Positions 1 through 64,000 of a stretch of DNA of 64,000 nt are shown piece after piece. The stretch is from Alphaproteobacteria bacterium (GTDB lineage: Bacteria > Pseudomonadota > Alphaproteobacteria > UBA1280 > UBA6503): assembly GCA_021774615.1 (NCBI GenBank), contig JAJFIW010000015.1, positions 490-64,489 of the forward strand. Reading direction: 5' to 3'. Every line of letters starts with the position of its first letter. Position 1 is the first letter of the stretch. Position numbers and translations under genes: made by a program. Below the pieces are notes generated by a model, which worked only from the letters and a program-made list of their open reading frames with translations, was not told the origin of the DNA and did no database searches.

Positions 1-1
1 T

Positions 2-205
2 GACCATGTACGAGTCCCACCTGACACACGTCGTGGGCAAAATGTGGTGATCTCTTTTAACCTGCCTGGCATTAGCATGCAGGCACAAGGCAAAGCGTTA
101 GAAGATGGGCACAAAGGGCAAACCATTCGTGTAATGAATGATGCGTCTAAAAGTATTATCGAGGTAAGCGTAACTGGTAACGGCCTTGTAACCGCAAACC
201 AGTAA
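2..205 (+). CDS. flgA: Flagellar basal-body P-ring formation protein FlgA, C-terminal fragment (5' end lies outside the window)
   Basis: Frame 2 reads ...GISMQAQGKALEDGHKGQTIRVMNDASKSIIEVSVTGNGLVTANQ* and stops at 203-205, immediately upstream of flgH. This is the typical FlgA C-terminal beta-rich motif and the usual flgA-flgH synteny. Confidence 0.55.
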   Translation, partial: DHVRVPPDTRRGQNVVISFNLPGISMQAQGKALEDGHKGQTIRVMNDASKSIIEVSVTGNGLVTANQ

Positions 206-231
206 GACAAAAACCAAAGGGAGAGAGAAAC

Positions 232-960
232 ATGAAAAAGCTTAGTACATTTATTACATTAGCGCTTTTAGCAGGCTCAGTCGCTGGCTGCGAAGGGTAC
301 GGGAGACCCGAGCTTGAGCCAATGGCACCAAGCATTACAAACATGCAGCAACAAGGCACATCATTACCGATGATGGCGCCACAAATACCCACACAGCTAA
401 AGTCAGCGTCAGGGTCTTTGTGGCAACCTGGCTCTAAGCAATTTTTTAGAGACCCACGAGCTAATAATATTGGCGATATCATGACCATTATTGTTTCTGA
501 ACAAGCAAATGCCACAACCGAAGCCAACACCGAAACCACACACGAGCAAGACTCTAACAGCTCCCTTGGCTCATTACTGGGTATAGGTAACAAGATACTA
601 CCTAAGGTTAAAATTGGTGCGGCTAACTTAGCAAACTCGGCACGTGCAAACGAGTTTACTGGCGAAGGCACTACCGACCGTAGCGACGAACTTACTGCAC
701 GAATTGCAGCAGTTGTTACCCATAAATTACCTAATGGCTATTTAGTCATCGAAGGGCGCCGTGAGGTACTGCTTAACTACGAAAAGCAAATACTAACTAT
801 TAAAGGTGTTGTACGCCCTGAAGACGTTGCCGCAGATAATACCATTAGTTCTGATAAAGTTGCAGAAGCCCGTATAGCCTATGTAGGCAGGGGCATATTA
901 GACGAGGTACAAAATGCGCCTTCTGGTGCCCGCTTCTTCCAACGGTGGTTACCGTTCTAG
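232..960 (+). CDS. flgH: Flagellar L-ring lipoprotein FlgH
   Basis: Lipoprotein signal peptide with lipobox (LLAGSVAGC). Conserved FlgH core (LTARIAAVV..LPNGYLVIEGRREVLLNYEKQILTIKGVVRPEDV...ISSDKVAEARIAYVGRG). GAGAG Shine-Dalgarno 8 nt upstream. Confidence 0.85.
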   Translation: MKKLSTFITLALLAGSVAGCEGYGRPELEPMAPSITNMQQQGTSLPMMAPQIPTQLKSASGSLWQPGSKQFFRDPRANNIGDIMTIIVSEQANATTEANTETTHEQDSNSSLGSLLGIGNKILPKVKIGAANLANSARANEFTGEGTTDRSDELTARIAAVVTHKLPNGYLVIEGRREVLLNYEKQILTIKGVVRPEDVAADNTISSDKVAEARIAYVGRGILDEVQNAPSGARFFQRWLPF

Positions 961-1038
961 GAAGCATACAAAGTTAGGTGCCTCTAGCCTCTCTCCCCCC
1001 CTTGCGGCGAGGCACCTATCACTCCCGCCTACCAAAAA

Positions 1039-1075
1039 AACTGAGTTGTGGTTCTCCCCCGCAACTCAGTTTTTA
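1039..1075 (+). terminator. Rho-independent terminator after flgH (stem aactgagttg/caactcagtt followed by a T-run)
   Basis: 10-bp perfect stem with a 13-nt loop, then tttt. Seen directly in the sequence. Confidence 0.5.
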
Positions 1076-1170
1076 CTTTTTGTACCCACATTAAAATGCT
1101 ATTTTATGCATATTAACCAAATTTAATCTTCTCTTCCCCTTTTCTATCTTCCCTTAAAAGGAGATACACC

Positions 1171-1857
1171 ATGGAATCTATTAAAGAACTCTGGATGTGG
1201 TTATGGCTACGATTCAACAATCGTAAAATCTTACACATCGCTAAAAATAGCACCCTACGTATTGAAGTAACGCTTGATACAGATGGCAATAAAGCTATGG
1301 GAACTGGTTTTGTTGTTGCTGCAAATAGAATTTGCACAACAAAACATACACTACAAGGTGCACGCTCTATTACCGTTTTTACTAACGATAAAAGGCGCTT
1401 TGAAGTTAACCTCAATAATGTCCATAAAGATAGCATGCTAGACATTGCATTTATTGATATCCCAGACCTAGACCTAACCCCAATTGAAATTGATACAAAC
1501 CTCCCCCAAAGTGGCACTAAGCCACTTACTGTAACCCAAACCAGGTTTGGTTATAAGCTAGGGCGAGGTCGAGTATCGTTTGATGTTGACGAGCTAGAAT
1601 TTGTAGCTCCAAAGTTAGATACTTTAACTCAACAAACAGAGCTATCCTTACTCATTAAAGTAACTGATGAGGGAGACTCTGGCTCATTAATACTTGCTCC
1701 GAACGGTAAGGCTGTAGGTATAATTACAGCTTACACACCTACCGCCGTTATTAAGTTTAAGGACTCATCTACGGATCGCGGAATAAGGCTATATGCATTA
1801 ACCCTTTTTACCCGTGGTTCTAGCATTAAAGATGCGCTAGAAAAACTTAGTAAGTAG
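1171..1857 (+). CDS. Small trypsin-like (S1/chymotrypsin-fold) serine peptidase, no signal peptide
   Basis: Catalytic triad context in order: TTKHTL (His), DIAFIDI (Asp), TDEGDSGSLIL (GDSGS Ser). Strong Shine-Dalgarno aaaaggagatacacc immediately before the ATG. Confidence 0.6.
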   Translation: MESIKELWMWLWLRFNNRKILHIAKNSTLRIEVTLDTDGNKAMGTGFVVAANRICTTKHTLQGARSITVFTNDKRRFEVNLNNVHKDSMLDIAFIDIPDLDLTPIEIDTNLPQSGTKPLTVTQTRFGYKLGRGRVSFDVDELEFVAPKLDTLTQQTELSLLIKVTDEGDSGSLILAPNGKAVGIITAYTPTAVIKFKDSSTDRGIRLYALTLFTRGSSIKDALEKLSK

Positions 1858-2106
1858 GACTCTACATAGTATCTATCCCACAAAATGGGAAAGCCATGAA
1901 ATGGCGGTTAGAGATGAGATTTTGCTTTTTGAAAAACCGTGGAAACGCAAGCGTATAGATAATACGTGCGGCATACGCGAAAGTTTGAAAAAAGCAAAAT
2001 ATCGCTCTAATTACCTTTTGTGGGATAGATACATGAAGAAAAAAGCCACCCATTATGGGTGTCTTTTTTCTTCTCTTATACCATTTCTCTAATAAGGCAT
2101 AATTAT

Positions 2107-2982
2107 ATGTATATAAAACCGCATATAGTATCAGATGACGAGGCAGAACATATATTTGATCTTGCCCGAAGCAATAATGGGCAAGAATTCTTGAGACTAG
2201 TCAAAGCTAAGCCCCAGCTACTTTGGGCACAAGAAAAAGCCACTGAACTATACCCCGCAGCATTATTTGCTATGCACGGTAATAGTTATATTGTAATTCG
2301 ACTTGCTGAAATAGAACAAAATGTTTTATGGCAAAAAAACAAGGGTAACACTACCGTAGTTAAAATCCTTGCTGAGAATAACAATTCTGACACTATACTA
2401 AGGCTAGCAAAGAAAACACCTACTATTCTTATTCAAGAAAAAAACCCTGCTGCAATTAGCCTCATGTTTGCTGAAAGAGGAGATACTGCAGTAGTACTAG
2501 AAATGGCACAAATAACTAATGTATCTATTGATAAAAAGGTTATTTTTACGCTAGCAAAGCAAAGACAAAACCATATTAATGCAATAATAAAATGCTTTGA
2601 ACTAAAGAAAGATCTTATTGCTGAGTGTGGCATAATCATGCCCTTATTTGCTAGAAGAAACAATATTGGCGCAGTTATGCAACTAGCCGAGGTATCAGAA
2701 AGTTTCCTAAATGCTACTTATAAAGGCAGAACAGCTACTTATTGGCTTGCCAGGCAGAACAATGCTAAAGCTGTGCTAATGCTAGCCAAGGAGTACCCAT
2801 GGCTAATAGAGCAAACTTGGCAAGGCAGAACAGTGGCAGTTATATTTGCGATTTATGGAAATATTGACTCAACAATACGATTGGTAGATGAATTTACAAA
2901 AGTACTATGGCAAGAGTACAAAGGAGTAACTATATCTGCTATGCTACACGAACCTGCTTTGGTAAAAAAATTACGTATCTAA
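2107..2982 (+). CDS. Ankyrin-repeat-like protein (eukaryote-like repeat protein, effector candidate)
   Basis: Tandem units of about 33 aa with ankyrin-like periodicity (AALFAMHGNSYIVIRLAE, TTVVKILAENNNSDTILRLAKK, AAISLMFAERGDTAVVLEMAQ, ATYWLARQNNAKAVLMLAKE). The ORF track starts at a GTG at 2059. The in-frame ATG at 2107 has an AAGG Shine-Dalgarno 9 nt upstream and is the preferred start. Confidence 0.5.
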   Translation: MYIKPHIVSDDEAEHIFDLARSNNGQEFLRLVKAKPQLLWAQEKATELYPAALFAMHGNSYIVIRLAEIEQNVLWQKNKGNTTVVKILAENNNSDTILRLAKKTPTILIQEKNPAAISLMFAERGDTAVVLEMAQITNVSIDKKVIFTLAKQRQNHINAIIKCFELKKDLIAECGIIMPLFARRNNIGAVMQLAEVSESFLNATYKGRTATYWLARQNNAKAVLMLAKEYPWLIEQTWQGRTVAVIFAIYGNIDSTIRLVDEFTKVLWQEYKGVTISAMLHEPALVKKLRI

Positions 2983-3030
2983 ATAACGATAAATCCCCTT
3001 GTACATCTGTACTAAGGGGATTTATCTTTT

Positions 3031-4131
3031 TTATTCTCTCATCCCTGATTGGTAATGGGCACTTTTACCAACTTCTTTTAGGTTGTACACGTAAGAGATA
3101 ACTTTCGCTACAGCTTCATATAAATTCAACGGGATTTCGTCGTCTACCTCTGCTTGGCTGTATAAGGCACGTGCTAGCGGCGGGTCTTCTACAATCGGAA
3201 TGTCGTATTCTTCGGCTCGTTCACGGATTTTTAGTGCCATATGGTCAACCCCTTTAGCTACCACTTTTGGTGCTGCACTTACCCCCTTGGTATACGACAA
3301 TGCAATCGCATAGTGAGTCGGGTTAGTAACAACAACATTTGCTTTGGGGATTTCTTGCATCATCCGCATCATCGCGCGTTCCATACGGATTTGCCGTTGC
3401 CGCTGGCGAATGTGGGGGTCACCTGTTGACTCTTTCATTTCGTCTTTTACCTCTTTTAAAGACATGCGCTGTTCTTTTAAAAACTCATAGCGCTGGTATA
3501 TAAAATCTAGCAAAGCTACTAGTGCTGCAATCGCTAGTACACCTAAAATCATCTCGAGGAATACTTTTTGGTTAAATAGTACAAATGCACCTATGCTCAT
3601 ATGCGGTAAAGCCATGAAAGTATCTTTATGGCGAATAATAATTAAAGAAATAACAATCCCCACAATAACCATTTTGATAAGAGATTTTAGAAACTCTACG
3701 AAAGACTTCATGGAGAAAAGCCTTTTAAAGCCTTTCATTAAACTAATCTTACTAAGTTTAGGTTTGATAGGGTCAACAGATAAAAGTGGCCCCACTTGTA
3801 CAATAGCACCAAAATAGCCAAATGCTGCTAAAAGCACCATACTAGGCAAAAGTGCAGACCCTAAAATACGTGCAGTTTCCCAGATAAGGGGGACTAGGTC
3901 ACCATCAGAAAGGCGTAAAGTTCCAGCTTCGGTTAGAATTGCACCAAAATAGTCGTAAACTTCGCCAAGCAATACAGGCAATGATATGGCAACAACAGCA
4001 ACAATCCCCAGCAGCATAAAGAAATGGTTAACTTCTTGTGACTTAGGCACCTGCCCCTGCTCGCGAGATTTCTCTAGTTTTCGCTCGGTGGGTTCTTCGG
4101 TTTTCTGCGAATCATCTTGTTCTTCTGACAT
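3031..4131 (-). CDS. flhB: Flagellar type III export protein FlhB
   Basis: N-terminal EEPTERKLEKSREQGQVPKSQE. NPTH autocleavage site (VVTNPTHYAIAL). C-terminal PKVVAKGVDHMALKIRERAEEYDIPIVEDPPLARALY. Confidence 0.9.
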   Translation of the reverse strand: MSEEQDDSQKTEEPTERKLEKSREQGQVPKSQEVNHFFMLLGIVAVVAISLPVLLGEVYDYFGAILTEAGTLRLSDGDLVPLIWETARILGSALLPSMVLLAAFGYFGAIVQVGPLLSVDPIKPKLSKISLMKGFKRLFSMKSFVEFLKSLIKMVIVGIVISLIIIRHKDTFMALPHMSIGAFVLFNQKVFLEMILGVLAIAALVALLDFIYQRYEFLKEQRMSLKEVKDEMKESTGDPHIRQRQRQIRMERAMMRMMQEIPKANVVVTNPTHYAIALSYTKGVSAAPKVVAKGVDHMALKIRERAEEYDIPIVEDPPLARALYSQAEVDDEIPLNLYEAVAKVISYVYNLKEVGKSAHYQSGMRE

Positions 4132-4157
4132 GTTTTAATCCCCCCGGAAAAATTAGC

Positions 4158-4583
4158 CTAAGAACGGTTTTTATGGGCTTCAAGCTTGGCAATTTCTACC
4201 GCTGAACGTACGTCAATTTCGTCAACAAGGCGGCGTAAATGCTCGGGTAACGAGGCACGGTCTAGCACTGTTGTTGCTAATGCTTGGCGTAAATCTTCAG
4301 CTGCAGAGGTTGGCTCTCCAGATAAAATATCTGCATACAAACGCTCTAGTTTTTCAAGCATCCACACACTGCGTTCGGCAGCATCCTGTGGTACATAACC
4401 ACAAGCAGCATCGCCATAACCTTCTTTGCTCTCAACTGCTTTAGGAGCATCTGTCGCATCAGTAGTCGACAAAGCATCTACCATGCTAGAAAAGCTCACA
4501 TCACTAGCACTACCAGACTTCTGGCTTTTCTTTTTCTTCTCGGTCTTATTTACACCCGAAGTATTATTGACTTTTATATCCAT
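4158..4583 (-). CDS. Hypothetical protein embedded between fliR and flhB (Lys-rich N-terminus, helical C-terminus), possible flagellar accessory protein
   Basis: ORF of 141 aa sitting precisely in the fliQ-fliR-[ORF]-flhB operon. No recognisable motif. Confidence 0.45.
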   Translation of the reverse strand: MDIKVNNTSGVNKTEKKKKSQKSGSASDVSFSSMVDALSTTDATDAPKAVESKEGYGDAACGYVPQDAAERSVWMLEKLERLYADILSGEPTSAAEDLRQALATTVLDRASLPEHLRRLVDEIDVRSAVEIAKLEAHKNRS

Positions 4584-4593
4584 AACAACCTAT

Positions 4594-5367
4594 CTACTCT
4601 ATTTGCGATTCTTGAGTAAAGATAATCGCATGATTAAATATTTCCTCATTAAACAAGGTTAACATACTCGCTAAAGTAACCCCAAGGATGAATAACCCCA
4701 AAGCTAACGTAAGCGGCAAGGCAATAAAAAATGCTTGCACCTGTGGTACGAGACGATTTAACAAGCCAAAACCCATATACACCAAAAAACCAATGGTTAC
4801 TACTGGGGCTGCAAGTTTTACGCCAATAAGGTATATATCGCCTATTAATTTTACCAATGAGGCCAACACATCGCCCATAAGAGGCAATTCTCCAACAGGG
4901 AGAATATCATAACTATCGAAAATAGCTTGTAACATTACTAAATGAAGCCCCGTTGCTAGTACCATCATACTACCAATTAAGGTCAGTAACAAAGCAGGAG
5001 CTGTAGAAATCGCACCCAAACGCGGGTCAAACAAAGTAGCAGCTTGGAAACCCGACATAAAGCTCATAATATCACCAGCAACAGCCATTGTTGCCAAAAA
5101 TAATCGTGCACCAAGTGCCATTAATAAACCTATTAACATTTCGCCAAGGGCCATCGTTACCATAACCGCAGTACTATTTGGTAGGTCGGGTATTTTACTT
5201 GCCAGTACGGGGTACATTAGAAAAGCGATTGAGACCCCTGCTAAAAGCCGAATTCTTGGTGTAATAGATGCGTCAGCAATAGCTGGCATAACCAGCATTG
5301 CAGTACCAAGGCGTAAAAATACCATGAAAAATGGAAAAACAAATAACTGGGTTATAAAGTCAGTCAT
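4594..5367 (-). CDS. fliR: Flagellar biosynthetic protein FliR
   Basis: Polytopic membrane protein of 257 aa immediately downstream of fliQ, with the typical FliR hydrophobic profile and position. Confidence 0.8.
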   Translation of the reverse strand: MTDFITQLFVFPFFMVFLRLGTAMLVMPAIADASITPRIRLLAGVSIAFLMYPVLASKIPDLPNSTAVMVTMALGEMLIGLLMALGARLFLATMAVAGDIMSFMSGFQAATLFDPRLGAISTAPALLLTLIGSMMVLATGLHLVMLQAIFDSYDILPVGELPLMGDVLASLVKLIGDIYLIGVKLAAPVVTIGFLVYMGFGLLNRLVPQVQAFFIALPLTLALGLFILGVTLASMLTLFNEEIFNHAIIFTQESQIE

Positions 5368-5372
5368 GGTAA

Positions 5373-5645
5373 TCAGCCACCGCCAACTGCAACAATTTGG
5401 TCAAAAAGTTGGATAGTTAGCAAGTTCATCTTCTCAGCCATCCAGGGCATAACAAAAAGCAGTGATAAGAAAACTAAAACAATTTTAGGTACAAAAGTTA
5501 ACGTCATCTCTTGGATAGACGTCAACGCCTGAAACAACGCAATTAATAACCCCGAGCCAAGTGCAACCACCATAATTGGCATTGTTATCCATAATAATGT
5601 AACAATAGCGTTATTTGAAATTTCTAGTACGGTTTCAGGTGTCAT
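5373..5645 (-). CDS. fliQ: Flagellar biosynthetic protein FliQ
   Basis: 90 aa with two transmembrane helices. Conserved FliQ sequence (LWITMPIMVVALGSGLLIALFQALTSIQEMTLTFVPKI). Confidence 0.9.
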   Translation of the reverse strand: MTPETVLEISNNAIVTLLWITMPIMVVALGSGLLIALFQALTSIQEMTLTFVPKIVLVFLSLLFVMPWMAEKMNLLTIQLFDQIVAVGGG

Positions 5646-5937
5646 TATATATTTATTCCATTAAACATATTTATAGTCGTTTAACTTTGTACTTACATAG
5701 TTAAACGGCTATGGTCGCAAACTGTTCTGCGACCCGCAAGTGTAGTGCAGCTGTGGCTTTGCCACAGTTTAAGCGAAACTTAGCGACAACCTAAGGCCGT
5801 GTGCGGTCTTAGGTTAAATTACTATACAGTTAAATGACTGTAGCATAAACCAGAAACCTATCCAACTGCAGGTTGAAAAACCAGATATAATTACCATACC
5901 TTAAATATGCAATAAAAACAGTTACAGGTAAAAGATA

Positions 5938-6714
5938 ATGGGTCTTGCATGTGGTATAAAACCTTCGTCCAGCCTTGTAGGCAGTAACACACGGCCTAAG
6001 CGAAGTCTTATTCTTAATGTACTACCAGACATCAGCAAAACCCCATCATCAGTACGAAACATTATCCTAGAAGAGTTAAACAAATACATTGGTCGCATAA
6101 ATCTAAATGGCGGTATATTAATAAACAGCGGCAAAACACTTAGTATTATCTGGCATTGGGGCACATGCACAGAGGAAGATATTGACCTAACAAACCCTGC
6201 AGAATTAGCAGACATTCTGCCCCATATTACTCCTAATACACCTCTGAGTAGCTTACATTGCACCGAGAATATTAGGCAACTTTTAAAACAAAGAATGTGT
6301 GATCCATTGTTCCAAGAAGTTATAAGCAATGCATTATGTACTGCTGAAGAAATAAACGAACTATGTAAAAATCTCTACCAAAAAGATCATCCGAATGGCG
6401 ACCCCTCATGGGAAGAACGGCTACAACTAACTAGCCCGATTAACTGTAAAATGGGCCTATGCCACGGTAAACTATTCATTATTGATGATAAGCCAGATGG
6501 TCTGTCACTTAAATTTGCTGAAGATATCGCAAGACTTGCTCCATATGGTGCAGTGTCCTGCGGCCCGATTGTTATGCGCACAATCGCTGAGATGATGCGC
6601 ACAGAGAATGGCTATAAAACCCAAAAAAGCTGTGTTCCTAAAATTGATAGCTTAAACACCCAAAAGATTGACAGCGCCCAAGTAAGCGCATCTATTTGGC
6701 AAATAACACTTTAA
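5938..6714 (+). CDS. Hypothetical protein (258 aa, Cys-containing, no recognised domain)
   Basis: Clean ORF divergent from fliQ. No motif recognised. Confidence 0.4.
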   Translation: MGLACGIKPSSSLVGSNTRPKRSLILNVLPDISKTPSSVRNIILEELNKYIGRINLNGGILINSGKTLSIIWHWGTCTEEDIDLTNPAELADILPHITPNTPLSSLHCTENIRQLLKQRMCDPLFQEVISNALCTAEEINELCKNLYQKDHPNGDPSWEERLQLTSPINCKMGLCHGKLFIIDDKPDGLSLKFAEDIARLAPYGAVSCGPIVMRTIAEMMRTENGYKTQKSCVPKIDSLNTQKIDSAQVSASIWQITL

Positions 6715-6857
6715 ATCTATACATCTAAATTATAGCTTGCAAAATATTATTTTGGGTTGATAATCACCCTGATATATTCCCATTCCTTTATTATGGAAAT
6801 CTTTTTACCTTTTCTTACTATTTTTTCTCACTTCTTCTTTTAGGAGGAACATATAAT

Positions 6858-7334
6858 ATGACTATTCAACTTATCCAAAAAACTCCAGACTTTAGTAAGT
6901 TCCGACCTAATGCTGGAGCTATTATTATTAATGAATATGGCCAAATTCTTTTCTGTAAGCGTGCCGACGTTAAAGACGTTTGGCAAATGCCGCAAGGAGG
7001 GATTGACTATGGTGAAGCCCCTGCCAAAGCAGTATTACGAGAATTACTCGAAGAAACTGGCATTAACACTGTATCAATTAAAGGTGCTTACCCTGATTGG
7101 TTAGTTTATAAATTTATAGAAGGCATGCGCCGAGACCATTTTATAGGCCAAGCGCAAAAGTGGTTCTTGCTAGAGTTTACAGGTGACCCTAATGGTATCG
7201 ATTTAAGCCAAGTAGCAGACCAAGAGTTTTCTGAATATAGCTGGGTAACACCAGAACATATTCTTGGAAATGTCGCACCATTTAAAAGAGAAGTATATGT
7301 AGAAGCTTACAAATACTTTGGTATTATTAGATAA
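6858..7334 (+). CDS. rppH: RNA pyrophosphohydrolase RppH (Nudix hydrolase)
   Basis: Canonical Nudix box GGIDYGEAPAKAVLRELLEETGI (G-x5-E-x7-REUxEExGU). AGGAGG Shine-Dalgarno. Size about 158 aa, typical of alphaproteobacterial RppH. Confidence 0.8.
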   Translation: MTIQLIQKTPDFSKFRPNAGAIIINEYGQILFCKRADVKDVWQMPQGGIDYGEAPAKAVLRELLEETGINTVSIKGAYPDWLVYKFIEGMRRDHFIGQAQKWFLLEFTGDPNGIDLSQVADQEFSEYSWVTPEHILGNVAPFKREVYVEAYKYFGIIR

Positions 7335-7342
7335 CTTCCCCC

Positions 7343-7723
7343 TTGGAGATCATTATGATTCCATTATTGTATCCTATTGAACAAATCGAAGAACTTGCCA
7401 AAGAAATAAAATTCATCATGACAGATGAAGAAGGCATCCTATGGTACATAGAACCATCTCCTGATATCCGTTGGACTTTTCTAGTTAAGAACCCTAAAAA
7501 ACTAGAAAAGGCTGAAGGAACAGTGGAAATGAGAACTATAGAAACTTTCCATTTATTTGCTCTTGAAGAATCATTTATCCCGACTGCAGCAGAAGTAATT
7601 GGGCAAATTCCAAAAACTTTAATTAACCAAGTTACAGCCGTCAGATGTATATTTGATGGCATAGCTAACTTGAGAGGCACTAAGGTTCATAGAGCACGGG
7701 TAATACTCTATACTAGAGCATAA
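7343..7723 (+). CDS. Hypothetical small protein, paralog A of a tandem pair
   Basis: Shares the GILWYIE-PD--WT ... EV--QIP--L ... ILY motif skeleton with the next ORF. TGGAG Shine-Dalgarno. Confidence 0.55.
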   Translation: MEIIMIPLLYPIEQIEELAKEIKFIMTDEEGILWYIEPSPDIRWTFLVKNPKKLEKAEGTVEMRTIETFHLFALEESFIPTAAEVIGQIPKTLINQVTAVRCIFDGIANLRGTKVHRARVILYTRA

Positions 7724-7752
7724 TTAATACCCTTTTTTATTTTTCCCACTCT

Positions 7753-8148
7753 TTGGAGAAATATATGAAATCAGCTAGAAAAATCCCAATGTTATGCGGC
7801 AACGATGAAACATCCCGCCGAGCAAAAATTATAAAGCCACTGGTCAGAGCAACTACCAGTGGAATACTTTGGTATATCGAAGAACCAGACCATTTATGGA
7901 CTACAAATATCCATGATGACCCACGGTTTATTGGAAATACTGATGGCTTAGTACAAGTGGCAAAAATTGTTACTTCTCATCTACGTCGTAGTTCTAATGA
8001 GTTTTCAGCATCTGTCGGTGAAGTTCTATCCCAGATACCTGAATGTTTATTAGCTGGTGTGGTAGCTTTTGAATGCCAGCCAATTAAAAGTATTGGTGGT
8101 ACTTACCCTATGGCAAGCACCATTCTTTACGGCAAGAAAGCCGCTTAG
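7753..8148 (+). CDS. Hypothetical small protein, paralog B of a tandem pair
   Basis: SGILWYIEEPDHLWTT...VGEVLSQIPECLL...TILYGK aligns to the preceding ORF. TTGGAG Shine-Dalgarno. Confidence 0.55.
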   Translation: MEKYMKSARKIPMLCGNDETSRRAKIIKPLVRATTSGILWYIEEPDHLWTTNIHDDPRFIGNTDGLVQVAKIVTSHLRRSSNEFSASVGEVLSQIPECLLAGVVAFECQPIKSIGGTYPMASTILYGKKAA

Positions 8149-8209
8149 CGAGAAAGATAAAAACCCAGTGCAATGCACTGGGTTTTTATCTTTCTTATGT
8201 ACTTCAAAT

Positions 8210-9205
8210 TTATAACAAGCTTGTTGCCGACTTATTATTATCCATTTCTGCCCAAACCTCGCGCCAGTCGCCAGTTGTAGAGGCTTTAGAATATTCTGTA
8301 GCGCGTGCTTCAAAGAAGTTGGCGTGCTCTACACCATTAAGCATTTCGTTCATCCATGGTAGTGGATGCTTTTCGATACCATACAAGATCGGCATATTAA
8401 GCTGGGTTAAACGATGGTCTGCAATATAGCGGATATAGTCTTTAACCTCTTGTGCTGTAAGGCCTTCGATGTCTCCCATTTCGAATGCTAAATCAATAAA
8501 CTTGTCTTCAAGCTCGACGATGTTTGCGCAAATAGACTGGATGTCGCTTACCATTTCGTCGTCAAGAACTTCAGGGTTCTCTTTACAGAAAGTATTAAAC
8601 AGGCGAATAATAGATGCACAATGCAACGACTCGTCACGCACCGACCAAGTAATAATCTGCCCCATCCCCTTCATTTTATTAAAGCGGGGGAAGTTCATCA
8701 ACATTGCGAAACTAGCAAATAGTTGTAAGCCTTCAGTAAAAGCACCAAATGCTGCCATAGTACGGGCTGTATCGCGCTTATTATCCATATTAAATTTATG
8801 CATATAAGCTACTTTATTAGACATTTGTTCGTATTCTAAAAATGCCTTATATTCGGTGTCAGGCATGCCGATTGTATCTAGCAAATGCGCATAAGCTGCA
8901 ATGTGGATTGTTTCGGTATTAGAAAATGCCGCCAACATCATTTTAATTTCTGTTGGTTTAAATACTTTACCGTACTGTTCCATGTAGCAATCGTTAACTT
9001 CGATATCAGCTTGGGTAAAGAAACGGAAAATCTGGGTTAACAAGTTACGTTCTGCTGGCTCAAGCTTTTGGTTCCAGTCACGAACATCATCAGCCATTGG
9101 TACTTCTTCAGGTAGCCAGTGGATACGCTGTTGCATAAGCCAAGCCTCATAAGCCCAGTCATACTCAAATGGTTTAAATCCAACACGTGCTTTATCTAAT
9201 GGCAT
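8210..9205 (-). CDS. nrdB: Class Ia ribonucleotide reductase small (beta/R2) subunit
   Basis: Ferritin-like di-iron protein with R2 motifs (ESLHCASI, EVNDCY) and C-terminal SATSLL. Immediately downstream of nrdA. Confidence 0.85.
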   Translation of the reverse strand: MPLDKARVGFKPFEYDWAYEAWLMQQRIHWLPEEVPMADDVRDWNQKLEPAERNLLTQIFRFFTQADIEVNDCYMEQYGKVFKPTEIKMMLAAFSNTETIHIAAYAHLLDTIGMPDTEYKAFLEYEQMSNKVAYMHKFNMDNKRDTARTMAAFGAFTEGLQLFASFAMLMNFPRFNKMKGMGQIITWSVRDESLHCASIIRLFNTFCKENPEVLDDEMVSDIQSICANIVELEDKFIDLAFEMGDIEGLTAQEVKDYIRYIADHRLTQLNMPILYGIEKHPLPWMNEMLNGVEHANFFEARATEYSKASTTGDWREVWAEMDNNKSATSLL

Positions 9206-9234
9206 AGTATTATCCTTTTCTTAAAAATTTACCG

Positions 9235-11040
9235 TTACTGGCAAGACAAACATTCATCGTATTTATCACTCTCATTGGCAGTCTGTGCAATCGCCGTTGT
9301 CGGCTTCCCGTTCTTTGGGAGCGGCACCACAACCTCCGAGCGCTGCATAGAGCGACTACGGCAGTAGTATAAGCTTTTTATACCTTTTTTCCATGCTATG
9401 TAATGTAGCATATGTAAATCTTTCTTGTGGATGTCACCCGGCAAGAATAAATTTACCGACTGTGACTGGTCCACAAATGGTGTGCGGTCGGCAGCGTGCT
9501 CGACAACGTAGCGTTGGTCAACCTCAAAAGCTGTACGGAATACTTCTTTTTCTTCGTCAGTTAAGCACTCCAGATGCTGTACTGAGCCTGCTGTAGTTAC
9601 AATAGATGTCCAAACTTCATCTGTATTTTCACCGCGTTCTTCGAGTAGTTTTTCTAGGTATTGGTTACGTACAGTAAACGAGCCAGATAAAGTCTTTTGG
9701 GTAAATGCGTTTGCCGCTAAGGGTTCTATCCCCGGGCTTGCGCCACCACAAATAATAGAGATTGATGCCGTAGGCGCAACCGCTGTTTTATTAGAGAAAC
9801 GTTCCATAATCAAACATTCAGCAGCATCAGGACAAGGGCCTTTTTCTTTAGCTAGTTTAACAGATGCTTCAGACGCTTTACGGTCAATGTATTCGAACAT
9901 TTTCTTGTTCCATACTTTTGCCATTACCGAGTCAAAAGGAATCATCTTTTCTTGCAAGAAGCTATGGAAGCCCATTGCACCTAAACCAACACTACGTTCG
10001 CGGATTGCGGCATAGCGTGCTTTAGCCATGCTGTCGGGCGAGCGTTGGATGAAATCTTCCAACACATTATCTAAAAAGCGCATAATATCTTCGATAAAGC
10101 ATAAGTCTGTTGACCATTCCTCGAATTTTTCGAGGTTAACAGAGCTTAAACAACAAACGGCTGTTCGTTCTTCACCACGGTGGTCTTTACCAGTTGGTAA
10201 TGTAATCTCCGAACACAAGTTACTCATTTTAACTTTTAGCCCAAGCTTTTTATGTGCTTCAGGGATTGCTCTGTTAACAGCATCTTCAAACAAAAGGTAA
10301 GGTTCGCCAGTTTCGATGCGAGTAGTTAAAATACGTACCCACAAGCCACGTGCAGATATAGTACGCACATGCTCACCAGTGTGTGGGCTTACTAAGTCCC
10401 AGTCTGCGTCGTCTTCGACGGCTTTCATGAAAGCGTCAGAAATAACAATACCGTTGTGCAGGTTAAGTGCCTTACGGTTAGGATCACCGCCCGAAGGACG
10501 ACGCAAATCTAAAAATTCTTCAATTTCGGGGTGGCTAACTTGCAAGTAAACAGCAGCACTTCCTCGGCGCAGTGAACCTTGAGAAATTGCCAAAGTTAAA
10601 GCATCCATAACTTTAATAAAGGGGATAATACCACTAGTTTTACCAACACGGCCAACTTGCTCGCCAATAGAGCGCAAGTTACCCCAGTAGCTACCAATCC
10701 CGCCACCACGAGCAGCAAGCCATACGTTTTCAGTCCAGATATTAACAATCCCGTCTAGAGAGTCCCCAGCTTCGTTCAAGAAGCAAGAAATTGGTAGGCC
10801 ACGCTCGGTTCCACCATTCGACAACACTGGTGTTGAAGGCATAAACCATAAATTAGAAATGTAGTCGTAAAGACGTTGCGCATGGGCTTGGTTGTCAGCA
10901 TAGGCTGATGCTACGCGCGCAAACATATCTTGGAAATTTTCGCCTGGCATTAAATAGCGGTCTGTGAGGGTTTCTTTACCAAAAGCAGTTAATTTTTCAT
11001 CACGTGAAGTATTGGTGCGAATTTTAAATTGCTGCTTCAT
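9235..11040 (-). CDS. nrdA: Class Ia ribonucleotide reductase large (alpha/R1) subunit
   Basis: Active-site segment SNLCSEITLP. C-terminal redox tail ...CLSCQ. Preferred start is MKQQFKIRTN at 11040, which has GAGG 11 nt upstream. The ORF track extends a further 20 codons to 11100. Confidence 0.9.
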   Translation of the reverse strand: MKQQFKIRTNTSRDEKLTAFGKETLTDRYLMPGENFQDMFARVASAYADNQAHAQRLYDYISNLWFMPSTPVLSNGGTERGLPISCFLNEAGDSLDGIVNIWTENVWLAARGGGIGSYWGNLRSIGEQVGRVGKTSGIIPFIKVMDALTLAISQGSLRRGSAAVYLQVSHPEIEEFLDLRRPSGGDPNRKALNLHNGIVISDAFMKAVEDDADWDLVSPHTGEHVRTISARGLWVRILTTRIETGEPYLLFEDAVNRAIPEAHKKLGLKVKMSNLCSEITLPTGKDHRGEERTAVCCLSSVNLEKFEEWSTDLCFIEDIMRFLDNVLEDFIQRSPDSMAKARYAAIRERSVGLGAMGFHSFLQEKMIPFDSVMAKVWNKKMFEYIDRKASEASVKLAKEKGPCPDAAECLIMERFSNKTAVAPTASISIICGGASPGIEPLAANAFTQKTLSGSFTVRNQYLEKLLEERGENTDEVWTSIVTTAGSVQHLECLTDEEKEVFRTAFEVDQRYVVEHAADRTPFVDQSQSVNLFLPGDIHKKDLHMLHYIAWKKGIKSLYYCRSRSMQRSEVVVPLPKNGKPTTAIAQTANESDKYDECLSCQ

Positions 11041-11515
11041 GTTTTCTATACCTCTTTTTTTTCTTAAAATTAAGTTTATTATTATCGCCGCTATAGGCAT
11101 CTAAATCTATTTAATGCGCACTATTTAAAACCCTAGTTAAAACATATATAGGTAGTTTCTTTTATCTTTTAGGGAGTCATAACACAACATCTTGTGTGTA
11201 CATCGTTATAAATAATAGCCTGTTTATAACCAGCCTGTCCACCTACATTTTGGGTGTCATTTACACCCTACCACTACATATAGTATGTAGATAGGTATCA
11301 AAAATCATACAATCAAATACTTAGGCAGCAAAAAAAAATGCTTTTGGCTATATCTAGTGGATAAGTAAAAAAATAAACAACTGACAACTTGACGCAAAAC
11401 TAAAGGAAAAAAAATATGGAACTGTCAGTTATCATTTTTACTTGGGCAAGAGCCATGCCACAGCAATTAAAATTGTGTACAATTTTTACCGCAATAAGTA
11501 GTATTACCTAACACC

Positions 11516-12016
11516 ATGCAACTAATAGGTAACACTTATACTATGAACAACCAACTACAGCTATTTAGCTCTAATGCACAACCACCACGCTGGATAATGT
11601 TTAGCCTTAAACCCCAGTATTTCAAGCAAGTATGCACTGGAACTAAGAAAATAGAGTACCGCCGCGGAGTATTCACCCGTGAACCAGTATTTGCATTTGT
11701 TTATTGTAGTTCGCCAGTAATGGCAGTGGGTGCTGTGGTTAAACTTGGTAAGCCAATTATTGGCACACGTGAAGAAATAGCCCAAATAAAAGAAGCCGAT
11801 TCGAAAAACTCTTACGCCGAAATGCTAACATGGCTAGAGGGCGCAACTAAAGCATCAGCCATCCCGATAGAAAGCGTACAAACATTTGAGCCAATTAAAT
11901 TACAAGAACTACGCAATAATTTTACTAACTTCCACCCCCCACAGCGCTATATGTACTTAGATACCAACCCCGAGCTTCTACAGTTTTTAAAGCAACGGAG
12001 TAATATTAATTTTTAA
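11516..12016 (+). CDS. ASCH (PUA-like) domain protein
   Basis: ASCH signature IMFSLKPQYFKQVCTGTKKIEYRR near the N-terminus (hh-IKP-y---I--G-K--E-RR). Confidence 0.45.
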   Translation: MQLIGNTYTMNNQLQLFSSNAQPPRWIMFSLKPQYFKQVCTGTKKIEYRRGVFTREPVFAFVYCSSPVMAVGAVVKLGKPIIGTREEIAQIKEADSKNSYAEMLTWLEGATKASAIPIESVQTFEPIKLQELRNNFTNFHPPQRYMYLDTNPELLQFLKQRSNINF

Positions 12017-12112
12017 TAGCGGCAGAGCTTGAATAGCGGTTACTTAGGCATTATATAGTACTTTGTAATAGATTTATCTTCATTTTTTTTCATTTTTTAA
12101 AAGGCCAATACA

Positions 12113-12454
12113 ATGATATATCATCTACATTTCTTAAACTTAAAAAGAAAAGAAACCCGTGAAAAGAAAGCAAAAAGAGAAGCACTTCGCTCCATTAATT
12201 CTATTGATAAACTAATCGATAAAATAATGAAAGAAGTGAAGAAAAACCATGATGAAGACTATATAGAGCTATCCATAGACGAAAAAGTCTACAAAGCTGT
12301 AAAAGAACCATGGTTCTTCCAATCAACTAGCAAGGAAAGAAATTACTTCCTATCCTTACTGAAAGAAAAAGGGTTCGAACAAGACCAAATAAAAGTCTGC
12401 AAAGCAGACTTTTTTAGTGATGACATAGGATACACGGTTAGAATTGATTTCTAG
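12113..12454 (+). CDS. Hypothetical protein (113 aa, Lys/Glu-rich)
   Basis: ORF followed directly by a strong bidirectional terminator. No motif. Confidence 0.35.
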   Translation: MIYHLHFLNLKRKETREKKAKREALRSINSIDKLIDKIMKEVKKNHDEDYIELSIDEKVYKAVKEPWFFQSTSKERNYFLSLLKEKGFEQDQIKVCKADFFSDDIGYTVRIDF

Positions 12455-12471
12455 CCAAGTTAACGATTTAC

Positions 12472-12499
12472 AAAAAACCCTCACCCGAGGGTTTTTTGC
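12472..12499. terminator. Bidirectional rho-independent terminator (aaaaaccctcacccgagggttttt)
   Basis: GC stem flanked by an A-run and a T-run, lying between convergent genes. Confidence 0.6.
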
Positions 12500-12502
12500 T
12501 TT

Positions 12503-14767
12503 TTAGAATGCTTTTAGTAGGCGTTGGAGGTAGCGTTGTTCGTCGTCGCTGCGGCCGATGTCGTCGGCGCGGTCAAAAAGGGTGTCTCTGATTTTACGCG
12601 ATAAGGTCTCGGGGGCTTTGTCGGGCATTTCGACTTTGTCGCCCGCCATAGAGTGCAATTTGCCCGATGGGTCACGGCGCATACCTGCTAGCCCGCTATA
12701 GCCCATTTGTTGGCGTAACTGTTGCGACACCTGCTGCTGCCCTTGTTGCAATAGTTCAAGTGCCTTATTCTGCATTTGATACACTAAAGACTCTAGCCCT
12801 GCTTGCTTTGAAAGGTGGAATGCACCACCCATGGCACGTGCTGCCTCATCAAAATTTTGGGTATCAAAGCCCATGTCTTTTAATGTTTTAGCTTGTTCGC
12901 CAAGTTTTTCTGCTAGCATTTGTTGCTTCATCCGTTGCTCGGGAGACATCCGCCCTGGGATAGGGTTATTAAAAGACTCTTCGATTAGTTCTTTCTGTTG
13001 TTCTGCAACTTCTGCCATTTTTTTGAATGCTTCTTTGAACTTCTCTAACTCTGGGTTTTCGCCCATCGATACGTGTGCCATTAGGTTTTCTAGCTCTTTA
13101 AGCATTTCTTGGGCTTGTTCGTAAGCACCACTTTGTAGAAGCTCGTTAATTTTCTCCATCATATTTGCTAAATCACTATTTTGTAGCCCTGGCACATCCA
13201 TCATCGCTTCGGTTTGCTCGCCCGAGAAGCTCACTTGGCGTAATAAGTCTTGCATTGCTTGTGATAATTGCTTAAACAAACCATCTAACTTTTCTGGAGA
13301 CGCTCCTTCTGACAGTGCTTTCTGTAGATCTCGCTGGGCATTAAGGAGTCGTTCCATTTGTATTGCTAATGGCCCCTTTTCAATATGCAATGCTGCATCC
13401 CACATTAGCCCCATGCTGCGGTCGACAAAGTCTTGCTGCTGACCTAGCATCGTTTGTTGGGCAAATGTCATAGATAGATACGCCCTGCTATTGCTTTTAA
13501 AATCTTCAGGTTTTCGCATTAATCCTTCTAGCTGTTGGCTAATAGAAACCCATATATCTGGGTTAACAAATAGCTCTCGGCGCAGGCGCACTAGCTCTTT
13601 GGCTACAGGGTGGTAAAAGGGCCGTTCGGGCATTTGCAATTTACGGGGGATAGTAGCTGTTTTTTGTTCGGCCACATCTTCAGCCTGCAAAGAAAAATTA
13701 ACCACCAGACCTGCAAATGGGTCAGAGGTAAAGTCTACAAAGCCACTGTCATCAACGTCTCTATCGCCTTTGCGTGGTAGCACGAACTCTTTACGTACAG
13801 TCCGCCCATCACGTTCTAAAAGTACTTCTACTTTTGCTAGGCCATAATCATCGGTTGCAGTAAAGGGGATATTAAGCATTCCTTCAGGGGTTCTAGTCAA
13901 ATCGGTTCCTAGGGCAATTGTGGGTGGTGTGTCGGCGATAACCGTAATATCGCTAACAAATAATGGGCGGCCTCTGTGGCGCACTTCTAGGGTATTGTTT
14001 TCTTTAACTACAATTTCGGCCTGATAGCTTTTACCTTTAAGAATAAGGCTAGACATCTCAGAAAAAGATATTTTTGGTGCACTGCTTAAAGGTTCTACCA
14101 CATGTACCAAAACTTTTATTGTACTACCATAAGGGGCTTTTATGCTTTCGCCTTTTGCCATAAAGTTTGCTTGTTGTGTATAACTAGGGGGTTGCACCCA
14201 AACATCTACCCCCTGCACCACATGAGAGGATAAGCTTTTATCAGTTGGGATTAATGTTGTTCTAAGGTCGTAAAAATCCTCGCCAAAGTCTGCCCATAGT
14301 GCCAAAACAAGTACTATTAAAAGCGGATAGCGCAACGCCCAATTATCTGCACGGATTTTTTGGGTTTGTACCCTAACAGCCCCTGCTTTTTTTGCGATGC
14401 TAGATGCTTGGTGCTGGGCTTTTTCCCATAAAATAGCGGTTTCTGTATCTAGCTCTTGTGCAGGGTTGTCGGCAACTAAAGTAACAGGGCGATGCTCGAG
14501 GCGTTGGCGGCGTTCGATAATAGTGCGCCCCTCTTGGACGCTTGGATACGCTGGCCAATGACGAAAAGACTGAACAATTGCTGCTAAAATTGCAATACCA
14601 GATAAACCTAGCAATAAAATATGCAAACCAAAAGGAATCGGTTGCCATACCCCCCAAGCAGCGGTTGCTAATAAACCTGAAATAAATATAAAGGGCACGA
14701 CAAGCGCCGCCCATAGGCGTTCAATAAAAACAACAAAACGTGCTATTTCTATAAAAAAACTAAGCAA
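12503..14767 (-). CDS. Conserved alphaproteobacterial membrane-anchored protein with N-terminal TM helices and a Gln/Glu-rich coiled-coil C-terminus (DUF4175/TIGR02302-like)
   Basis: Two or three N-terminal TM segments. A long low-complexity helical region (QQQDF..., QQGQQQVSQQLRQQ). The overall architecture recalls the alphaproteobacteria-specific TIGR02302 family. The assignment is from memory. Confidence 0.45.
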   Translation of the reverse strand: MLSFFIEIARFVVFIERLWAALVVPFIFISGLLATAAWGVWQPIPFGLHILLLGLSGIAILAAIVQSFRHWPAYPSVQEGRTIIERRQRLEHRPVTLVADNPAQELDTETAILWEKAQHQASSIAKKAGAVRVQTQKIRADNWALRYPLLIVLVLALWADFGEDFYDLRTTLIPTDKSLSSHVVQGVDVWVQPPSYTQQANFMAKGESIKAPYGSTIKVLVHVVEPLSSAPKISFSEMSSLILKGKSYQAEIVVKENNTLEVRHRGRPLFVSDITVIADTPPTIALGTDLTRTPEGMLNIPFTATDDYGLAKVEVLLERDGRTVRKEFVLPRKGDRDVDDSGFVDFTSDPFAGLVVNFSLQAEDVAEQKTATIPRKLQMPERPFYHPVAKELVRLRRELFVNPDIWVSISQQLEGLMRKPEDFKSNSRAYLSMTFAQQTMLGQQQDFVDRSMGLMWDAALHIEKGPLAIQMERLLNAQRDLQKALSEGASPEKLDGLFKQLSQAMQDLLRQVSFSGEQTEAMMDVPGLQNSDLANMMEKINELLQSGAYEQAQEMLKELENLMAHVSMGENPELEKFKEAFKKMAEVAEQQKELIEESFNNPIPGRMSPEQRMKQQMLAEKLGEQAKTLKDMGFDTQNFDEAARAMGGAFHLSKQAGLESLVYQMQNKALELLQQGQQQVSQQLRQQMGYSGLAGMRRDPSGKLHSMAGDKVEMPDKAPETLSRKIRDTLFDRADDIGRSDDEQRYLQRLLKAF

Positions 14768-14971
14768 TGTATCGCCCTATACTAAAACTGTTGTGTATCT
14801 TGCACGCGGTCTTCAGGCACTTTTAGTGGCGCTGTTTGCCCACATCCTGCTACACTTATGGCAGTAACCAAAAGTAAGGTTAGGAACGAAATCTTAATAA
14901 ATGGTTGGTATTTTATATTTTTCATCATCATATGATGATACATGAACTACGGTTAAAAGGGCGAGCAAACT

Positions 14972-15577
14972 GTGCGAGTAAATTGGTTTTTATTATTTAG
15001 TGTTATTTTTCTGTCACTGTTATTAACGGTGGATGCATCAGCGCAGCGCTTTAAGGGTGAACCTTTCCAAAAACTAATCCGCACTTTAGATGCCCCGTTA
15101 ACCGCATGGCAAGATGAAAATGGCTACAATAAAAGCTTACCAAACTATAATGGCGAGGTTGTTCTAGTAAATTTTTGGGCAACATGGTGTGGGCCATGCG
15201 TTATCGAAATGCCCGACCTCGACCGCCTGCAAAAAAAGTATGCTAAAGCAGGGTTAAAGGTAGTAGCTATATCGATAGACGAAGAAGGGCCTGTAAAAGT
15301 TAAAGAGTTTTATAAAAAAAATAAACTAAAACACCTCGAAATTTTTAACGACTATGACGGCTCGTCTGCCAAGGCGTTTAACGTTAGAAGCCTGCCAACT
15401 TCTTTTCTTATTGGGCGGGACGGGAAAGTAATCGGCATGGTTAATGGTTTTGCTAAGTGGGACACCCCCGCAAATGAGCTTATAATTCGTAATGCTTTAA
15501 GACAAAACTTCAAGAAGGATGATACCCCTTTTGACTTGCCCCCAAGCTTTAATCGCCAAGTTAACGAGCTTCGTTAG
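14972..15577 (+). CDS. Periplasmic thiol:disulfide oxidoreductase, TlpA/ResA/CcmG-like thioredoxin fold
   Basis: Signal peptide followed by the WATWCGPC (CxxC) thioredoxin active site. Confidence 0.75.
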   Translation: MRVNWFLLFSVIFLSLLLTVDASAQRFKGEPFQKLIRTLDAPLTAWQDENGYNKSLPNYNGEVVLVNFWATWCGPCVIEMPDLDRLQKKYAKAGLKVVAISIDEEGPVKVKEFYKKNKLKHLEIFNDYDGSSAKAFNVRSLPTSFLIGRDGKVIGMVNGFAKWDTPANELIIRNALRQNFKKDDTPFDLPPSFNRQVNELR

Positions 15578-15579
15578 CC

Positions 15580-17478
15580 TTAGTATCTAGGAACGTACGA
15601 AGCACTCTTATAAGTATAAGCAGCATGGGCATAGCGGTGCAGTGGCACAAGCCCTTCACCTGTTACTTGGTATAGATACGAATAGTCTTCCCGTAGGTTT
15701 TCGCCCAGAACTGCTGCAATATCTGGAGTTACAGTGTGTACCCACAGGTATTTGTATTTATCGGCTAAAAGTTTATCATGGAAGGTATCAAAGCTGCCTC
15801 TGGAGTCGGCAAACTCTTGCAATACAGGGCGAACGTGGCCGTAATGGCGCAAACCATAGCCCAAAGCTACTGCATAGTAGCCTTTGGTGTCAACCCCATC
15901 TAGAACAGCTATTTTCTGCCCCCAGCTCACAACTTCTCCGGCCTTGATCGACTGGGCTACTCGCAAAGTATGGTCGAGCGATGCTGGTGCCTCAAATTTA
16001 AGGCGTTGCCCGTTGGTAATAATCACCCCTAAAAATAACAAAGCCGATACCAATGACAACATCCCAGAAGCTGATTTTTCTTGTTGAGGAAAGGTAGTTT
16101 TATATACTTTAAACATCCACACCCAGATTGGTATCAGCACTACAAATTGTAAATGTAGCGCATAATGGATAATCCCTTGCGAAAATGGTACCTCGCCACT
16201 TGCAAATTGGCTTAAATAAGAGCCACCAATAGCAAACAAATAAATAACACTTAAAAATGCAGGGAATACAACATAGCCATCTTCAACAAAAATATGCCCA
16301 ATACTACGCCCTTTACGTGCTACCACAAAATGCCAAGCGCCCATAACCATAACAAGGAGCAAAACTGCTATAATTACAGGTTGGCTAACCCCCAAAGCAA
16401 AAAATTCACGACCCATTGCTGCTGCTACCAAGAATACTCCATCACTACCAAAAACATCTTCTACCCGTAGCGACAGCCCTCTGGTTGCCATATGAAACCG
16501 CAGCAACATAAAGCCTACTACAAGCATTAATGCCGCAAAACATAGCCCCAGGAAAACATTAACTGAAGTATCTTTATATAATTTACGTTCGAACCCAACC
16601 CGCAAGCAAACCATGCTAAGCATAAAAATAGCAAGTGGCATACCAAGCGGTGACAGCCCCGACAAATATGCTAATAAAAAACCATACGGGATAGCCTCCA
16701 TACCAATGGGGAACCTCTCGCTACGCATTAATGGCACTGACAAAGAAAGTATAATTGCAGCTATTATAACGTCAGGGTATGACGAGAAAACCAAGCTCTC
16801 GATAAAAAATGGGTTAAACAATGTTAAACCAAACAGTGCTAATGACGACACAAAAACTAAGTTATGCCACCCGACCTTAACCCCACAGTGCCGCACCATC
16901 TCGCCAGCTGCAATTACTATGATAATACAGTTAAAGAGTGTTTCGACTGCGGGCTGGAAGGTTTTTGTCATTAACATTACGGGCAAGCTCATAATTTGGC
17001 TTGCCACATGTATGCCTGGGCTAAAAATGTCTAGCTCGATGGCATTTTTAACATTTGGTACACCATCTAGGCGCAACATATGGTCTACATTTTTTAAATA
17101 GTAGCTTAACTCTGCCCACAACACAGGGCCATCTGTTGTAAGGTAACCAAGTGCAGGCGAAATAAGCAAAACCCCAATAATAATTTTTGGCCAAAAGAAA
17201 ACATGCTCTTTCTCGAATTTTAATACTTTAGTTAATACAACGCCTAACCCTAGCGCACTAATAAGGTAGGTATACCAAACCACAGTTAAACCAGCACCAA
17301 CAACACCATGCAATAATAAAAACCATAGATACCAAACAGACAGCCCTACAGCAAAACAATGCAACGGGGTGCTATCTCGACCTGAAGTCCCGGTATGTGT
17401 AAGAACCATGCGCCCAACTGCCATATAAACGGCACTAGTAACCAGAACAAGAATAATAATAAGTAGATGTGCTATCAT
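15580..17478 (-). CDS. Large polytopic membrane protein (about 13 TM plus a C-terminal soluble domain), possible GT-C-type glycosyltransferase
   Basis: Hydrophobicity pattern only. No catalytic motif was confidently identified. Confidence 0.4.
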   Translation of the reverse strand: MIAHLLIIILVLVTSAVYMAVGRMVLTHTGTSGRDSTPLHCFAVGLSVWYLWFLLLHGVVGAGLTVVWYTYLISALGLGVVLTKVLKFEKEHVFFWPKIIIGVLLISPALGYLTTDGPVLWAELSYYLKNVDHMLRLDGVPNVKNAIELDIFSPGIHVASQIMSLPVMLMTKTFQPAVETLFNCIIIVIAAGEMVRHCGVKVGWHNLVFVSSLALFGLTLFNPFFIESLVFSSYPDVIIAAIILSLSVPLMRSERFPIGMEAIPYGFLLAYLSGLSPLGMPLAIFMLSMVCLRVGFERKLYKDTSVNVFLGLCFAALMLVVGFMLLRFHMATRGLSLRVEDVFGSDGVFLVAAAMGREFFALGVSQPVIIAVLLLVMVMGAWHFVVARKGRSIGHIFVEDGYVVFPAFLSVIYLFAIGGSYLSQFASGEVPFSQGIIHYALHLQFVVLIPIWVWMFKVYKTTFPQQEKSASGMLSLVSALLFLGVIITNGQRLKFEAPASLDHTLRVAQSIKAGEVVSWGQKIAVLDGVDTKGYYAVALGYGLRHYGHVRPVLQEFADSRGSFDTFHDKLLADKYKYLWVHTVTPDIAAVLGENLREDYSYLYQVTGEGLVPLHRYAHAAYTYKSASYVPRY

Positions 17479-17485
17479 AATCTAA

Positions 17486-18361
17486 CTATTTAGTTGGCTT
17501 AGGTGTTTTGTGGTTATAATCGTAAAAGCCTTTACCAGTTTTGCGGCCTAACCAGCCAGCATCTACATATTTAACTAGTAATGGGCATGGGCGGTATTTA
17601 GAGTCTCCAAGTTCGTTATGCAATACACGCATAATCGCCAAGCAAGTATCTAAACCAATAAAGTCTGCCAAAGTTAGAGGCCCCATTGGGTGTGCTACTG
17701 CAAGTGTCATGGCAGTGTCTATAGACTTTACGTCTGCTACCCCATCTTGTAGAGCAAAAATAGCCTCGTTAAGCATTGGCATTAGAAGGCGGTTAACAAT
17801 AAAACCAGGCACATCTTCCGAGACAGCAGTAGTTTTACCCATTTTTTCGGCCATAGAGACAACATCTTTAAAGGTTGCTTCATCAGTTGCAATGCCTTTA
17901 ATGATCTCGACCATTTTCATAATTGGCACAGGGTTCATGAAGTGCATGCCAATGAATTTTTCAGGACGCTTAGTATATGATGCTAAACGAGTAATCGAAA
18001 TAGATGACGTATTAGAAGCAATAATTGCATCTTCTTTTAATAAGCTATCTAACTCTACAAAGATTGTCTTTTTAATAGCTTCATTTTCGGTTGCAGCCTC
18101 AATAACAATATCGCTATCGCTTAGGTCAGTAATTTTATCGGTTGCTTTAATACGCGCTAAAATACCACCAACTTCGTTGTCAGATATTTTGCCTTTTTCT
18201 GCTTGGCGTTTAAGATTCTTCTCGATAGTAGCTATGCCTTTTTCAAGAGAAGTGGGTTGTGCATCCATCATCACAACGTCGTAACCACTTTGTGCTGCAA
18301 CATGGGCAATACCGTTACCCATTTGCCCTGCACCAATAACACCAACCTTACGTATTTCCAT
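17486..18361 (-). CDS. hbd: 3-hydroxyacyl-CoA / 3-hydroxybutyryl-CoA dehydrogenase
   Basis: N-terminal Rossmann motif [17 protein letters not shown] 3HCDH N-terminal domain followed by the C-terminal domain. About 290 aa. Confidence 0.85.
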
Positions 18362-18892
18362 CGTTTTACCCCGACATGTTTTTACTGAAATAACTTAGCC
18401 AAGAGGTTACACTATTTTTGCCACGTTACGCACGAATAAAAAGTAAATACCTCCTAAAATACATACAAATAGCCCGTGTCAGTTTTTTTCTGCTAATTTT
18501 TTTTGTATACACATATAAGATAATGCGAGCTTGAGAATACAACAAAGCAAGCAGTAAAACGGGTAATAAGTTTAAAAGCTTGATGGATAGAAAGGGTACG
18601 CCACAAAACAGTATGCTTAAAGGTTTTTTTGGTGGATCCCAACCCGATGAATACACCTCCACCAACACCCCTAAAAGCCTGTTTAATACAACCAATACAG
18701 CTGATTTACGTTTACGTAGTCTAGCGCATGAGCTTTTTCTTCTGGCTCACGAGTTATTTCGTGTCTTGAAGAACAAGTTTATGGCATAAAAAAATTGTAT
18801 TAAAGTTTATTAAGTTACTCTTTGGGCGTCCGATAATAATAATAATGCTTTTGTCCGTCTAGGACAGATCTTTGCCCTGAGGTCTGTATTAA

Positions 18893-18927
18893 TAACGCCG
18901 ATCGGTTCACCCCCCGATCGGCGTTTT
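18893..18927 (+). terminator. Rho-independent terminator (aacgccgatcgg-ttcacccc-ccgatcggcgtt-ttt)
   Basis: 12-bp perfect stem followed by a T-run, just upstream of the nuclease cassette. Confidence 0.5.
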
Positions 18928-19025
18928 TACTTTGTATCTATCCTGTAAATAAGTTAGCATGCGCAATATATTAGATGTAATTTATCTTTCTTTTATTTTC
19001 TTTTCCTCTTTTATGAGGCTCCACT

Positions 19026-19709
19026 ATGACTAAATTACCAAAAAAAAGCCCAGCTTTGGCTGGCTTTCTAGGTGAAGAATTACATAAAGCTTTTAAGCTT
19101 TATTTTTATAACAAACGAACTAGGGTACACCAAAAAGACCCTTTTAAACCTATCCACAAACAGCTAGACACAGCTTTATGCAAACAGCGTAAAAGTACTG
19201 ATATGGCAAGGAAAAACACTATCATATTTGAAGGCTGGACCCAAGATGATCTACGAAAGTGGATTATTGGTTGTGTAAAATGTTTTATAGACTTTTTTGA
19301 AGCTGAAGACGTTACATGGTTTAGAGAAGAATGGTCGTTAAGTACAATCTATATTACGCCAGAAGGTAAGCACATTAAACACCTTGGCGAGCCTGATATA
19401 GTTTTTTACTCGCAGCGACGTAAATCTTACCTAATCCTAGACTTTAAAACTGCCAATAATATTACTGCTTATTTCCAAAAAGACAAAATGCGACTAACCG
19501 AAAAGCTACTGGCTTATGCATTTGGTGCTCGGCAGAAAATATATGCAACTAAAAGGCTGCATATGCATGCAATAACTATTGGATATGTCGTATTTATTCG
19601 TAAGAAAGTAGTTTCTGGAGAAATGCCAGAAATGCATATTTTCGAAGAATTCGTATCCAAACGTCGTCTTAATCGATGGCGTAAAAACCATGTTAAGCAA
19701 TACACTTAA
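19026..19709 (+). CDS. PD-(D/E)XK superfamily nuclease (RecB/Cas4-like fold, no Cys cluster)
   Basis: Motif II/III context GEPDIVFYSQRRKSYLILDFKTANN (PD ... D-x-K). Clean ATG with an upstream GAGG. Confidence 0.55.
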   Translation: MTKLPKKSPALAGFLGEELHKAFKLYFYNKRTRVHQKDPFKPIHKQLDTALCKQRKSTDMARKNTIIFEGWTQDDLRKWIIGCVKCFIDFFEAEDVTWFREEWSLSTIYITPEGKHIKHLGEPDIVFYSQRRKSYLILDFKTANNITAYFQKDKMRLTEKLLAYAFGARQKIYATKRLHMHAITIGYVVFIRKKVVSGEMPEMHIFEEFVSKRRLNRWRKNHVKQYT

Positions 19710-19734
19710 TCTTTCTCTTTTTTAGGAGATTTTT

Positions 19735-21207
19735 ATGGCTTTAACTTATATCCCCAAACCCACTTTTGACCCAGAAGACCCCATATTTTTTAGTGGTTCT
19801 ATGCATACCAGTATAGATAGCTGTATGGCAAACTGGGTCGCAACATATGTTTTAAAACAAACTGAAGACGTCGAAGGCAATGCCCTTACAGGCAGCTATT
19901 TTGTTATTGGTCATGGCTTACATTATGGTGCCGAGATTTATCTCGAGGACTTGCTAAAAGCGATGACAGGCAAAAAGAAAAAATTCAAAAGTAAATTTAT
20001 TGCTGAAGGCATCCGAGTTTACTTTGAAGAAATTGCCCGCCTTGGCGGTACTGAAAAAATTGATTGGCCCAGCAGTTGGGCGCCACTATCTGGCACTATA
20101 GATGCAATGCTAACCGCTGCATTAGAGGTGAATGGAATTACATTTACTAATAAGCAACATGTTGGCAAAGTACGTAGAGCACTTGGTGAGTGGCTTAAAT
20201 GGCTACCAGAAAATGCAGGCATAAATGCCGATGGCAATATGGTATTTGAACTTGCTGAGGATGAGAAAACGCCATTTGATGAAATTGGCGAATCTGGAGT
20301 CCCTGCAATTGATACCATAGAAAAAGCCGCTAAACGCGAACTTTTCTTGAACATATGGCTAATAATGTGGAATAGCCTTAAATGGCCAGAAGATTGGGCT
20401 AGTGAAATAAAAACCGCATGCTCAATTGATGGCTTTTTAACTGCTGACCGCTTTGCTGACTGGACTGCGTGGCAACTGTCACAATTCCCCAAAGCATATG
20501 CAGAGCTAGATGTTATCCCTGTAGCAAATGAGCTTAACCTAGCTCCTTACAACCCTAAAGAAATAACAGGGGTTAAAGTAGTAGAAGCTATTAACTTGTG
20601 GCTAACAGGCACAGCAGACCACGTGGCCCGTGATAATAAAACCAAAAAACTGGTTTTAATTGACTGGAAAACCGCAGCTGATGCAGAAGGCTACAACATA
20701 CCTGGCTTTGCGCAACGTTCGATGCAACTAAACCATTATTACTGGATGATTGAGCGCATCTTGGCTGATACCTCCCACCCTTTGCATAAAAACCTTATTA
20801 AATTAGGTTTTAAAGAAGGTGAGAAGTTTGGAGGGGTGCAATATGTATTGTTTATTAAAAAGACAATGCCTGCAGGTTGGAGCCGCGGCCAATTGGATGC
20901 TCCAGCAGATTGGCCAGTAAAATACAAGCTGGAAGAAACTGATGAAGATGAAACCAGCACCTATCCAAAAATTGTTGCAGCTCCTAGAGCTACAGTAACT
21001 GACGGGATGCGAGATGCTTTCTTGCAAAGGATTTTAGAGGCTGAAGCTGACCTTCGTAACCCCGACAGAATTTTAAAACCATCAGCAGCAGGTGCTTATA
21101 ACTCACCTTGTAGTTTATGTAATGTTAGCGAGTGGTGCACAACTGGTAAAACAGACAACCTTGTTGCCATTACCTACAATATTATCCCTTCGGAAGAAGA
21201 TATGTAA
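19735..21207 (+). CDS. Cas4/AddB-type PD-(D/E)XK nuclease with a 4Fe-4S cysteine cluster (490 aa, large N-terminal domain)
   Basis: DHVARDNKTKKLVLIDWKT (D ... D-x-K), QRSMQLNHYY (QxxxY), and C-terminal SPCSLCNVSEWC (C-x2-C-x5-C), plus an N-terminal Cys (SIDSCMANW). Shine-Dalgarno taggag 8 nt upstream. Confidence 0.6.
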   Translation: MALTYIPKPTFDPEDPIFFSGSMHTSIDSCMANWVATYVLKQTEDVEGNALTGSYFVIGHGLHYGAEIYLEDLLKAMTGKKKKFKSKFIAEGIRVYFEEIARLGGTEKIDWPSSWAPLSGTIDAMLTAALEVNGITFTNKQHVGKVRRALGEWLKWLPENAGINADGNMVFELAEDEKTPFDEIGESGVPAIDTIEKAAKRELFLNIWLIMWNSLKWPEDWASEIKTACSIDGFLTADRFADWTAWQLSQFPKAYAELDVIPVANELNLAPYNPKEITGVKVVEAINLWLTGTADHVARDNKTKKLVLIDWKTAADAEGYNIPGFAQRSMQLNHYYWMIERILADTSHPLHKNLIKLGFKEGEKFGGVQYVLFIKKTMPAGWSRGQLDAPADWPVKYKLEETDEDETSTYPKIVAAPRATVTDGMRDAFLQRILEAEADLRNPDRILKPSAAGAYNSPCSLCNVSEWCTTGKTDNLVAITYNIIPSEEDM

Positions 21208-21222
21208 TATTGTTGTTTAACG

Positions 21223-21251
21223 AAAAAAACCTCCCTTTTGGGAGGTTTTTT
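21223..21251. terminator. Bidirectional terminator (aaaaaaacctccc-tttt-gggaggtttttt) shared by the nuclease cassette and asd
   Basis: Perfect 6-bp GC stem flanked by A7/T6 runs between convergent genes. Confidence 0.6.
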
Positions 21252-21264
21252 CTATTTCTGAAGC

Positions 21265-22302
21265 CTATCCCAACAACTGATGAACAACCTTCTCGGTTTG
21301 CTTAACAAGTTGCCTTGCCACACCTACCCGTAGGTGGTCGGCTGCTATCCATAGTTTAATTGTATCGGGGCATGTAGCATCTGCTCGCACTCGGGACAAA
21401 TAAACATAGCTTGTCTCAGCAGTCCCGTATGGGGTTGCGTAATCGTTTTGTTTAATGTCGTCTAATACCATAACCCCACTTGCAGGAGTAAATAACCCAC
21501 GGATATCATCGGCCGATGGCGCTGTGCCTTCAGCAAAATGTAAGGTTACGTCCATACCGTCTCCCACAAAGGTTGGCACATATGCACAACCAACAGAAAG
21601 CGGGAATTTTGTATTTGTTAATTGCTGGAAGTCTTGAGTAATAGCTTGTTCAACTGTTGTTTGGCCATTATCAACAAAGCTACCAACTTGTGGCAATACA
21701 TTAAATGCTGCTTGATGAGCTAGAACATCGCTACTAAAGCCATTGTCGTGTGCACCACCACCCAATAAGCCAATAGATTGTGCAGCAACTTCCTCAACAG
21801 CACCCATACCAGCGCCAGAAACTGTTTGATATGTGCTTACAACTGCCCATTTTATTAAAGAATTTCCGTTAATTTTACCTAGTACCATTGCTAAAGACCA
21901 TGCCAACGGGTGCGGTAATGCTAAGCCTGTTTCTTTTGCATTTACAAATGCTGTGTCGGCAAATCCTTCTGCTGTAAGGGGTACGCCTGTGGTACGTAAC
22001 GTGCCGCTAACATCTAAAGCGACTGCACCAAATTTTTTAGCAATCGGGATATACTGTTTAGCGACCGCAGCAGGTACACAAAATAATGCAACATCTACAC
22101 CGTCAAAGCTATTTTCGGTTAGTTCGTCTACTGCTACATCTACCCCTTGGCAGGTTAAGGTTTCGCCAGAGTCTTCTGCGGTTGCTAATAATATTGGGCT
22201 AACCAGCAATAGTTCGCTTTCATCAAGTGCTTTTAGGGTTTCCCTACCTACATGCCCTGTTGCACCTACTATGGCTAATTTAATTTGTTTCGCAATTGTC
22301 AT
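21265..22302 (-). CDS. asd: Aspartate-semialdehyde dehydrogenase
   Basis: MTIAKQIKLAIVGATGHVGRETLKAL N-terminus and an Asd-like C-terminal domain. The ORF track's 450-aa version is a spurious 5' extension that overlaps the divergent ETF-QO gene. Confidence 0.85.
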   Translation of the reverse strand: MTIAKQIKLAIVGATGHVGRETLKALDESELLLVSPILLATAEDSGETLTCQGVDVAVDELTENSFDGVDVALFCVPAAVAKQYIPIAKKFGAVALDVSGTLRTTGVPLTAEGFADTAFVNAKETGLALPHPLAWSLAMVLGKINGNSLIKWAVVSTYQTVSGAGMGAVEEVAAQSIGLLGGGAHDNGFSSDVLAHQAAFNVLPQVGSFVDNGQTTVEQAITQDFQQLTNTKFPLSVGCAYVPTFVGDGMDVTLHFAEGTAPSADDIRGLFTPASGVMVLDDIKQNDYATPYGTAETSYVYLSRVRADATCPDTIKLWIAADHLRVGVARQLVKQTEKVVHQLLG

Positions 22303-22399
22303 AACTATCCCTTTCAAATAACAAGGAATATGTAACATTACACAACTAAATATACAAGCACTCTTGACGATACAGCGCAATTCTATCAATATACCGCCT

Positions 22400-24025
22400 A
22401 TGAGCGAGCAAAGAGACATTTTAGAGTACGACATTGCCATTGTTGGCGGCGGCCCCGCAGGGCTTGCAGCTGCAGTGCGCTTAAAGCAACTAGACACTGA
22501 CAATACATTAAGTATTTGTGTACTAGAAAAAGCCACCGAAATTGGCAGGCACTCGTTAGCAGGCGCAGTTTTCGAGCCTCGTGCACTAGACGAGCTTATC
22601 TCTGACTGGCGCGACAAAGCAGACTTTAGCTTTACCCCTGTTAAAGAAGATAAATTCTCGTTCTTAACTAAAAAAGCTGCTTTTACTCTGCCTACGCCAC
22701 CGCAAATGCATAATAAAGGTAATTATATTGTATCTCTAGGCGAGCTATGCCGTTGGCTAGCAGCCCAAGCAGAAACACTAGGGGTAGACGTTCTACCAGG
22801 TTTCCCTGCCCAAAGTGCGCTGGTTGACGGCAGCACCGTATACGGGGTTCGTACTGGCGATTTTGGCGTTAATAAAAATGGTGAAAAGACCGACGGCTAC
22901 GCCCAAGGCCCCGATATCCACGCCAAAGTAACCATGTTTTCCGAAGGGTGCCGTGGCCATATTACTAGATCTTTAGTAACTCCACTTAAATTGTCAGAGG
23001 GTCGCTGCCCGCAAACTTATGCCCAAGGCATCAAAGAAATTTGGCGTATAAAACCTGAAAATCACCGCCTTGGTGCAGTTGCCCACACTATTGGTTACCC
23101 TTTAAATACTGACACTTATGGCGGGGCATGGGTTTACCATATGCCCGACAATAAAATTTCAATCGGTTTTGTAACAGGGCTAGACTATACTGATCCAACA
23201 TTAATGCCAACCAATGCTATGCAAGCTTTTAAACAACACCCTAAAATAGCAAAATTGCTTGAAGGCGGCGAGTTGCTGTCGGCAGGTGGGCGTGCATTAT
23301 ATGAAGGTGGCGAACAAAGCCAATACCGCCTTACCGTAGAGGGTGCAGTATTTATTGGTGACAGTGCGGGCTTTTTGAATGTTCCAAAAATTAAAGGCAT
23401 CCACACCGCCATGAAAAGTGGAATGATTGCGGCAGATGCTACTTTTGAACACCTTAAAAACGATGCGCCTTTGCATAACTATACTTTGAACGTTCAGGAA
23501 AGCTGGCTTGGTAAAGAATTGCATAAAGTACGTAATATTCGCCCTGGGTTCCAAAAAGGGTTATGGGTAGGGCTAATAAATGCCACGTTCGAGACTGTCA
23601 CCATAGGCTTAGCCCCGTGGACACTAAAACATAAACTTGCCGACTGGCAAACCATGCGACCTATTAAAAAAAGCGAACAAGCACCAACCCCAGCGTTTAA
23701 TAATGACAGCCCCCTTACTATCGATCGCCTTACAGGGGTTAGCCTAACCAATACTGCCCACAACGAAGAACAGCCAATCCATTTGCATATCTCTAACCCT
23801 GACATTTGCATTAGCCACTGTATGGAAGAATACGGCAACCCGTGCGAAAAATTCTGCCCTGCTGGTGTTTACGAGATTATCGGCAAACAAGAGGGTAAAC
23901 CAAAACTCCAAATTAATGCCGCCAACTGCATCCATTGCAAAACCTGCGACATTAAAGACCCCTACTCCATCATCACATGGACTGCCCCCGAAGGTGGCAG
24001 CGGGCCTAATTATAACGAGATGTAA
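22400..24025 (+). CDS. Electron-transfer flavoprotein:ubiquinone oxidoreductase (ETF-QO)
   Basis: FAD motif DIAIVGGGPAGLAAA. C-terminal 4Fe-4S motif CIHCKTCDIKDP. About 540 aa. The ORF track starts at a TTG at 22364. The ATG at 22400 is preferred. Confidence 0.85.
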   Translation: MSEQRDILEYDIAIVGGGPAGLAAAVRLKQLDTDNTLSICVLEKATEIGRHSLAGAVFEPRALDELISDWRDKADFSFTPVKEDKFSFLTKKAAFTLPTPPQMHNKGNYIVSLGELCRWLAAQAETLGVDVLPGFPAQSALVDGSTVYGVRTGDFGVNKNGEKTDGYAQGPDIHAKVTMFSEGCRGHITRSLVTPLKLSEGRCPQTYAQGIKEIWRIKPENHRLGAVAHTIGYPLNTDTYGGAWVYHMPDNKISIGFVTGLDYTDPTLMPTNAMQAFKQHPKIAKLLEGGELLSAGGRALYEGGEQSQYRLTVEGAVFIGDSAGFLNVPKIKGIHTAMKSGMIAADATFEHLKNDAPLHNYTLNVQESWLGKELHKVRNIRPGFQKGLWVGLINATFETVTIGLAPWTLKHKLADWQTMRPIKKSEQAPTPAFNNDSPLTIDRLTGVSLTNTAHNEEQPIHLHISNPDICISHCMEEYGNPCEKFCPAGVYEIIGKQEGKPKLQINAANCIHCKTCDIKDPYSIITWTAPEGGSGPNYNEM

Positions 24026-24069
24026 GTAGACTGTTGCTATAGCTCTGCCAATAATGTATACACCTTAAC

Positions 24070-25215
24070 ATGAACCATATTTTTGACCATACCCGAGAGA
24101 GCCTCAAACAAACCCTTAGTAATGCAGGGATGAAGCCCTTTCGTGCCGAGCAAGCTTGGCAATGGGTTTATAGTAAAGGGGTAACTGATCCAGAACAAAT
24201 GACCAACCTAGGTGCAGCCGACAAAAAAGCATTGGCTAGTGCTGTAGGTTTAGCCCTACCCACCATCACAGCCGAGCAGCATGCCGAAGATGGGGTTATA
24301 AAATGGTTGTTTAAACTTAGCGATGGGCAAGAAATTGAAACGGTGTTTATCCCCCAAGGCAAGCGTGGCACATTGTGTGTTAGTAGCCAAGTAGGTTGCA
24401 CGTTAACTTGCCGTTTTTGCCATACTGGCACCCAAGGTTTAGCACGTAACCTTACCGCTGCTGAAATTATTGCCCAAGTTTGGCTGGCTAAAAAACAAAT
24501 GGCCGACTTTACCCCCAATAACACTGCCCGCAAACTTACCAATATTGTATTTATGGGCATGGGCGAGCCGCTCTATAATAAAGACAATGTCTTTACTGCT
24601 TGCCATATTTTAATGGACGAAAAAGGCTTTGCTATGGGTGGGCGTAAAATAACCATTTCTACTAGTGGGGTAGCGCCAGAAATAGAGGCTATCGGTGAAG
24701 AGTTAGGGGTTAACTTGGCAATATCCCTCCACAGTGCTGACGACGAGACTCGCACTAAAATTATGCCGATAAACAAAAAATACTCGTTGCCTATTCTAAA
24801 AAAGGCAATTTCCAACTTTAAGCTCCGCGAGAACCGCCGTATTACTTGGGAGTATGTATTGCTTAAAAATGTAAACGACAGCCTAGAAGATGCGGATAAA
24901 TTAATCGCTTTTATTAAGAAATTTCCGTCGTTGGTAAATCTAATCCCATTTAACCCTTGGCCTGGTAGCCCGTTTGAATGTTCCAACCCTGGCACCATGA
25001 ATGCTTTCCGTGACCGTATTGCCAAAGCAGGGGTAGACGTCACCTTGCGTAAAACTAGGGGTGAGGATATTTCGGCCGCTTGCGGGCAGCTCCGCAGCGA
25101 AACCAGCAAACGTAACACCGTGTCGCTGCAATACCCGACTGTTGTTGCCGTTTATGGTAGCGAGAAACAGCAGGAATTAAGCAAAATTAAGGTTAATATC
25201 GAGAGCACAGAATAA
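24070..25215 (+). CDS. rlmN: 23S rRNA (A2503-C2)/tRNA methyltransferase RlmN (radical SAM)
   Basis: Radical-SAM CTLTCRFCHTG motif and the RlmN-specific N-terminal region. Confidence 0.9.
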   Translation: MNHIFDHTRESLKQTLSNAGMKPFRAEQAWQWVYSKGVTDPEQMTNLGAADKKALASAVGLALPTITAEQHAEDGVIKWLFKLSDGQEIETVFIPQGKRGTLCVSSQVGCTLTCRFCHTGTQGLARNLTAAEIIAQVWLAKKQMADFTPNNTARKLTNIVFMGMGEPLYNKDNVFTACHILMDEKGFAMGGRKITISTSGVAPEIEAIGEELGVNLAISLHSADDETRTKIMPINKKYSLPILKKAISNFKLRENRRITWEYVLLKNVNDSLEDADKLIAFIKKFPSLVNLIPFNPWPGSPFECSNPGTMNAFRDRIAKAGVDVTLRKTRGEDISAACGQLRSETSKRNTVSLQYPTVVAVYGSEKQQELSKIKVNIESTE

Positions 25216-25320
25216 TCATTCTGCTTGGTGCGTATTGACAAACCTAATTATTAACACTATCTGTATGGCTAATATTCATTTTTCTTTCTCTTTTCATTCT
25301 TTCTCTTTAGGAGATACACA

Positions 25321-25632
25321 ATGCTTACTATTACCCAAGTTCTAATTGCTGTGCCAATTGCAGCACTTATTATGTACTTAATATACAACAGCACCAACTG
25401 GTTCCATATAAAGTCATGGGAAAAGAAGCTTTATAGCAAAAAGTCAATTGCAGTAAAAATTTTTAGTAATAAGGCCATAATTCTGTATTCCATCAAAGAT
25501 GGTTTAATCTTGGAGTACCAAGAGTGCAGTAAATACGGTATTTCCAAGACAGAAAAAACAAAAACTTTTCCCCATTCACAAGAAGATGAAGCTTTAGATA
25601 CATTCTACCAATGGGTTGTTGAATATTTATGA
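25321..25632 (+). CDS. Member 1 of the novel small-protein family (N-terminal TM anchor)
   Basis: Core NKAIILYSI..G ... QWVVEYL aligns with eight other ORFs. Shine-Dalgarno taggagatacaca. Confidence 0.5.
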   Translation: MLTITQVLIAVPIAALIMYLIYNSTNWFHIKSWEKKLYSKKSIAVKIFSNKAIILYSIKDGLILEYQECSKYGISKTEKTKTFPHSQEDEALDTFYQWVVEYL

Positions 25633-25650
25633 ACCTACATTACCGATTAA

Positions 25651-25678
25651 ACCCCTGCCATACGGCAGGGTGTTTTTT
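25651..25678 (+). terminator. Terminator hairpin ccctgcc-atacg-ggcaggg plus T-run
   Basis: Seen in the sequence. A near-identical hairpin recurs at 26516. Confidence 0.55.
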
Positions 25679-25779
25679 GTTTTGCCCCCTATATTCATTG
25701 ACAAACAACACTAAAATATACAAATTGGTAGTATATTTTTGTATTTATCTTCTTTTCTTATCTTTTTTAGGGTTAACCT

Positions 25780-26145
25780 ATGCCTAATCGTGAAAATATT
25801 GTATCGCAATGGGTTAAAGCTCTCCCATCTGATGATTTTAAGAGCCGGAAAATTGTAGCCGATAATGCAGTTCAATTATCTGTTATACAGCATAATCATA
25901 ATTATATGCTCCATGGCTATAGAAAATACTACAGAGTATCGCATTTTGTATGTGGTCAGGATGGTAAAACTATCAATGTAAAATCTAAAGTATTATTTAA
26001 GGCTACCAAAGCTAGCGCACTGTATTGGGAATGGTCAAAATCTATCATGGATAAAACAGGCCGAGTTGATGGCAGTATGTTTAAACATGAAAAAGCCAAG
26101 GTTATAATTATTTCTATAGATACTGACTTGATAAAAGAATATTAG
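25780..26145 (+). CDS. Member 2 of the novel small-protein family (no TM)
   Basis: DNAVQLSVIQ ... FVCGQDGKTINVKSKVLF ... WEWSKSIMDKTGRVDGSMF matches the family core, including the C-terminal R-IDGS-F extension. Confidence 0.5.
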   Translation: MPNRENIVSQWVKALPSDDFKSRKIVADNAVQLSVIQHNHNYMLHGYRKYYRVSHFVCGQDGKTINVKSKVLFKATKASALYWEWSKSIMDKTGRVDGSMFKHEKAKVIIISIDTDLIKEY

Positions 26146-26209
26146 CCCCCACAATTAACTTTACGTTAGTTTTTAATACATCTTTTTTACCTTTCTATAA
26201 GGAATTATC

Positions 26210-26494
26210 ATGAGTAATCCAACAAACAACTGCCAACAGGCAGTAAATGAAGAAGCCGTAAACCGGTGGGAACAACACCTAAGGGGTCTAAAAGACTCCT
26301 CCTTCCTCAAGATAAAAGGAAGAACTGCCATTAGGCAGGTAGTTAAAGACAATAGTAGAAAGACTATATTCTACCTTTATCACATAACTTGTGATGAAAA
26401 CGGAGTATCCAAAGTTGAAGAAATGAACACCTCCTTCAACAGGGAAGAAGCAACCACAAAAATGTGGGAGTGGTGCAGTCTTTACACAAAATAA
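26210..26494 (+). CDS. Member 3 of the novel small-protein family (short form)
   Basis: TAIRQVV ... ITCDENGVSKV ... MWEWCSLY matches the family core. Confidence 0.45.
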   Translation: MSNPTNNCQQAVNEEAVNRWEQHLRGLKDSSFLKIKGRTAIRQVVKDNSRKTIFYLYHITCDENGVSKVEEMNTSFNREEATTKMWEWCSLYTK

Positions 26495-26515
26495 CCCATT
26501 GTGCCATAAACGATT

Positions 26516-26546
26516 AACCCCTGCATACGCAGGGGTTATCTATTTT
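26516..26546 (+). terminator. Terminator hairpin aacccctg-catacg-caggggtt (duplicate of the 25651 hairpin motif)
   Basis: Seen in the sequence. Confidence 0.5.
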
Positions 26547-26648
26547 CTGCCACCCACTTGACATCTACCACAAGAAAGAATACACATTATCTACTGTATA
26601 TATCTTTGTTCTATTTTTCCCACTACACCACCTATTTGGAGGTAATAA

Positions 26649-26984
26649 ATGTTAGACATAGCATACATTGTTATAATATCTGTTATATCGCTAATACTTA
26701 TAATTAACCTGTATAAGAAACATAAGTACAAAAAGGAATTTGAGTACAAAATACGTGAACAATCACCAAATACTGTTAAAATTAGGATAAAAGGCAACAA
26801 CGCTGTTATCCTCTCAATACCTGAGGTAAACAGCTTTAGAAACCCACCAGAAAAGATGGCACTTAACATTGTAACTAATATAGAGGGGAACTTAGTATAT
26901 AATAATTTCCTATACTGGGTAAGTGGCACAGGTGGTATAAATGCAAACTATCGCTTTTGGGAAGCTTGTAGAGCATACCTTTAG
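26649..26984 (+). CDS. Member 4 of the novel small-protein family (N-terminal TM anchor)
   Basis: GNNAVILSI ... FLYWVSG ... FWEACRAYL matches the family core. Shine-Dalgarno ggaggtaataa. Confidence 0.45.
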   Translation: MLDIAYIVIISVISLILIINLYKKHKYKKEFEYKIREQSPNTVKIRIKGNNAVILSIPEVNSFRNPPEKMALNIVTNIEGNLVYNNFLYWVSGTGGINANYRFWEACRAYL

Positions 26985-27106
26985 ATGTTTTTATTTACTC
27001 CCCTTGTAAAAGTAACAACAACGGCTTACACTATATATATAAGCACTACATCGCTCATTATAGAATTTTTATTTTGAGTATTCCTTTTCCACTTCAGGAG
27101 ATCATC

Positions 27107-27217
27107 ATGATTGCTACCGCGATTTTTTTATCAGTAACTTTGGCCTTCTCGGCCTACCTTTACAAGAATGATAAGTTGCAGAATGCAATGCTTCATTCAC
27201 CAAGCCGCCGCCGATAA
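27107..27217 (+). CDS. Possible 36-aa small membrane peptide
   Basis: Strong Shine-Dalgarno ttcaggagatcatc-ATG. One predicted TM helix (MIATAIFLSVTLAFSAYLY). Followed by the 27244 hairpin. Short, so confidence is low. Confidence 0.25.
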   Translation: MIATAIFLSVTLAFSAYLYKNDKLQNAMLHSPSRRR

Positions 27218-27243
27218 TTTTTTGGCGATTCGCTATTAACGAA

Positions 27244-27271
27244 GAAAGCCCTGTCAGATGACAGGGCTTTC
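27244..27271. terminator. Hairpin gaaagccctgtc-agat-gacagggctttc, the terminator at the 3' end of pnp (and of the plus-strand small ORF)
   Basis: 12-bp perfect stem. Seen in the sequence. Confidence 0.5.
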
Positions 27272-27289
27272 ACTATTTAGTCACGTAAC

Positions 27290-29515
27290 TTACGCAGTAC
27301 GACGGCGTGGGCCACGGCTAGATGGACGCTTATCGCCACCACCGTTGCTGTCGTCACCACCATCATCACTACGAGGAGGGCGTGGGCTACCGCCAGTTTC
27401 AACAATCTTAGCAATACGCTCAGTTATTTCTTCTGGTTGGTCTACGCCTTTCATAGTAAGACGAATGCGGCCACGGTCGTTTAGGTTTGTAACCTGCACG
27501 TTAACTGTATCACCATTATCGGCAATATCAGTTACTTTACCGATACGCACGTCTGCCATTTCAGACACGTGCACTAATGCTTCGTGTTTGCCAAGGTAAC
27601 GTACGAAGAAGCCGTAATCTTCAACACGAACAACTAAACCTGGGTAAACTTCGTTTAACTCAGGCTCGCATAAGATTTCGTCGATACGGCGCTTACATTC
27701 GACAATTGCAGCACGATTAACTGCAGTTAAGTAAGCCATACCATCGTCATCGATGTCAATCTGGCAACCAGTTGTTTCGATAAGTTCACGGATAACTTTA
27801 CCACCTGTACCGATAACCTCACGGATTTTGTCGGTTGGGATCTTAATAGTTTCCATACCTGGTGCATGTTCGCTAACTTCCGTACGAGTTTCGGTAATAG
27901 CTTCTTCCATTTTGCCTAGGATATGCATACGACCATCTTTAGCTTGCAATAGTGCTTCTTTCATAATTGCAGCAGTGATAGATGTAATCTTAATATCCAT
28001 TTGCAAAGCAGTAACACCTTTATTAGTACCAGCTACTTTAAAGTCCATGTCGCCAAGGTGGTCTTCGTCACCAAGGATATCTGAAAGAACAGCGTATTTA
28101 TCGCCTTCTTTAATCAGACCCATAGCAATACCAGCAACTGGGCGAACCATAGGAACACCTGCAGCCATCATCGCCATAGAACTACCACAAACAGTCGCCA
28201 TTGAAGACGAACCGTTAGACTCAGTAATTTCAGATACAATACGGATTGTGTATGGGAACTCTTCTTTAGTTGGCAACATTGCGCTTAAAGCACGACGAGC
28301 TAACCAACCGTGGCCAATTTCACGACGACCAGTAAAGCCAACACGACCACACTCACCAACAGAATATGGAGGGAAGTTGTAATGTAGCATAAAGCGGTCT
28401 TTGCTTTCACCGCTCATAGCATCAATAAGTTGCTCATCACGGCCACCGCCAAGAGTTGTTACAACAATTGCTTGGGTTTCGCCACGAGTAAACAATGAAC
28501 TACCATGTGTACGAGGCAACACGTCAACTTCGGTAACAATTGGGCGAATGTCGGTTGTTGAACGTTCGTCGATGCGTTTTTTGGTTTTAAGAACGCTACC
28601 ACGAAGTACGTCAGCTTCAACTTTTTTCAGTTGAGTTTTAACCATTTTATCGTTTGAACCGTCTTCATCAACATATTTTTCAATAGCTTCAGTACGGATA
28701 GCATCTAGAGCTGCTTGGCGCTCTTGTTTAAGGCGAAGTGTGTATGCTTTAGTAATACCTTTAGCAAAATCTTTTTCTAAAGATTTAAACATTTCTTCGG
28801 TACCTTCAGGGCTAATAACTTCGTAGCCTGGTTTTGCAGCAGCTTCAGCGATTTCGATAATACCATCGATAACAACTTGCATTGCTTCGTGACCCGCAGT
28901 TACCGCACCTAGCATTACTTCTTCTGAAAGCTCATTTGCTTCACTTTCAACCATTAGTACGCCTTCACGAGTACCAGCAACAACAAGGTTTAACTCGCTT
29001 GCTTCTAGTTGTTCGAATGTTGGGTTAACAACGTATTCACCGTCAATGTAACCAACACGAGCAGCACCAATTGGGCCCATAAAAGGAGCACCAGACAAAG
29101 TAAGCGCAGCACTTGCAGCAACCAATGAAACAATATCAGAATCGTTTTCTTTGTCAGACTGCAGCACAGTACAAGTTACTTGAGTTTCGTTTTTAAAGTC
29201 GGGGTGGAAAAGAGGGCGAATAGGACGGTCGATCAGACGACATGTCAGAATTTCTCTTTCAGTTTGGCGGCCTTCACGTTTGAAGAACCCACCTGGAATA
29301 CGCCCACCAGCGTAGAATTTTTCAAAGTAGTTAACAGTCAATGGGAAAAAGTCCATCGCTGGGTTACCTTGTTTAGCAAAACATACGTTCGCCATTACTA
29401 CGGTATCACCGTAAGTAACCATAACGCTGCCGTCAGCTTGACGAGCAATTTTACCTGTTTCGATAGTCAACTGGCGGCCTTGCCAGTCAATTTGTTTTTT
29501 GTATACTGTAAACAT
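27290..29515 (-). CDS. pnp: Polynucleotide phosphorylase (PNPase) with a Gly/Asp/Arg-rich C-terminal tail
   Basis: Two RNase PH domains, then KH and S1 domains. Typical N-terminus MFTVYKKQIDWQGRQLTIETGKIARQADGSV. Confidence 0.9.
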   Translation of the reverse strand: MFTVYKKQIDWQGRQLTIETGKIARQADGSVMVTYGDTVVMANVCFAKQGNPAMDFFPLTVNYFEKFYAGGRIPGGFFKREGRQTEREILTCRLIDRPIRPLFHPDFKNETQVTCTVLQSDKENDSDIVSLVAASAALTLSGAPFMGPIGAARVGYIDGEYVVNPTFEQLEASELNLVVAGTREGVLMVESEANELSEEVMLGAVTAGHEAMQVVIDGIIEIAEAAAKPGYEVISPEGTEEMFKSLEKDFAKGITKAYTLRLKQERQAALDAIRTEAIEKYVDEDGSNDKMVKTQLKKVEADVLRGSVLKTKKRIDERSTTDIRPIVTEVDVLPRTHGSSLFTRGETQAIVVTTLGGGRDEQLIDAMSGESKDRFMLHYNFPPYSVGECGRVGFTGRREIGHGWLARRALSAMLPTKEEFPYTIRIVSEITESNGSSSMATVCGSSMAMMAAGVPMVRPVAGIAMGLIKEGDKYAVLSDILGDEDHLGDMDFKVAGTNKGVTALQMDIKITSITAAIMKEALLQAKDGRMHILGKMEEAITETRTEVSEHAPGMETIKIPTDKIREVIGTGGKVIRELIETTGCQIDIDDDGMAYLTAVNRAAIVECKRRIDEILCEPELNEVYPGLVVRVEDYGFFVRYLGKHEALVHVSEMADVRIGKVTDIADNGDTVNVQVTNLNDRGRIRLTMKGVDQPEEITERIAKIVETGGSPRPPRSDDGGDDSNGGGDKRPSSRGPRRRTA

Positions 29516-29662
29516 TTATTTGTTTATCCATTTCATCATTTTATATCATTTAAAGTTAAATCTTTATAACGTCATTCACCTATATAAGCAACGATATTCA
29601 TGTATACAAGGTGTAAATCATTAACATAATTTTTGCATATACTTACAAACGCACACTACAGC

Positions 29663-29695
29663 AAAAAAAGCCCCGCAGTTTGCGGGGCTTTTTTG
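29663..29695. terminator. Hairpin aaaaaaagccccgca-gttt-gcggggctttttt between rpsO and pnp
   Basis: Seen in the sequence. This is the classic rpsO-pnp intergenic hairpin position, the RNase III/attenuation site in other bacteria. Confidence 0.6.
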
Positions 29696-29713
29696 TATTT
29701 CTGTAAGTAGTAA

Positions 29714-29983
29714 TTACTTACGAATACCTAATGCTTTAATAACAGCTTCGTAACGGCTAGCGTCTTTACGTTTTAGGTAGTCTAGCAAGCTACGGCGTGT
29801 CGAAACCAAGCGCAACAAACCACGGCGACCATGATGGTCTTTTTTGTGGGTTTTGAAGTGTTCGGTTAGGTTTGTGATACGCTCGCTAATAATAGCGATT
29901 TGTGACTCTGTTTTACCTGAGTTTTTAACGTCTCCACCAAACTTAGTAACAAGTTCAGCAGTTTTTTCTTGAGCAATTGACAT
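29714..29983 (-). CDS. rpsO: 30S ribosomal protein S15
   Basis: 89 aa. [16 protein letters not shown] ... [25 protein letters not shown]. Confidence 0.9.
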
Positions 29984-30008
29984 ATTTTATTCTCCTACGC
30001 AGTATCAT

Positions 30009-30929
30009 TTATAAATTAAAATTTCGTGCTACCTTAGCACTGCCGTCAGAGCCTACCTCCAGTAAAGAAAGGATTTTTCCATCCTCCTCCTTAACCCTAA
30101 CCAACCCAACGGGCGCTTGTGGCAAAGTAATGTCTTGCCCACGGCTAAGTCTAAAAGCTTGCTCTGCTGTGACTTGATAGGCCGGGATACCGTCCAGCAC
30201 CCAATCAACGTCATACAGTAAGCTTTCGGGAATATGCCCTTTTCCGCCAGCATTTGCAACTATTTTTTCTATTTCTTCAAGGGTAATGGCTTTTTGTTCG
30301 GTCATTTTACCGATTGCAACTCGGCGCAACACGCTAATATGCCCACAACTACCTAAGCTTTTAGCCATATCTCGACCTAGTGCGCGGATGTATGTGCCTT
30401 TACTTACGTCGGCCTTCAAGGTTGCTTTTTTATCTGTATAATCAAGAAGTTCTAAGCTATTTATCGTCACCTCACGGCTTTTCATCGTAACTTCTTCGCC
30501 ACTACGGGCTTTTTTATAGGCTCGTTCACCATCAATTTTTATGGCACTAAATGCTGGTGGGGTTTGGCTTATTTTACCGATAAATTTTGGTAAAATATTT
30601 TCTATATCTGTACGGCTTGGGATGTTAAGAGAAGTCTCTATAACCTCGCCTTCAATATCATCGGTAGAGGTAGCAGTGCCAAAGGTAACCTCAAACACAT
30701 AGGTTTTGTCTGAGTCTATAACATAAGGAATTGTTTTAGTAGCCTCGCCAAAAGCAAGGGGAAGAACCCCTGTAGCCAATGGGTCTAGCGTGCCGCCGTG
30801 CCCAGCTTTCTTAGCATCGAACAGCCAGCGCACTCGCCCTAAGGCTTTAGTACTGCTTATATCGTAGGGTTTATCTAAAAGTAGCCAGCCGTTAACAAGC
30901 TCGCCTTTTTTACGCCGTCCCATCAACAT
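30009..30929 (-). CDS. truB: tRNA pseudouridine(55) synthase TruB
   Basis: GWLLLDKP ... TGVLPLAFGEATK (catalytic Asp context HGGTLDP). Confidence 0.85.
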   Translation of the reverse strand: MLMGRRKKGELVNGWLLLDKPYDISSTKALGRVRWLFDAKKAGHGGTLDPLATGVLPLAFGEATKTIPYVIDSDKTYVFEVTFGTATSTDDIEGEVIETSLNIPSRTDIENILPKFIGKISQTPPAFSAIKIDGERAYKKARSGEEVTMKSREVTINSLELLDYTDKKATLKADVSKGTYIRALGRDMAKSLGSCGHISVLRRVAIGKMTEQKAITLEEIEKIVANAGGKGHIPESLLYDVDWVLDGIPAYQVTAEQAFRLSRGQDITLPQAPVGLVRVKEEDGKILSLLEVGSDGSAKVARNFNL

Positions 30930-31293
30930 CTTTCAAAGAAATATTACTTAATATTCTGTCCACACGGCTGGATTCTTCTAAAGTTTCATCATAAAAAAAC
31001 CGTACTTTGGGTGTGTATTTAGTCTGCATGCTGCGGGCTAAGTAGGTATTAAATGTATAAGCTTGCTCGTTTAGCTGCTTGGTAAGTTTCTTTATATCAG
31101 CAGCAGATTTACCATCGTTTAATAATGTATAAAAAACATGGGCTAGCTTTAGGTCTTTAGAAACAGTAACTGCTGAGATAGTTACTTTCTCTGTAATCCC
31201 TACGACTGAAAAGTCTTTATCGTAAAAAGACTCGGCAATAAGTTGCCTTACAAGTTCGGAAACACGCTTTTGGCGTTGTGAGGTTGACTTCAT
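30910..31293 (-). CDS. rbfA: Ribosome-binding factor A
   Basis: RbfA-like 127 aa (RVSELVRQLIAESF ... VTVSKDLKLAHVFYT). Operon position between infB and truB. Confidence 0.85.
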   Translation of the reverse strand: MKSTSQRQKRVSELVRQLIAESFYDKDFSVVGITEKVTISAVTVSKDLKLAHVFYTLLNDGKSAADIKKLTKQLNEQAYTFNTYLARSMQTKYTPKVRFFYDETLEESSRVDRILSNISLKDVDGTA

Positions 31294-31316
31294 ATCGATA
31301 TATTCCCTCGTTAGAC

Positions 31317-33902
31317 CTAGCTATTTGCGGCTTCTGCAGCAGCTTCTGCATCAGCTGCGGCTTTTTCAGCTTGGGCATCTTTCTCGGCCTTAATTGCTCT
31401 TTTACCAGCGGCTTCCTTTAGGTCATCGATACTTACGGTGCGTTCAATCATTTCGAAACACTCAATCTCGTCACCTTGCTTAATGTCGGCATAGTTTTTA
31501 ACTGTAAGCCCACATTCGAACCCTGCTTGTACTTCTTTAGCATCATCTTTAAAGCGTTTTAGGCTGTCGAGTTCACCTGTAAATATAACTACACCATCAC
31601 GCAGCACTCGGCATTGTCCGTTACGGCGGATTAAACCTTCTGTAACCATACAACCAGCAATCGAGCCAACTTTAGATACCTTATAAACCTCACGAACTTG
31701 TGCTAAGCCAATAACTTTTTCGTCAAATGTTGGGGCAAGTAAGCCACTCATCGCAGCTTTAACATCGTCAATTAGGTTATAGATAATGCTATAGTAACGT
31801 ATTTCGATGCCTTCTCGCTCTGAAACCTCGCGTGCTTTTGCACCAGCTCTAACGTTAAAGCCAATAATAATTGCGTTTGATGCAGATGCCAACATTACGT
31901 CAGACTCGGTGATAACACCAACTGCACTATGGATAACCGATACAATAACTTCGTCTGTTGCTTGTTTTTTCAGTGCGTCTGAGATTGCCTCAACCGAACC
32001 TTGGGCATCAGCCTTAACAACTACTGCTAAGCGTTTTTGGTCGCCAGTTTGTGCTGCCAATAGGTTTTCAAGTGTCCGAGAACCAGCTTTAGCAGCTTGT
32101 TCTGTTTCGCGGCGTTTTTTGTCGCGGTATTCGGCTACTTCACGTGCTTTTCTCTCGTTTTCAAGAACAGTGAAGGTTTCGCCAGCGTCAGGCACGCCTT
32201 GTAAGCCAATAATCTCAACTGGCATTGCAGGGGGTGCTTCTTGGATACGTTGCCCACGGTCATTAACCAAAGCACGTACTTTACCCCATGTATTGCCTGC
32301 AACTAAAATATCGCCAACTTTAAGTGTTCCACCTTGGACAATAACTGTTGCCACAGGACCACGCCCTTTATCAAGCTGTGACTCTACAATTACGCCATTG
32401 GCTTGGCGGCTAGTATTTGCTTTAAGGTCAAGAACATCAGCTTGCAACAGAACCATTTCTTCTAGTTCTTCAATGCCTGTGCCCTCTTTAGCTGATACAT
32501 GCACAAAAATTGTATCCCCACCAAACTCTTCGGCCACCAACTCGTGTGATAGTAGTTCTTGTTTCACACGGCTAGGGTCTGCTTCAGGCTTATCGCATTT
32601 ATTAACAGCTACCACAATCGGCACTTCAGCTGCACGAGCATGCTTAATAGCTTCGATTGTTTGTGGCATAACACCATCGTCAGCAGCAACAACCAAAATA
32701 ACAATATCTGTTACCGCAGCACCACGTGCCCGCATTGAGGTAAACGCCGCATGCCCTGGGGTGTCAATAAAGGTAATTTTGCGTCCAACTTTGTTTTTAA
32801 CCTGATATGCACCAATGTGCTGGGTAATGCCGCCGGCTTCTTTGTCGGCGACTGCTGTACGGCGAATGGTGTCGAGTAGTGTTGTTTTACCGTGGTCAAC
32901 ATGCCCCATAACTGTAACAACTGGTGGGCGCATAATCATATTTTCTGATGTATCTTCAATGTCTTGCAAGTTCTCTTCAATGTCAGACTCAGAAACAAGA
33001 ATATACTTATGTCCCATTTCTTCAACGATAAGCGCTGCTGTTTCTTGGTCAAGAATTTGGTTTTGGGTTACCATTTGCCCCATAGACATAAATTTTTTAA
33101 CAACATCTGCAACACGCTCTGACATTCTGCTAGCTAGTTCCGATACAACAATAACCTCAGGGATAATAACCTCACGAACAATTTTCTCTTTTGGTTCAGC
33201 TGCTGCATATTCTTGCTTTTTGTTTGAACGTGCATAACGAGACGACGCTCTAAAACGAGCTTCCAAGCCTTCTACATAAGCATTACGACCACTACGTTTA
33301 CCACCACTATTGTTATTATCATTATGAGCAGGCTTGCGTGATGCTGCATTACGGCGGTTTTGGTCGTTTTCTACAACTGGTTCAGCAGGTTTTTGCTGTG
33401 CTTCTTTTTCTTTTTCTTTGGCTTTGGCTTTATCTTCAGCTTTTACTTCTGGAGCAGCATCTTCTTTAGGCTTTGCTGCTTCTTGCTCTTTCTTTTTTTG
33501 CTCTTCTTCACGTTGTAAGCGTTCTTCTTCTACACTTTTTTTACGTTCAATAGCTTCGTTCTGTTCTTTTTTAAGGCCTTCAGCACGTAAATGCTCTTCT
33601 TCACGGCGTTTTGCCTCAGCCTCTGAGTTTTTGCGTGCTTCCTCAAGAACCCGTGCGCGTTCGCCAAGTTCTCCAGATACCTGAGCACCTGTTGTGGATT
33701 TCATGCCGCTAAAATCGCGACGACGACGTACTTCAACCGCTACACCACCACCTTGGCTACGACCGCCAGAACTACCGCCACCGACAGATAATGTTCCGCC
33801 TAGGCTTAGGGTTCCACCACTTTTACCGCCCGCTGACAAGGTCTTCTTGTCATCAGTTTTAGTGGCATCTGTTGCAGTTTTTTTCTTATCGTCAGTCATC
33901 AA
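31317..33902 (-). CDS. infB: Translation initiation factor IF-2
   Basis: G-domain [28 protein letters not shown]. Low-complexity N-terminus. Confidence 0.9.
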
Positions 33903-33916
33903 ATAATATCTCTTTT

Positions 33917-34585
33917 CTATTTCAAGCTTTTATCTTGTACCTTGTATACACCACTTATGGCAAGTTCTTTCAACCCTACCCATGTATAACCTAATTTCAT
34001 AACATCCTCTATAGATGCTTGTTTTCTAAGTGCGATAACTGTGCAATTGCCTTTATCAAAGGCTATATCAAGCTTAGCTCCGTTGCAAATTGCTAATAAT
34101 GGCACTTTATTTTTTTTAGTTGCACTTTTAAGCTTATTCAATGTGTTAGTGGCAATATCTTCGGCATAAAATACCACTGCTATATTATTACCAGCTACAT
34201 TATCCAAAATATTATCACACCCCATCAATAGCTGGCCAGCCTTACGAAGAAGCCCTAATTTACCAAGCAGGCGCTTCTCAATAGTTTCTAATACCATTTT
34301 TTGGAAAGATTCGATTGTACCAAGCAAAGTTGCGCCCAAAGTATTCTCTAGGCTGTGGGTTTCTAGTGCTTTTCTGATACAAGCAACATTAGGTGTAATA
34401 TAGCCAGCATTACCGGGTAATTCTCCAGTTATATCAAAATAGATATAACCATCTGGGCCAGCAACAAAACGTAACATTTCGCTTTTACGGTGCACACCAC
34501 CACCCCCCAAGCAAGAGCTAGGGGCATCAGCCGCCGCCTCTTTTTTACTGAGGCGGCGAGTTTTATGTTGAGTGGCGACTACCAT
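33917..34585 (-). CDS. YlxR/DUF448-type RNA-binding protein fused to an L7Ae-like domain
   Basis: Sits in the conserved nusA-[ylxR]-infB slot. N-terminal [13 protein letters not shown] ... GYIT resembles DUF448. Confidence 0.55.
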
Positions 34586-34606
34586 AATGCATCATCCTAA
34601 CTTAGA

Positions 34607-36208
34607 CTAAGATGCATTAGCTGTTGTTTGCGAGCCATCTTCATCTGCAAACCAATGCTGGCGAGCTTGCATAATCAAGCGTTCAGCTTGTGCATCAGTC
34701 ATCAGCCCTTTTGGTAGCATTTCCATTAGCTCATCGGTAGCAAGGTCACCAAGGTCATCTAAAGTTACAATCTTGTTTTTACCCAACTCTAGCAGGATTT
34801 CGGTACGGATACCTTCTAACGCAGCTAGCTCATCGCTAACACCAATTTTCTCGATTTGTTTACGTTGTGAGGCAAGCCATGTGTTCGCACGGTTTTGTAA
34901 CTCGGTCGCGATAGCTTCGTCCAGCCCTTCAATGCCGCCCATTTCTTCAGCAGAAATCATAACCATTTCTTCGATACTGTTGAAACCCTCTGCAATAAGA
35001 AGACGTGCTAGAGTATCATCAACATCAAGCCCTTCTATAAACATCTTAGATAAAGTATCGAATTGCGCTGCTTGTTTTTCTGACGACTCAGACTCGGTCA
35101 TAACATCAATACTCCAGCCAGTTAGCATACTTGCTAAGCGTACATTTTGCCCCCGACGGCCAATCGCTAACGATAGGTTGTCTTCAGGTACAATAACTTC
35201 CATACGCCCTTCGGCTTCGTCTACAACAACTTTAGTAACAGTTGCAGGCGCAATTGCTTTAATAAGGAATGCAGCAGGGTCTGGTGTGTATTCGATAATG
35301 TCTACACGTTCGCCTTGTAGCTCGTTTACAACTTCTTGCACACGCACCCCACGGATACCAACACAAGCACCAACTGGGTCAATGTTGTGATCGTAAGATT
35401 TAACTGCAATTTTTGCTCTGAACCCAGGGTCACGAGCAGCACCAATAATTTCGATTGTACCGCTAGCAATTTCAGGGACTGCTTGAGCAAATAGTTTTTC
35501 AAGCAATTTAGGGTGAGTACGGCTAATAAAAATTTGTGGGCCACGTTGCTCACGGCGGACATCGTAAATGTAGCCACGCACACGGTCGCCTTGGCGGTAA
35601 GTTTCTTTAGGGATAATTTCGTTACGTGGCAAAATAGCTTCTGCACGGCCAAGGTCAATTAAAATGCCGTTGTAGTCAACACGTTTAACAATGCCACTCA
35701 TAATTTCGCCAACACGGCTTTCGTATTCTTCAAACTCTTTAACACGTTCAGCGTCACGAACTTTTTGGAAAATAACTTGTTTTGCAGCTTGCGCAGCAAT
35801 ACGCCCAAAGTCGAACGGTGGTAGCTCTTCTTCGATAAAGTCTCCAAGGGCTGCATCTTTCTTAACTTTTTGTGCTTCAGAAAGTAGCATTTGGAATTCG
35901 TTTTTGCTTACAGGCTTGCCTTCTTTGTCAACAGCTGGCTTCATTTTTGGCTCGCGGTTTTCACGTTGTGCACGGCGGTATTCGTCTTCATCAATAGGTT
36001 CTACAACCTTGCTAACAACTTCCCAGCGGCGTTTTAAAGTAATACTACCGTCCATACGGTCAACGGATGCAATAATATCAAGGTCCATACCATATTTACG
36101 GCGAGCACCCATTTGAATAGCTTGTTCCATAGCTTCAACTATCATCTCGCGGTCAATATCTTTCTCGCGAGCAACTGCTTCAGCAACCTGTAAAAGTTCT
36201 AATGACAT
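34607..36208 (-). CDS. nusA: Transcription termination/antitermination factor NusA
   Basis: S1 plus KH domains and a C-terminal acidic repeat. N-terminus MSLELLQVAEAVAREKDIDREMIVEAMEQAI. Confidence 0.9.
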   Translation of the reverse strand: MSLELLQVAEAVAREKDIDREMIVEAMEQAIQMGARRKYGMDLDIIASVDRMDGSITLKRRWEVVSKVVEPIDEDEYRRAQRENREPKMKPAVDKEGKPVSKNEFQMLLSEAQKVKKDAALGDFIEEELPPFDFGRIAAQAAKQVIFQKVRDAERVKEFEEYESRVGEIMSGIVKRVDYNGILIDLGRAEAILPRNEIIPKETYRQGDRVRGYIYDVRREQRGPQIFISRTHPKLLEKLFAQAVPEIASGTIEIIGAARDPGFRAKIAVKSYDHNIDPVGACVGIRGVRVQEVVNELQGERVDIIEYTPDPAAFLIKAIAPATVTKVVVDEAEGRMEVIVPEDNLSLAIGRRGQNVRLASMLTGWSIDVMTESESSEKQAAQFDTLSKMFIEGLDVDDTLARLLIAEGFNSIEEMVMISAEEMGGIEGLDEAIATELQNRANTWLASQRKQIEKIGVSDELAALEGIRTEILLELGKNKIVTLDDLGDLATDELMEMLPKGLMTDAQAERLIMQARQHWFADEDGSQTTANAS

Positions 36209-36253
36209 TTTCTTTGTTTCCTATTTATTTACACGTTTTTAATTAAAAATTAA

Positions 36254-36778
36254 TTATGCTTGTTTTAATTTTGCCATCCCTAAAGCTAAATTTAGCTCCT
36301 CAGGGGTAAAAGTTAGTTGTGCTCTGGCGATATCTGCAAATGGCAAGTGGAATAGTTCTTCCATATCGTCAAGCTGCAACAAAACATCGTCACCATCAAC
36401 ACCTTGCAAGATACCGATAAACTTGCGCCTACCGTCAATCGCTGCTTTAACATGGATTTTAGCGCGGTGCGACGTATAAAGCTTAAAATCCTCAAAAGAG
36501 ACTAACGGACGTTCAAGCCCAGTTGATGAAACCTCTAAGCTATAAGCTGTAGTAATAGGGTCATTTACATCAAGAACGGCCGAAAGCTCTCGTGATAATG
36601 ACTCGCATTGCTCAACCAATACCGGAACACGGTTAGTTGGGCTGCACTCTATAGGCTCGAGCATAATTTGTAATGTAGGGTGGTCACCACCACTTAGGCG
36701 CACACGAACTAGGCGCAAAGATAAATCTTGCGCTATTGGTTGGGTAATATCCCAAATTTTCTGTTCAACAGGTGTCAT
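36254..36778 (-). CDS. rimP: Ribosome maturation factor RimP
   Basis: Position upstream of nusA. RimP-like 174 aa. Confidence 0.8.
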   Translation of the reverse strand: MTPVEQKIWDITQPIAQDLSLRLVRVRLSGGDHPTLQIMLEPIECSPTNRVPVLVEQCESLSRELSAVLDVNDPITTAYSLEVSSTGLERPLVSFEDFKLYTSHRAKIHVKAAIDGRRKFIGILQGVDGDDVLLQLDDMEELFHLPFADIARAQLTFTPEELNLALGMAKLKQA

Positions 36779-37067
36779 CTAACAATCCCTCACATAGCTA
36801 TTTGCCATTAAAAAAAGCGGGCATTGCCCACTTGTTTGTATTCTCGCAACAAGCTGTTGTTATTTAATAAAATGGAATATACGACTTCTTATCCACAATT
36901 GCAACCCCTCTATTATGTATTATTTACCCAAATAAGTATTTTACATAACATTATTGTAGTTTTTATTAGAACTTGTAACTTGACAAGCTGCATCTAGGCT
37001 CTTATTTATCTCTACAAGCAAATAAATTTCTTCCTTTCATTTTTTCCATTCTAAATAGGAGTTTCCT

Positions 37068-37760
37068 ATGACACAGCCCCAAAAAAAGTTAAGCGCACTT
37101 GACCAAGCATTGCTAGATACAATCAAAGCAGGCACTTGGAATAACGTAATGAAAGTCATCAGAGCTGGTGCTAATATACATACATTAGGTCCCCGTGGCG
37201 TAAGTGTTACAACAATGGTTTCTCAAGACGGTGAATTTGGTATCGTTAGAGATATGATGGACTTTGATATAACCGTACTAAAAAATACCACAATCCCTAA
37301 CTCCACCCCGTTCATATGGGCAGCAATTTATAATAATGAGATAGCCGTAGAAATGGCGCACAGAGCACCATATGTGCTACATCAACAGCCACACGAGGGG
37401 GTTCTAACATTCGCAAGAAGAAACAATATTGATGTACTATGCAGGCTAGCTGCGGTTGACCCAAGCATATTAGCACAAACAAGGAGTGATGGACTAAACA
37501 CCATGCAGCTATTAAGCCTGCATCGTAATTACCTTGGCATTGGGCAACTAGAAGAAATCAACCCAAACGCTAGAAGGCTGTCCATCATACCGAAGAAGAT
37601 GTTGCGGGATAAAAATTTTATTATTAACAGTATTAATAACCCATGCACAGAAATGCTTGGTATGCTACTTGGTGCAGGGTTTGCAAAACCCAATAATTTT
37701 GATGCACTTTTAGCAAATAGTGGAATAAGTATGAGTGAAATAATACCCCTTATTCCCTAA
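37068..37760 (+). CDS. Ankyrin-repeat-like protein (effector candidate)
   Basis: Degenerate ANK-like units (TPFIWAAIYNNEIAVEMA, GVLTFARRNNIDVLCRLAA, GLNTMQLLSLHRN). Standalone gene with its own terminator. Confidence 0.45.
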   Translation: MTQPQKKLSALDQALLDTIKAGTWNNVMKVIRAGANIHTLGPRGVSVTTMVSQDGEFGIVRDMMDFDITVLKNTTIPNSTPFIWAAIYNNEIAVEMAHRAPYVLHQQPHEGVLTFARRNNIDVLCRLAAVDPSILAQTRSDGLNTMQLLSLHRNYLGIGQLEEINPNARRLSIIPKKMLRDKNFIINSINNPCTEMLGMLLGAGFAKPNNFDALLANSGISMSEIIPLIP

Positions 37761-37785
37761 TAGCTACTATCATTTCAACGAACAT

Positions 37786-37812
37786 TCACCCCTACTAGTT
37801 AGGGGTGTTTTT
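37786..37812 (+). terminator. Terminator cacccct-actag-ttaggggtg plus T6
   Basis: Seen in the sequence. Confidence 0.55.
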
Positions 37813-37874
37813 TGTACTTTACCTGCATAATGCAGTACGCCTATTTTTAGGCAATGCACTAAATAGTTGTTCTA

Positions 37875-38606
37875 CTATTCAGTAGTTTCGCCCTTATTGT
37901 GGTTTTGTTGGGGGAGGTTGTCTTTGTGGTTTAGGACAAAGTAGAACGGAAAGCGCCCTTCTTTTTTGGCTTTGCGTTCGTAGCCTGTTGTTGCCCAGCC
38001 TTGGGGTGGGGTTGCCCATTGTTGTGGGTTTATGGCAATAGGGAAAAATGCGCCTTGGTCGTAAACTTCACGCAGTATCCACATGGCGTAGTCTACAACA
38101 TCGGTTACTAATAGCAGTTCGCCGTCGGGTTTAACAATTCGTGCGGCCTCATCCAAGAAGTCTTTGTTAATAATGCGGCGTTTTTTATGTTTAGTTTTTG
38201 GCCATGGGTCGGGGTACAGCACAATTAGCCTGTCGACGCTATTTTCTGGTAATAGTTTAACTAGTACACGGGCGTCGTCAGGGTATAGTTTGATATTTTC
38301 TAGCTTTTGCTTTTCTATTTTGCTTACTAACGAACGCAAACCATTTTTAAAAACTTCGCATGCTATAAAGCGGTCTTCTGGGTGGGTTTCGGCACGGTGC
38401 AAAATCTGTTCGCCTTTACCAACCCCCAGCTCTACTGTAAGTGCGCCTTTTTGGGTAAATGCCTCGTGCGCAACTAAAGGTGCCACCAATGTATAAGGCA
38501 GCAAGCGCTTGTCTAGTGCTTGCTGCTCTTCTATACTCATCCGGCTGGCAGTACGGCCAAAGCTGCGAAGCCAGCCTTGCTTCTGCTCTTTACTCTCTAG
38601 AACCAT
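37875..38606 (-). CDS. trmB: tRNA (guanine46-N7)-methyltransferase TrmB
   Basis: SAM-MTase motif VELGVGKGEQIL, plus YPDPWPKTKHKKRR. Confidence 0.85.
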   Translation of the reverse strand: MVLESKEQKQGWLRSFGRTASRMSIEEQQALDKRLLPYTLVAPLVAHEAFTQKGALTVELGVGKGEQILHRAETHPEDRFIACEVFKNGLRSLVSKIEKQKLENIKLYPDDARVLVKLLPENSVDRLIVLYPDPWPKTKHKKRRIINKDFLDEAARIVKPDGELLLVTDVVDYAMWILREVYDQGAFFPIAINPQQWATPPQGWATTGYERKAKKEGRFPFYFVLNHKDNLPQQNHNKGETTE

Positions 38607-39766
38607 TACAAATTAGCAACTAGCGTTTCTGTAAGGTCTGTTTTCTCCCAAGAGAAGTGCCCATCGGCTGTAGCTTTGCGGCCAAAGTGCCCGTAGCTAG
38701 CAGTTTTACTATAAATAGGGCGTGCTAGTTGCAAGTGCTCGCGGATACCACGTGGTGTTAACGACATAGACTTACGGATTGCATTAATAATACGATCTTC
38801 CGACAAGTTGCCTTTAATCGAACCAAACGTATCTACATAAATAGCCAATGGCTCGGGCACACCAATTGCGTAGCAAAGTTGGATTTCGCAATTATCGGCC
38901 AAGTCAGCAGCGACAATATTTTTTGCCAAATACCGAGCAGCATAAGCGGCACTTCGGTCTACCTTAGTATGGTCCTTCCCTGAAAAAGCACCGCCGCCGT
39001 GGCGAGACATACCGCCGTAGGTGTCTACAATAATTTTACGACCAGTAAGGCCAGTATCAACCCCAGGGCCGCCTTGAGCAAATGAACCTGTTGGATTTAC
39101 TAAAAATTTAGTGTCGCCATCTACCCAGTTTGTAGGGAATACTTTTTGGATAACAGGCCATACAACTTCTTTAAGTTCTTCAAGGCTTGTATCAGAGCTG
39201 TGTTGGTGCGAAACCAAAACTGTGTCAACCCGATATGGCACACCATTACGGAATGCAAGCGTTACTTGGCTTTTTGCATCAGGCTTTAGGCGGGTGTCGC
39301 CTGCATGGCGCATTTTTGCCAATTCCTCGAGGATACGGTGTGCATAATAAATTGGAGCAGGCATTAATGTATCGGTTTGGTTGGTTGCATAACCAAACAT
39401 AAGCCCCTGGTCGCCAGCGCCCTCTTCTTTTTTGCTGCCTGCGTCAACCCCTTGGGCGATTTCGGCCGCTTGGCTGTGGATGCGGTTGATAATTTCAACA
39501 CTTTCTGGGCTAAAGTCGTCTTCTTGGTAGCCAATTTTAGCGATTGTATCGCGAATAAGTGCGTCATAATCAGGAGTAAAGCTGCTGCGAATTTCGCCTG
39601 CTACTACTACAAGGTTGGTAGTAACTAATGTTTCAACTGCCACCCGTGCATGAGCGTCCTTAGCTAGAAAAGAATCTAATATAGCGTCAGAAATTTGGTC
39701 AGCAACCTTATCAGGATGTCCTTCTGATACAGATTCGCTGGTAAATAGATAATCTTTTGTTGTCAT
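38606..39766 (-). CDS. metK: S-adenosylmethionine synthetase
   Basis: TSESVSEGHPDKVADQISDAILD, GAGDQGLMFGYA, and the conserved MetK C-terminus. Preferred start is MTTKDYLF at 39766. The ORF track extends 15 codons further. Confidence 0.9.
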   Translation of the reverse strand: MTTKDYLFTSESVSEGHPDKVADQISDAILDSFLAKDAHARVAVETLVTTNLVVVAGEIRSSFTPDYDALIRDTIAKIGYQEDDFSPESVEIINRIHSQAAEIAQGVDAGSKKEEGAGDQGLMFGYATNQTDTLMPAPIYYAHRILEELAKMRHAGDTRLKPDAKSQVTLAFRNGVPYRVDTVLVSHQHSSDTSLEELKEVVWPVIQKVFPTNWVDGDTKFLVNPTGSFAQGGPGVDTGLTGRKIIVDTYGGMSRHGGGAFSGKDHTKVDRSAAYAARYLAKNIVAADLADNCEIQLCYAIGVPEPLAIYVDTFGSIKGNLSEDRIINAIRKSMSLTPRGIREHLQLARPIYSKTASYGHFGRKATADGHFSWEKTDLTETLVANL

Positions 39767-39918
39767 GAGATTACTTTCTTTTTTTATATAAATAGGGTTT
39801 AATCTTTGCACATTGGCAGTATCATTGTCTAGGTTATAACAAATACACTACAAAAAAAATAGAGGTAAACATCATTATTATTATTGGTTATTTACTTGCA
39901 CTACTTGCAGGTATAACA

Positions 39919-40674
39919 ATGGGGCTTATTGGTGGTGGTGGTTCTATTTTAACCGTACCTATTTTAGTATACCTATTTGCGGCCCCTCCTGTTATGGCTA
40001 CAGCTTATTCCTTATTAATTGTTGGAGTTGCTGCACTTATTGCAGCATGGCGATACGGGCTTAAAGGGCTGATAGACTATAAAACAGGCCTTATTTTTGC
40101 AATACCATCAGCATTTGGAGTATGGATAGCAAGGTCTTACCTTGTACCAAACCTACCAGACATTATTTACCAGTCTGACGTATTTAGTATTAATAAAGAC
40201 CAGTTTATTATGCTGTTGTTTGCAACTTTGATGATAACAACCTCGCTCCTGATGCTCCGTAGCCATAAAATGCCATTACGAGATATCTCCACATCCCCTA
40301 AAAAATGGAACTTTATTGGGTTTGGTGGTTTTTCGATTGGAGTTGTTGCAGGCATTGTTGGTGTTGGTGGTGGTTTCTTGATTGTTCCTGCGCTTAATCT
40401 TTTAATAGGGCTGCCAATAAAGAGAGCTATTGCCACATCGTTAGCAATTATTGCAGCACAATCGTTAATTGGTTTTTCTGGCGACTTAATGGCTGGGTTT
40501 ATTATTGACTGGGCGTTTGCTTCTATATTTATAGGGCTTACTATTGCAGGCATGCTAACTGGGGTTGCTTTGTCGGCAAAAATATCTGAACATCGCTTAA
40601 AACATATATTTGGCTTGTTTGTGCTTATTCTTGGTTTACTAATTTTAGCTGACCAAATATCTAATGCCTTATAA
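39919..40674 (+). CDS. TauE/SafE (DUF81) family sulfite/anion exporter. The true start is probably upstream at a non-canonical ATT/ATC codon
   Basis: Two GxGGG-containing half-repeats (GLIGGGGSILTVPIL and GIVGVGGGFLIVPAL). The upstream in-frame region is stop-free and encodes a hydrophobic NIIIIGYLLALLAGIT preceded by AGAGGT. Confidence 0.75.
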   Translation: MGLIGGGGSILTVPILVYLFAAPPVMATAYSLLIVGVAALIAAWRYGLKGLIDYKTGLIFAIPSAFGVWIARSYLVPNLPDIIYQSDVFSINKDQFIMLLFATLMITTSLLMLRSHKMPLRDISTSPKKWNFIGFGGFSIGVVAGIVGVGGGFLIVPALNLLIGLPIKRAIATSLAIIAAQSLIGFSGDLMAGFIIDWAFASIFIGLTIAGMLTGVALSAKISEHRLKHIFGLFVLILGLLILADQISNAL

Positions 40675-40689
40675 AATAGGAAATTTTCA

Positions 40690-41550
40690 ATGTTGCATGT
40701 AAAACCATTCCCACACTCACAAAGCGGTACAATTAGTTATATAGTGCACGATGGTAAGACCGGCGCAGTTATTGACCCAGTTCTAGACTTTGACTACCAC
40801 TCTGGTCGCTCTAGTACAACCCATGCCGACAAACAGTTAGAGTATATTAATGAACACAGCCTTAAAATAGAGTGGGTTCTAGAAACCCATGCCCATGCCG
40901 ATCATTTAACCGCAGCGCCATATATAAAAGAGCACACAAACAGCAAAATTGCGATTGGTGAACATATAAACAAGGTTATATCTACCTTTGCTAAAATCTT
41001 TAATGATAAAGAAGCCACCAACAACCCCAAAGCACCATTTGACCATTTATTTGCCGATAAAGAGGAATTTTCTATTGGAGGGTTAACAGTTCGTTATATG
41101 CATACCCCCGGCCATACCCCTGCTTGTGGCATATATGTTGTAGAAAATGAAATAGCATTTGTTGGTGACACATTATTTATGCCCGACTCTGGCACTGCTC
41201 GGTGCGACTTCCCTGGTGGTGATGCTGGAAAGTTGTACGACTCTATCACCGAGAAGATATTTTCTCTATCTGACGATACAACCCTTTACATGTGCCACGA
41301 CTATGGTGCAGGTGGAAGCAGGGAAATTGCATGGCAAACGACAGTATTTGAACAAAAGAAAAATAATACCAACATCGGCAACAACAGAACAAAAGAAGAG
41401 TTTATAAAAAACAAACTCGCCCGCGATAAAACTTTAGATTTACCAAAGCTGATTATTCCAGCAATCCAAGTTAATATTAGAGCAGGCAATTTCCCTGCAC
41501 CTGAAGACAATGGCACCACATACCTTAAAATACCTATTAATAAGCTGTAG
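40690..41550 (+). CDS. MBL-fold metallohydrolase, probable persulfide dioxygenase (ETHE1/Blh-like)
   Basis: ETHAHADH metal-binding motif. About 286 aa. Coupled 15 nt downstream of tauE. Confidence 0.6.
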   Translation: MLHVKPFPHSQSGTISYIVHDGKTGAVIDPVLDFDYHSGRSSTTHADKQLEYINEHSLKIEWVLETHAHADHLTAAPYIKEHTNSKIAIGEHINKVISTFAKIFNDKEATNNPKAPFDHLFADKEEFSIGGLTVRYMHTPGHTPACGIYVVENEIAFVGDTLFMPDSGTARCDFPGGDAGKLYDSITEKIFSLSDDTTLYMCHDYGAGGSREIAWQTTVFEQKKNNTNIGNNRTKEEFIKNKLARDKTLDLPKLIIPAIQVNIRAGNFPAPEDNGTTYLKIPINKL

Positions 41551-41672
41551 GTAGGTATTTATTACTTATATTTACAAATAAAAGCTCTTTCAATAAAACC
41601 CCCTACCAGCATAGTAGAGGGTTTTTTATTGAGAACCTTTGGCGCTAATCACTCATCACCTTGATGTAATCA

Positions 41673-42668
41673 TTATTTTAGTGCAGCAGCTTTTGCTTCG
41701 CTATTTTCTAACAATAGTTTGTTAAAAGGCTCCATGCTTTCTTTTATTATACTTTGTATATTTGCCATACCTGAAAAGTCTGTACGGATACGCGCAATAG
41801 TTGCTTTGCCGGCAGCATTTATATCTTGTCTCTCTTTATCGAAATCCCGAAGTGTAGATCCCTTCCTTGCAGCAACTATTGTGCTTACAGAACTCTGTAT
41901 ATCACTCTGTAGAGCAACTCTTTTTGCAGCAGTTTTTACTTTAGCTACAGCATGTCTTTTGTTAGATTCTTCTTTTTCTTTCTTAGCAAGGGAAATAGTC
42001 TGCTTTTGTATAGAAGAAGGCTGCGCATCAAAATCAATTAGTCCGTTCTTTCCTTTAATATCTTTTAGTCTAAGCCCTATCAAGCTATTGGCAAATGACT
42101 CTCCTCCAGCAGCAACAGCCATTACTCTAAGAGACTCCGGAAGAGTAATCTTATCGTTACGCAGGAGAGCCATATCTAGAGCAACTCTAAATGCCTCTTG
42201 GCTACTTTGTCTGTCTGTCTTTGGAATTACCATGTACTGCGTATCAACATTTTTTACAGCATTTCTTTCAGCAACTTCTTCTCTAACTTCTTCTCTAATT
42301 TCAGTAGCTCTTTTGTTAGCAAGGTTAGCTACTGTCTGTTGTCTATCTTTATTATGTAATCTCTTGGTAAGATTAGAACGTTTTTGTTCTAACTCTTCTT
42401 CTGAGAAAGAACCTGTGGTCGCTAATTTAGCAATATACCTATCAATTCGTGCTGCACGTTCTTGATTACGTTTTTCTGCCATATCCCTGCGGATATCGTT
42501 GCTTGAAACTGACCTATTAGATAATTCTCCTCGTTCATTACCTTGATGCAACCCTTGTGCATAAGATACTGTAGCTATACCTGACGCAACAAAAGTTACA
42601 ACAAGCGTTGCTAATATTAACTGATTGGATTTTCTAGAAAACATACTTTTTACCCCTAACGATAACAA
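41673..42668 (-). CDS. Secreted hypothetical protein (signal peptide, charged coiled-coil-like)
   Basis: N-terminal signal peptide ...ATVSYAQG followed by highly charged sequence. Confidence 0.4.
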   Translation of the reverse strand: MLSLGVKSMFSRKSNQLILATLVVTFVASGIATVSYAQGLHQGNERGELSNRSVSSNDIRRDMAEKRNQERAARIDRYIAKLATTGSFSEEELEQKRSNLTKRLHNKDRQQTVANLANKRATEIREEVREEVAERNAVKNVDTQYMVIPKTDRQSSQEAFRVALDMALLRNDKITLPESLRVMAVAAGGESFANSLIGLRLKDIKGKNGLIDFDAQPSSIQKQTISLAKKEKEESNKRHAVAKVKTAAKRVALQSDIQSSVSTIVAARKGSTLRDFDKERQDINAAGKATIARIRTDFSGMANIQSIIKESMEPFNKLLLENSEAKAAALK

Positions 42669-42844
42669 TAAAACTTATACAACAACCAGTCTTAGGTTTT
42701 TATGAAAAGCCTACTGAGTTTAATTATCTTACCCCTTTTTAAAATATAATGATTGTTATAAGCATTTTCAATACTTATAGTCTTTTTCTATAAGAGATTC
42801 TTTTTTCTGTTAAATTACAGTAAAAATATGCTAAATATCTATGT

Positions 42845-43318
42845 ATGAATGAATTTCTTATTGAAAACTTATGGGGCGACGAGCTTGGCTTTGAGCAGGT
42901 GGATGTATGGATAAAACAAGCTGCCACTGCTACAACCACTGCACTAAGCCCGGTTGATTGTTACGGCGAGGACTGGGCTGTAGGACTTAGGCTAAGCTAT
43001 AATGACGATGTACAGGCACTTAATAAGCAATTTCGTGGCAAAGATAAACCCACCAACGTTTTATCTTTTCCTGCCGACACAACCTTTACTCCACCTGACG
43101 AACCTATATACCTAGGTGATATTGTTTTTGCAGCCGAAACAGTTGCTCGTGAAGCTAAAGAGCAAAATAAGATTCTCCAGCATCATCTCCAGCACCTAAC
43201 TGTACATGGTCTGTTACATATTTTTGGTTATGACCATATGAATGATAGTGAAGCTAAAATAATGGAAAGTCTTGAAGTTTTAGTGTTAAAATCGTTAAAT
43301 ATAGATAACCCGTATTAA
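42845..43318 (+). CDS. ybeY: Endoribonuclease YbeY (rRNA maturation factor)
   Basis: HGLLHIFGYDHMND metal-binding motif (H-x3-H-x5-H). Confidence 0.85.
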   Translation: MNEFLIENLWGDELGFEQVDVWIKQAATATTTALSPVDCYGEDWAVGLRLSYNDDVQALNKQFRGKDKPTNVLSFPADTTFTPPDEPIYLGDIVFAAETVAREAKEQNKILQHHLQHLTVHGLLHIFGYDHMNDSEAKIMESLEVLVLKSLNIDNPY

Positions 43319-43337
43319 TTTTGAAAGTTACAACCAT

Positions 43338-44303
43338 ATGAACACCTCTTCTTCTGAAGAAATAAAGCCTCCGGCTGAGACGATTACAATTGAAGTTACA
43401 GAAAGAACAAGAGCAAGCTCTTCCTTTTTGGATCGTCTTAAAAAATTATTCAAGCGCAACGGCGAACGCGACGAAGACTTAATGGAGCTGGTTAATGCTC
43501 GTGAAGAGGGAACCGACACTCCTTTGTCACCTGAAGAAAAGGCACTAGTAGCCGCAGCATTAGAGTTTTCAACCCAAACTGCCGACAGTGTGTCTATCCC
43601 TAGAGCTGACATGGTTACATTACATATCGACACCTGCTTTAAAGAAACAATTAAAACTTTCGCCGACTGCCAGCACTCTAGATTACCTGTTATTAGAGAC
43701 AACCTAGACGATATTATTGGTTTTATTACCTTAAAGGACATGTCTCGCTTTATTAACAATGACAAAACATTTAAGTTATCTGACAATTTACGCCCCTGTA
43801 CTTTTGTGCCTGACAACCTTTCGGTTGCTAAAGTTTTAGAAGATATGCGCAAAGAAAAAGTACAAATGGCAATCGTGGTTGACGAATACGGCGGAACATC
43901 AGGGCTTATTACCTTAAAAGACATTATCGAAGTTTTGGTAGGTGAAATGGAAGATGAACACGAAACGTCCACCCCTGAGATGATAACACCTATTGGTGAG
44001 GACAAACTAGCCCTTGACCCACGCCTTCCAATTGAAGACCTAGAAGAACACCTAAACGCTGAGTTTATTCTAAAAGATAACAACGATGTAGAACTTGAAC
44101 GAGACTTTGAAACCGTGGGTGGGTTAGTTTTTGCAATTGCACGGCGAGTCCCAGAAATTGGTGAGAGCTTTACAACAGGTAATAGCTACCACTTTACTAT
44201 TATTGACGCCGATGGACGACGGCTAAAGAAAATAGAATTATCGCACAATCCAGACATTAAAACTAATAGCTATCCACCAACTGTAGATGCTGAAACAAGC
44301 TAG
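43338..44303 (+). CDS. corC: CBS-pair plus CorC_HlyC domain protein (CorC/TlyC family)
   Basis: Two CBS domains and a C-terminal transporter-associated domain. Conserved ybeY-corC-lnt synteny. Confidence 0.8.
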   Translation: MNTSSSEEIKPPAETITIEVTERTRASSSFLDRLKKLFKRNGERDEDLMELVNAREEGTDTPLSPEEKALVAAALEFSTQTADSVSIPRADMVTLHIDTCFKETIKTFADCQHSRLPVIRDNLDDIIGFITLKDMSRFINNDKTFKLSDNLRPCTFVPDNLSVAKVLEDMRKEKVQMAIVVDEYGGTSGLITLKDIIEVLVGEMEDEHETSTPEMITPIGEDKLALDPRLPIEDLEEHLNAEFILKDNNDVELERDFETVGGLVFAIARRVPEIGESFTTGNSYHFTIIDADGRRLKKIELSHNPDIKTNSYPPTVDAETS

Positions 44304-44317
44304 ATAGACATATATAA

Positions 44318-45733
44318 ATGCGCACTACTATTAATAAATTACCAATATTTATAGTTGGTGTAATATCAGCAGTAGGTTTTGCTCCTCTTTTTTGGTGGCC
44401 TATTACTATAGCTGGTCTTTATTTATTATTTAAACGCCTATTTTATAATAATCAACTTTCCCCACAAGCTATCTTTATTCAGAGCTGGCTATTTGGGCTT
44501 GGGTTTTCATGTGCAAGCTTGTGGTGGGTTGGTGGCTCGTTTAGGTTTACCCCTTATGGCATGTGGGGGCTAACTATCGCACCATTTGCAGTTCTTGGTT
44601 TATCTGCCATTATGGCTATTCTAATAGCAATTCCAGTAGTTAGTGCAGGCTATATTAGAAAATGGATCCCGGCGGCTATGTTCCCGCTTACTATTGCACT
44701 GTTTTGGGTAGGTGGTGAATGGCTACGAGGCCTAACTATTTACGGCTTTCCATGGCATTTATTAGGCTACACCCTTGCAGGTAACCTTCCCTTAATGCAG
44801 AGCGCATCTTTAGGAGGGGTTTGGTTATTAAGTATAATGGTCATTCTGCCTGCTACTGTTCTTGCTCTACAGCCTAATAGAAAGCTAATAGCAATTCATC
44901 TTATCCCTATTATTATGCTTATAGGTTGGGGCTGGCAACGTATACACAACGTTCAAGCACTACCTATACAGAATACGGCCATTATCATACAACCGAATAT
45001 CCCGCAGGATTTAAAGTGGAGTGGTAACCCTGCCCTACAAACACGTGAAATCCTAGACATGATAGATAAATTCAGCAAACCGAACCACCTTGTTGTACTC
45101 CCTGAAACAGCAATAACCTTTATTAAAGAAGATATCCCCAATATAGAAACCATTATCGCAGACAGGCTAAAAGTAGACAGCACATTAGTAACAGGTATAC
45201 CAAGTAGAAGAGATGGCAAATACTATAACAGTATGCTGTCTATAAACAGCAATGCCGAGCTTGTTGGATTATACGACAAAAAGAAATTGGTTCCTTTTGG
45301 GGAATTTGTACCATTACGAGAATTAATGCCTTCTTTTATCCAAAATATGACTCAGGGTGGAGAATACTCCAGAGGAAAATCTCCTAATAATTTAAATACA
45401 AGTTTTGGTAATGTGCTTCCTCTGATATGTTATGAAGCTATTTTTCCACAAAATATCATCAAGACTGCCATCACAATGCAACCTAAGTTCATGATTAATA
45501 TAACTAATGATGGATGGTTCGATAATACTTCTGGGCCTTATCAGCACTTTGCCATTGCTAGAGTTCGCTCTGTTGAAACAGGGCTAGGGCAAATACGTGC
45601 AGCTAATACTGGTATAAGCGCTATTATTGATGGCTATGGCAGAGTGCTAAATCGTATCAAAATAAAACATTCGTATTATATTGATGGTATCATTCCAATA
45701 CAGATTGATACGGTTTTCCGTCGGTTACAATAA
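44318..45733 (+). CDS. lnt: Apolipoprotein N-acyltransferase
   Basis: N-terminal multi-TM domain followed by a nitrilase-fold domain with LICYEAIFP (catalytic Cys). Confidence 0.85.
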   Translation: MRTTINKLPIFIVGVISAVGFAPLFWWPITIAGLYLLFKRLFYNNQLSPQAIFIQSWLFGLGFSCASLWWVGGSFRFTPYGMWGLTIAPFAVLGLSAIMAILIAIPVVSAGYIRKWIPAAMFPLTIALFWVGGEWLRGLTIYGFPWHLLGYTLAGNLPLMQSASLGGVWLLSIMVILPATVLALQPNRKLIAIHLIPIIMLIGWGWQRIHNVQALPIQNTAIIIQPNIPQDLKWSGNPALQTREILDMIDKFSKPNHLVVLPETAITFIKEDIPNIETIIADRLKVDSTLVTGIPSRRDGKYYNSMLSINSNAELVGLYDKKKLVPFGEFVPLRELMPSFIQNMTQGGEYSRGKSPNNLNTSFGNVLPLICYEAIFPQNIIKTAITMQPKFMINITNDGWFDNTSGPYQHFAIARVRSVETGLGQIRAANTGISAIIDGYGRVLNRIKIKHSYYIDGIIPIQIDTVFRRLQ

Positions 45734-45978
45734 AAAATAGTATTATTAATTGCACTACAATCACAGGTAATCAATAAATTTAATCACACGTTAAAATAGT
45801 TTTTTATCAATAGTTTATTGACACTTATTTAATTTTGCGCCAAAAAGGAATAATGTATTATGTATATAACAATGTGTATATAAAGTAGAAAGGAAAACTC
45901 ACTTACCAAGTTTTGGTCTCTGGCTTGCAACTTTACAGGGTAGAAGCACGAGAAAAACAACTTAGGTATAGAGGTATT

Positions 45979-46395
45979 ATGATGACAAAGAGATATTCTT
46001 CAACTAACCCAGATCCTATTGACAAGCATGTGGGCTCTCGCATCCGCATTCGCCGTAGCCTATTGAGCATGAGCCAAGAAAGACTAGCTGATGCCTTGGG
46101 CATTACGTTTCAACAAATTCAGAAATATGAAAGTGGTGCAAACCGTGTTGGCTCGAGCCGCCTATTTAATATCTCGAAAATTCTTGGTGTATCTATCGAC
46201 TTTTTCTTCCAAGACATTGAAGTTAGCCCTAGCACCCCTGTTCTAAGAGCTGCAGAAGACAAAGCTAAGTCTCTTCAAGAAGAAGATATTATGAATAAAC
46301 GGGAAACGGTAAACCTAGTGCGCCATTACTACGCTATTAAAGACCAAGATGTTCGTAAAAAAGTACAAGAAATGGTTAAAAGCCTAGCAACTTAG
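45979..46395 (+). CDS. XRE-family helix-turn-helix transcriptional regulator
   Basis: HTH segment LSMSQERLADALGITFQQIQKYESGANRV. Preferred start is the ATGATG at 45979, which has AGAGG upstream. Confidence 0.7.
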   Translation: MMTKRYSSTNPDPIDKHVGSRIRIRRSLLSMSQERLADALGITFQQIQKYESGANRVGSSRLFNISKILGVSIDFFFQDIEVSPSTPVLRAAEDKAKSLQEEDIMNKRETVNLVRHYYAIKDQDVRKKVQEMVKSLAT

Positions 46396-46425
46396 AATGT
46401 GTTATAAGATAAAGGAGAGAGCAAG

Positions 46426-46704
46426 ATGATCCAGTACTCACTCGCAACAGCTAAAAATAATGAGACAATTATTAAAGTACACCATGACTATGGCGACTTT
46501 AGCTTCTACATTATCCCAAGTAAGGATAATGACGCTGCTTACTCTTGGGCCTCAGACCCTGTAATTAAAGACAAAAAGGTCGGTGATATTATTGCTAATC
46601 AAGCTGTACAGTCAATTGCTCTTTTTGCAAAAAGTGATACTAAAGAAATGAGTTTCAAAGAAATGCTAGCAGCATTAAAGCAAGCATCTATCATGGCAAA
46701 ATAA
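46426..46704 (+). CDS. Hypothetical small protein (92 aa)
   Basis: AAGGAGAGAG Shine-Dalgarno. No motif. Confidence 0.35.
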   Translation: MIQYSLATAKNNETIIKVHHDYGDFSFYIIPSKDNDAAYSWASDPVIKDKKVGDIIANQAVQSIALFAKSDTKEMSFKEMLAALKQASIMAK

Positions 46705-46708
46705 TTAT

Positions 46709-46737
46709 AACCCCTCATTTTAGAGGGGTTATTTATT
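46709..46737. terminator. Bidirectional terminator aacccctc-atttta-gaggggtt
   Basis: Seen in the sequence between convergent genes. Confidence 0.55.
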
Positions 46738-46739
46738 AC

Positions 46740-47807
46740 TTAGTCGCCGAGGCGCATATTAATTTGTCGGTCACGCTCGTTATAAGCTTGAACTATAGTA
46801 GATACTAACTGATGGCGAACAACATCAGCCTCAGTAAAACGAATAGCCTCGATACCATCTAGCCCTTCAAGAACTTCTAGTACGTCTTTCATGCCAGACT
46901 TTTGCCCATGTTTAAGGTCAACTTGTGATGGGTCGCCACTAATTACCATTCTCGAGCCTTCACCAAGGCGAGTTAGGAACATCTTCATTTGTGCGGCAGT
47001 AGTGTTTTGTGCTTCATCAAGCATGATGAATGCATCTGTTAGGGTGCGCCCACGCATATAGGCAAGTGGTGCAATCTCGATAATGTTTTGTTCTTGGAGT
47101 TGTTTTACCCGCTCTTGGCCAATCATCTCGTTCATAGCATCAAAAAATGGGCGTAGGTATGGGTCGACCTTCTCTTCAAGTGTTCCTGGTAAAAAGCCAA
47201 GGCTTTCGCCAGCTTCTACCACAGGGCGAGTTAAAATAATGCGTTTTACTTGCTTGCTAACTAACATGCTAATTGCCAATGCTGTCGCAAGGTAAGTTTT
47301 ACCTGTACCTGCAGGCCCAATCCCGAAAACTAACGAGCAGGATTTAAGCGCATTTACATACACATGTTGCTGCACCGAGCGTGGAGAAACTTTTTTGTTA
47401 GGGGTATTAATAATAGCTTGCCCACTCATCAGGTCAGAGGGGCGCACACGAGTGTTAATTAGGCCATCTGTCATTCGCAATGCAGCGTCTACTTGCGACG
47501 GGGTAATAGGTAGGCCACTTTCGGCAATTTCGTATAAGTCTTGGAGAATAATTTTTGCTTTTTCGGCTTGTTCTACATTACCAAAAATAGCTATTTGATT
47601 GCCCCGCACAACTATCTGTACACCTAAGCGATCTTCAATATGGACAATATGTGCGTCATGGCGACCACATAGTTCTTGTAGCTTATTATTGTCAGAAAAT
47701 TCAAGACGTAAAGAATGTTCTTTGTCTTTACCATTTACTTGAGATTTAGCAGTCTTATCACCTTTAGGTGTTACGATAACTTCATCAGAATTCTTATTTT
47801 GCGCCAT
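46740..47807 (-). CDS. phoH: PhoH-like ATPase (YbeZ) with an N-terminal KH-like extension
   Basis: Walker A GPAGTGKTYLA. PhoH core. miaB-phoH synteny. Confidence 0.85.
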   Translation of the reverse strand: MAQNKNSDEVIVTPKGDKTAKSQVNGKDKEHSLRLEFSDNNKLQELCGRHDAHIVHIEDRLGVQIVVRGNQIAIFGNVEQAEKAKIILQDLYEIAESGLPITPSQVDAALRMTDGLINTRVRPSDLMSGQAIINTPNKKVSPRSVQQHVYVNALKSCSLVFGIGPAGTGKTYLATALAISMLVSKQVKRIILTRPVVEAGESLGFLPGTLEEKVDPYLRPFFDAMNEMIGQERVKQLQEQNIIEIAPLAYMRGRTLTDAFIMLDEAQNTTAAQMKMFLTRLGEGSRMVISGDPSQVDLKHGQKSGMKDVLEVLEGLDGIEAIRFTEADVVRHQLVSTIVQAYNERDRQINMRLGD

Positions 47808-47860
47808 TAATAGCTACTTTCTTTTTAAAAACTAACAAAAACAGCATCTTTAATGTAGTT

Positions 47861-49243
47861 TTAATCCAGCTTAACCTCACCGAACAAAGAACTTGCTGTT
47901 GCTTTAGTTATGTTCACATGAATTTGTTGCCCAAGCAAGCGTTGATTGCCCTCTACATTCACTGCAATATTATGTGGGCTGCGACCTCGAAGTTGGTTTT
48001 CTTTGCGCCCAGCCTCTTCAAGTAGAACTGGGATAGTTTTGCCAACAAAGCTATTGTTATATGCTTTTTGCTGCTCGGTTAGTAGATCTTGCAACCGCTG
48101 TAGCCGTTCTTTTTTAACTTCCAGTGGCACTTGGTTGGTGTTTTCTGCAGCAGGAGTATTCGGACGGGGTGAATACATAAACGAATATGCTGACGAATAT
48201 CCAACCTCACGCACTAGATCCATTGTCATCTCGAAATCTTCGTCAGTTTCGCCAGGGAAACCAACAATAAAGTCCCCAGAAATGGCAACATCGGGGCGTG
48301 CCATACGCAATAAATCAATAATCTGTAAATATTCGTCAGCAGTATGGGTGCGGTTCATATCTACTAGTATTTTATCAGACCCTGCCTGCACAGGTAGGTG
48401 CAAATAAGGCATTAGCTTTCTCTCTTTACCAAATAGCTCAATAAGTTCGTTATCCATCTCACTAGGGTGCGAGGTTGTAAAACGAATTCGCTCAATTCCG
48501 TCAATTGTGGCCACTTGTTGCAATAGTCTTGCGAGGTTACATTCTTTGCCATCACTACCAAGGCCGTGGTAGGCATTTACATTTTGCCCCAGCAAACATA
48601 CTTCTTTTGCTCCTTTTTCGGCGAGTGCTCTAATCTCGGTCAGTATGCTTTCTACAGTTCGAGATAATTCCACCCCACGAGTAAACGGTACTACACAATA
48701 AGTACAAAACTTATCGCACCCTTCCTGGATAGTCACATAAGCCGATGGCCCCCGCAAACCTTGTGGTGCTAGCGAATCAAACTTTTCTAATGCGGGGAAA
48801 TCTGTGTCTAAAACTCGTTTACGCTTGCCAGCAGCTAAGCCAGAGCGCGCAATAAACTCGGGCAAGCGGTGGTAAGTTTGGGGGCCAAAAACAATATTTA
48901 CCTTAGGCGAGCGTTGCATAATGGTTCGGCCCATTGCTTGCCCCATACAGCCACCAATAGCGATAAGAGGGTTGCGTTTATTGCCTTTAGTAACCCTACC
49001 AATATCAGAAAATACTTTTTCGTCGGCCTTTTCACGGATATGGCAGGTATTAAGAATAACTAAATCAGCTTCTTTAGCATCTGCAATTTTTTCAAACCCA
49101 TAAGGAGCAAGCATGTCTTCCATCCGCTCGGCGTCATAAACATTCATCTGGCAGCCGTAGTTTTTAATAAAAAACTTACGCCCCTCTTGCACATCAAGAG
49201 CTGCTACTGGCATCTGTTCTTCAGATGTAATTTGTACTTTCAT
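47861..49243 (-). CDS. miaB: tRNA-i6A37 methylthiotransferase MiaB
   Basis: N-terminal UPF0004 Cys triad. Radical SAM CDKFCTYC. C-terminal TRAM domain. Confidence 0.9.
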   Translation of the reverse strand: MKVQITSEEQMPVAALDVQEGRKFFIKNYGCQMNVYDAERMEDMLAPYGFEKIADAKEADLVILNTCHIREKADEKVFSDIGRVTKGNKRNPLIAIGGCMGQAMGRTIMQRSPKVNIVFGPQTYHRLPEFIARSGLAAGKRKRVLDTDFPALEKFDSLAPQGLRGPSAYVTIQEGCDKFCTYCVVPFTRGVELSRTVESILTEIRALAEKGAKEVCLLGQNVNAYHGLGSDGKECNLARLLQQVATIDGIERIRFTTSHPSEMDNELIELFGKERKLMPYLHLPVQAGSDKILVDMNRTHTADEYLQIIDLLRMARPDVAISGDFIVGFPGETDEDFEMTMDLVREVGYSSAYSFMYSPRPNTPAAENTNQVPLEVKKERLQRLQDLLTEQQKAYNNSFVGKTIPVLLEEAGRKENQLRGRSPHNIAVNVEGNQRLLGQQIHVNITKATASSLFGEVKLD

Positions 49244-49508
49244 GAATACGCCTCTTATAATAATTTAACTTAAGACTTTCACGGTCTTAAATTGCACTAA
49301 GCTCCGCTTAAACTGCGGTAAACCCGCAGTTAGACTTCGCTAGTGGGGCACAAAACAGTTTGTGCCCATAGTAGTTTAACCATGCAAGTGCAAAGTTAAA
49401 CTACTATATTCTAAAAAAACCTTATGTTATGTAACCCTATTATGCAGAAAAATCAACTCCCAACAAGAAAGCCCCCACCTTGAATGGTGAGGGTTCTCAT
49501 GAATCGAT

Positions 49509-49898
49509 CTAATAAGAGCTTAATGGTTCTATATTTTTAGGGCACATATTTTTATAATTTCTGTCTGTGACACAAGATTCTAGGTTCATATAATCCTTAA
49601 CTAACGAATTAAACTCAGCCAAAGGATCCTTGTGCACATACTGCTTCTTAATTATAAAAACACCACCCCAAGGTTTAACAAAAACCCAAACTAATGCAAA
49701 AAGGCCATTATCCATCTTTTTTATAAAAACTGCATTATTTTTATAAATATGATATTTGAATATGCCATCAATAACACCAACTTCATTAGCGCACCTAAGA
49801 AGATATGCAGTGAGCTGGTGTTTACGGTATTGGTATTTTGCAAAACAAATTGCACTGACACTTATTATAATAAGCACACTTAATGCTATCTCGAACAT
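49509..49898 (-). CDS. Member P1 of the novel small-protein family (divergent, TM-anchored)
   Basis: NNAVFIKKMDNG ... EFNSLVKDYMNL aligns with the family core. Confidence 0.4.
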   Translation of the reverse strand: MFEIALSVLIIISVSAICFAKYQYRKHQLTAYLLRCANEVGVIDGIFKYHIYKNNAVFIKKMDNGLFALVWVFVKPWGGVFIIKKQYVHKDPLAEFNSLVKDYMNLESCVTDRNYKNMCPKNIEPLSSY

Positions 49899-49994
49899 AG
49901 ATTTTCACCCCAAAAGTAGAGTTAAGAAAAAGAAAAGAAAGGCTACAGAATAAACCATTTATATGACTTTTTTAATGACATAGTCAAGCTATAA

Positions 49995-50030
49995 ACTACT
50001 AAAGCCCCTTTTAAAGGGGGCTTTAGTAGT
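49995..50030. repeat. 14-bp perfect inverted repeat (actactaaagcccc / ggggctttagtagt), terminator-like
   Basis: Seen in the sequence downstream of P2. Confidence 0.5.
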
Positions 50031-50035
50031 TGTCG

Positions 50036-50434
50036 TTATTCAATATAGATAGCATTTGTATATTTGCTACCATCAATCCGGTTTTCTCTAGACAGATAAA
50101 GATCCACCCATCTATTAAACTCTGATTCTGCGAAAATTTCCTCATCAGCAAGAAAAGTAGCTCGCTCAACAACGACTGTTTTGCCGCAAGCATTCATAAA
50201 TGCTCTGTGTAGTTTATAAGAATCATCGTCCTTCTTTATAAGGTACACAATGTTCCCATTAACAATATTAAAGTAGGATATTCTTTCATTTTCTCCGAAA
50301 GATTTTGCCCAATTAAAGTGTAAAAACAAACGTTTAGCTTTTTTATAAAGAAAACGTAAAAACATAAATAGTACATACAACCCTAAAGGATACAAAATAA
50401 GGGGAATATATAATAAAAAATCGTTAGAGAACAT
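50036..50434 (-). CDS. Member P2 of the novel small-protein family (TM-anchored)
   Basis: GNIVYLIKK ... FMNACGKTVVVERATF ... FNRWVDLYLSRENRIDGSKY. Confidence 0.5.
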   Translation of the reverse strand: MFSNDFLLYIPLILYPLGLYVLFMFLRFLYKKAKRLFLHFNWAKSFGENERISYFNIVNGNIVYLIKKDDDSYKLHRAFMNACGKTVVVERATFLADEEIFAESEFNRWVDLYLSRENRIDGSKYTNAIYIE

Positions 50435-50500
50435 AAGCCCTCCTTATAGTTAGTCTACTAGCAAGACTCGTGTGGAAATAATGGTATTGCCAGCATAAAT

Positions 50501-50788
50501 CTAATAAAAGAAAACATCTTTATCAAACGTACTACCATCAATAATGCGGTTCGGGTCTAGAAACCTTTTGCACCATGCTATAAACGAGGCGTTGGCATTA
50601 TCTGTATCAGTAAAAGAAGTTCTGCCTGCGACAACTGTTTTGCCTTTGGCATTCATGAATAGTCGGCGCATTACATATAAGCCGCAACTAAGTTGTTCGA
50701 GAATAATTGCATTATTCTCAGACATTGCTAGCCCGATTTGGGTTGCATTTAATTCTGCTTTGGTTGGTGTCCAATTAATAACGGCCAT
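50501..50788 (-). CDS. Member P3 of the novel small-protein family (no TM, start at internal ATG)
   Basis: NNAIILEQLSCG ... FMNAKGKTVVAGRTSF ... FIAWCKRFLDPNRIIDGSTF. Start at MAVINW with a GGAGG 8 nt upstream. Confidence 0.5.
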   Translation of the reverse strand: MAVINWTPTKAELNATQIGLAMSENNAIILEQLSCGLYVMRRLFMNAKGKTVVAGRTSFTDTDNANASFIAWCKRFLDPNRIIDGSTFDKDVFFY

Positions 50789-50880
50789 GATAGTAGCCTC
50801 CATAAATGTGGAAATGAAAAGGGAAGAATAGAAAAACAATCCCTAATTATACAAGATTTTGGTATATAAATACAACCATA

Positions 50881-50923
50881 AATAATGAAAGCTCCTACCA
50901 ACAAGGTAGGAGCTTTCATTATT
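50881..50923. repeat. 19-bp perfect inverted repeat (aataatgaaagctcctacc / ggtaggagctttcattatt)
   Basis: Seen in the sequence, directly downstream of P4. Confidence 0.55.
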
Positions 50924-50928
50924 TCGCT

Positions 50929-51246
50929 TTATGGGATAAGTGATACCCCCTTAAATAAAGAACCATCCCTAATTTTTGTTAGGGTCAAATATTCTTTAAC
51001 CCATCGTTCAAAAAGAGTTACTGCAAGTGATTGTTTATTTGGATTAAACCCAGCAACTTTAACATTAACTTGCTGGCCATAAGCATTTGCAAAAACCCAA
51101 CGTAGAAGTATTCTTCCACTAGGTAGTTGCTCTAGAACAATGGCGTTGTCTTTTAAGACTTTATGTTTAATGAGCAGGCGGTCTCCCCTTTTAGGGAATT
51201 GGTGTGCAATTATAATTGCGCGTTTAACTCTATTTATATTTAACAT
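50929..51246 (-). CDS. Member P4 of the novel small-protein family (no TM)
   Basis: DNAIVLEQLPSGR ... FANAYGQQVNVKVAGF ... FERWVKEYLTLTKIRDGSLF. Confidence 0.5.
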   Translation of the reverse strand: MLNINRVKRAIIIAHQFPKRGDRLLIKHKVLKDNAIVLEQLPSGRILLRWVFANAYGQQVNVKVAGFNPNKQSLAVTLFERWVKEYLTLTKIRDGSLFKGVSLIP

Positions 51247-51332
51247 ATAAAAAAATCCATAAAAAGTAACAATAAGATTACATAAATAAATATCTACACT
51301 ATGTAGGGATACTAATAGTAGCTATCAACCCC

Positions 51333-51380
51333 CTAGATGCAATAAAAGCCCCCGTGCATGGGGGCTTTTATTGCATCTAG
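51333..51380. repeat. 21-bp perfect inverted repeat (ctagatgcaataaaagccccc-gtgcat-gggggcttttattgcatctag)
   Basis: Seen in the sequence, directly downstream of P5 and overlapping the -35 region of P4. Confidence 0.6.
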
Positions 51381-51389
51381 GCACTAAGC

Positions 51390-51869
51390 CTAACTATTGT
51401 CGTTAATGTAAAACACCTTTTCAGGGTTATACACATCATAATAATATCTACTGCCATCAATTAATTGTGATGGACGCATATATTTTTCGCACCATTCTCT
51501 ATGCATTTCTCTGGCAGCAGCTTCATTAGCAGCAGAAAAATTTTCTGTTGATGTCGTTACAGTTGTGCCAAAACTATTCATTATTACTCGGCGCAAGCGG
51601 AAAGGGCCAACTGCTACACCAATGCTAGTGTTTGCATTTTGCCTTAAGCCAAGGTCTTCCAGAATAATGGCATTACCTTGGGAAAGGTTACTGGCCATTA
51701 CGGTAGCACCTTCTTCTGAAGTTGCTGGCATCCAAGAGGACTCCATCTCCGCACGCTGGCGATTTTCTCCGCCTTTAGTAAGTAGGCTAAGAAGGTTAAA
51801 TTTAAATACAATAAATGCTCCAATAGCAAGCACTACGAATACAGGGATAGGAATACCTAAGATATCCAT
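51390..51869 (-). CDS. Member P5 of the novel small-protein family (TM-anchored, longest)
   Basis: GNAIILEDLG ... IMNSFGTTVTTSTENF ... HREWCEKYMRPSQLIDGSRY. Confidence 0.5.
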   Translation of the reverse strand: MDILGIPIPVFVVLAIGAFIVFKFNLLSLLTKGGENRQRAEMESSWMPATSEEGATVMASNLSQGNAIILEDLGLRQNANTSIGVAVGPFRLRRVIMNSFGTTVTTSTENFSAANEAAAREMHREWCEKYMRPSQLIDGSRYYYDVYNPEKVFYINDNS

Positions 51870-51964
51870 GATTTTCTCCTATAAAGGATGTGGGGGAAAA
51901 GAAAAGAAGATTACGTAAGTAATCGTTATTTATGTTTACTGGAGAAAAACAGCCTTGTCAAATT

Positions 51965-52399
51965 CTATAGGTTGAATTGGTAAATAAGCGCGTCTTCTTT
52001 GTTATTATAATATTTGCGCCGCACCCCAACTTTAACACCACCAAGTTTAGTATATATCCCTTTTGCAGCATTATTGTCGGCTTTAACTTCTAGAGTAACG
52101 TTATAAACCCCGTCAGACTTCATTTTACTAAAAAGATGTTTTATTAATTGCTCGGCAAACCCTTTGCGGCGATGTGTTTTAAGTACACCTATTGTTAGTA
52201 TTTCGCCTACGTCTTCTACCCATTGCCCTAAAACATAGCCTACTGGCACTTTTCCAGAGTACGCTATAAACCCAAAAACTGTTGGTAACGACAACATCGC
52301 TGCAATATCTTCTTTATGCCAAGCATTAGCCGAAAACACTGCTTGTTCTAGGTTATTTAAGGTAATTAAGTCTTCTATTAAGGCGGGTTTAATATCCAT
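51965..52399 (-). CDS. rimI: Ribosomal-protein-alanine N-acetyltransferase RimI (GNAT)
   Basis: GNAT motif HRRKGFAEQLIKHL. tsaB-rimI synteny. Confidence 0.8.
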   Translation of the reverse strand: MDIKPALIEDLITLNNLEQAVFSANAWHKEDIAAMLSLPTVFGFIAYSGKVPVGYVLGQWVEDVGEILTIGVLKTHRRKGFAEQLIKHLFSKMKSDGVYNVTLEVKADNNAAKGIYTKLGGVKVGVRRKYYNNKEDALIYQFNL

Positions 52400-53026
52400 T
52401 TACTCGCCTATTTTACGGTAAGTTAAGGGGCGGATATAAGCAGGCGTTAAAGTTGTGCTAACATCTTCATTCGCCATTAGTTTCGCAAAGTCGATGGGGT
52501 TAGCAGCATCAATATAAGTACCTTTCTCTAGTTGGTTGAAAATATTCCCAACTAGGATAGTTCCTTTAGGGCAAGTTTCTAACGCATTAGCAATAGGTGC
52601 GGCTGTAGCATCATTAAGAGGCGTTCCATCAGCACTAAAATAACGGAAGTAAATATCCCCCCCTACTGCCTGCTGCCAAACCCCTACGGGCTGGCCTTTA
52701 TTTAAATATGGCAAAGCAAGCGCCTTTAAGCCACAAGCACCATAAATAGGTATATTTAGCGACATACCCAAAGCTTTAGCAACCGCCAAACCAATCCTGA
52801 TACTAGTAAACGAACCGGGGCCAAGATTAACCACAACTGCAGAAATATCAGCCCAATCGTATTTAGCTTTTTCTAACAATGCAATAAGTTCGGGCTGGAT
52901 ACGTGCTGCCATATCACGCCATACTTTATCTTTAAAAGATGCTAAAATTTTACCATCAGCAACAATTGCTAACGATAATACATCTGTTGCCGTATCTATT
53001 ATTAAGCTTAAACTCTGTTGTTTCAT
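52400..53026 (-). CDS. tsaB: tRNA t6A biosynthesis protein TsaB (YeaZ)
   Basis: LSLIIDTATDVLSLAIV ... VNLGPGSFTSIRIGLAVAKAL. Start at MKQQSL (53026). The ORF track's 297-aa version is a 5' over-extension. Confidence 0.8.
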   Translation of the reverse strand: MKQQSLSLIIDTATDVLSLAIVADGKILASFKDKVWRDMAARIQPELIALLEKAKYDWADISAVVVNLGPGSFTSIRIGLAVAKALGMSLNIPIYGACGLKALALPYLNKGQPVGVWQQAVGGDIYFRYFSADGTPLNDATAAPIANALETCPKGTILVGNIFNQLEKGTYIDAANPIDFAKLMANEDVSTTLTPAYIRPLTYRKIGE

Positions 53027-53108
53027 TCGTGCTCTACCCATTTTGTCAGGAAAAAGTTGTACTGCTAACCATAAAGTATAAGGAAGTTTAAAAGGAGTAA
53101 AGAATAAC

Positions 53109-53474
53109 ATGGTCAGTGCTATAAACATTGCTGCAACGGGGCTATTTAAAACCCAGCAAGATTTTAACAAATCTGCGGTAAGTTTTATTAATAGTTTTAC
53201 ACCTACATTAGCTGCTGCATCTGGCGATGTAGGCGCACTAGAGAATATTACCCAAGTACCAACAGACCCACAAGTAAACCCGTTTGCAGGCAACCAAATT
53301 AGTGGCGATACACTTATTGCAGCTAGTACTGCACAACTATTTAGCCCTGATGCTACAGACCCAGCTCAAACGTTGGGGAATCTTATTTTAGATCAAACCT
53401 CATTTTTAGCTAATATTTATTCTTTTAGTAGCATTAGCGAAACAGAGCAAGAGCTATTAAATATTCTAGCTTAA
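53109..53474 (+). CDS. Hypothetical protein whose N-terminus resembles the flagellar rod/hook N-terminal motif
   Basis: VSAINIAATGLFKTQQDFN resembles the -A-TGL-AQQ- N-terminal helix of Flg rod proteins, but the NNIAN box is absent. GGAG Shine-Dalgarno. Confidence 0.35.
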   Translation: MVSAINIAATGLFKTQQDFNKSAVSFINSFTPTLAAASGDVGALENITQVPTDPQVNPFAGNQISGDTLIAASTAQLFSPDATDPAQTLGNLILDQTSFLANIYSFSSISETEQELLNILA

Positions 53475-53593
53475 CAAACTAAAATACAACAAGAGCTAAC
53501 ATAAACAACCACAAGTATATATGATTTATGTTTACTATATAGCTCTATTACCTAAGAATAATAGTAACACTTAATAAAAATAGAGATGCAACC

Positions 53594-56500
53594 ATGCTTC
53601 CACAAAAATCTGATTTTATAATAGACGCTGTTTATAACCATCGTGTAAAAGACATCATAGCTAATACCCCTAAAAAAAAGATACCTAGCAAACTATTTAA
53701 TACATTTGCAGAGATTTTCTTTTCTGGTACGCCAACACATGAGCTAAAAAACCATAGCGACAGCAATTTATTAGAATCATTACAACAGAGCTTTAAATTT
53801 CTAGATGCTCCGCTAAAACAGTCGGAACTAAAGCTAGCTGTTTTTAACCCTAATTTTACACGCCATAGCGTCATAATGACGAACTTACGTGACCAACCGT
53901 TTTTAATTGATAGCCTATGGCTTGAGTTAAACCGCAGAGGTATAGAGGTTCATCATACATTCCACCCTACTCTTGCAGTTGTTCGCGATAGTAAAGGCCA
54001 TGTTACAGAACTATCAAGAAGTGACAATAAAACTACAGCTATAGACCAACGCGAAGCTTTCATTTTTATCGAGTTTGACCGCCAGTCTGAAGAAGATATT
54101 GCCGAAATACACGATGCTATAGCAAATACACTTAAAATTGCTCGCCAAGTAGTAAATGATTTCCCCGCAATAACTGGCAAAATGGATAATGTCATCCAAA
54201 CTCTGGGCCACGCAAAAAGCCACGACATGGTTGAAGATACATTAGAAAATGTTGCTTTCCTAGAATGGCTACTAAATGACCACTTTGTTTTCTTAGGTTA
54301 CCGCCAGTACGACTTAATACATAAAAAAGATAAGCCATTTATTAAAGCTAAAGATGGCTCTTCTTTAGGTATTTTAAAAGGGGCGAAAGAGTCTTCAGTT
54401 ACCGAAGAAACACCTTTAGAGAATATTTCTCCTAATTTGCAACGTTATATGTCTTCTTCAAAAGCACTAACTATTGCAAAGTCTATTACTAAGGCAAATA
54501 TCCATCGTTATGTAGATATGGACTACATTGGGGTTAAAGAGTTTGATGACAAAGGTAGGGTTATCCGTGAGCATAGGTTCTTAGGGTTATTTACATCTCG
54601 TGCTTATACCGATAACATTCATAATATTCCTCTAATACGGCAAAAAATTAACGCAATTATTGCGTCAGAACCAGCCAGTAAAATAGGTGGCTACAATCAT
54701 CGTGCTTTAATCAATATTCTTGCAACATACCCACGCGATGAATTATTCCAGATATCAATGTCTGACTTACACCGCATTACAATGGGTATTTTACACCTTA
54801 AAGAGCGCCAACAGACTAAACTATTTGTTCGCCATAGCGCCGACGAACGGCTTATTACAGCAATGGTTTTCCTACCACGAGACCAATTAACCAGGGTTAA
54901 CCGTAACCGTATATCGGCTATTTTATGCCAGTCTTATAACGCTGAGGATATTACCTATAATATCCATGTAAGTAACTCTGCATTGGCACGTGTATTTTTT
55001 ATGATTCGTACCGAAAAAAACACCTCACAAACTACTTCTGATGATGACACTGAAAAGCTTATCGTCGAGCTAACTCGCTCATGGGAAGATGGATTACGCC
55101 GTAAAATGTGTGAACTATGGGGCGAGCATAAAGGCCTTAATACTTTCAAAAAATACAACCTTTCTTTCCAAGCCGGCTACCAAGAGCGTACTAATACAAA
55201 TATTGCAATAGATGATATCCAGAACATAGAAGGCCTTATAAAATCTGGTAAAGACAATAAACTTAGTATTTCTCTGCACCAAACAAATGATGATGGGCGT
55301 GCAAGCTTGCGTATTTACCATAAGGAGACCCCTATCCATTTATCTAGTATTATGCCAATCCTCGAAAAAATGGGGCTACGGGTAATCGAAGAGCACCCGA
55401 GCAATGTATCAACTACAGACGGCGTATTTTGGATTCATGATTTTGTGGTTTACCCTCCAGAAGGTGCTAGCCATTCATTAATAGAAAACTCTACAACCGA
55501 GCAACTTACCCAAGCAATAGAGCTTGCTTGGTATGGTAAAATTACTGTTGATAGCCTAAACAAGCTAATTACTAAAGGCAACTTAGGGGCTGAAGCTATT
55601 ATTGTGTTGCGCTCTTATATAGCTTATTTACAGCAAGTTGGCAGCAAATATTCGGCAGAATATATCCGTGAAACTTTAATTAAACACAGCACTATTACAG
55701 GCCGCTTGTGGAAATTATTCGATAGCAGGTTTAATAATGACTACGACAAAAAATCCGCACAAAAAATGGAAGATTCAGCCATAAAAAGCATTTATGCTGG
55801 CTTAAAAGAAGTATCCGTTTTAGATGAAGACATAATTATCCGTAAACTTGTGGGGATAATTAAAGCCACCAAGCGTACTAATGCATTTGCACGCACAGAC
55901 ATCACAGAGCCATTAGCATTTAAAATATTTAGCGCTGATGTGCCAGACCTACCAAAACCAGCACCACTATTTGAAATTTTTGTTTACCATGTAGCGGTTG
56001 AAGGCATCCACCTTCGTGGTGGCAAGGTTGCCCGTGGTGGCCTACGCTGGTCCGACAGGCCTGCTGACTTTAGAACCGAAATTCTAGGACTAATGAAAAC
56101 CCAGATGACTAAAAATGCGGTTATTGTGCCAGTTGGCTCAAAAGGCGGCTTTGTACTGAAAAAATCCCCTTGCGATCTTAAAGACTTAGGGACCTGCGAC
56201 CGTGATGCATTAAAACAAGCAGTAGTTGATGCTTACAAAATATTTATCCGCAGTTTACTATCAGTTACCGATAATATTAAGAACGACAAAGTTGTTCCAC
56301 CTAAGAATGTTCGCCGCCATGACGACGACGACCCATATTTTGTTGTTGCAGCCGATAAAGGTACTGCCACATTCTCTGACCTAGCTAATAGTCTTTCGCA
56401 AGAATCAGGCTTCTGGCTAGGTGATGCATTTGCATCTGGTGGTTCAAACGGGTATGACCATAAAAAAATGGGGATTACTGCTCGTGGTGCTTGGGATAGC

Positions 56501-58453
56501 GTTAAACGCCATTTCAGAGAAGCTGGCAAAGACATCCAGAAAGAAGAATTCACCTGTTTTGCCGTAGGCGACATGGCTGGTGATGTATTTGGTAATGGCA
56601 TGCTACTATCTGACAAAACCTTACTGGTAGCTGCATTTAACCATATGCATATTTTTATTGACCCTAACCCAAACTCTGCTGAAAGCTTCAAGGAAAGAAA
56701 ACGTTTATTTGTAGACGTAGCAGGCTGGGATAAATATAACACCAGCAAAATATCTGCAGGTGGCGGGGTCTATAGCCGTAACGACAAAGAAATAACCCTG
56801 TCCACTCAAGCACGTAAACTACTAGGGCTACGTAAAAACAAACTACCCCCTAACGAAGTTATTACCGCAATTATGACCATGAAAGCAGAGTTATTCTGGA
56901 ATGGTGGTATTGGAACTTTTATTAAAGCAAGCGATGAAACCCATACCGAAGTAAGCGACCGCAGCAATGACGAAGTACGGATTAATTCTTCACAATTTAA
57001 CGCCAAAGTTATTGGTGAAGGCGGCAACTTAGGTATGACCCAAAAAGCCCGCATTGACATGGCACAACGTGGCGTACTACTAAATACCGATGCTGTTGAT
57101 AACTCGGCTGGTGTGGATTGCTCTGACCATGAGGTAAACATCAAAATACTACTAGACCGAGCAATTACTGATGGCAAACTATCAGCGCAACAACGCAATA
57201 AACTTTTACTCGACATGACCGATGACGTTGCAAACCTTGTTTTGCAAGACAACTACCTCCAAACCCAGCTTATTAGCTTTGAAAACCAAATGCGGGCTTT
57301 CTCAGCTGCTGACGCCCATTTGCGGATGATGCGTAACTTCGAAAAAGCAGGAATGCTTGACAGAGCAATAGAGTACCTCCCTAGCGACGACGAAATGGAC
57401 GATAGAATAAAGAATGGCAAAGGGCTAACTCGCCCTGAGTTATCTGTTCTAATGGCATACGGCAAAATGGACTTATACAATAATTTACTAAAATCGTCTT
57501 TGCCCGACGAAAAATGCTTAGAGGAATACTTAATAGAATATTTCCCACCACAACTAAGGACTAAGTTTGCCGCAGAAATAAAGAAACACCCTCTGCGCCG
57601 TGAAATTATCGCGACAAGTATCGCAAACGAAGTTATTAACCGTATGGGGCTAAGCTTTATTTATCGCTTGCGCGATGAAACTGGCTACCAAGACGACGTT
57701 ATTGCCCGAGCATTCATCATAACTAAGCGCTTATACGGGCTTGATGATGAGTGGCAAAGAATAGAAGAGCTAGATGGCAAAGTACCTGCTTTCTCTCAAC
57801 TTAAAATGCTAGACTCTATACGCAGGCTGTCTGAGCATGTTTGCCTATGGTTCTTGCGTGACGGGCATGCATCGCTAGACATCTCTGACAGGTACCATGT
57901 TTTTAATAAAATAGTTAATAACCTTATTAAAATATTACCAGCTAACATGACCGAAGAAATGCAAAAGCAACATAGTTACCGAGCAAAACTATGGCAAAAA
58001 GATGGGCTAGACCATAAAACAGCCGATCATATTGCATTAGCTTCAGCGTTATATGCGATCCAAGACATTGCACAAACAATTATTAATACCAAGCAAGACG
58101 AGAAAACCATTATGGGCCTACACTTCCGTATTGGTGAAGAACTTAGCATGGAGCACCTATACCAAAAGGCTCGTTCTATGCCTAATGCTAATTATTGGCA
58201 AAGGGTTGCTAGCCAATCAATTATCGATAGCCTTTATAGCCACCAGAAACAAGCAACCTTGCAAGCTATTACCTTAAAAAATGGTAAGGCTGCAAAATCT
58301 AGTGCACAAGACATAATTAAAACTTGGGCAGATAACAAGAAAGAAACCCTAACAATTTACAACCGCATGGTCGCAGAGCTAGACAGCCAAACTACAGTTG
58401 ATCATGCAATGCTAAATGTAGCGCTAGGGCATTTAAAGTCTATTACCTCTTAG
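53594..58453 (+). CDS. NAD-specific glutamate dehydrogenase, large (about 180 kDa) bacterial type
   Basis: 1619 aa. The catalytic region contains [46 protein letters not shown], which is typical of the Bac_GDH family. Confidence 0.85.
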   Translation: [1619 protein letters not shown]

Positions 58454-58466
58454 TACATAAAACGCA

Positions 58467-58493
58467 GATAACCGCCCCAAAGGGGCGGTTATC
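58467..58493. terminator. Bidirectional terminator gataaccgcccc-aaa-ggggcggttatc
   Basis: 12-bp perfect stem between convergent genes. Confidence 0.6.
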
Positions 58494-58505
58494 TCGAATT
58501 GATAG

Positions 58506-58850
58506 TTAGCGACAAACTTTAAAGTTATAATGTTTATCTATTAAGTCACTAGTTATCCATGTGCTTAATGCATACAAAAATAATAAAGCAGCAACAGAAA
58601 GCCCATCAAAGTCAACCATACTTGTAGAGATCTTCGCCACTAAGACAAAAAGAGCCATTATCAAAATAGACTTAGCTATAAAATTAAAATCAATAAATCC
58701 TGCGAATAATGCAGCAAGAACAATGAATGTAACTGTTAGGTAGCCATAATAATCAGCCCATTCAGGGTAGATTGCCCCTAAACACCAACCACTGGCTATT
58801 AGTAGAATAAGGCCAAAGAATGCTATGGTTTTTGTAGTATTTCTACTCAT
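58506..58850 (-). CDS. Small integral membrane protein (3-4 TM), hypothetical
   Basis: Hydrophobic profile only. Confidence 0.35.
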   Translation of the reverse strand: MSRNTTKTIAFFGLILLIASGWCLGAIYPEWADYYGYLTVTFIVLAALFAGFIDFNFIAKSILIMALFVLVAKISTSMVDFDGLSVAALLFLYALSTWITSDLIDKHYNFKVCR

Positions 58851-58969
58851 AATATTTTTACCGCACTCTCGTGCAGCACCTTTAAGGACAAGAAAAATGG
58901 AAGAAGATATAAAAAAACTATGTGCGCCAGTGTAAGCAAAATAATTTTAATTACAAGCTCCTATTAAAC

Positions 58970-59959
58970 CTACCTAACAAAGCCCATAACATCTTTAACT
59001 TTAGCTAAAACTGTTTCAGCTTGTGCGCTGGCTTTTTCTGCGCCTTTTTTGAAAATTGCATCAAGCTCGGCTTTATCTGCCATTAGCTCTTTATAGCGGT
59101 TTTGGATTGGGGCAACCTCGGCAATTACAGCTTCAGCAATGGTTGTTTTAAAATCGCCATAACCTTTGCCTGTAAACTCGGCAACTGCTTGCTCAGGGGT
59201 TATGCCTTTGGATGCACAATAAATGCTTAGAAGGTTCGTTACCCCCGCTTGCTCGATAGGGTCCCATGCAACATTTGCAATATTGTCGGTTACTGCACGT
59301 TTAAACTTTTTGGTTATTTGTGCTGGTTCGTCTTTTAAATAAACCGTGCCGTTAGACTCTTGTGATTTACTCATTTTAGAGGTTGGGTCTTGTAAGTCCA
59401 TCACCCGTGCTGCTACTTTTGGTATCATAGGTTCAGGCACTACAAAAACATCCCCATACACACCATTAAAGCGTTGTGCCACATTCCGAGTTAGCTCTAA
59501 GTGTTGTTTTTGGTCGTCACCCACAGGGACATGGGTAGTATTATATAGCAAAATATCAGCCGCCATTAAAACAGGGTAAGTCAGCAACCCAGCATTAACA
59601 TTATGCTTATGCTGCTTAGACTTATCTTTATATTGGGTCATCCGTTCTAGTTCGCCAACTTGGGTAAAGGTGTTTAGTATCCAGCCAAGCTCGGTGTGGG
59701 CACGCACATGGTTTTGCACAAACAAAGTGCTCTTAGAAGTATCCAACCCTGCTGCCAGGTACCAAGCTGCAACGCTATAGGTAAAGTCGCGCAGCCTTTG
59801 TGGCTCTTGGCGTACTGTGATTGCATGCAGGTCTACAACGCAGTAGTAGGTTGTGGTGTCTGCTATGTCTGCTAGTTGTACATGGTTTTTAATTGCGCCA
59901 AGGTAACTACCTAAAGTCATGTCGCCTGTTGGTTGAATGCCCGAAATAAATGTTTTCAT
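58970..59959 (-). CDS. trpS: Tryptophan--tRNA ligase
   Basis: Class I HIGH-like motif (GIQPTGDMTLGSYLGAI) and KMSKS. Confidence 0.9.
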   Translation of the reverse strand: MKTFISGIQPTGDMTLGSYLGAIKNHVQLADIADTTTYYCVVDLHAITVRQEPQRLRDFTYSVAAWYLAAGLDTSKSTLFVQNHVRAHTELGWILNTFTQVGELERMTQYKDKSKQHKHNVNAGLLTYPVLMAADILLYNTTHVPVGDDQKQHLELTRNVAQRFNGVYGDVFVVPEPMIPKVAARVMDLQDPTSKMSKSQESNGTVYLKDEPAQITKKFKRAVTDNIANVAWDPIEQAGVTNLLSIYCASKGITPEQAVAEFTGKGYGDFKTTIAEAVIAEVAPIQNRYKELMADKAELDAIFKKGAEKASAQAETVLAKVKDVMGFVR

Positions 59960-59995
59960 TGGTTCTTACGTCTTTTTTATTATAAATGCAGGCAG

Positions 59996-61321
59996 TTATA
60001 GTACCATATGTTGTTCTTTTACAGCATTCTTTTGTGCATACATAGCTTGGTCGGCTGCGTTTAGGATACTTTCTGCTTTAAGGTCAGCGTCAGAGCCATC
60101 AAACACTTGCACCCCAATGCTTGCTCGCACATCCAGTAAGTTATCTTTTACTGGTACTTTTAACGCCGCAATCGCAGATCTAACTTCGTCTGCTTTGCGT
60201 TCTGCCATTTCTTCGTCTGCTTCTTCGAGGATTGCGGCAAACTCGTCGCCACCAATCCTAGCTAATATGTCTGTACTGCGTAAAATACCCGACAAGCTAT
60301 TTACCACAGCTTTTAACACAGCGTCCCCTGCTTTATGACCAAAGGTATCGTTTACCATTTTAAAGTCATCCATATCTATAAACAACACAGCCCCTTTACG
60401 GCAATAACGTTGGGCATTATTAATTGCATCTCGTAAGCGGCGGTCAAAGACAAGGCGGTTATTTGCACCTGTTAAGTGGTCTTGGGTAGCAAGGCGCATT
60501 AATTCTGTCTCGTTTGCTTTACGATTAGTAATGTCTAGCGTTTGGATAATTGCATAGCGCATATCATCACGGCCATAATGGGCAAGCGACATGCTCATCG
60601 CTACCCAAATAATATTACCTGCGCTATTAACTATTCTAATTTCAATCCCGTCATAGACACGCTCGCCTTCAAAAACTTTTTCTAGAGCATGCTCAAACAT
60701 TGCCCTATCTTCTAGGTGGATTAGGCTTGCAAAGCTATTACCCTGCAGCTGTGCGATAGGTTTATCAATAGTTCTAGCAAGCGAGCGGTTAACCATTGCT
60801 GGTTTATGGCTGCTGTCAATAAAGCAAACCCCATATGGTGCATACTCAAAAGATGCTGCAAAACGATTGCGCAGTTCTCTGTTTTCTTGCTGCATTTTAA
60901 CAGTTTTAGTTAACAACTTAACCACAACTACCATAGCCTGCACCTTGCCATTACGGCATAAAGGCTCGAGGCGTAGTTTAACTTGGTGGGTATTGCCGCC
61001 GACATCAAATTCAGTTCGTAGCGAGCGACATTGGGACTTGCCGCCAACCAAGCGCAGTAAAGGTTTAAACTTTTGCCATACACCTGCTGGCAACACTTGG
61101 CTAATTAGCCTGCCATTCATCTTTTTTTGTAATAGACCTACAACTGTGCGGTTAGAATTAATAACAATAAAGTCATCATTAGAGGCTGGCTTTAACACAA
61201 AAACACCATCAGAAACACTATCCATAACCATGGCGATAATAGACATTAAGTCACTGTCAAATGTGTCAGCAGTATTGACCAGATTTGTAGACATGTTTGG
61301 CATTATGGAGCTCCCGAACAA
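59996..61321 (-). CDS. PAS-domain sensor diguanylate cyclase (GGDEF)
   Basis: RIGGDEF active site, I-site RxxD context, and N-terminal PAS-like repeats. Confidence 0.8.
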   Translation of the reverse strand: MFGSSIMPNMSTNLVNTADTFDSDLMSIIAMVMDSVSDGVFVLKPASNDDFIVINSNRTVVGLLQKKMNGRLISQVLPAGVWQKFKPLLRLVGGKSQCRSLRTEFDVGGNTHQVKLRLEPLCRNGKVQAMVVVVKLLTKTVKMQQENRELRNRFAASFEYAPYGVCFIDSSHKPAMVNRSLARTIDKPIAQLQGNSFASLIHLEDRAMFEHALEKVFEGERVYDGIEIRIVNSAGNIIWVAMSMSLAHYGRDDMRYAIIQTLDITNRKANETELMRLATQDHLTGANNRLVFDRRLRDAINNAQRYCRKGAVLFIDMDDFKMVNDTFGHKAGDAVLKAVVNSLSGILRSTDILARIGGDEFAAILEEADEEMAERKADEVRSAIAALKVPVKDNLLDVRASIGVQVFDGSDADLKAESILNAADQAMYAQKNAVKEQHMVL

Positions 61322-61475
61322 AATTATTTAAAGTGTTCGCCATTGGCATAATGTGCAATGTGCATTTATACCATACTACCAAGCATAAAATATCATTTCC
61401 ACTAAAAAGTGCATACTTTGTATACACGCCAATTAAAAAAACAGAAATTAGTTGTTTTTATGCTAAACTTTTACA

Positions 61476-62279
61476 ATGAGAAAACAAACCCCACACCTCC
61501 TTATTTTTGGCGCTGGCTACACTGCAAAATACATTGCAGATAAAGCGCTACAAAATGGCTGGCGCGTAACTATGACTAGCCGTACACCTAACCTAACCTA
61601 CCAAGGGGTAGATATATTACCATTTGGTGCAGACCTCCCCAACGACACAACTTTTTTGCTTTCAACTGTTCCACCTAAAGATGGGCAAGACCCAGTTTTA
61701 ACTGCATATAATGGGCAATGGCCCCAGTCTACCCAATGGTTCGGGTATTTGTCGTCTACAGGTGTTTATGGGGACACAAATGGTAAAACTGTTACCGAGA
61801 AAAGCCCGTTACTTGGTACATCTCCACAAGCACAAGCAAGAATAGGGGCAGAGCAAGGCTGGCTAAGCCTAGAGCAGCCAGTACATATTTTTAGGCTTAC
61901 TGGTATTTATGGGCCCAAACGCAATATGTTAGAGCGCCTGAAACAAGAAAACACCCATAAACTCGAGCATAGCAACCGCCCTGTAAACAGAATTCACGTA
62001 GACGACATTGCGACAGCCATTATGGCAAGCATTGCTCTACCTAGCCATAAAAGCATTGTTTATAATGTGTCAGACGATTGCCCCGCACCAACCAAAGACA
62101 TAGTTGCTTTTGCTGCAAACCTACTTGGCATAACCATACCTGAAGCTGCCCCACAAGATGTATCTCACTTACATGATGGCAGCCGCGTTGTTAATTGTGA
62201 TTTAATAAAAAAATCCCTAGGGGTTTTATGGAAATACCCCGACTATAAAACAGGGTTAAAAGCACTATTAAACAAATAA
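61476..62279 (+). CDS. Rossmann-fold NAD(P)-binding epimerase/dehydratase-like (SDR superfamily) protein
   Basis: N-terminal LLIFGAGYTAKYIA dinucleotide-binding motif. About 267 aa. Confidence 0.55.
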   Translation: MRKQTPHLLIFGAGYTAKYIADKALQNGWRVTMTSRTPNLTYQGVDILPFGADLPNDTTFLLSTVPPKDGQDPVLTAYNGQWPQSTQWFGYLSSTGVYGDTNGKTVTEKSPLLGTSPQAQARIGAEQGWLSLEQPVHIFRLTGIYGPKRNMLERLKQENTHKLEHSNRPVNRIHVDDIATAIMASIALPSHKSIVYNVSDDCPAPTKDIVAFAANLLGITIPEAAPQDVSHLHDGSRVVNCDLIKKSLGVLWKYPDYKTGLKALLNK

Positions 62280-62332
62280 TCATTAAAAAATGCTTTATTT
62301 TTTTCTTTTCTAGTGCTAAACACCTACTGCAT

Positions 62333-62409
<77 letters not shown>

Positions 62410-62449
62410 TTTTCTTGCTCAATTACAACTCTACAGTTACACTTCGATT

Positions 62450-63088
62450 ATGAAAATAATTAGAATTGCTATCTCCGACTTAAAAGAACCTGAGGCGCTT
62501 GCTGCTGCATTACTAGCTTTGCGTAGTTATGCATTTTGGGCTTTAACTGGCTTAGCATTTGGTTGGGCTTATTGCCATTCGCAGCATATTGTTTTTGGAT
62601 CTACCCAAACCATTATTTTTAGTGGGCTATTTGCTACCTTACTCGCTGCCATTGCTGTTGCTGACTTTAAAACCATGATTGTGCCAGATGTTTTAGTTTA
62701 CCCACTTTTTCTATTAGCATTATTTGCTAGCCCCGACAGCGGGTTAAGTATGGCAGTGGGGGCAATATTTTTAGGGGGCGGCTTTTGGCTACTACACGCC
62801 ATAACTGCAAAAATTAATGGCCATGCAGGCTTAGGTTTTGGTGACGTAAAATTAGTAGCAGCCTTAGGGCTATGGGTCGGTGCTGACGGTATTGTCGCTT
62901 TAATGCTAAGCGCAAGTGGAATTGCATTATTAGGATTATTCATCGCTAAGCTTATCCGTGGTAAAAACCGCAATACTATGATACCTTTTGCACCATATCT
63001 CGCTTTTGGAGGCTGGGTTGCGTACGGTTACAGTGATATTATCAACCAAGCGCTAATTAATACTCGCTATTATATTATGGGGTTATAA
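62450..63088 (+). CDS. A24-family prepilin/preflagellin peptidase lacking the N-terminal zinc-finger domain (TadV/CpaA-like)
   Basis: GFGDVKL catalytic-Asp motif and a multi-TM profile. The ORF track start at 62402 lies inside the tRNA. MKIIRIAIS at 62450 is preferred. Confidence 0.65.
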   Translation: MKIIRIAISDLKEPEALAAALLALRSYAFWALTGLAFGWAYCHSQHIVFGSTQTIIFSGLFATLLAAIAVADFKTMIVPDVLVYPLFLLALFASPDSGLSMAVGAIFLGGGFWLLHAITAKINGHAGLGFGDVKLVAALGLWVGADGIVALMLSASGIALLGLFIAKLIRGKNRNTMIPFAPYLAFGGWVAYGYSDIINQALINTRYYIMGL

Positions 63089-63090
63089 AC

Positions 63091-63327
63091 ATGCTACGTC
63101 TTTTTCTACTAACTGCTATTAACCTTGCATTACCATTTTTGCTATATTACCTACGCCATTGGGTATGGCGCTGGCTCATTAATAGACGCCAGCCCGAAGC
63201 TAAAGTTATCGACGATACTCCAGCGGTTCCACCGATGAACTGGTCATTATTTATCAAACTATTGGCTCTTGGTGTGCTACTACTAGCAGCAGTACTATTT
63301 GGTATGCGCCTCGGGGAGTTTAGCTAA
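63091..63327 (+). CDS. Small membrane protein (2 TM), hypothetical
   Basis: Hydrophobic profile. Overlaps the next gene's 3' end. Confidence 0.3.
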   Translation: MLRLFLLTAINLALPFLLYYLRHWVWRWLINRRQPEAKVIDDTPAVPPMNWSLFIKLLALGVLLLAAVLFGMRLGEFS

Positions 63328-64000
63328 AAGCCCGACAGAACGCCTATTAAATATAAAAGCGCAGATAGCAGATAAAGCAAACCCATCTAGCGCTGAAATA
63401 GTAGTTAGTTGGAATAAGCCAAAACCATTGTTAGATACTGGCGATGTTATAAATGACAAAGCAATACCCAATAAAACAGACATAATTGTCATAGTTCTAA
63501 ACTGTGGTGCATTTTTCATATTATCGAACATGTATTCTGATGGTTTTGCTAAATAGCTACCAACCATAGCTCCACCAATAGGTGCTATAGTCATCCCAAG
63601 CATGATAATCCACGGGATTATATAACTTAATATCCCCATTAGCGCTAAAATAGTACCTAGAACACCAGCAATTGCAGCCAATTGGTATTTAGGAATATTA
63701 TTAAATACATTAGCAAAACCAAGAGAGCTAGAATATAAATTGGAGTCGTTTGTAGTCCACGATGCAAATATAATAACTATTAGTGCTGGAACTCCTAACC
63801 CAAGTGCCATCATAATAGCTGTTATATCCGACTTACCTGCAAGTAATGCTATTAAAATAGCCAGCATATAAAATAATGGCTGTATAACAGCAAAACCAAC
63901 TACTGTTGCTTTAAGAGCTACTTTGGTATTTACCGCATAGCGCATAATATCGGGCATAATAACAGCGCCCACAATAAAGCCACCCACAACAATAGATATA
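63295..64000 (-). CDS. Multi-pass membrane transporter, 5'-truncated by the window edge (possibly NCS1/cytosine-permease-like)
   Basis: Continuous hydrophobic ORF reaching the window end. The family assignment is tentative. Confidence 0.35.
   Translation of the reverse strand, partial: ISIVVGGFIVGAVIMPDIMRYAVNTKVALKATVVGFAVIQPLFYMLAILIALLAGKSDITAIMMALGLGVPALIVIIFASWTTNDSNLYSSSLGFANVFNNIPKYQLAAIAGVLGTILALMGILSYIIPWIIMLGMTIAPIGGAMVGSYLAKPSEYMFDNMKNAPQFRTMTIMSVLLGIALSFITSPVSNNGFGLFQLTTISALDGFALSAICAFIFNRRSVGLLAKLPEAHTK

What the first reader, a model, noticed from the sequence alone, without database searches (positions are those of the whole stretch)
19026..21207. Terminator-insulated two-gene cassette encoding two PD-(D/E)XK nucleases, one with a Cas4/AddB-type Fe-S cluster. 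Candidate novel defence or recombination module
The 227-aa ORF carries GEPDIVF ... LILDFKT (PD ... D-x-K). The 490-aa ORF carries VLIDWKT, QLNHY (the QxxxY motif of RecB-family nucleases) and a C-terminal C-x2-C-x5-C plus an N-terminal Cys. This is the four-Cys arrangement that ligates the 4Fe-4S cluster in Cas4/AddB/Dna2-type nucleases. It also has a large unassigned N-terminal domain of about 280 aa. The pair is co-oriented with 25 nt between the genes, and each gene has a GGAG Shine-Dalgarno site. It sits on the plus strand between two minus-strand housekeeping genes (hbd, asd), bounded by strong hairpin terminators at 18893 and 21223. No cas1/cas2, CRISPR array, helicase, recombinase or phage genes are nearby. 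It therefore does not look like a canonical CRISPR adaptation, AddAB or phage exonuclease-SSAP module. A paired nuclease-only operon is the kind of architecture seen in recently described anti-phage systems.
Basis: partly seen in the sequence, partly recalled or inferred. Interest (0 to 1): 0.7.

Follow-up and report, generated by a model that had tools for sequence, protein, structure and literature searches.

The report
Two lineage-specific RecB/Cas4-type nuclease genes
Two adjacent genes encode DNA-cutting enzymes of a well-known superfamily, one with an iron-sulfur "staple". They are stably inherited chromosomal genes of a small group of uncultured marine bacteria, not a mobile anti-phage cassette, so this is a modest curiosity.

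Summary
ORF1 (19026-19709, 227 aa) and ORF2 (19735-21207, 490 aa) are intact, co-oriented and 25 nt apart. They lie between hbd and asd, with hairpin terminators at 18894 and 21224.

- **ORF2** passes Pfam PDDEXK_1. All four RecB motifs and the 1+3 cysteines (C30, C459, C462, C468) are invariant in its homologs. The "unassigned 280-aa N-terminal domain" is really a Trp-rich insertion of about 180 aa (residues 75-255) inside a Cas4/AddB/AdnA-type nuclease.
- **ORF1** is a Cys-less RecB-like nuclease. It matches no family model itself, but 9 of its 23 homologs hit PDDEXK_1.

The defence or cassette reading is not supported:
- There are no PADLOC, phage, plasmid or IMG/VR relatives and no flanking repeats. 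Composition is normal.
- ORF1 sits at the hbd-asd locus across a whole clade of uncultured marine Pseudomonadota, often without ORF2.
- ORF2 occurs in only one subclade. In one relative it occurs without ORF1, next to deoC.
- Both genes evolve like their housekeeping neighbours (omega about 0.1; ORF2 68% identity against hbd 78% and asd 62%).

The most likely role is helicase-independent processing of single-stranded DNA ends in repair or recombination. That role is inferred, not shown. Both structure models were poor. Interest is low to moderate: a new variant of solo Cas4-like nucleases.

The parts
18580..18789 (+). Upstream small coiled-coil ORF. It is context, not part of the nuclease pair, and appears frameshifted in this window.
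   Evidence: Homologous 89-105 aa ORFs lie between hbd and ORF1 in L003, L004, L008, L012, L013 and L016. In the window the match continues in another frame after about 18755. Pfam gives only coiled-coil-type hits below threshold.
18894..18925 (+). Intrinsic-terminator-like hairpin (12-bp stem, 8 G-C pairs) followed by a T run. It most likely terminates the small upstream ORF.
19015..19018 (+). Shine-Dalgarno-like GAGG, 7 nt before the ORF1 start.
   Evidence: Read directly from the sequence.
19026..19709 (+). ORF1, 227 aa. A Cys-less RecB-like PD-(D/E)XK nuclease: motif I G16/H20, E101, motif II P123-D124, motif III D139-x-K141, and a motif IV variant K160-x3-Y164.
   Evidence: ORF. The listed residues are invariant in 23 homologs. 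9 of 23 homologs hit Pfam PDDEXK_1, best E 1.9e-6. hhalign against Cas4-like proteins gives E 9e-5 and probability 59%. omega is about 0.10.
19724..19728 (+). Shine-Dalgarno AGGAG, 6 nt before the ORF2 start.
   Evidence: Read directly from the sequence.
19735..21207 (+). ORF2, 490 aa. A stand-alone Cas4/AddB/AdnA-type PD-(D/E)XK nuclease with four conserved Cys.
   Evidence: Pfam PDDEXK_1 scores 29.7 bits against a cutoff of 22. hhalign against 320-aa Cas4-like proteins gives E 2e-16 and probability 98.7% over residues 249-473. A core profile hits the AdnA nuclease domain at E 4e-4. omega is 0.09-0.13.
19822..19935 (+). ORF2 residues 30-67: the first cluster cysteine (C30) and RecB motif I (G59-x3-H63-x3-E67).
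   Evidence: Invariant. Collinear with C21 and G45..E53 of P0011 in a weak hhalign match (E 0.01).
19957..20499 (+). ORF2 residues 75-255: a Trp-rich insertion with no detectable homolog (invariant W111, W115, W153, W156, W208, W212, W217, W221, W243).
   Evidence: No Pfam hit when scanned alone. An exhaustive profile search of 1.84 billion representatives found no protein covering it outside the family.
20602..20739 (+). ORF2 residues 290-335: the catalytic core. Motif II is G292/D295, motif III is D310-W-K312-T313, and motif IV is Q331...Y335.
21109..21138 (+). ORF2 C459-x2-C462-x5-C468: the three C-terminal ligands of the predicted Fe-S 'iron staple'.
   Evidence: Sequence. Invariant. Aligned to CxxCx5C of P0011/P0012 and of AdnA.
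21224..21251 (.). Bidirectional terminator-like hairpin (A6-CCTCCC-TTTT-GGGAGG-T6), shared by ORF2 (+) and asd (-).
   Evidence: and the sequence.

Best explanation
ORF1 and ORF2 are two functional, vertically inherited chromosomal genes of a narrow clade of uncultured marine Pseudomonadota. Each encodes a RecB/Cas4-family PD-(D/E)XK nuclease.

- ORF2 is a 'solo' Cas4/AddB/AdnA-type enzyme. One N-terminal and three C-terminal cysteines would hold an Fe-S 'iron staple'. H63, D295, D310 and K312 would form the Mg2+ site. A lineage-specific insertion of about 180 aa, rich in Trp, is added to the fold.
- ORF1 is a smaller Cys-less paralog-like enzyme, with H20, D124, D139 and K141.

Most likely mechanism (inferred):
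1. ORF2 acts without a helicase of its own. It threads a free single-stranded, probably 5'-ended, DNA tail into its buried active site and cuts it.
2. This serves DNA-end processing for repair or recombination.
3. In the subclade where the genes are adjacent and probably co-transcribed, ORF1 may process the other strand. That would echo the split between the Fe-S nuclease domain (AddB/AdnA, 5' strand) and the Cys-less nuclease domain (AddA/AdnB, 3' strand) in AddAB/AdnAB. Unwinding would come from a separate helicase.

Shown: gene integrity, family assignment, residue conservation, synteny, purifying selection, and absence of mobile or defence signatures. Inferred: Fe-S binding, substrate and polarity, the repair role, and any ORF1-ORF2 cooperation.
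For: Family assignment
- ORF2 passes the Pfam PDDEXK_1 threshold.
- The ORF2 profile aligns with Cas4-like 320-aa proteins at E 2e-16, including CxxCx5C.
- The core profile hits the Fe-S nuclease domain of AdnA at E 4e-4.
- All catalytic and Cys residues are invariant in ORF2 homologs, and the catalytic residues are invariant in ORF1 homologs.
- 9 of 23 ORF1 homologs hit PDDEXK_1, and hhalign links the ORF1 family to Cas4-like proteins at E 9e-5.

Vertical inheritance
- The order membrane protein, hbd, small ORF, ORF1, (ORF2), asd, ETF-QO, rlmN is kept in L004, L008, L013 and L017.
- Window against L004 identities are ORF2 68%, hbd 78%, asd 62% and ORF1 46%.
- omega is 0.09-0.13 for ORF2 and 0.10-0.11 for ORF1, against 0.135 for hbd in one pair (L008-L013); other hbd pairs give 0.06-0.20.
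- GC3 is within the range of the window's genes.
- ORF2 presence tracks hbd similarity, which fits a subclade.
- ORF2 and deoC are adjacent in both L001 and L004, with matching divergence of 63% and 60%.

Not mobile or a known defence system
- PADLOC gives nothing significant.
- Neither protein has phage or IMG/VR relatives, and ORF2 has no plasmid relatives.
- There are no flanking repeats.

Literature
- Solo Cas4 genes evolve vertically like ordinary cellular genes and are enriched in small-genome environmental microbes (PMC5704561).
- The Fe-S AdnA nuclease handles the 5' strand, with His/Asp/Asp metal ligands (PMC8789073).
- The helicase-less Cas4-family enzyme ACE1 cuts only threaded ssDNA (PMC12094033).
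Against: - No biochemical or genetic data exist.
- Both AlphaFold models were poor (pLDDT 47.7 and 45.7). The fold, the channel and the role of the insertion are therefore unverified.
- ORF1 itself hits no family model.
- ORF1-ORF2 profile similarity is weak (E 1e-3, probability 19%).
- ORF1 exists without ORF2 in six distinct loci, and ORF2 without ORF1 in one. That argues against obligate cooperation.
- I could not check whether these genomes lack AddAB or RecBCD.
- ORF2 is extremely narrow in distribution: one 50%-identity cluster among 1.84 billion representatives. That is unusual for a core repair function.
- In L004 a Schlafen-like/DUF2075 helicase gene is inserted right after ORF2. This would also fit a variable, defence-prone spot.
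Confidence: 0.5

Rival explanations
1. A novel two-nuclease anti-phage or anti-plasmid defence system. One or both nucleases would degrade invading DNA, with the Fe-S enzyme acting on ssDNA replication or entry intermediates.
For: - Nuclease-only operon with no helicase.
- Very narrow distribution.
- ORF2 is present or absent at the same locus among related genomes.
- In L004/L017 a Schlafen-group-3/DUF2075 helicase gene sits directly downstream of ORF2.
- Some Cas4-family enzymes do work in defence, for example ACE1 with pAgo (PMC12094033).
Against: - No PADLOC hit for either family.
- No integrase, transposase, tRNA or repeat boundaries.
- Neighbours are housekeeping genes in conserved order.
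- omega is about 0.1, and ORF2's identity to its L004 homolog is about as high as that of hbd and asd.
- ORF2 presence follows phylogeny rather than being patchy.
- Neither protein has relatives in phage or IMG/VR collections, and ORF2 has none in plasmids.
- No partner sensor or modification gene that could tell self from non-self.
Confidence: 0.15
2. Two functionally unrelated nucleases that are neighbours only through genome compaction. ORF1 would belong with the conserved upstream small coiled-coil gene or have a stand-alone role. ORF2 would be an independent solo Cas4-like enzyme that travelled with deoC.
For: - ORF1 is found with the small ORF but without ORF2 in L008, L012 and L013. It is also found in a different context, next to a metallophosphoesterase-like gene and an EAL gene, in L007, L010 and L018.
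- ORF2 is found with deoC but without ORF1 in L001/L002.
- ORF1 diverges much faster than ORF2 between the window and L004 (46% against 68%).
Against: In all six contigs of the subclade that carries ORF2 at this locus, it lies 25-81 nt downstream of ORF1 on the same strand. In the window no terminator-like hairpin lies in that gap. Co-transcription is therefore likely and has been kept over dS > 0.8.
Confidence: 0.25
3. A domesticated remnant of a phage or mobile-element recombination exonuclease (phage Cas4-like exonuclease).
For: - ORF2 hits PHROG 1218 'exonuclease' at E 6e-8 over 65 residues.
- The low-confidence ORF1 model gives weak Foldseek hits to phage-type exonucleases, namely 3k93, RecE and lambda exonuclease, at E 4.5e-3 to 4e-2.
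Against: - The PHROG match covers only the universal motif II-IV core.
- No SSAP, integrase or other phage gene is nearby.
- tblastn of ORF1 and ORF2 against 50,697 phage records, and pattern scans of 2.9 million IMG/VR contigs, found nothing. tblastn of ORF2 against 72,556 plasmid records also found nothing.
- Composition is typical of the host.
Confidence: 0.08

Closest known systems
Solo Cas4-like nucleases / Pfam PF12705 (PDDEXK_1) stand-alone proteins (Hudaiberdiev et al. 2017, PMC5704561)
   Same: - Stand-alone RecB-like nuclease with 1+3 cysteines.
- Not linked to CRISPR-cas.
- Found in small-genome environmental microbes.
- Vertical inheritance and purifying selection like ordinary genes.
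   Different: - ORF2 is 490 aa, against about 200-320 aa, because of a Trp-rich insertion of about 180 aa between motif I and the beta-sheet core. The insertion has no homolog.
- It does not hit PF01930 (Cas4 proper).
- In one subclade it is paired with a second, Cys-less RecB-like nuclease.
Nuclease domains of AddAB / AdnAB (AddB and AdnA carry Fe-S; AddA and AdnB are Cys-less)
   Same: - The closest solved relative by sequence is the AdnA nuclease domain (E 4e-4), with motifs II-IV and CxxCx5C aligned.
- Same His/Asp/Asp-x-Lys site.
- The pair reproduces the combination of one Fe-S nuclease and one Cys-less nuclease.
   Different: - No UvrD-like helicase or helicase-like domain in either protein.
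- The proteins are separate and not always co-encoded.
- No evidence of a Chi-like control.
ACE1, Argonaute-associated Cas4-family enzyme (PMC12094033)
   Same: A helicase-less Cas4-family protein with an iron staple. Shown to cut only ssDNA that is threaded through a narrow channel. This is the best experimental analogue for how ORF2 could act alone.
   Different: - ACE1 is about 278 aa, is encoded with a pAgo and works in defence.
- No Argonaute was found among the genes scanned around the pair.
- No sequence similarity beyond the superfamily core was demonstrated.
Mitochondrial and eukaryotic RecB-like nucleases Exo5, Dna2 and MGME1
   Same: Same superfamily. Exo5 and Dna2 carry the same Fe-S arrangement and act on 5' ssDNA ends (my own knowledge).
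   Different: Only sub-threshold matches: Pfam Exo5 at E 0.27 and MGME1 chains at E about 0.9.

Membership tests
PD-(D/E)XK nuclease superfamily, RecB-like branch (Pfam PF12705 PDDEXK_1) | Score above the Pfam gathering threshold | tested here: met
   ORF2 scores 29.7 bits against a cutoff of 22, E 7.9e-7, residues 260-468. ORF1 itself has no hit, but 9 of its 23 homologs match, best E 1.9e-6.
PD-(D/E)XK nuclease superfamily, RecB-like branch (Pfam PF12705 PDDEXK_1) | Motif II Asp and motif III (D/E)-x-K conserved across homologs | tested here: met
   D295, D310 and K312 of ORF2 are invariant in 6 sequences. P123-D124, D139 and K141 of ORF1 are invariant in 23 sequences.
PD-(D/E)XK nuclease superfamily, RecB-like branch (Pfam PF12705 PDDEXK_1) | Motif IV Q-x3-Y in the helix after motif III | tested here: met
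   Q331 and Y335 of ORF2 are invariant. ORF1 has a variant, K160-x3-Y164, which is invariant and aligned to DQLxxY of Cas4-like proteins.
PD-(D/E)XK nuclease superfamily, RecB-like branch (Pfam PF12705 PDDEXK_1) | alpha-beta-beta-beta-alpha-beta core fold | tested here: inconclusive
   AlphaFold models had mean pLDDT 47.7 (ORF2) and 45.7 (ORF1). Foldseek on ORF2 found nothing at E < 1. For ORF1 nearly all of the listed weak hits were PD-(D/E)XK nucleases, with TM 0.16-0.32.
Cas4 (CRISPR-associated, PF01930/DUF83) | Match to the Cas4/DUF83 model | tested here: not met
   No PF01930 hit at E <= 1 for either protein. The Cas4 structure 4ic1 scores only E 0.19 with the core profile.
Cas4 (CRISPR-associated, PF01930/DUF83) | Four cysteines, one N-terminal plus C-x2-C-x5-C, conserved | tested here: met
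   C30, C459, C462 and C468 are invariant in the ORF2 family. The C-terminal three align with those of P0011/P0012 and AdnA. ORF1 has no conserved Cys. Fe-S binding itself cannot be tested here.
Cas4 (CRISPR-associated, PF01930/DUF83) | Encoded next to cas1/cas2 or a CRISPR array | tested here: not met
   No repeat array in the 64-kb window. The scanned neighbours are hbd, asd, ETF-QO, rlmN, RNR and PNPase, plus proteins with no family match. No cas gene appears in any related locus.
AddAB / AdnAB helicase-nucleases | SF1 (UvrD-like) helicase or helicase-like domain fused to the nuclease domain | tested here: not met
   No helicase or P-loop family hit in either ORF. The lengths of 227 and 490 aa are too short.
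AddAB / AdnAB helicase-nucleases | RecB-like nuclease domain with an Fe-S cluster, related to AddB/AdnA | tested here: met
   The core profile (ORF2 family plus P0011/P0012) hits AdnA chains 7sjr_A and 6ppu_A at E 4-5e-4 over motifs II-IV, with CxxCx5C aligned in a second sub-threshold segment. The similarity covers the domain only.
Known anti-phage defence systems (PADLOC-DB v2) | Match to any defence-system protein model | tested here: not met
   No hits for ORF1 or ORF2 at E <= 1. Among 23 ORF1 homologs only single-member hits at E >= 0.003 to the candidate family PDC-S02.
Phage exonuclease-SSAP recombination modules | Exonuclease encoded next to a single-strand annealing protein, in a phage context | tested here: not met
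   There is only a partial hit to PHROG 1218 exonuclease (E 6e-8, 65 residues). No SSAP or phage gene is adjacent. Neither protein has phage or IMG/VR relatives, and ORF2 has no plasmid relatives.

The most novel reading that the evidence does not exclude
The pair is a 'split', helicase-less counterpart of AddAB/AdnAB. A Fe-S nuclease would take the 5' strand and a Cys-less nuclease the 3' strand, with unwinding supplied in trans. This would have replaced the canonical RecBCD/AddAB end-resection machine in a streamlined lineage of uncultured marine bacteria. The Trp-rich insertion of ORF2 would serve as a new DNA-fork or partner-binding module.
Probability: 0.12. Interest if true: 0.6.

Novelty: new variant of a known kind. 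Interest (0 to 1): 0.3.

Why it matters
If the inferred role is right, a clade of abundant but uncultured marine bacteria processes DNA ends with a minimal pair of nucleases, with no helicase-nuclease machine involved. The pair would also be a natural example of the Fe-S and Cys-less RecB nuclease domains existing as free proteins, which is relevant to how AddAB and AdnAB were assembled in evolution.

The insertion of about 180 aa is a domain with no relatives among 1.84 billion representative proteins.

In practice the main value of this work is negative. The finding should not be counted as a candidate defence system on present evidence.

Tried and rejected
1. **Structure route.** AlphaFold2 on ORF2 with 6 sequences and on ORF1 with 3 sequences gave pLDDT 47.7 and 45.7. 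Foldseek against the PDB was non-significant for ORF2 and only weakly suggestive for ORF1.
2. **Direct sequence searches of the PDB.** Searches with ORF2, with its family profile and with the ORF1 family profile gave only chance hits. A profile that included intermediate Cas4-like sequences was needed to reach AdnA.
3. **Family and defence libraries.** NCBIfam had no match for either protein. PADLOC had none of significance.
4. **Mobile-element origin.** tblastn of both proteins against phages, tblastn of ORF2 against plasmids, and IMG/VR pattern scans for both families were all empty.
5. **Cassette boundaries.** A search for direct or inverted repeats around the pair found only short chance matches.
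6. **Non-coding RNA.** An Rfam scan of the window, which covers the 660-nt hbd-ORF1 spacer, found only one tRNA far away.
7. **ORF1 and ORF2 as close paralogs.** Rejected. Profile-profile similarity is limited to motifs II-III (E 1e-3, probability 19%).
8. **The 399-aa gene upstream of ORF1 in L005 and the 561-aa gene next to ORF1 in L007 as diverged ORF2 equivalents.** Rejected. Neither has a PDDEXK hit or the Cys pattern. By eye the 561-aa protein carries metallophosphoesterase-like motifs instead.
Full report
**1. Observation**

ORF1 is 19026-19709 (227 aa) and ORF2 is 19735-21207 (490 aa). Both are on the + strand with 25 nt between them.

- All quoted motifs are present. ORF1 has GEPDIVF and LILDFKT. 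ORF2 has VLIDWKT, QLNHY, C459-x2-C462-x5-C468 and C30.
- The flanking minus-strand genes are hbd and asd (NCBIfam equivalogs).
- Two 12-bp-stem terminator-like hairpins lie at 18894-18925 and 21224-21251. The region holds 8 such sites against 2.5 +/- 1.4 in shuffles.

Minor corrections:
- ORF1's ribosome-binding site is GAGG, not GGAG. ORF2's is AGGAG.
- The downstream hairpin is bidirectional and shared with asd.
- The upstream hairpin follows a separate small coiled-coil gene. That gene is conserved in relatives and appears frameshifted here.

**2. What the proteins are**

ORF2:
- It passes the Pfam PDDEXK_1 threshold (29.7 bits against 22). It has a partial PHROG exonuclease hit. NCBIfam and PADLOC give nothing.
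- Its family is tiny. A word-indexed search of 5.8 billion proteins gave six clusters at 57-100% identity.
- An exhaustive HMMER profile search of 1.84 billion representatives gave one full-length cluster plus two weak hits. Those two hits are ordinary 320-aa Cas4-like proteins and match only the core.
- Profile-profile comparison with those two proteins gives E 2e-16 and probability 98.7% over residues 249-473, including the CxxCx5C motif.
- The N-terminal 70 residues align collinearly, though weakly (E 0.01). C30 and G59-x3-H63-x3-E67 fall on the first Cys and motif I.
- A combined core profile reaches the Fe-S nuclease domain of mycobacterial AdnA (E 4e-4). It then reaches Cas4 SSO0001 (E 0.19) and MGME1 (E about 0.9).
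- All four RecB motifs and all four Cys are invariant in the family.
- So the part with no assignment is not an N-terminal domain. It is an insertion at residues 75-255. The insertion has nine invariant tryptophans and matches nothing.

ORF1:
- It hits no model itself. Its family of 23 clusters at 35-49% identity keeps G16, H20, E101, P123-D124, D139-x-K141 and K160-x3-Y164 invariant.
- 9 of the 23 members hit PDDEXK_1, best E 1.9e-6.
- The family profile aligns with the Cas4-like proteins at E 9e-5.
- It has no conserved cysteine.

Both AlphaFold models were poor, so the fold searches carry little weight.

**3. Genomic and evolutionary context**

The window is filled with housekeeping genes: RNR, DUF4175, a redoxin, hbd, asd, ETF-QO, rlmN, PNPase, miaB, phoH, lnt, NAD-GDH and trpS.

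Related contigs come from marine metagenomes and MAGs labelled only as unclassified Pseudomonadota. A census of 18 fetched loci gives four situations.

| Situation | Loci | Notes |
|---|---|---|
| ORF1 then ORF2, same strand, 25-81 nt apart, after hbd and the small ORF | window, L003, L004=L017, L006, L015, L016 | six distinct contigs |
| ORF1 alone, followed directly by asd, otherwise the same synteny as the window | L005, L008=L009, L013=L014 | only 71-94 nt of spacer in L008 and L013, so no ORF2 remnant |
| ORF1 in a different conserved context | L007, L010=L011, L018 | next to a 561-aa metallophosphoesterase-like gene and an EAL gene, near a VirB4/TraG-like P-loop gene |
| ORF2 alone, followed by deoC | L001=L002 | the same ORF2-deoC neighbourhood also exists in L004 |

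- Genomes with ORF2 at this locus have hbd 72-78% identical to the window. Genomes without it have hbd 60-63% identical. ORF2 presence therefore tracks phylogeny.
- Between the window and L004 the identities are ORF2 68%, hbd 78%, asd 62%, the membrane protein 53% and ORF1 46%.
- Nei-Gojobori estimates on the less saturated pairs give omega of 0.09-0.13 for ORF2 and 0.10-0.11 for ORF1. One comparable hbd pair (L008-L013) gives 0.135, and other hbd pairs give 0.06-0.20.
- GC3 of both genes lies within the window's range.
- No flanking repeats were found. The only tRNA lies about 41 kb away, and no integrase turned up among the genes scanned.
- Neither protein has relatives in 50,697 phage records or 2.9 million IMG/VR contigs. 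ORF2 has none in 72,556 plasmid records.

**4. Interpretation**

These are real, constrained chromosomal genes and not a mobile cassette. This matches what Hudaiberdiev et al. reported for solo Cas4. They found vertical inheritance, selection close to the genomic median, enrichment in small-genome environmental microbes, and a function described as 'uncharacterized defense or repair' (PMC5704561).

The chemistry can be inferred from relatives:
- In AdnA the metal ligands are a motif-I His and two Asp. The Fe-S subdomain sits at the fork, and the domain cuts the 5' strand (PMC8789073).
- The helicase-less Cas4-family enzyme ACE1 cuts only ssDNA threaded through a narrow channel (PMC12094033).

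I therefore propose the following:
- ORF2 is an end-requiring ssDNA nuclease, probably directed at 5' ends, that works in repair or recombination.
- ORF1 may handle the other strand in the subclade where the two genes are adjacent.
- The pairing of one Fe-S nuclease with one Cys-less RecB nuclease mirrors AddB/AddA and AdnA/AdnB, but without any helicase domain.
- All of this is inference. Because the two genes also occur independently, cooperation cannot be obligate.

**5. Rivals**

- **Defence.** This is not excluded. ORF2 varies in presence at the locus, and a Schlafen-like helicase is inserted next to it in L004. But the reading lacks every positive signature that I could test.
- **Phage-remnant origin.** This rests only on a core-motif PHROG hit.
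- **Functional independence of the two genes.** This is a serious alternative, which I put at about 0.25.

**6. Novelty and score**

ORF2 is a new variant of the solo Cas4-like / PF12705 nucleases, because of its orphan insertion and its Cys-less partner. ORF1 defines a small uncharacterised RecB-like family.

Neither result would strongly surprise a specialist, since PD-(D/E)XK nucleases are notoriously diverse. Interest is 0.3. The most novel reading still open is a split, helicase-less AddAB analogue that replaces canonical end resection in this lineage. I give that about 0.12 probability, and it would merit about 0.6 if true.

Noticed in passing
window 18580-18810 (+): The small coiled-coil ORF between hbd and ORF1 is conserved as an intact 89-105 aa gene in L003, L004, L008, L012, L013 and L016. 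In the window its homology continues in a different frame after about 18755 (…LAHELFLLAHE / …LEEQVYGIKKLY*). This suggests a frameshift, either a pseudogene or an assembly error. The + strand terminator at 18894 probably belongs to this gene.
   Followed up: partly
window 25250-27290: An AT-rich stretch of about 2 kb (GC about 0.33, against 0.41 for the whole window) lies between rlmN and pnp. It has no ORF over 121 aa. It holds four small + strand ORFs (103, 121, 94 and 111 aa) that are only weakly similar to each other (best pair E 0.003 in a database of just these four ORFs) and have no Pfam match. The origin is unknown.
   Followed up: partly
L004 9543-11516 (-), same in L017 7293-9263: In MAG UBA6503 a 657-aa Schlafen-group-3/DUF2075 helicase gene (Pfam PF09848, E 2e-79) lies between ORF2 and deoC, convergent with ORF2. 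It is absent from the window. It could mark this spacer as a spot where accessory, possibly defence-related, genes insert.
   Followed up: partly
L007 1-5692, L010 1-5693, L018 2-1297: In the most distant ORF1-bearing genomes, ORF1 is divergently adjacent to a conserved 561-565 aa protein. By eye that protein has metallophosphoesterase-like motifs (GDWH, NHDEH, GHxH), but it has no Pfam hit. It follows a cluster that starts with a VirB4/TraG-like P-loop ATPase and a Pro-rich 576-642 aa protein. A nuclease next to a phosphoesterase hints at a DNA-processing pair there.
   Followed up: no
window 21160-21204 (ORF2 residues 476-490): After the Cys motif, ORF2 ends in a strongly conserved acidic tail, (A/Q)I(T/K/Q)Y(N/D)(I/L)(I/P)P(S/P/D)EEDM in five of six family members. 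It might be a docking peptide for a partner protein.
   Followed up: no
window 53106-53468 (+) and L001 2942-3382 (+): The Q/N-rich 146-aa ORF just upstream of ORF2 in L001 has a homolog in the window (47% identity, E 2e-29). In the window it lies between tsaB and the 1619-aa NAD-glutamate dehydrogenase gene. This shows that L001's ORF2-deoC block sits at a different, rearranged chromosomal position.
   Followed up: partly
L005 14-1213 (+): A 399-aa protein with no Pfam match and no homolog in the window replaces the hbd/small-ORF side upstream of ORF1 in this contig.
   Followed up: no

Follow-up and report, generated by a model that had tools for sequence, protein, structure and literature searches.

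The gap between rlmN and pnp in the stretch of DNA analyzed here (64 kb, hereafter the window) contains four consecutive plus-strand open reading frames (ORFs), A1 to A4, which form array 1 (25.3–27.0 kb) and are flanked by genes for RlmN and PNPase, both exceeding the NCBIfam cut-offs. These ORFs are real genes, and they encode the 103-, 121-, 94-, and 111-aa proteins that a sequence-only reading had placed at exactly these positions, two with an N-terminal transmembrane (TM) helix (A1 and A4) and two without (A2 and A3). A1 (25321–25632, plus strand, as are all array 1 features given with a direction) comprises a TM segment at residues 2–18 and a β4-α domain without a C-terminal tail, and is preceded by an AGGAG site, a CT-rich leader, and a TTGACA −35-like hexamer (25235–25240) that lies 86 nt before the ATG and within the 10-mer ATTGACAAAC (25234–25243). 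It is followed by the hairpin CCCTGCCATACGGCAGGG and a run of T residues (25653–25679), an arrangement resembling an intrinsic terminator. A2 (25780–26145) consists of the β4-α domain and an R-V-D-G-S-M-F tail; its TTGACA hexamer (25698–25703), 82 nt before the ATG, sits within a second copy of ATTGACAAAC (25697–25706), and it is the array 1 gene nearest to homologues in other genomes (E = 1.4e-11 with a profile made from external proteins only). No hairpin was found between A2 and A3, and the TTGATA hexamer of A3 (26128–26133, 82 nt before the ATG) falls within the 3′ end of A2. A3 itself (26210–26494) is a divergent member with neither TM segment nor tail, followed by a terminator-like hairpin, TAACCCCTGCATACGCAGGGGTTA, with a T-rich tail (26515–26538), which is homologous to the hairpin after A1. 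The last gene, A4 (26649–26984), has a TTGACA hexamer 91 nt before its ATG (26558–26563), a TM segment at residues 4–20, and a tail-less β4-α domain; its sequence fits the family least well, and its model has the same fold. Downstream lies a 36-aa ORF (27107–27217) with an AGGAG site and a CT-rich leader that, as read from the sequence, encodes a TM-anchor-like peptide only and may be a decayed fifth unit, and a 12-bp hairpin (27244–27271) lies where array 1 and pnp converge.

Approximately 23 kb from array 1, five minus-strand ORFs (B1 to B5; 49509–51869, i.e., 49.5–51.9 kb) make up array 2 in the gap between rimI and miaB, where the flanking genes encode RimI/TsaB and MiaB/PhoH, with all of the following features on the minus strand. 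B5 (51390–51869, 159 aa) directly follows rimI, the position occupied by homologues in other genomes, and combines a TM segment, a domain with an insertion, and an L-I-D-G-S-R-Y tail; its TTGACA hexamer (51956–51961) lies 92 nt before the ATG, just past the rimI stop codon, an arrangement also present after rimI in four other loci (L082, L086, L090, and L172). A perfect 22-bp hairpin (51332–51381) separates B5 from B4 (50929–51246, 105 aa), which consists of the domain and an I-R-D-G-S-L-F tail without a TM segment, has a TTGATA hexamer 82 nt before its ATG (51323–51328), and is followed by a perfect 20-bp hairpin (50880–50924). B3 (50501–50788, 95 aa) likewise has no TM segment and carries an I-I-D-G-S-T-F tail; its longest ORF extends to 50839, and its start is most likely the ATG at 50788, with GGAGG 8 nt upstream, instead of the TTG at 50839. 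For B3, neither a hairpin nor a −35-like hexamer at the spacing seen in the other genes was found, and the TTGATA hexamer of B2 (50521–50526, 92 nt before the ATG) lies within the B3 3′ end. B2 (50036–50434, 132 aa) contains a TM segment, the domain, and an R-I-D-G-S-K-Y tail, and precedes a 15–17-bp hairpin (49994–50031), while B1 (49509–49898, 129 aa) contains a TM segment and the domain with a degenerate tail, a TTGACT hexamer 89 nt before the ATG (49982–49987), and a terminator-like hairpin (49472–49493).

A1–A4 and B1–B5 constitute one genuine nine-member family of paralogous small proteins, as first proposed from the sequence. BLASTP links most of the members (B3–B5, 5e-17; A1–B4, 5e-6; A2–B5, 1e-4; A1–A3, 0.007); the best pairwise match of A4 has an E value of 0.27. 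All nine proteins combine a β4-α core with the N-A-(I/V)-x-L motif, the turn glycine, and a W..(Y/F)(L/M) helix, and each is recognized by a profile made from the other members, A4 most weakly. With the TM segments removed, the core-only profile scores are 10.8 bits for A4, 17.5 for A3, and 33.4 for A1, with a maximum of 59, and none of 500 shuffles per sequence matched the real score. A six-frame profile scan of the window recovered exactly these nine members (E ≤ 7e-26) and no tenth copy, the next best match having an E value of 0.46. Profiles built from proteins of other genomes alone recovered A2 and B2–B5, and A1 weakly; they missed A3, A4, and B1, which are thus tied to the family solely through their paralogs in the same genome. 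The conserved core described earlier is visible in the family alignments as the common motifs N-A-(I/V)-x-L, the turn glycine, F, W..YL, and R-(I/V)-D-G-S, and no stretch of 7–10 columns is conserved enough for a pattern scan. Identity is 9–33% among the paralogs and 10–34% between them and homologues in other genomes, the paralogs being as distant from each other as from those homologues. In a neighbor-joining tree of the 13 proteins, bootstrap support for informative groupings does not exceed 78%, and the tree gives no order of duplication.

With good confidence, the modeled architecture is an optional N-terminal TM helix, a compact domain of ∼60–70 residues, and an optional tail. The domain is predicted by AlphaFold to be a four-stranded antiparallel β-meander packed on a single C-terminal amphipathic helix, followed in six of the nine proteins (all except A1, A3, and A4) by a short, poorly ordered tail of the form R-(I/V)-D-G-S-x-(F/Y). 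The first protein modeled, B3, gave a pLDDT of 85.4 and a pTM of 0.75, and A4 gave a pLDDT of 79.4; the models rest on a shallow alignment of 13 sequences, and that of A4 partly presupposes membership in the family. Most of the conserved positions hold hydrophobic residues, asparagine, or glycine, with nothing that resembles a catalytic set. Five of the nine window proteins carry a TM segment, and a hydrophobic segment is absent from the other four and from the type-a proteins of relatives. Across the eight TM-bearing members (five from the window, three from relatives), the N-terminal flank has a net charge of 0 to −2 and the C-terminal flank +1 to +5; by the positive-inside rule, neutral or acidic N-flanks and basic C-flanks predict N-out/C-in insertion with a cytoplasmic domain. 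Judged by flank charges and 17-residue hydrophobic windows, no member has a signal-peptide-like N-terminus, and inspection by eye found no lipobox cysteine or A-x-A site after the TM segments.

Most copies look, from their flanking sequence, like self-contained units equipped with a −35-like hexamer, a pyrimidine-rich leader, a ribosome-binding site, and a hairpin. A σ70-type −35 hexamer (TTGACA, or a sequence one mismatch away from it) occurs at −82 to −92 in eight of the nine genes, compared with a per-site background of 5%, within a range picked post hoc from the data; in relatives a comparable hexamer is found at −90 to −103, and a generic promoter scan of each array region revealed no excess of sites over shuffled sequence. 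The leader, estimated at ∼50–60 nt from the hexamer position, has a C+T content of 71% vs. 50% in 44 other genes (p = 7e-5), and the pyrimidine tract is also present in relatives with a locus GC of 48–63%. Strong hairpins lie 3′ of six of the nine genes. The 10-mer ATTGACAAAC, noted earlier as common to A1 and A2, does precede their ATGs by 87 and 83 nt, respectively, and these copies, at 25234 and 25697, are the only two in the window (chance expectation, 0.14); the two near-identical terminators are likewise present 3′ of A1 and A3, where the only two CCCTGC..GCAGGG hairpins are found (chance expectation, 0.01). The claim that each array 1 gene has its own GGAG Shine-Dalgarno site and upstream TTGACA holds in part: the former is present at A1 (AGGAG) and A4 (GGAGG) and partial at A2 (TAGGG) and A3 (AAGGA), and the latter is present at A1, A2, and A4, with TTGATA at A3. 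An 11-mer, CTTCTTTTCTT, was rejected as a leader motif, as only three of its 10 matches in the window (one mismatch allowed) fall in leaders, and the leader feature is thus compositional, not a fixed motif. On folding, the pyrimidine tract pairs only weakly and inconsistently with the Shine-Dalgarno sequence, and Rfam has no match in array 1 or array 2.

Relatives of these proteins are scarce. A profile scan of 1.84 billion protein representatives returned the nine window proteins and only three other small proteins, and word-indexed protein searches added one further close relative and otherwise almost only the window's own proteins, so that, within the searches made, homologues are present in only three other uncultured lineages. 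The nine genes belong to a small-protein family that had not been described before and that is confined to a single uncultured lineage and its few known relatives. Comparison loci from other lineages were collected using RlmN and MiaB as anchors, and none of these 80 rlmN and 80 miaB loci, the closest of which reach 78% identity for RlmN and at most 57% for MiaB, contains a family member; tblastn against phage and plasmid collections also found no relatives. The sizes of the window copies agree with those of the homologues (P0010, P0015/P0023, and P0020/P0025). These are present singly or as a tandem pair, immediately downstream of tsaB-rimI and with miaB or phoH next, in genomes related to that of the window (identity of 75% for miaB, 75–81% for phoH, and 37–42% for rimI); L086 and L090 have lost the adjacency to miaB. 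The presence of one or two copies at this position in three related lineages marks the rimI–miaB gap as the ancestral home of the family. Examination of copy number and synteny, which had been recommended at the outset, thus shows the rimI–miaB/phoH position to be shared across four lineages and the rlmN–pnp gap to be free of family members in the closest genome found, MAG UBA6503 (RlmN 78% identical), where array 1 has no counterpart and the order is ETF-QO, rlmN, an HtpX-like protease gene, and pnp. Array 1 would accordingly represent a secondary colony. In more distant genomes, the rimI–miaB gap holds Fur and an acyltransferase, and the varied occupants of the two gaps (Fur, acyltransferase, and HtpX-like protease) suggest that both act as general landing sites located between operons. 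Only the orthologue pairs of relatives (L086 vs. L090) were similar enough for dN/dS to be measured; the values were 0.15 and 0.08, compared with 0.08 for rimI and 0.009 for phoH, indicating purifying selection at a level near that of neighboring rimI and lending no support to the diversifying selection proposed earlier. The arrays have a G+C content of 35–36% vs. 40.8% for the window, and the GC3 of the family genes is inside the range of the neighboring genes. No literature was found on UBA6503 or on the sample run SRR15505519.

The absence of a recognizable domain, also anticipated by the sequence-only reading, was borne out across the curated resources searched. Pfam gave scattered matches below its cut-offs (E = 0.014–0.21) that differ from member to member, NCBIfam and PADLOC matched no family, PHROGs assigned single members to eight different unnamed families with no common assignment, and PDB sequence and fold searches produced no confident relative. 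The WGR domain (PF05406) of PARP-1 and PARP-3 differs from the family in that its Pfam model has no match at E ≤ 1, its turn motif is W-G-R where the family has N-A-x-G and a conserved tryptophan in the helix, and it occurs without a TM anchor in nucleic-acid-related multidomain proteins, whereas the family has an optional anchor. The connector protein PmrD of E. coli and Salmonella (PDB 4hn7) shows no sequence similarity and, unlike the family, is soluble, single-copy, and enterobacterial, with additional strands arranged in a barrel; the arrays are not linked to any two-component system. Small inhibitor or immunity proteins built from a β-sheet plus helix, namely TriTu (7zhm_D), AcrIIA13 (7eni_C), AcrID1 (6exp_A), and MmoD (6d7k_H), differ in context, as the family lacks a toxin, CRISPR, or phage setting and instead occupies a housekeeping slot under purifying selection with no PADLOC or Pfam match. 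Fur (PF01475), the usual occupant of the rimI–miaB gap, resembles the family in its small size (135–160 aa) and in its chromosomal position, which it holds in a large number of more distant genomes, but it scores 135.6 bits against PF01475, where the family matches nothing, and its architecture differs from that of a family with a TM anchor; Fur is not homologous and was rejected as an explanation of the ORFs. The β-propeller-like repeat proteins P0011–P0022 contain ∼48-residue repeats ('VFIAHS..YYLYG.VCTI.GTTIT') that match profile positions 44–91, over the four-strand meander, with E values of 7e-6 to 9e-4 and scores that sum four to six repeats. They were rejected as relatives, with an hhalign probability of 11% and no helix, anchor, or tail, and the likeness is treated as a generic β-meander pattern, not homology. 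Derivation from the HtpX-like M48 protease of UBA6503 was also discarded, the best tblastn match to the window (E = 2.3) being at an unrelated position.

The family is probably, though not securely, a clade-specific set of membrane-tethered, cytoplasm-facing, non-enzymatic binding modules that originated in the rimI–miaB gap and expanded to nine copies as autonomous units. The TM helix would insert N-out/C-in and hold the domain on the cytoplasmic side of the inner membrane, and the anchorless paralogs would be soluble cytoplasmic versions. A non-enzymatic role is suggested by the conserved residues, which read as core and turn positions with no catalytic set, and the domain would thus regulate, or act as an adaptor for, one or several partner proteins at the membrane, with the conserved R-(I/V)-D-G-S tail as a possible docking motif. 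Duplication would have yielded paralogs that differ in surface, anchor, and tail, and probably also in partner or location, and the conserved pyrimidine-rich leader probably controls translation. As the family genes seem to be transcribed independently of their neighbors, their neighborhood is uninformative on the partner. A bolder and rather unlikely version holds that these proteins are a new class of membrane-tethered small regulators, all nine controlled post-transcriptionally through the leader as a co-regulated set, whose paralogs form mixed oligomers or compete for a single membrane partner and which replaced Fur at its position in this clade.

Other roles must be weighed against the binding-module reading. 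The sequence-only reading had favored a surface, secreted, or immunity-type function, and small, highly divergent paralogs (9–33% identity) in tandem arrays, anchored as well as soluble and expanded in one genome only, do recall orphan immunity or defense proteins, small inhibitors of competitors' toxins or of phage whose specificities are supplied by tandem duplication. This identity is nevertheless unlikely: the flanks checked in the 64-kb window consist of housekeeping genes, among which no gene of a toxin, secretion system, or mobile element turned up, three other lineages keep homologues in the same housekeeping gap, unlike immunity islands, dN/dS is similar to that of rimI, no PADLOC or Pfam immunity family is matched, and phage and plasmid collections hold no relatives. 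Neither a cognate toxin or secretion neighbor nor rapid evolution or variable islands, by which polymorphic-toxin and T6SS immunity proteins are recognized, was found, and the fold matches are not better than those to many unrelated β-plus-helix proteins. Export or surface display, with the hydrophobic N-termini serving as signal peptides or signal anchors and the domain outside the cytoplasm, is very improbable; five of the nine small, divergent proteins do begin with a hydrophobic segment, but the neutral or acidic N-flanks and the basic residues after the segment predict the opposite orientation, the segments were scored as 17-residue windows vs. a typical signal-peptide h-region of 10–15, cleavage and lipobox sites are lacking by eye, and the remaining four proteins, like the relatives' type-a proteins, have no such segment at all.

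The positions of the arrays raise a different possibility, namely that the proteins are accessory factors of RNA modification that tether or modulate RlmN, MiaB, TsaB, or RimI, acting on tRNA position 37 or the ribosome, at the membrane. Both arrays adjoin same-strand genes for radical-SAM RNA-modifying enzymes (rlmN and miaB), and the rimI-[family]-miaB/phoH order is kept across four lineages. Co-transcription with the neighboring genes is unlikely, however, as most genes have their own promoter-like site and six of nine a hairpin; both gaps are occupied by unrelated genes in other genomes (Fur and an acyltransferase at rimI–miaB, the HtpX-like protease at rlmN–pnp in UBA6503), and miaB no longer adjoins the family in L086 and L090, which makes this role distinctly unlikely. 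That the ORFs are non-functional debris, either decaying duplicates or fragments of larger genes open by chance, is scarcely credible. The strong divergence of A3, A4, and B1, the missing tails of A1, A3, and A4, the anchor-only ORF after A4, and the AT-richness of the arrays relative to the window point that way, but every copy has a complete domain and its own start codon, a ribosome-binding site precedes most of them, and eight of nine retain a promoter-like site, while their sizes equal those of homologues that are under purifying selection in relatives. The models of B3 and A4 are confident, GC3 is within the neighbors' range, and no similarity to the HtpX-like gene of UBA6503 exists.

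Annotation remains poor for the small proteins of uncultured bacteria, and the family described here is a clean example of one outside all curated resources. Its value is descriptive, leaving the understanding of major systems unchanged, and the predicted fold, ancestral locus, and purifying selection are together sufficient for a new domain-of-unknown-function entry. The mode of expansion is unusual in that the promoter-like, leader, and terminator-like signals look to have been copied along with the gene in most copies, and these signals are still recognizable though the coding sequences now share an identity of only 10–30%. The pyrimidine-rich leader, which may be a translational control element, is kept even in the relative whose locus has a G+C content of 63%.

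The small-protein family comprises nine open reading frames (ORFs) in two arrays. Array 1 occupies the rlmN-pnp gap on the forward strand and consists of A1 (25321-25632, 103 aa), A2 (25780-26145, 121 aa), A3 (26210-26494, 94 aa), and A4 (26649-26984, 111 aa), coordinates and lengths that an earlier sequence-only reading had given correctly. Array 2 occupies the rimI-miaB gap, where five further ORFs (B1-B5) lie on the reverse strand within 49509-51869; the start of B3 is most likely the ATG at 50788, which yields a 95-aa protein whose N-terminus carries no hydrophobic stretch. The flanking genes all exceed the cut-offs of NCBIfam equivalog models, namely RlmN (396 bits vs. 290) and PNPase (997 vs. 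525) for array 1, and MiaB (514 vs. 355), RimI (90.1 vs. 86.4), and TsaB (121.7 vs. 69.3) for array 2. Pairwise BLASTP links the majority of the members (B3-B5, 5e-17; B2-B5, 2e-10; A1-B4, 5e-6; B1-B4, 3e-5; A2-B5, 1e-4; A1-A3, 0.007), and the best pairwise E-value of A4 is 0.27. With transmembrane (TM) segments removed, profile hidden Markov models built from the other members score A4 at 10.8 bits, A3 at 17.5, B1 at 20.9, and the others at 33-59, and each of the nine real scores is higher than those of all 500 shuffles of the same protein. A six-frame profile scan of the window returns exactly these nine (next E = 0.46), and together these results establish the family as real and nine-membered; its earlier description as novel also stands. 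Membership of the eight proteins other than A4 is solid by sequence comparison, and that of A4 is probable, with further support from its array position, TM anchor, and structural model.

Known families offer no confident counterpart, in agreement with the earlier reading, which could place the proteins in no known domain. Pfam gives only scattered sub-threshold matches that differ for each member, NCBIfam and PADLOC match none of them, PHROGs returns only unnamed families, each matched by one member, and the best match of the family profile among all PDB sequences has E = 0.72. Searching the family by tblastn against phage and plasmid collections gives no match, Foldseek against the PDB identifies no confident fold relative (best E = 0.2), and the best BFVD fold match (E = 3.9e-3), to uncharacterised phage proteins, is not confident. 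When 1.84 billion representative proteins are scanned exhaustively with HMMER, the family profile recovers the nine window proteins, probably the full complement of this assembly since no others from this genome were returned, and three further small proteins: P0010 (146 aa), P0015 (132 aa), and P0020 (129 aa). The family is thus absent from curated resources and restricted to a few related uncultured lineages. Ten long repeat proteins in the same scan match just the beta-meander part of the profile and were rejected as relatives (hhalign probability 11%). These proteins, from other metagenomes (within P0011-P0022), contain 4-6 repeats of ~48 residues with the pattern ISAVALD..RVFIAHS..S.YYLYG.VCTI.GTTIT.GTDT, mostly lack a Pfam match, and look like an undescribed beta-propeller-type repeat unrelated to the family.

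The three external homologues all sit immediately after tsaB-rimI and ahead of miaB-phoH or phoH alone, which is the position of array 2. One lineage (locus L082) has a single copy, and two others (L086/L090 and L172) have two in tandem, whose second genes are also members (E = 1.6e-19 and 3e-14, respectively); the neighbouring genes of these relatives are 75% (MiaB), 75-81% (PhoH), and 37-42% (RimI) identical to those of the window genome. No member occurs in 80 more distant miaB loci (≤57% identity) or in 80 rlmN loci. Given this synteny and these absences, the rimI-miaB gap is the ancestral position of the family. Upstream of miaB, rimI is present on the same strand in 34 of the 80 distant loci, and in those inspected the gap holds a Fur-family gene (PF01475, 135.6 bits; e.g., L137 6512-6919 and L132 6113-6913), often with a PlsC-type acyltransferase; neither the window nor the related family loci examined contain a Fur gene. 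In the nearest genome found, the MAG UBA6503 (RlmN 78% identical), the order ETF-QO, rlmN, X, pnp is kept and array 1 has no counterpart in the rlmN-pnp gap: X is a single 354-aa HtpX-like M48 membrane protease (L002 11230-12294), below NCBIfam cut-offs, of which no remnant is seen in the window, and the family has no member within 10 kb. The rlmN-pnp gap, too, is therefore a site of variable content flanked by conserved genes. Paralogs in the window share 9-33% identity, the same range as with the external proteins (10-34%), and the family tree is unresolved, so the duplications are either old or were followed by fast divergence. The arrays are 35-36% G+C vs. 40.8% for the window, and since the GC3 of family genes lies inside the span seen in neighbouring genes, a foreign origin is not clearly indicated. 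The tandem loci (L086 7553-8390; L090 1091-1928; L172 731-1551) carry two old subtypes, type a, with no TM segment, an arginine-rich N-terminus, and a YL....R..WW C-terminus, and type b, with a TM segment and an R-V-D-G tail. Most window copies are b-like, and none has the type-a C-terminus. The a and b genes of L086 and L090 share an 8-nt overlap, and miaB no longer adjoins them.

AlphaFold2 models computed from a 13-sequence family alignment predict with good confidence a TM anchor followed by a beta4-alpha domain. The B3 model (pLDDT 85.4, pTM 0.75) has antiparallel strands at residues 16-23, 26-32, 38-45, and 51-59, then a helix at 62-76 and a poorly ordered tail, and that of A4 (pLDDT 79.4) begins with a long helix (2-38) that leads into the same four strands and a C-terminal helix. 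The shared motifs claimed for the family are visible in the alignments, comprising an N-A-(I/V)-x-L hairpin, the glycine of turn 3, a phenylalanine that follows strand 4, and a helix face of A...F..W...Y-L. The conserved positions are chiefly hydrophobic, asparagine, or glycine, with no catalytic-looking set of residues, and we infer that they are core and turn residues. Allowing first-position variants, an R-(I/V)-D-G-S-x-(F/Y) tail is present in A2 and B2-B5, degenerate in B1, absent from A1, A3, and A4, and recurs as R-V-D-G in three of the external proteins.

The genes are surrounded by recurrent putative regulatory signals. TTGACA or a one-mismatch variant lies 82-92 nt before the ATG in eight of the nine genes (background 5% per site, the distance window having been picked after inspecting the data), and TTGACA also lies at -90 to -103 from the first gene of every related locus, with CATACT 17-19 nt further on in three of them. 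In array 1, the proposal that each gene has its own TTGACA fails only for A3, which carries TTGATA, and that of individual GGAG sites holds in full for A1 and A4 and not for A2 and A3. The decamer ATTGACAAAC indeed occurs just twice in 64 kb, upstream of A1 and A2 (expectation 0.14), and the near-identical terminators correspond to a CCCTGC..GCAGGG hairpin found only after A1 and A3 in the window (expectation 0.01). Strong hairpins follow A1, A3, B1, B2, B4, and B5, those after B2, B4, and B5 being perfect stems of 15-22 bp; none separates A2 from A3 or B3 from B2, and these pairs may be co-transcribed. Between the putative promoter and the ribosome-binding site, nearly every family gene has a pyrimidine-rich 5' leader (C+T 71% vs. 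50% for 44 other window genes, p = 7e-5), seen at about 70-80% C+T before A1-A4 and B1-B5 and in L082 (682-767), L086 (7454-7552), and L172 (648-730 and, before its internal second gene, 1124-1161). What defines the tract is its composition, not a fixed motif, and it pairs weakly with the Shine-Dalgarno site. Its persistence in relatives whose loci have 48, 53, and 63% G+C suggests a cis-element under selection, for instance an enhancer of translation or a binding site for a regulator. Expansion of the family thus seems to have proceeded by duplication of entire promoter-leader-gene-terminator units, and these signals appear to have outlasted coding similarity.

By the positive-inside rule, the anchored members probably adopt an N-out/C-in topology that leaves the domain on the cytoplasmic side: all eight TM-bearing members have a net charge of 0 to -2 in the few residues ahead of the hydrophobic segment and of +1 to +5 in the 15 residues that follow it. 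The predicted N-terminal TM segments of A1 and A4, and their absence from A2 and A3, agree with the earlier reading of two anchored and two unanchored members. This charge pattern, together with the lack of any hydrophobic segment in four of the nine window proteins and in type a proteins of relatives, disfavours the suggested surface or secreted location, which we regard as very improbable. The diversifying selection proposed alongside it is contradicted in relatives, where purifying selection acts on the family about as strongly as on RimI; between L086 and L090, close enough for codon analysis, NG86 dN/dS is 0.15 for the type a gene and 0.08 for the type b gene (RimI, 0.08; PhoH, 0.009), and non-functional debris is scarcely credible.

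The domain would instead be a binding module, a small adaptor or regulator tethered to the membrane, for which the connector protein PmrD is the closest functional analogy; the conserved tail could serve for docking, the leader probably controls translation, and different paralogs probably have different partners or locations. The identity of the family is very probable, this binding role is tentative, and the combination of identity, fold, topology, and function is somewhat favoured as a whole. An immunity-type function had also been proposed; it found no support, and orphan immunity or defence proteins are an unlikely reading. Accessory factors of the adjoining RNA-modification enzymes would fit the curious fact that tRNA position 37 is a shared target of RlmN, MiaB, and TsaB, but the same gaps carry unrelated genes in other lineages and the majority of family genes appear to have signals of their own, which leaves this reading quite unlikely. 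The family itself is a new domain of unknown function with a narrow distribution and an unusually tidy arrangement of its gene units, open to testing but not as surprising as a new kind of system would be.

Several features nearby merit mention. Between A4 and the hairpin common to the array end and pnp, a 36-aa ORF (MIATAIFLSVTLAFSAYLYKNDKLQNAMLHSPSRRR; 27107-27217, forward strand) is preceded by a CT-rich leader and an AGGAG site. It looks like the TM anchor of a family protein that lacks the domain, and may represent either a fifth unit in decay or a separate, very small membrane protein. A 222-nt stretch from the B1 terminator to the start of miaB (49244-49465, reverse strand) folds into four hairpins in succession (MFE -70.7 kcal/mol, z = -5.0 vs. 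200 shuffles), has no Rfam match, and might be a structured leader of miaB, a small RNA, or a set of palindromic repeats; the L082 counterpart spans only about 110 nt. A gene divergent from tsaB (53594-58453, forward strand) encodes an NAD-specific glutamate dehydrogenase of 1619 aa that belongs to the large bacterial type, and a PAS-GGDEF protein lies at 59996-61321.
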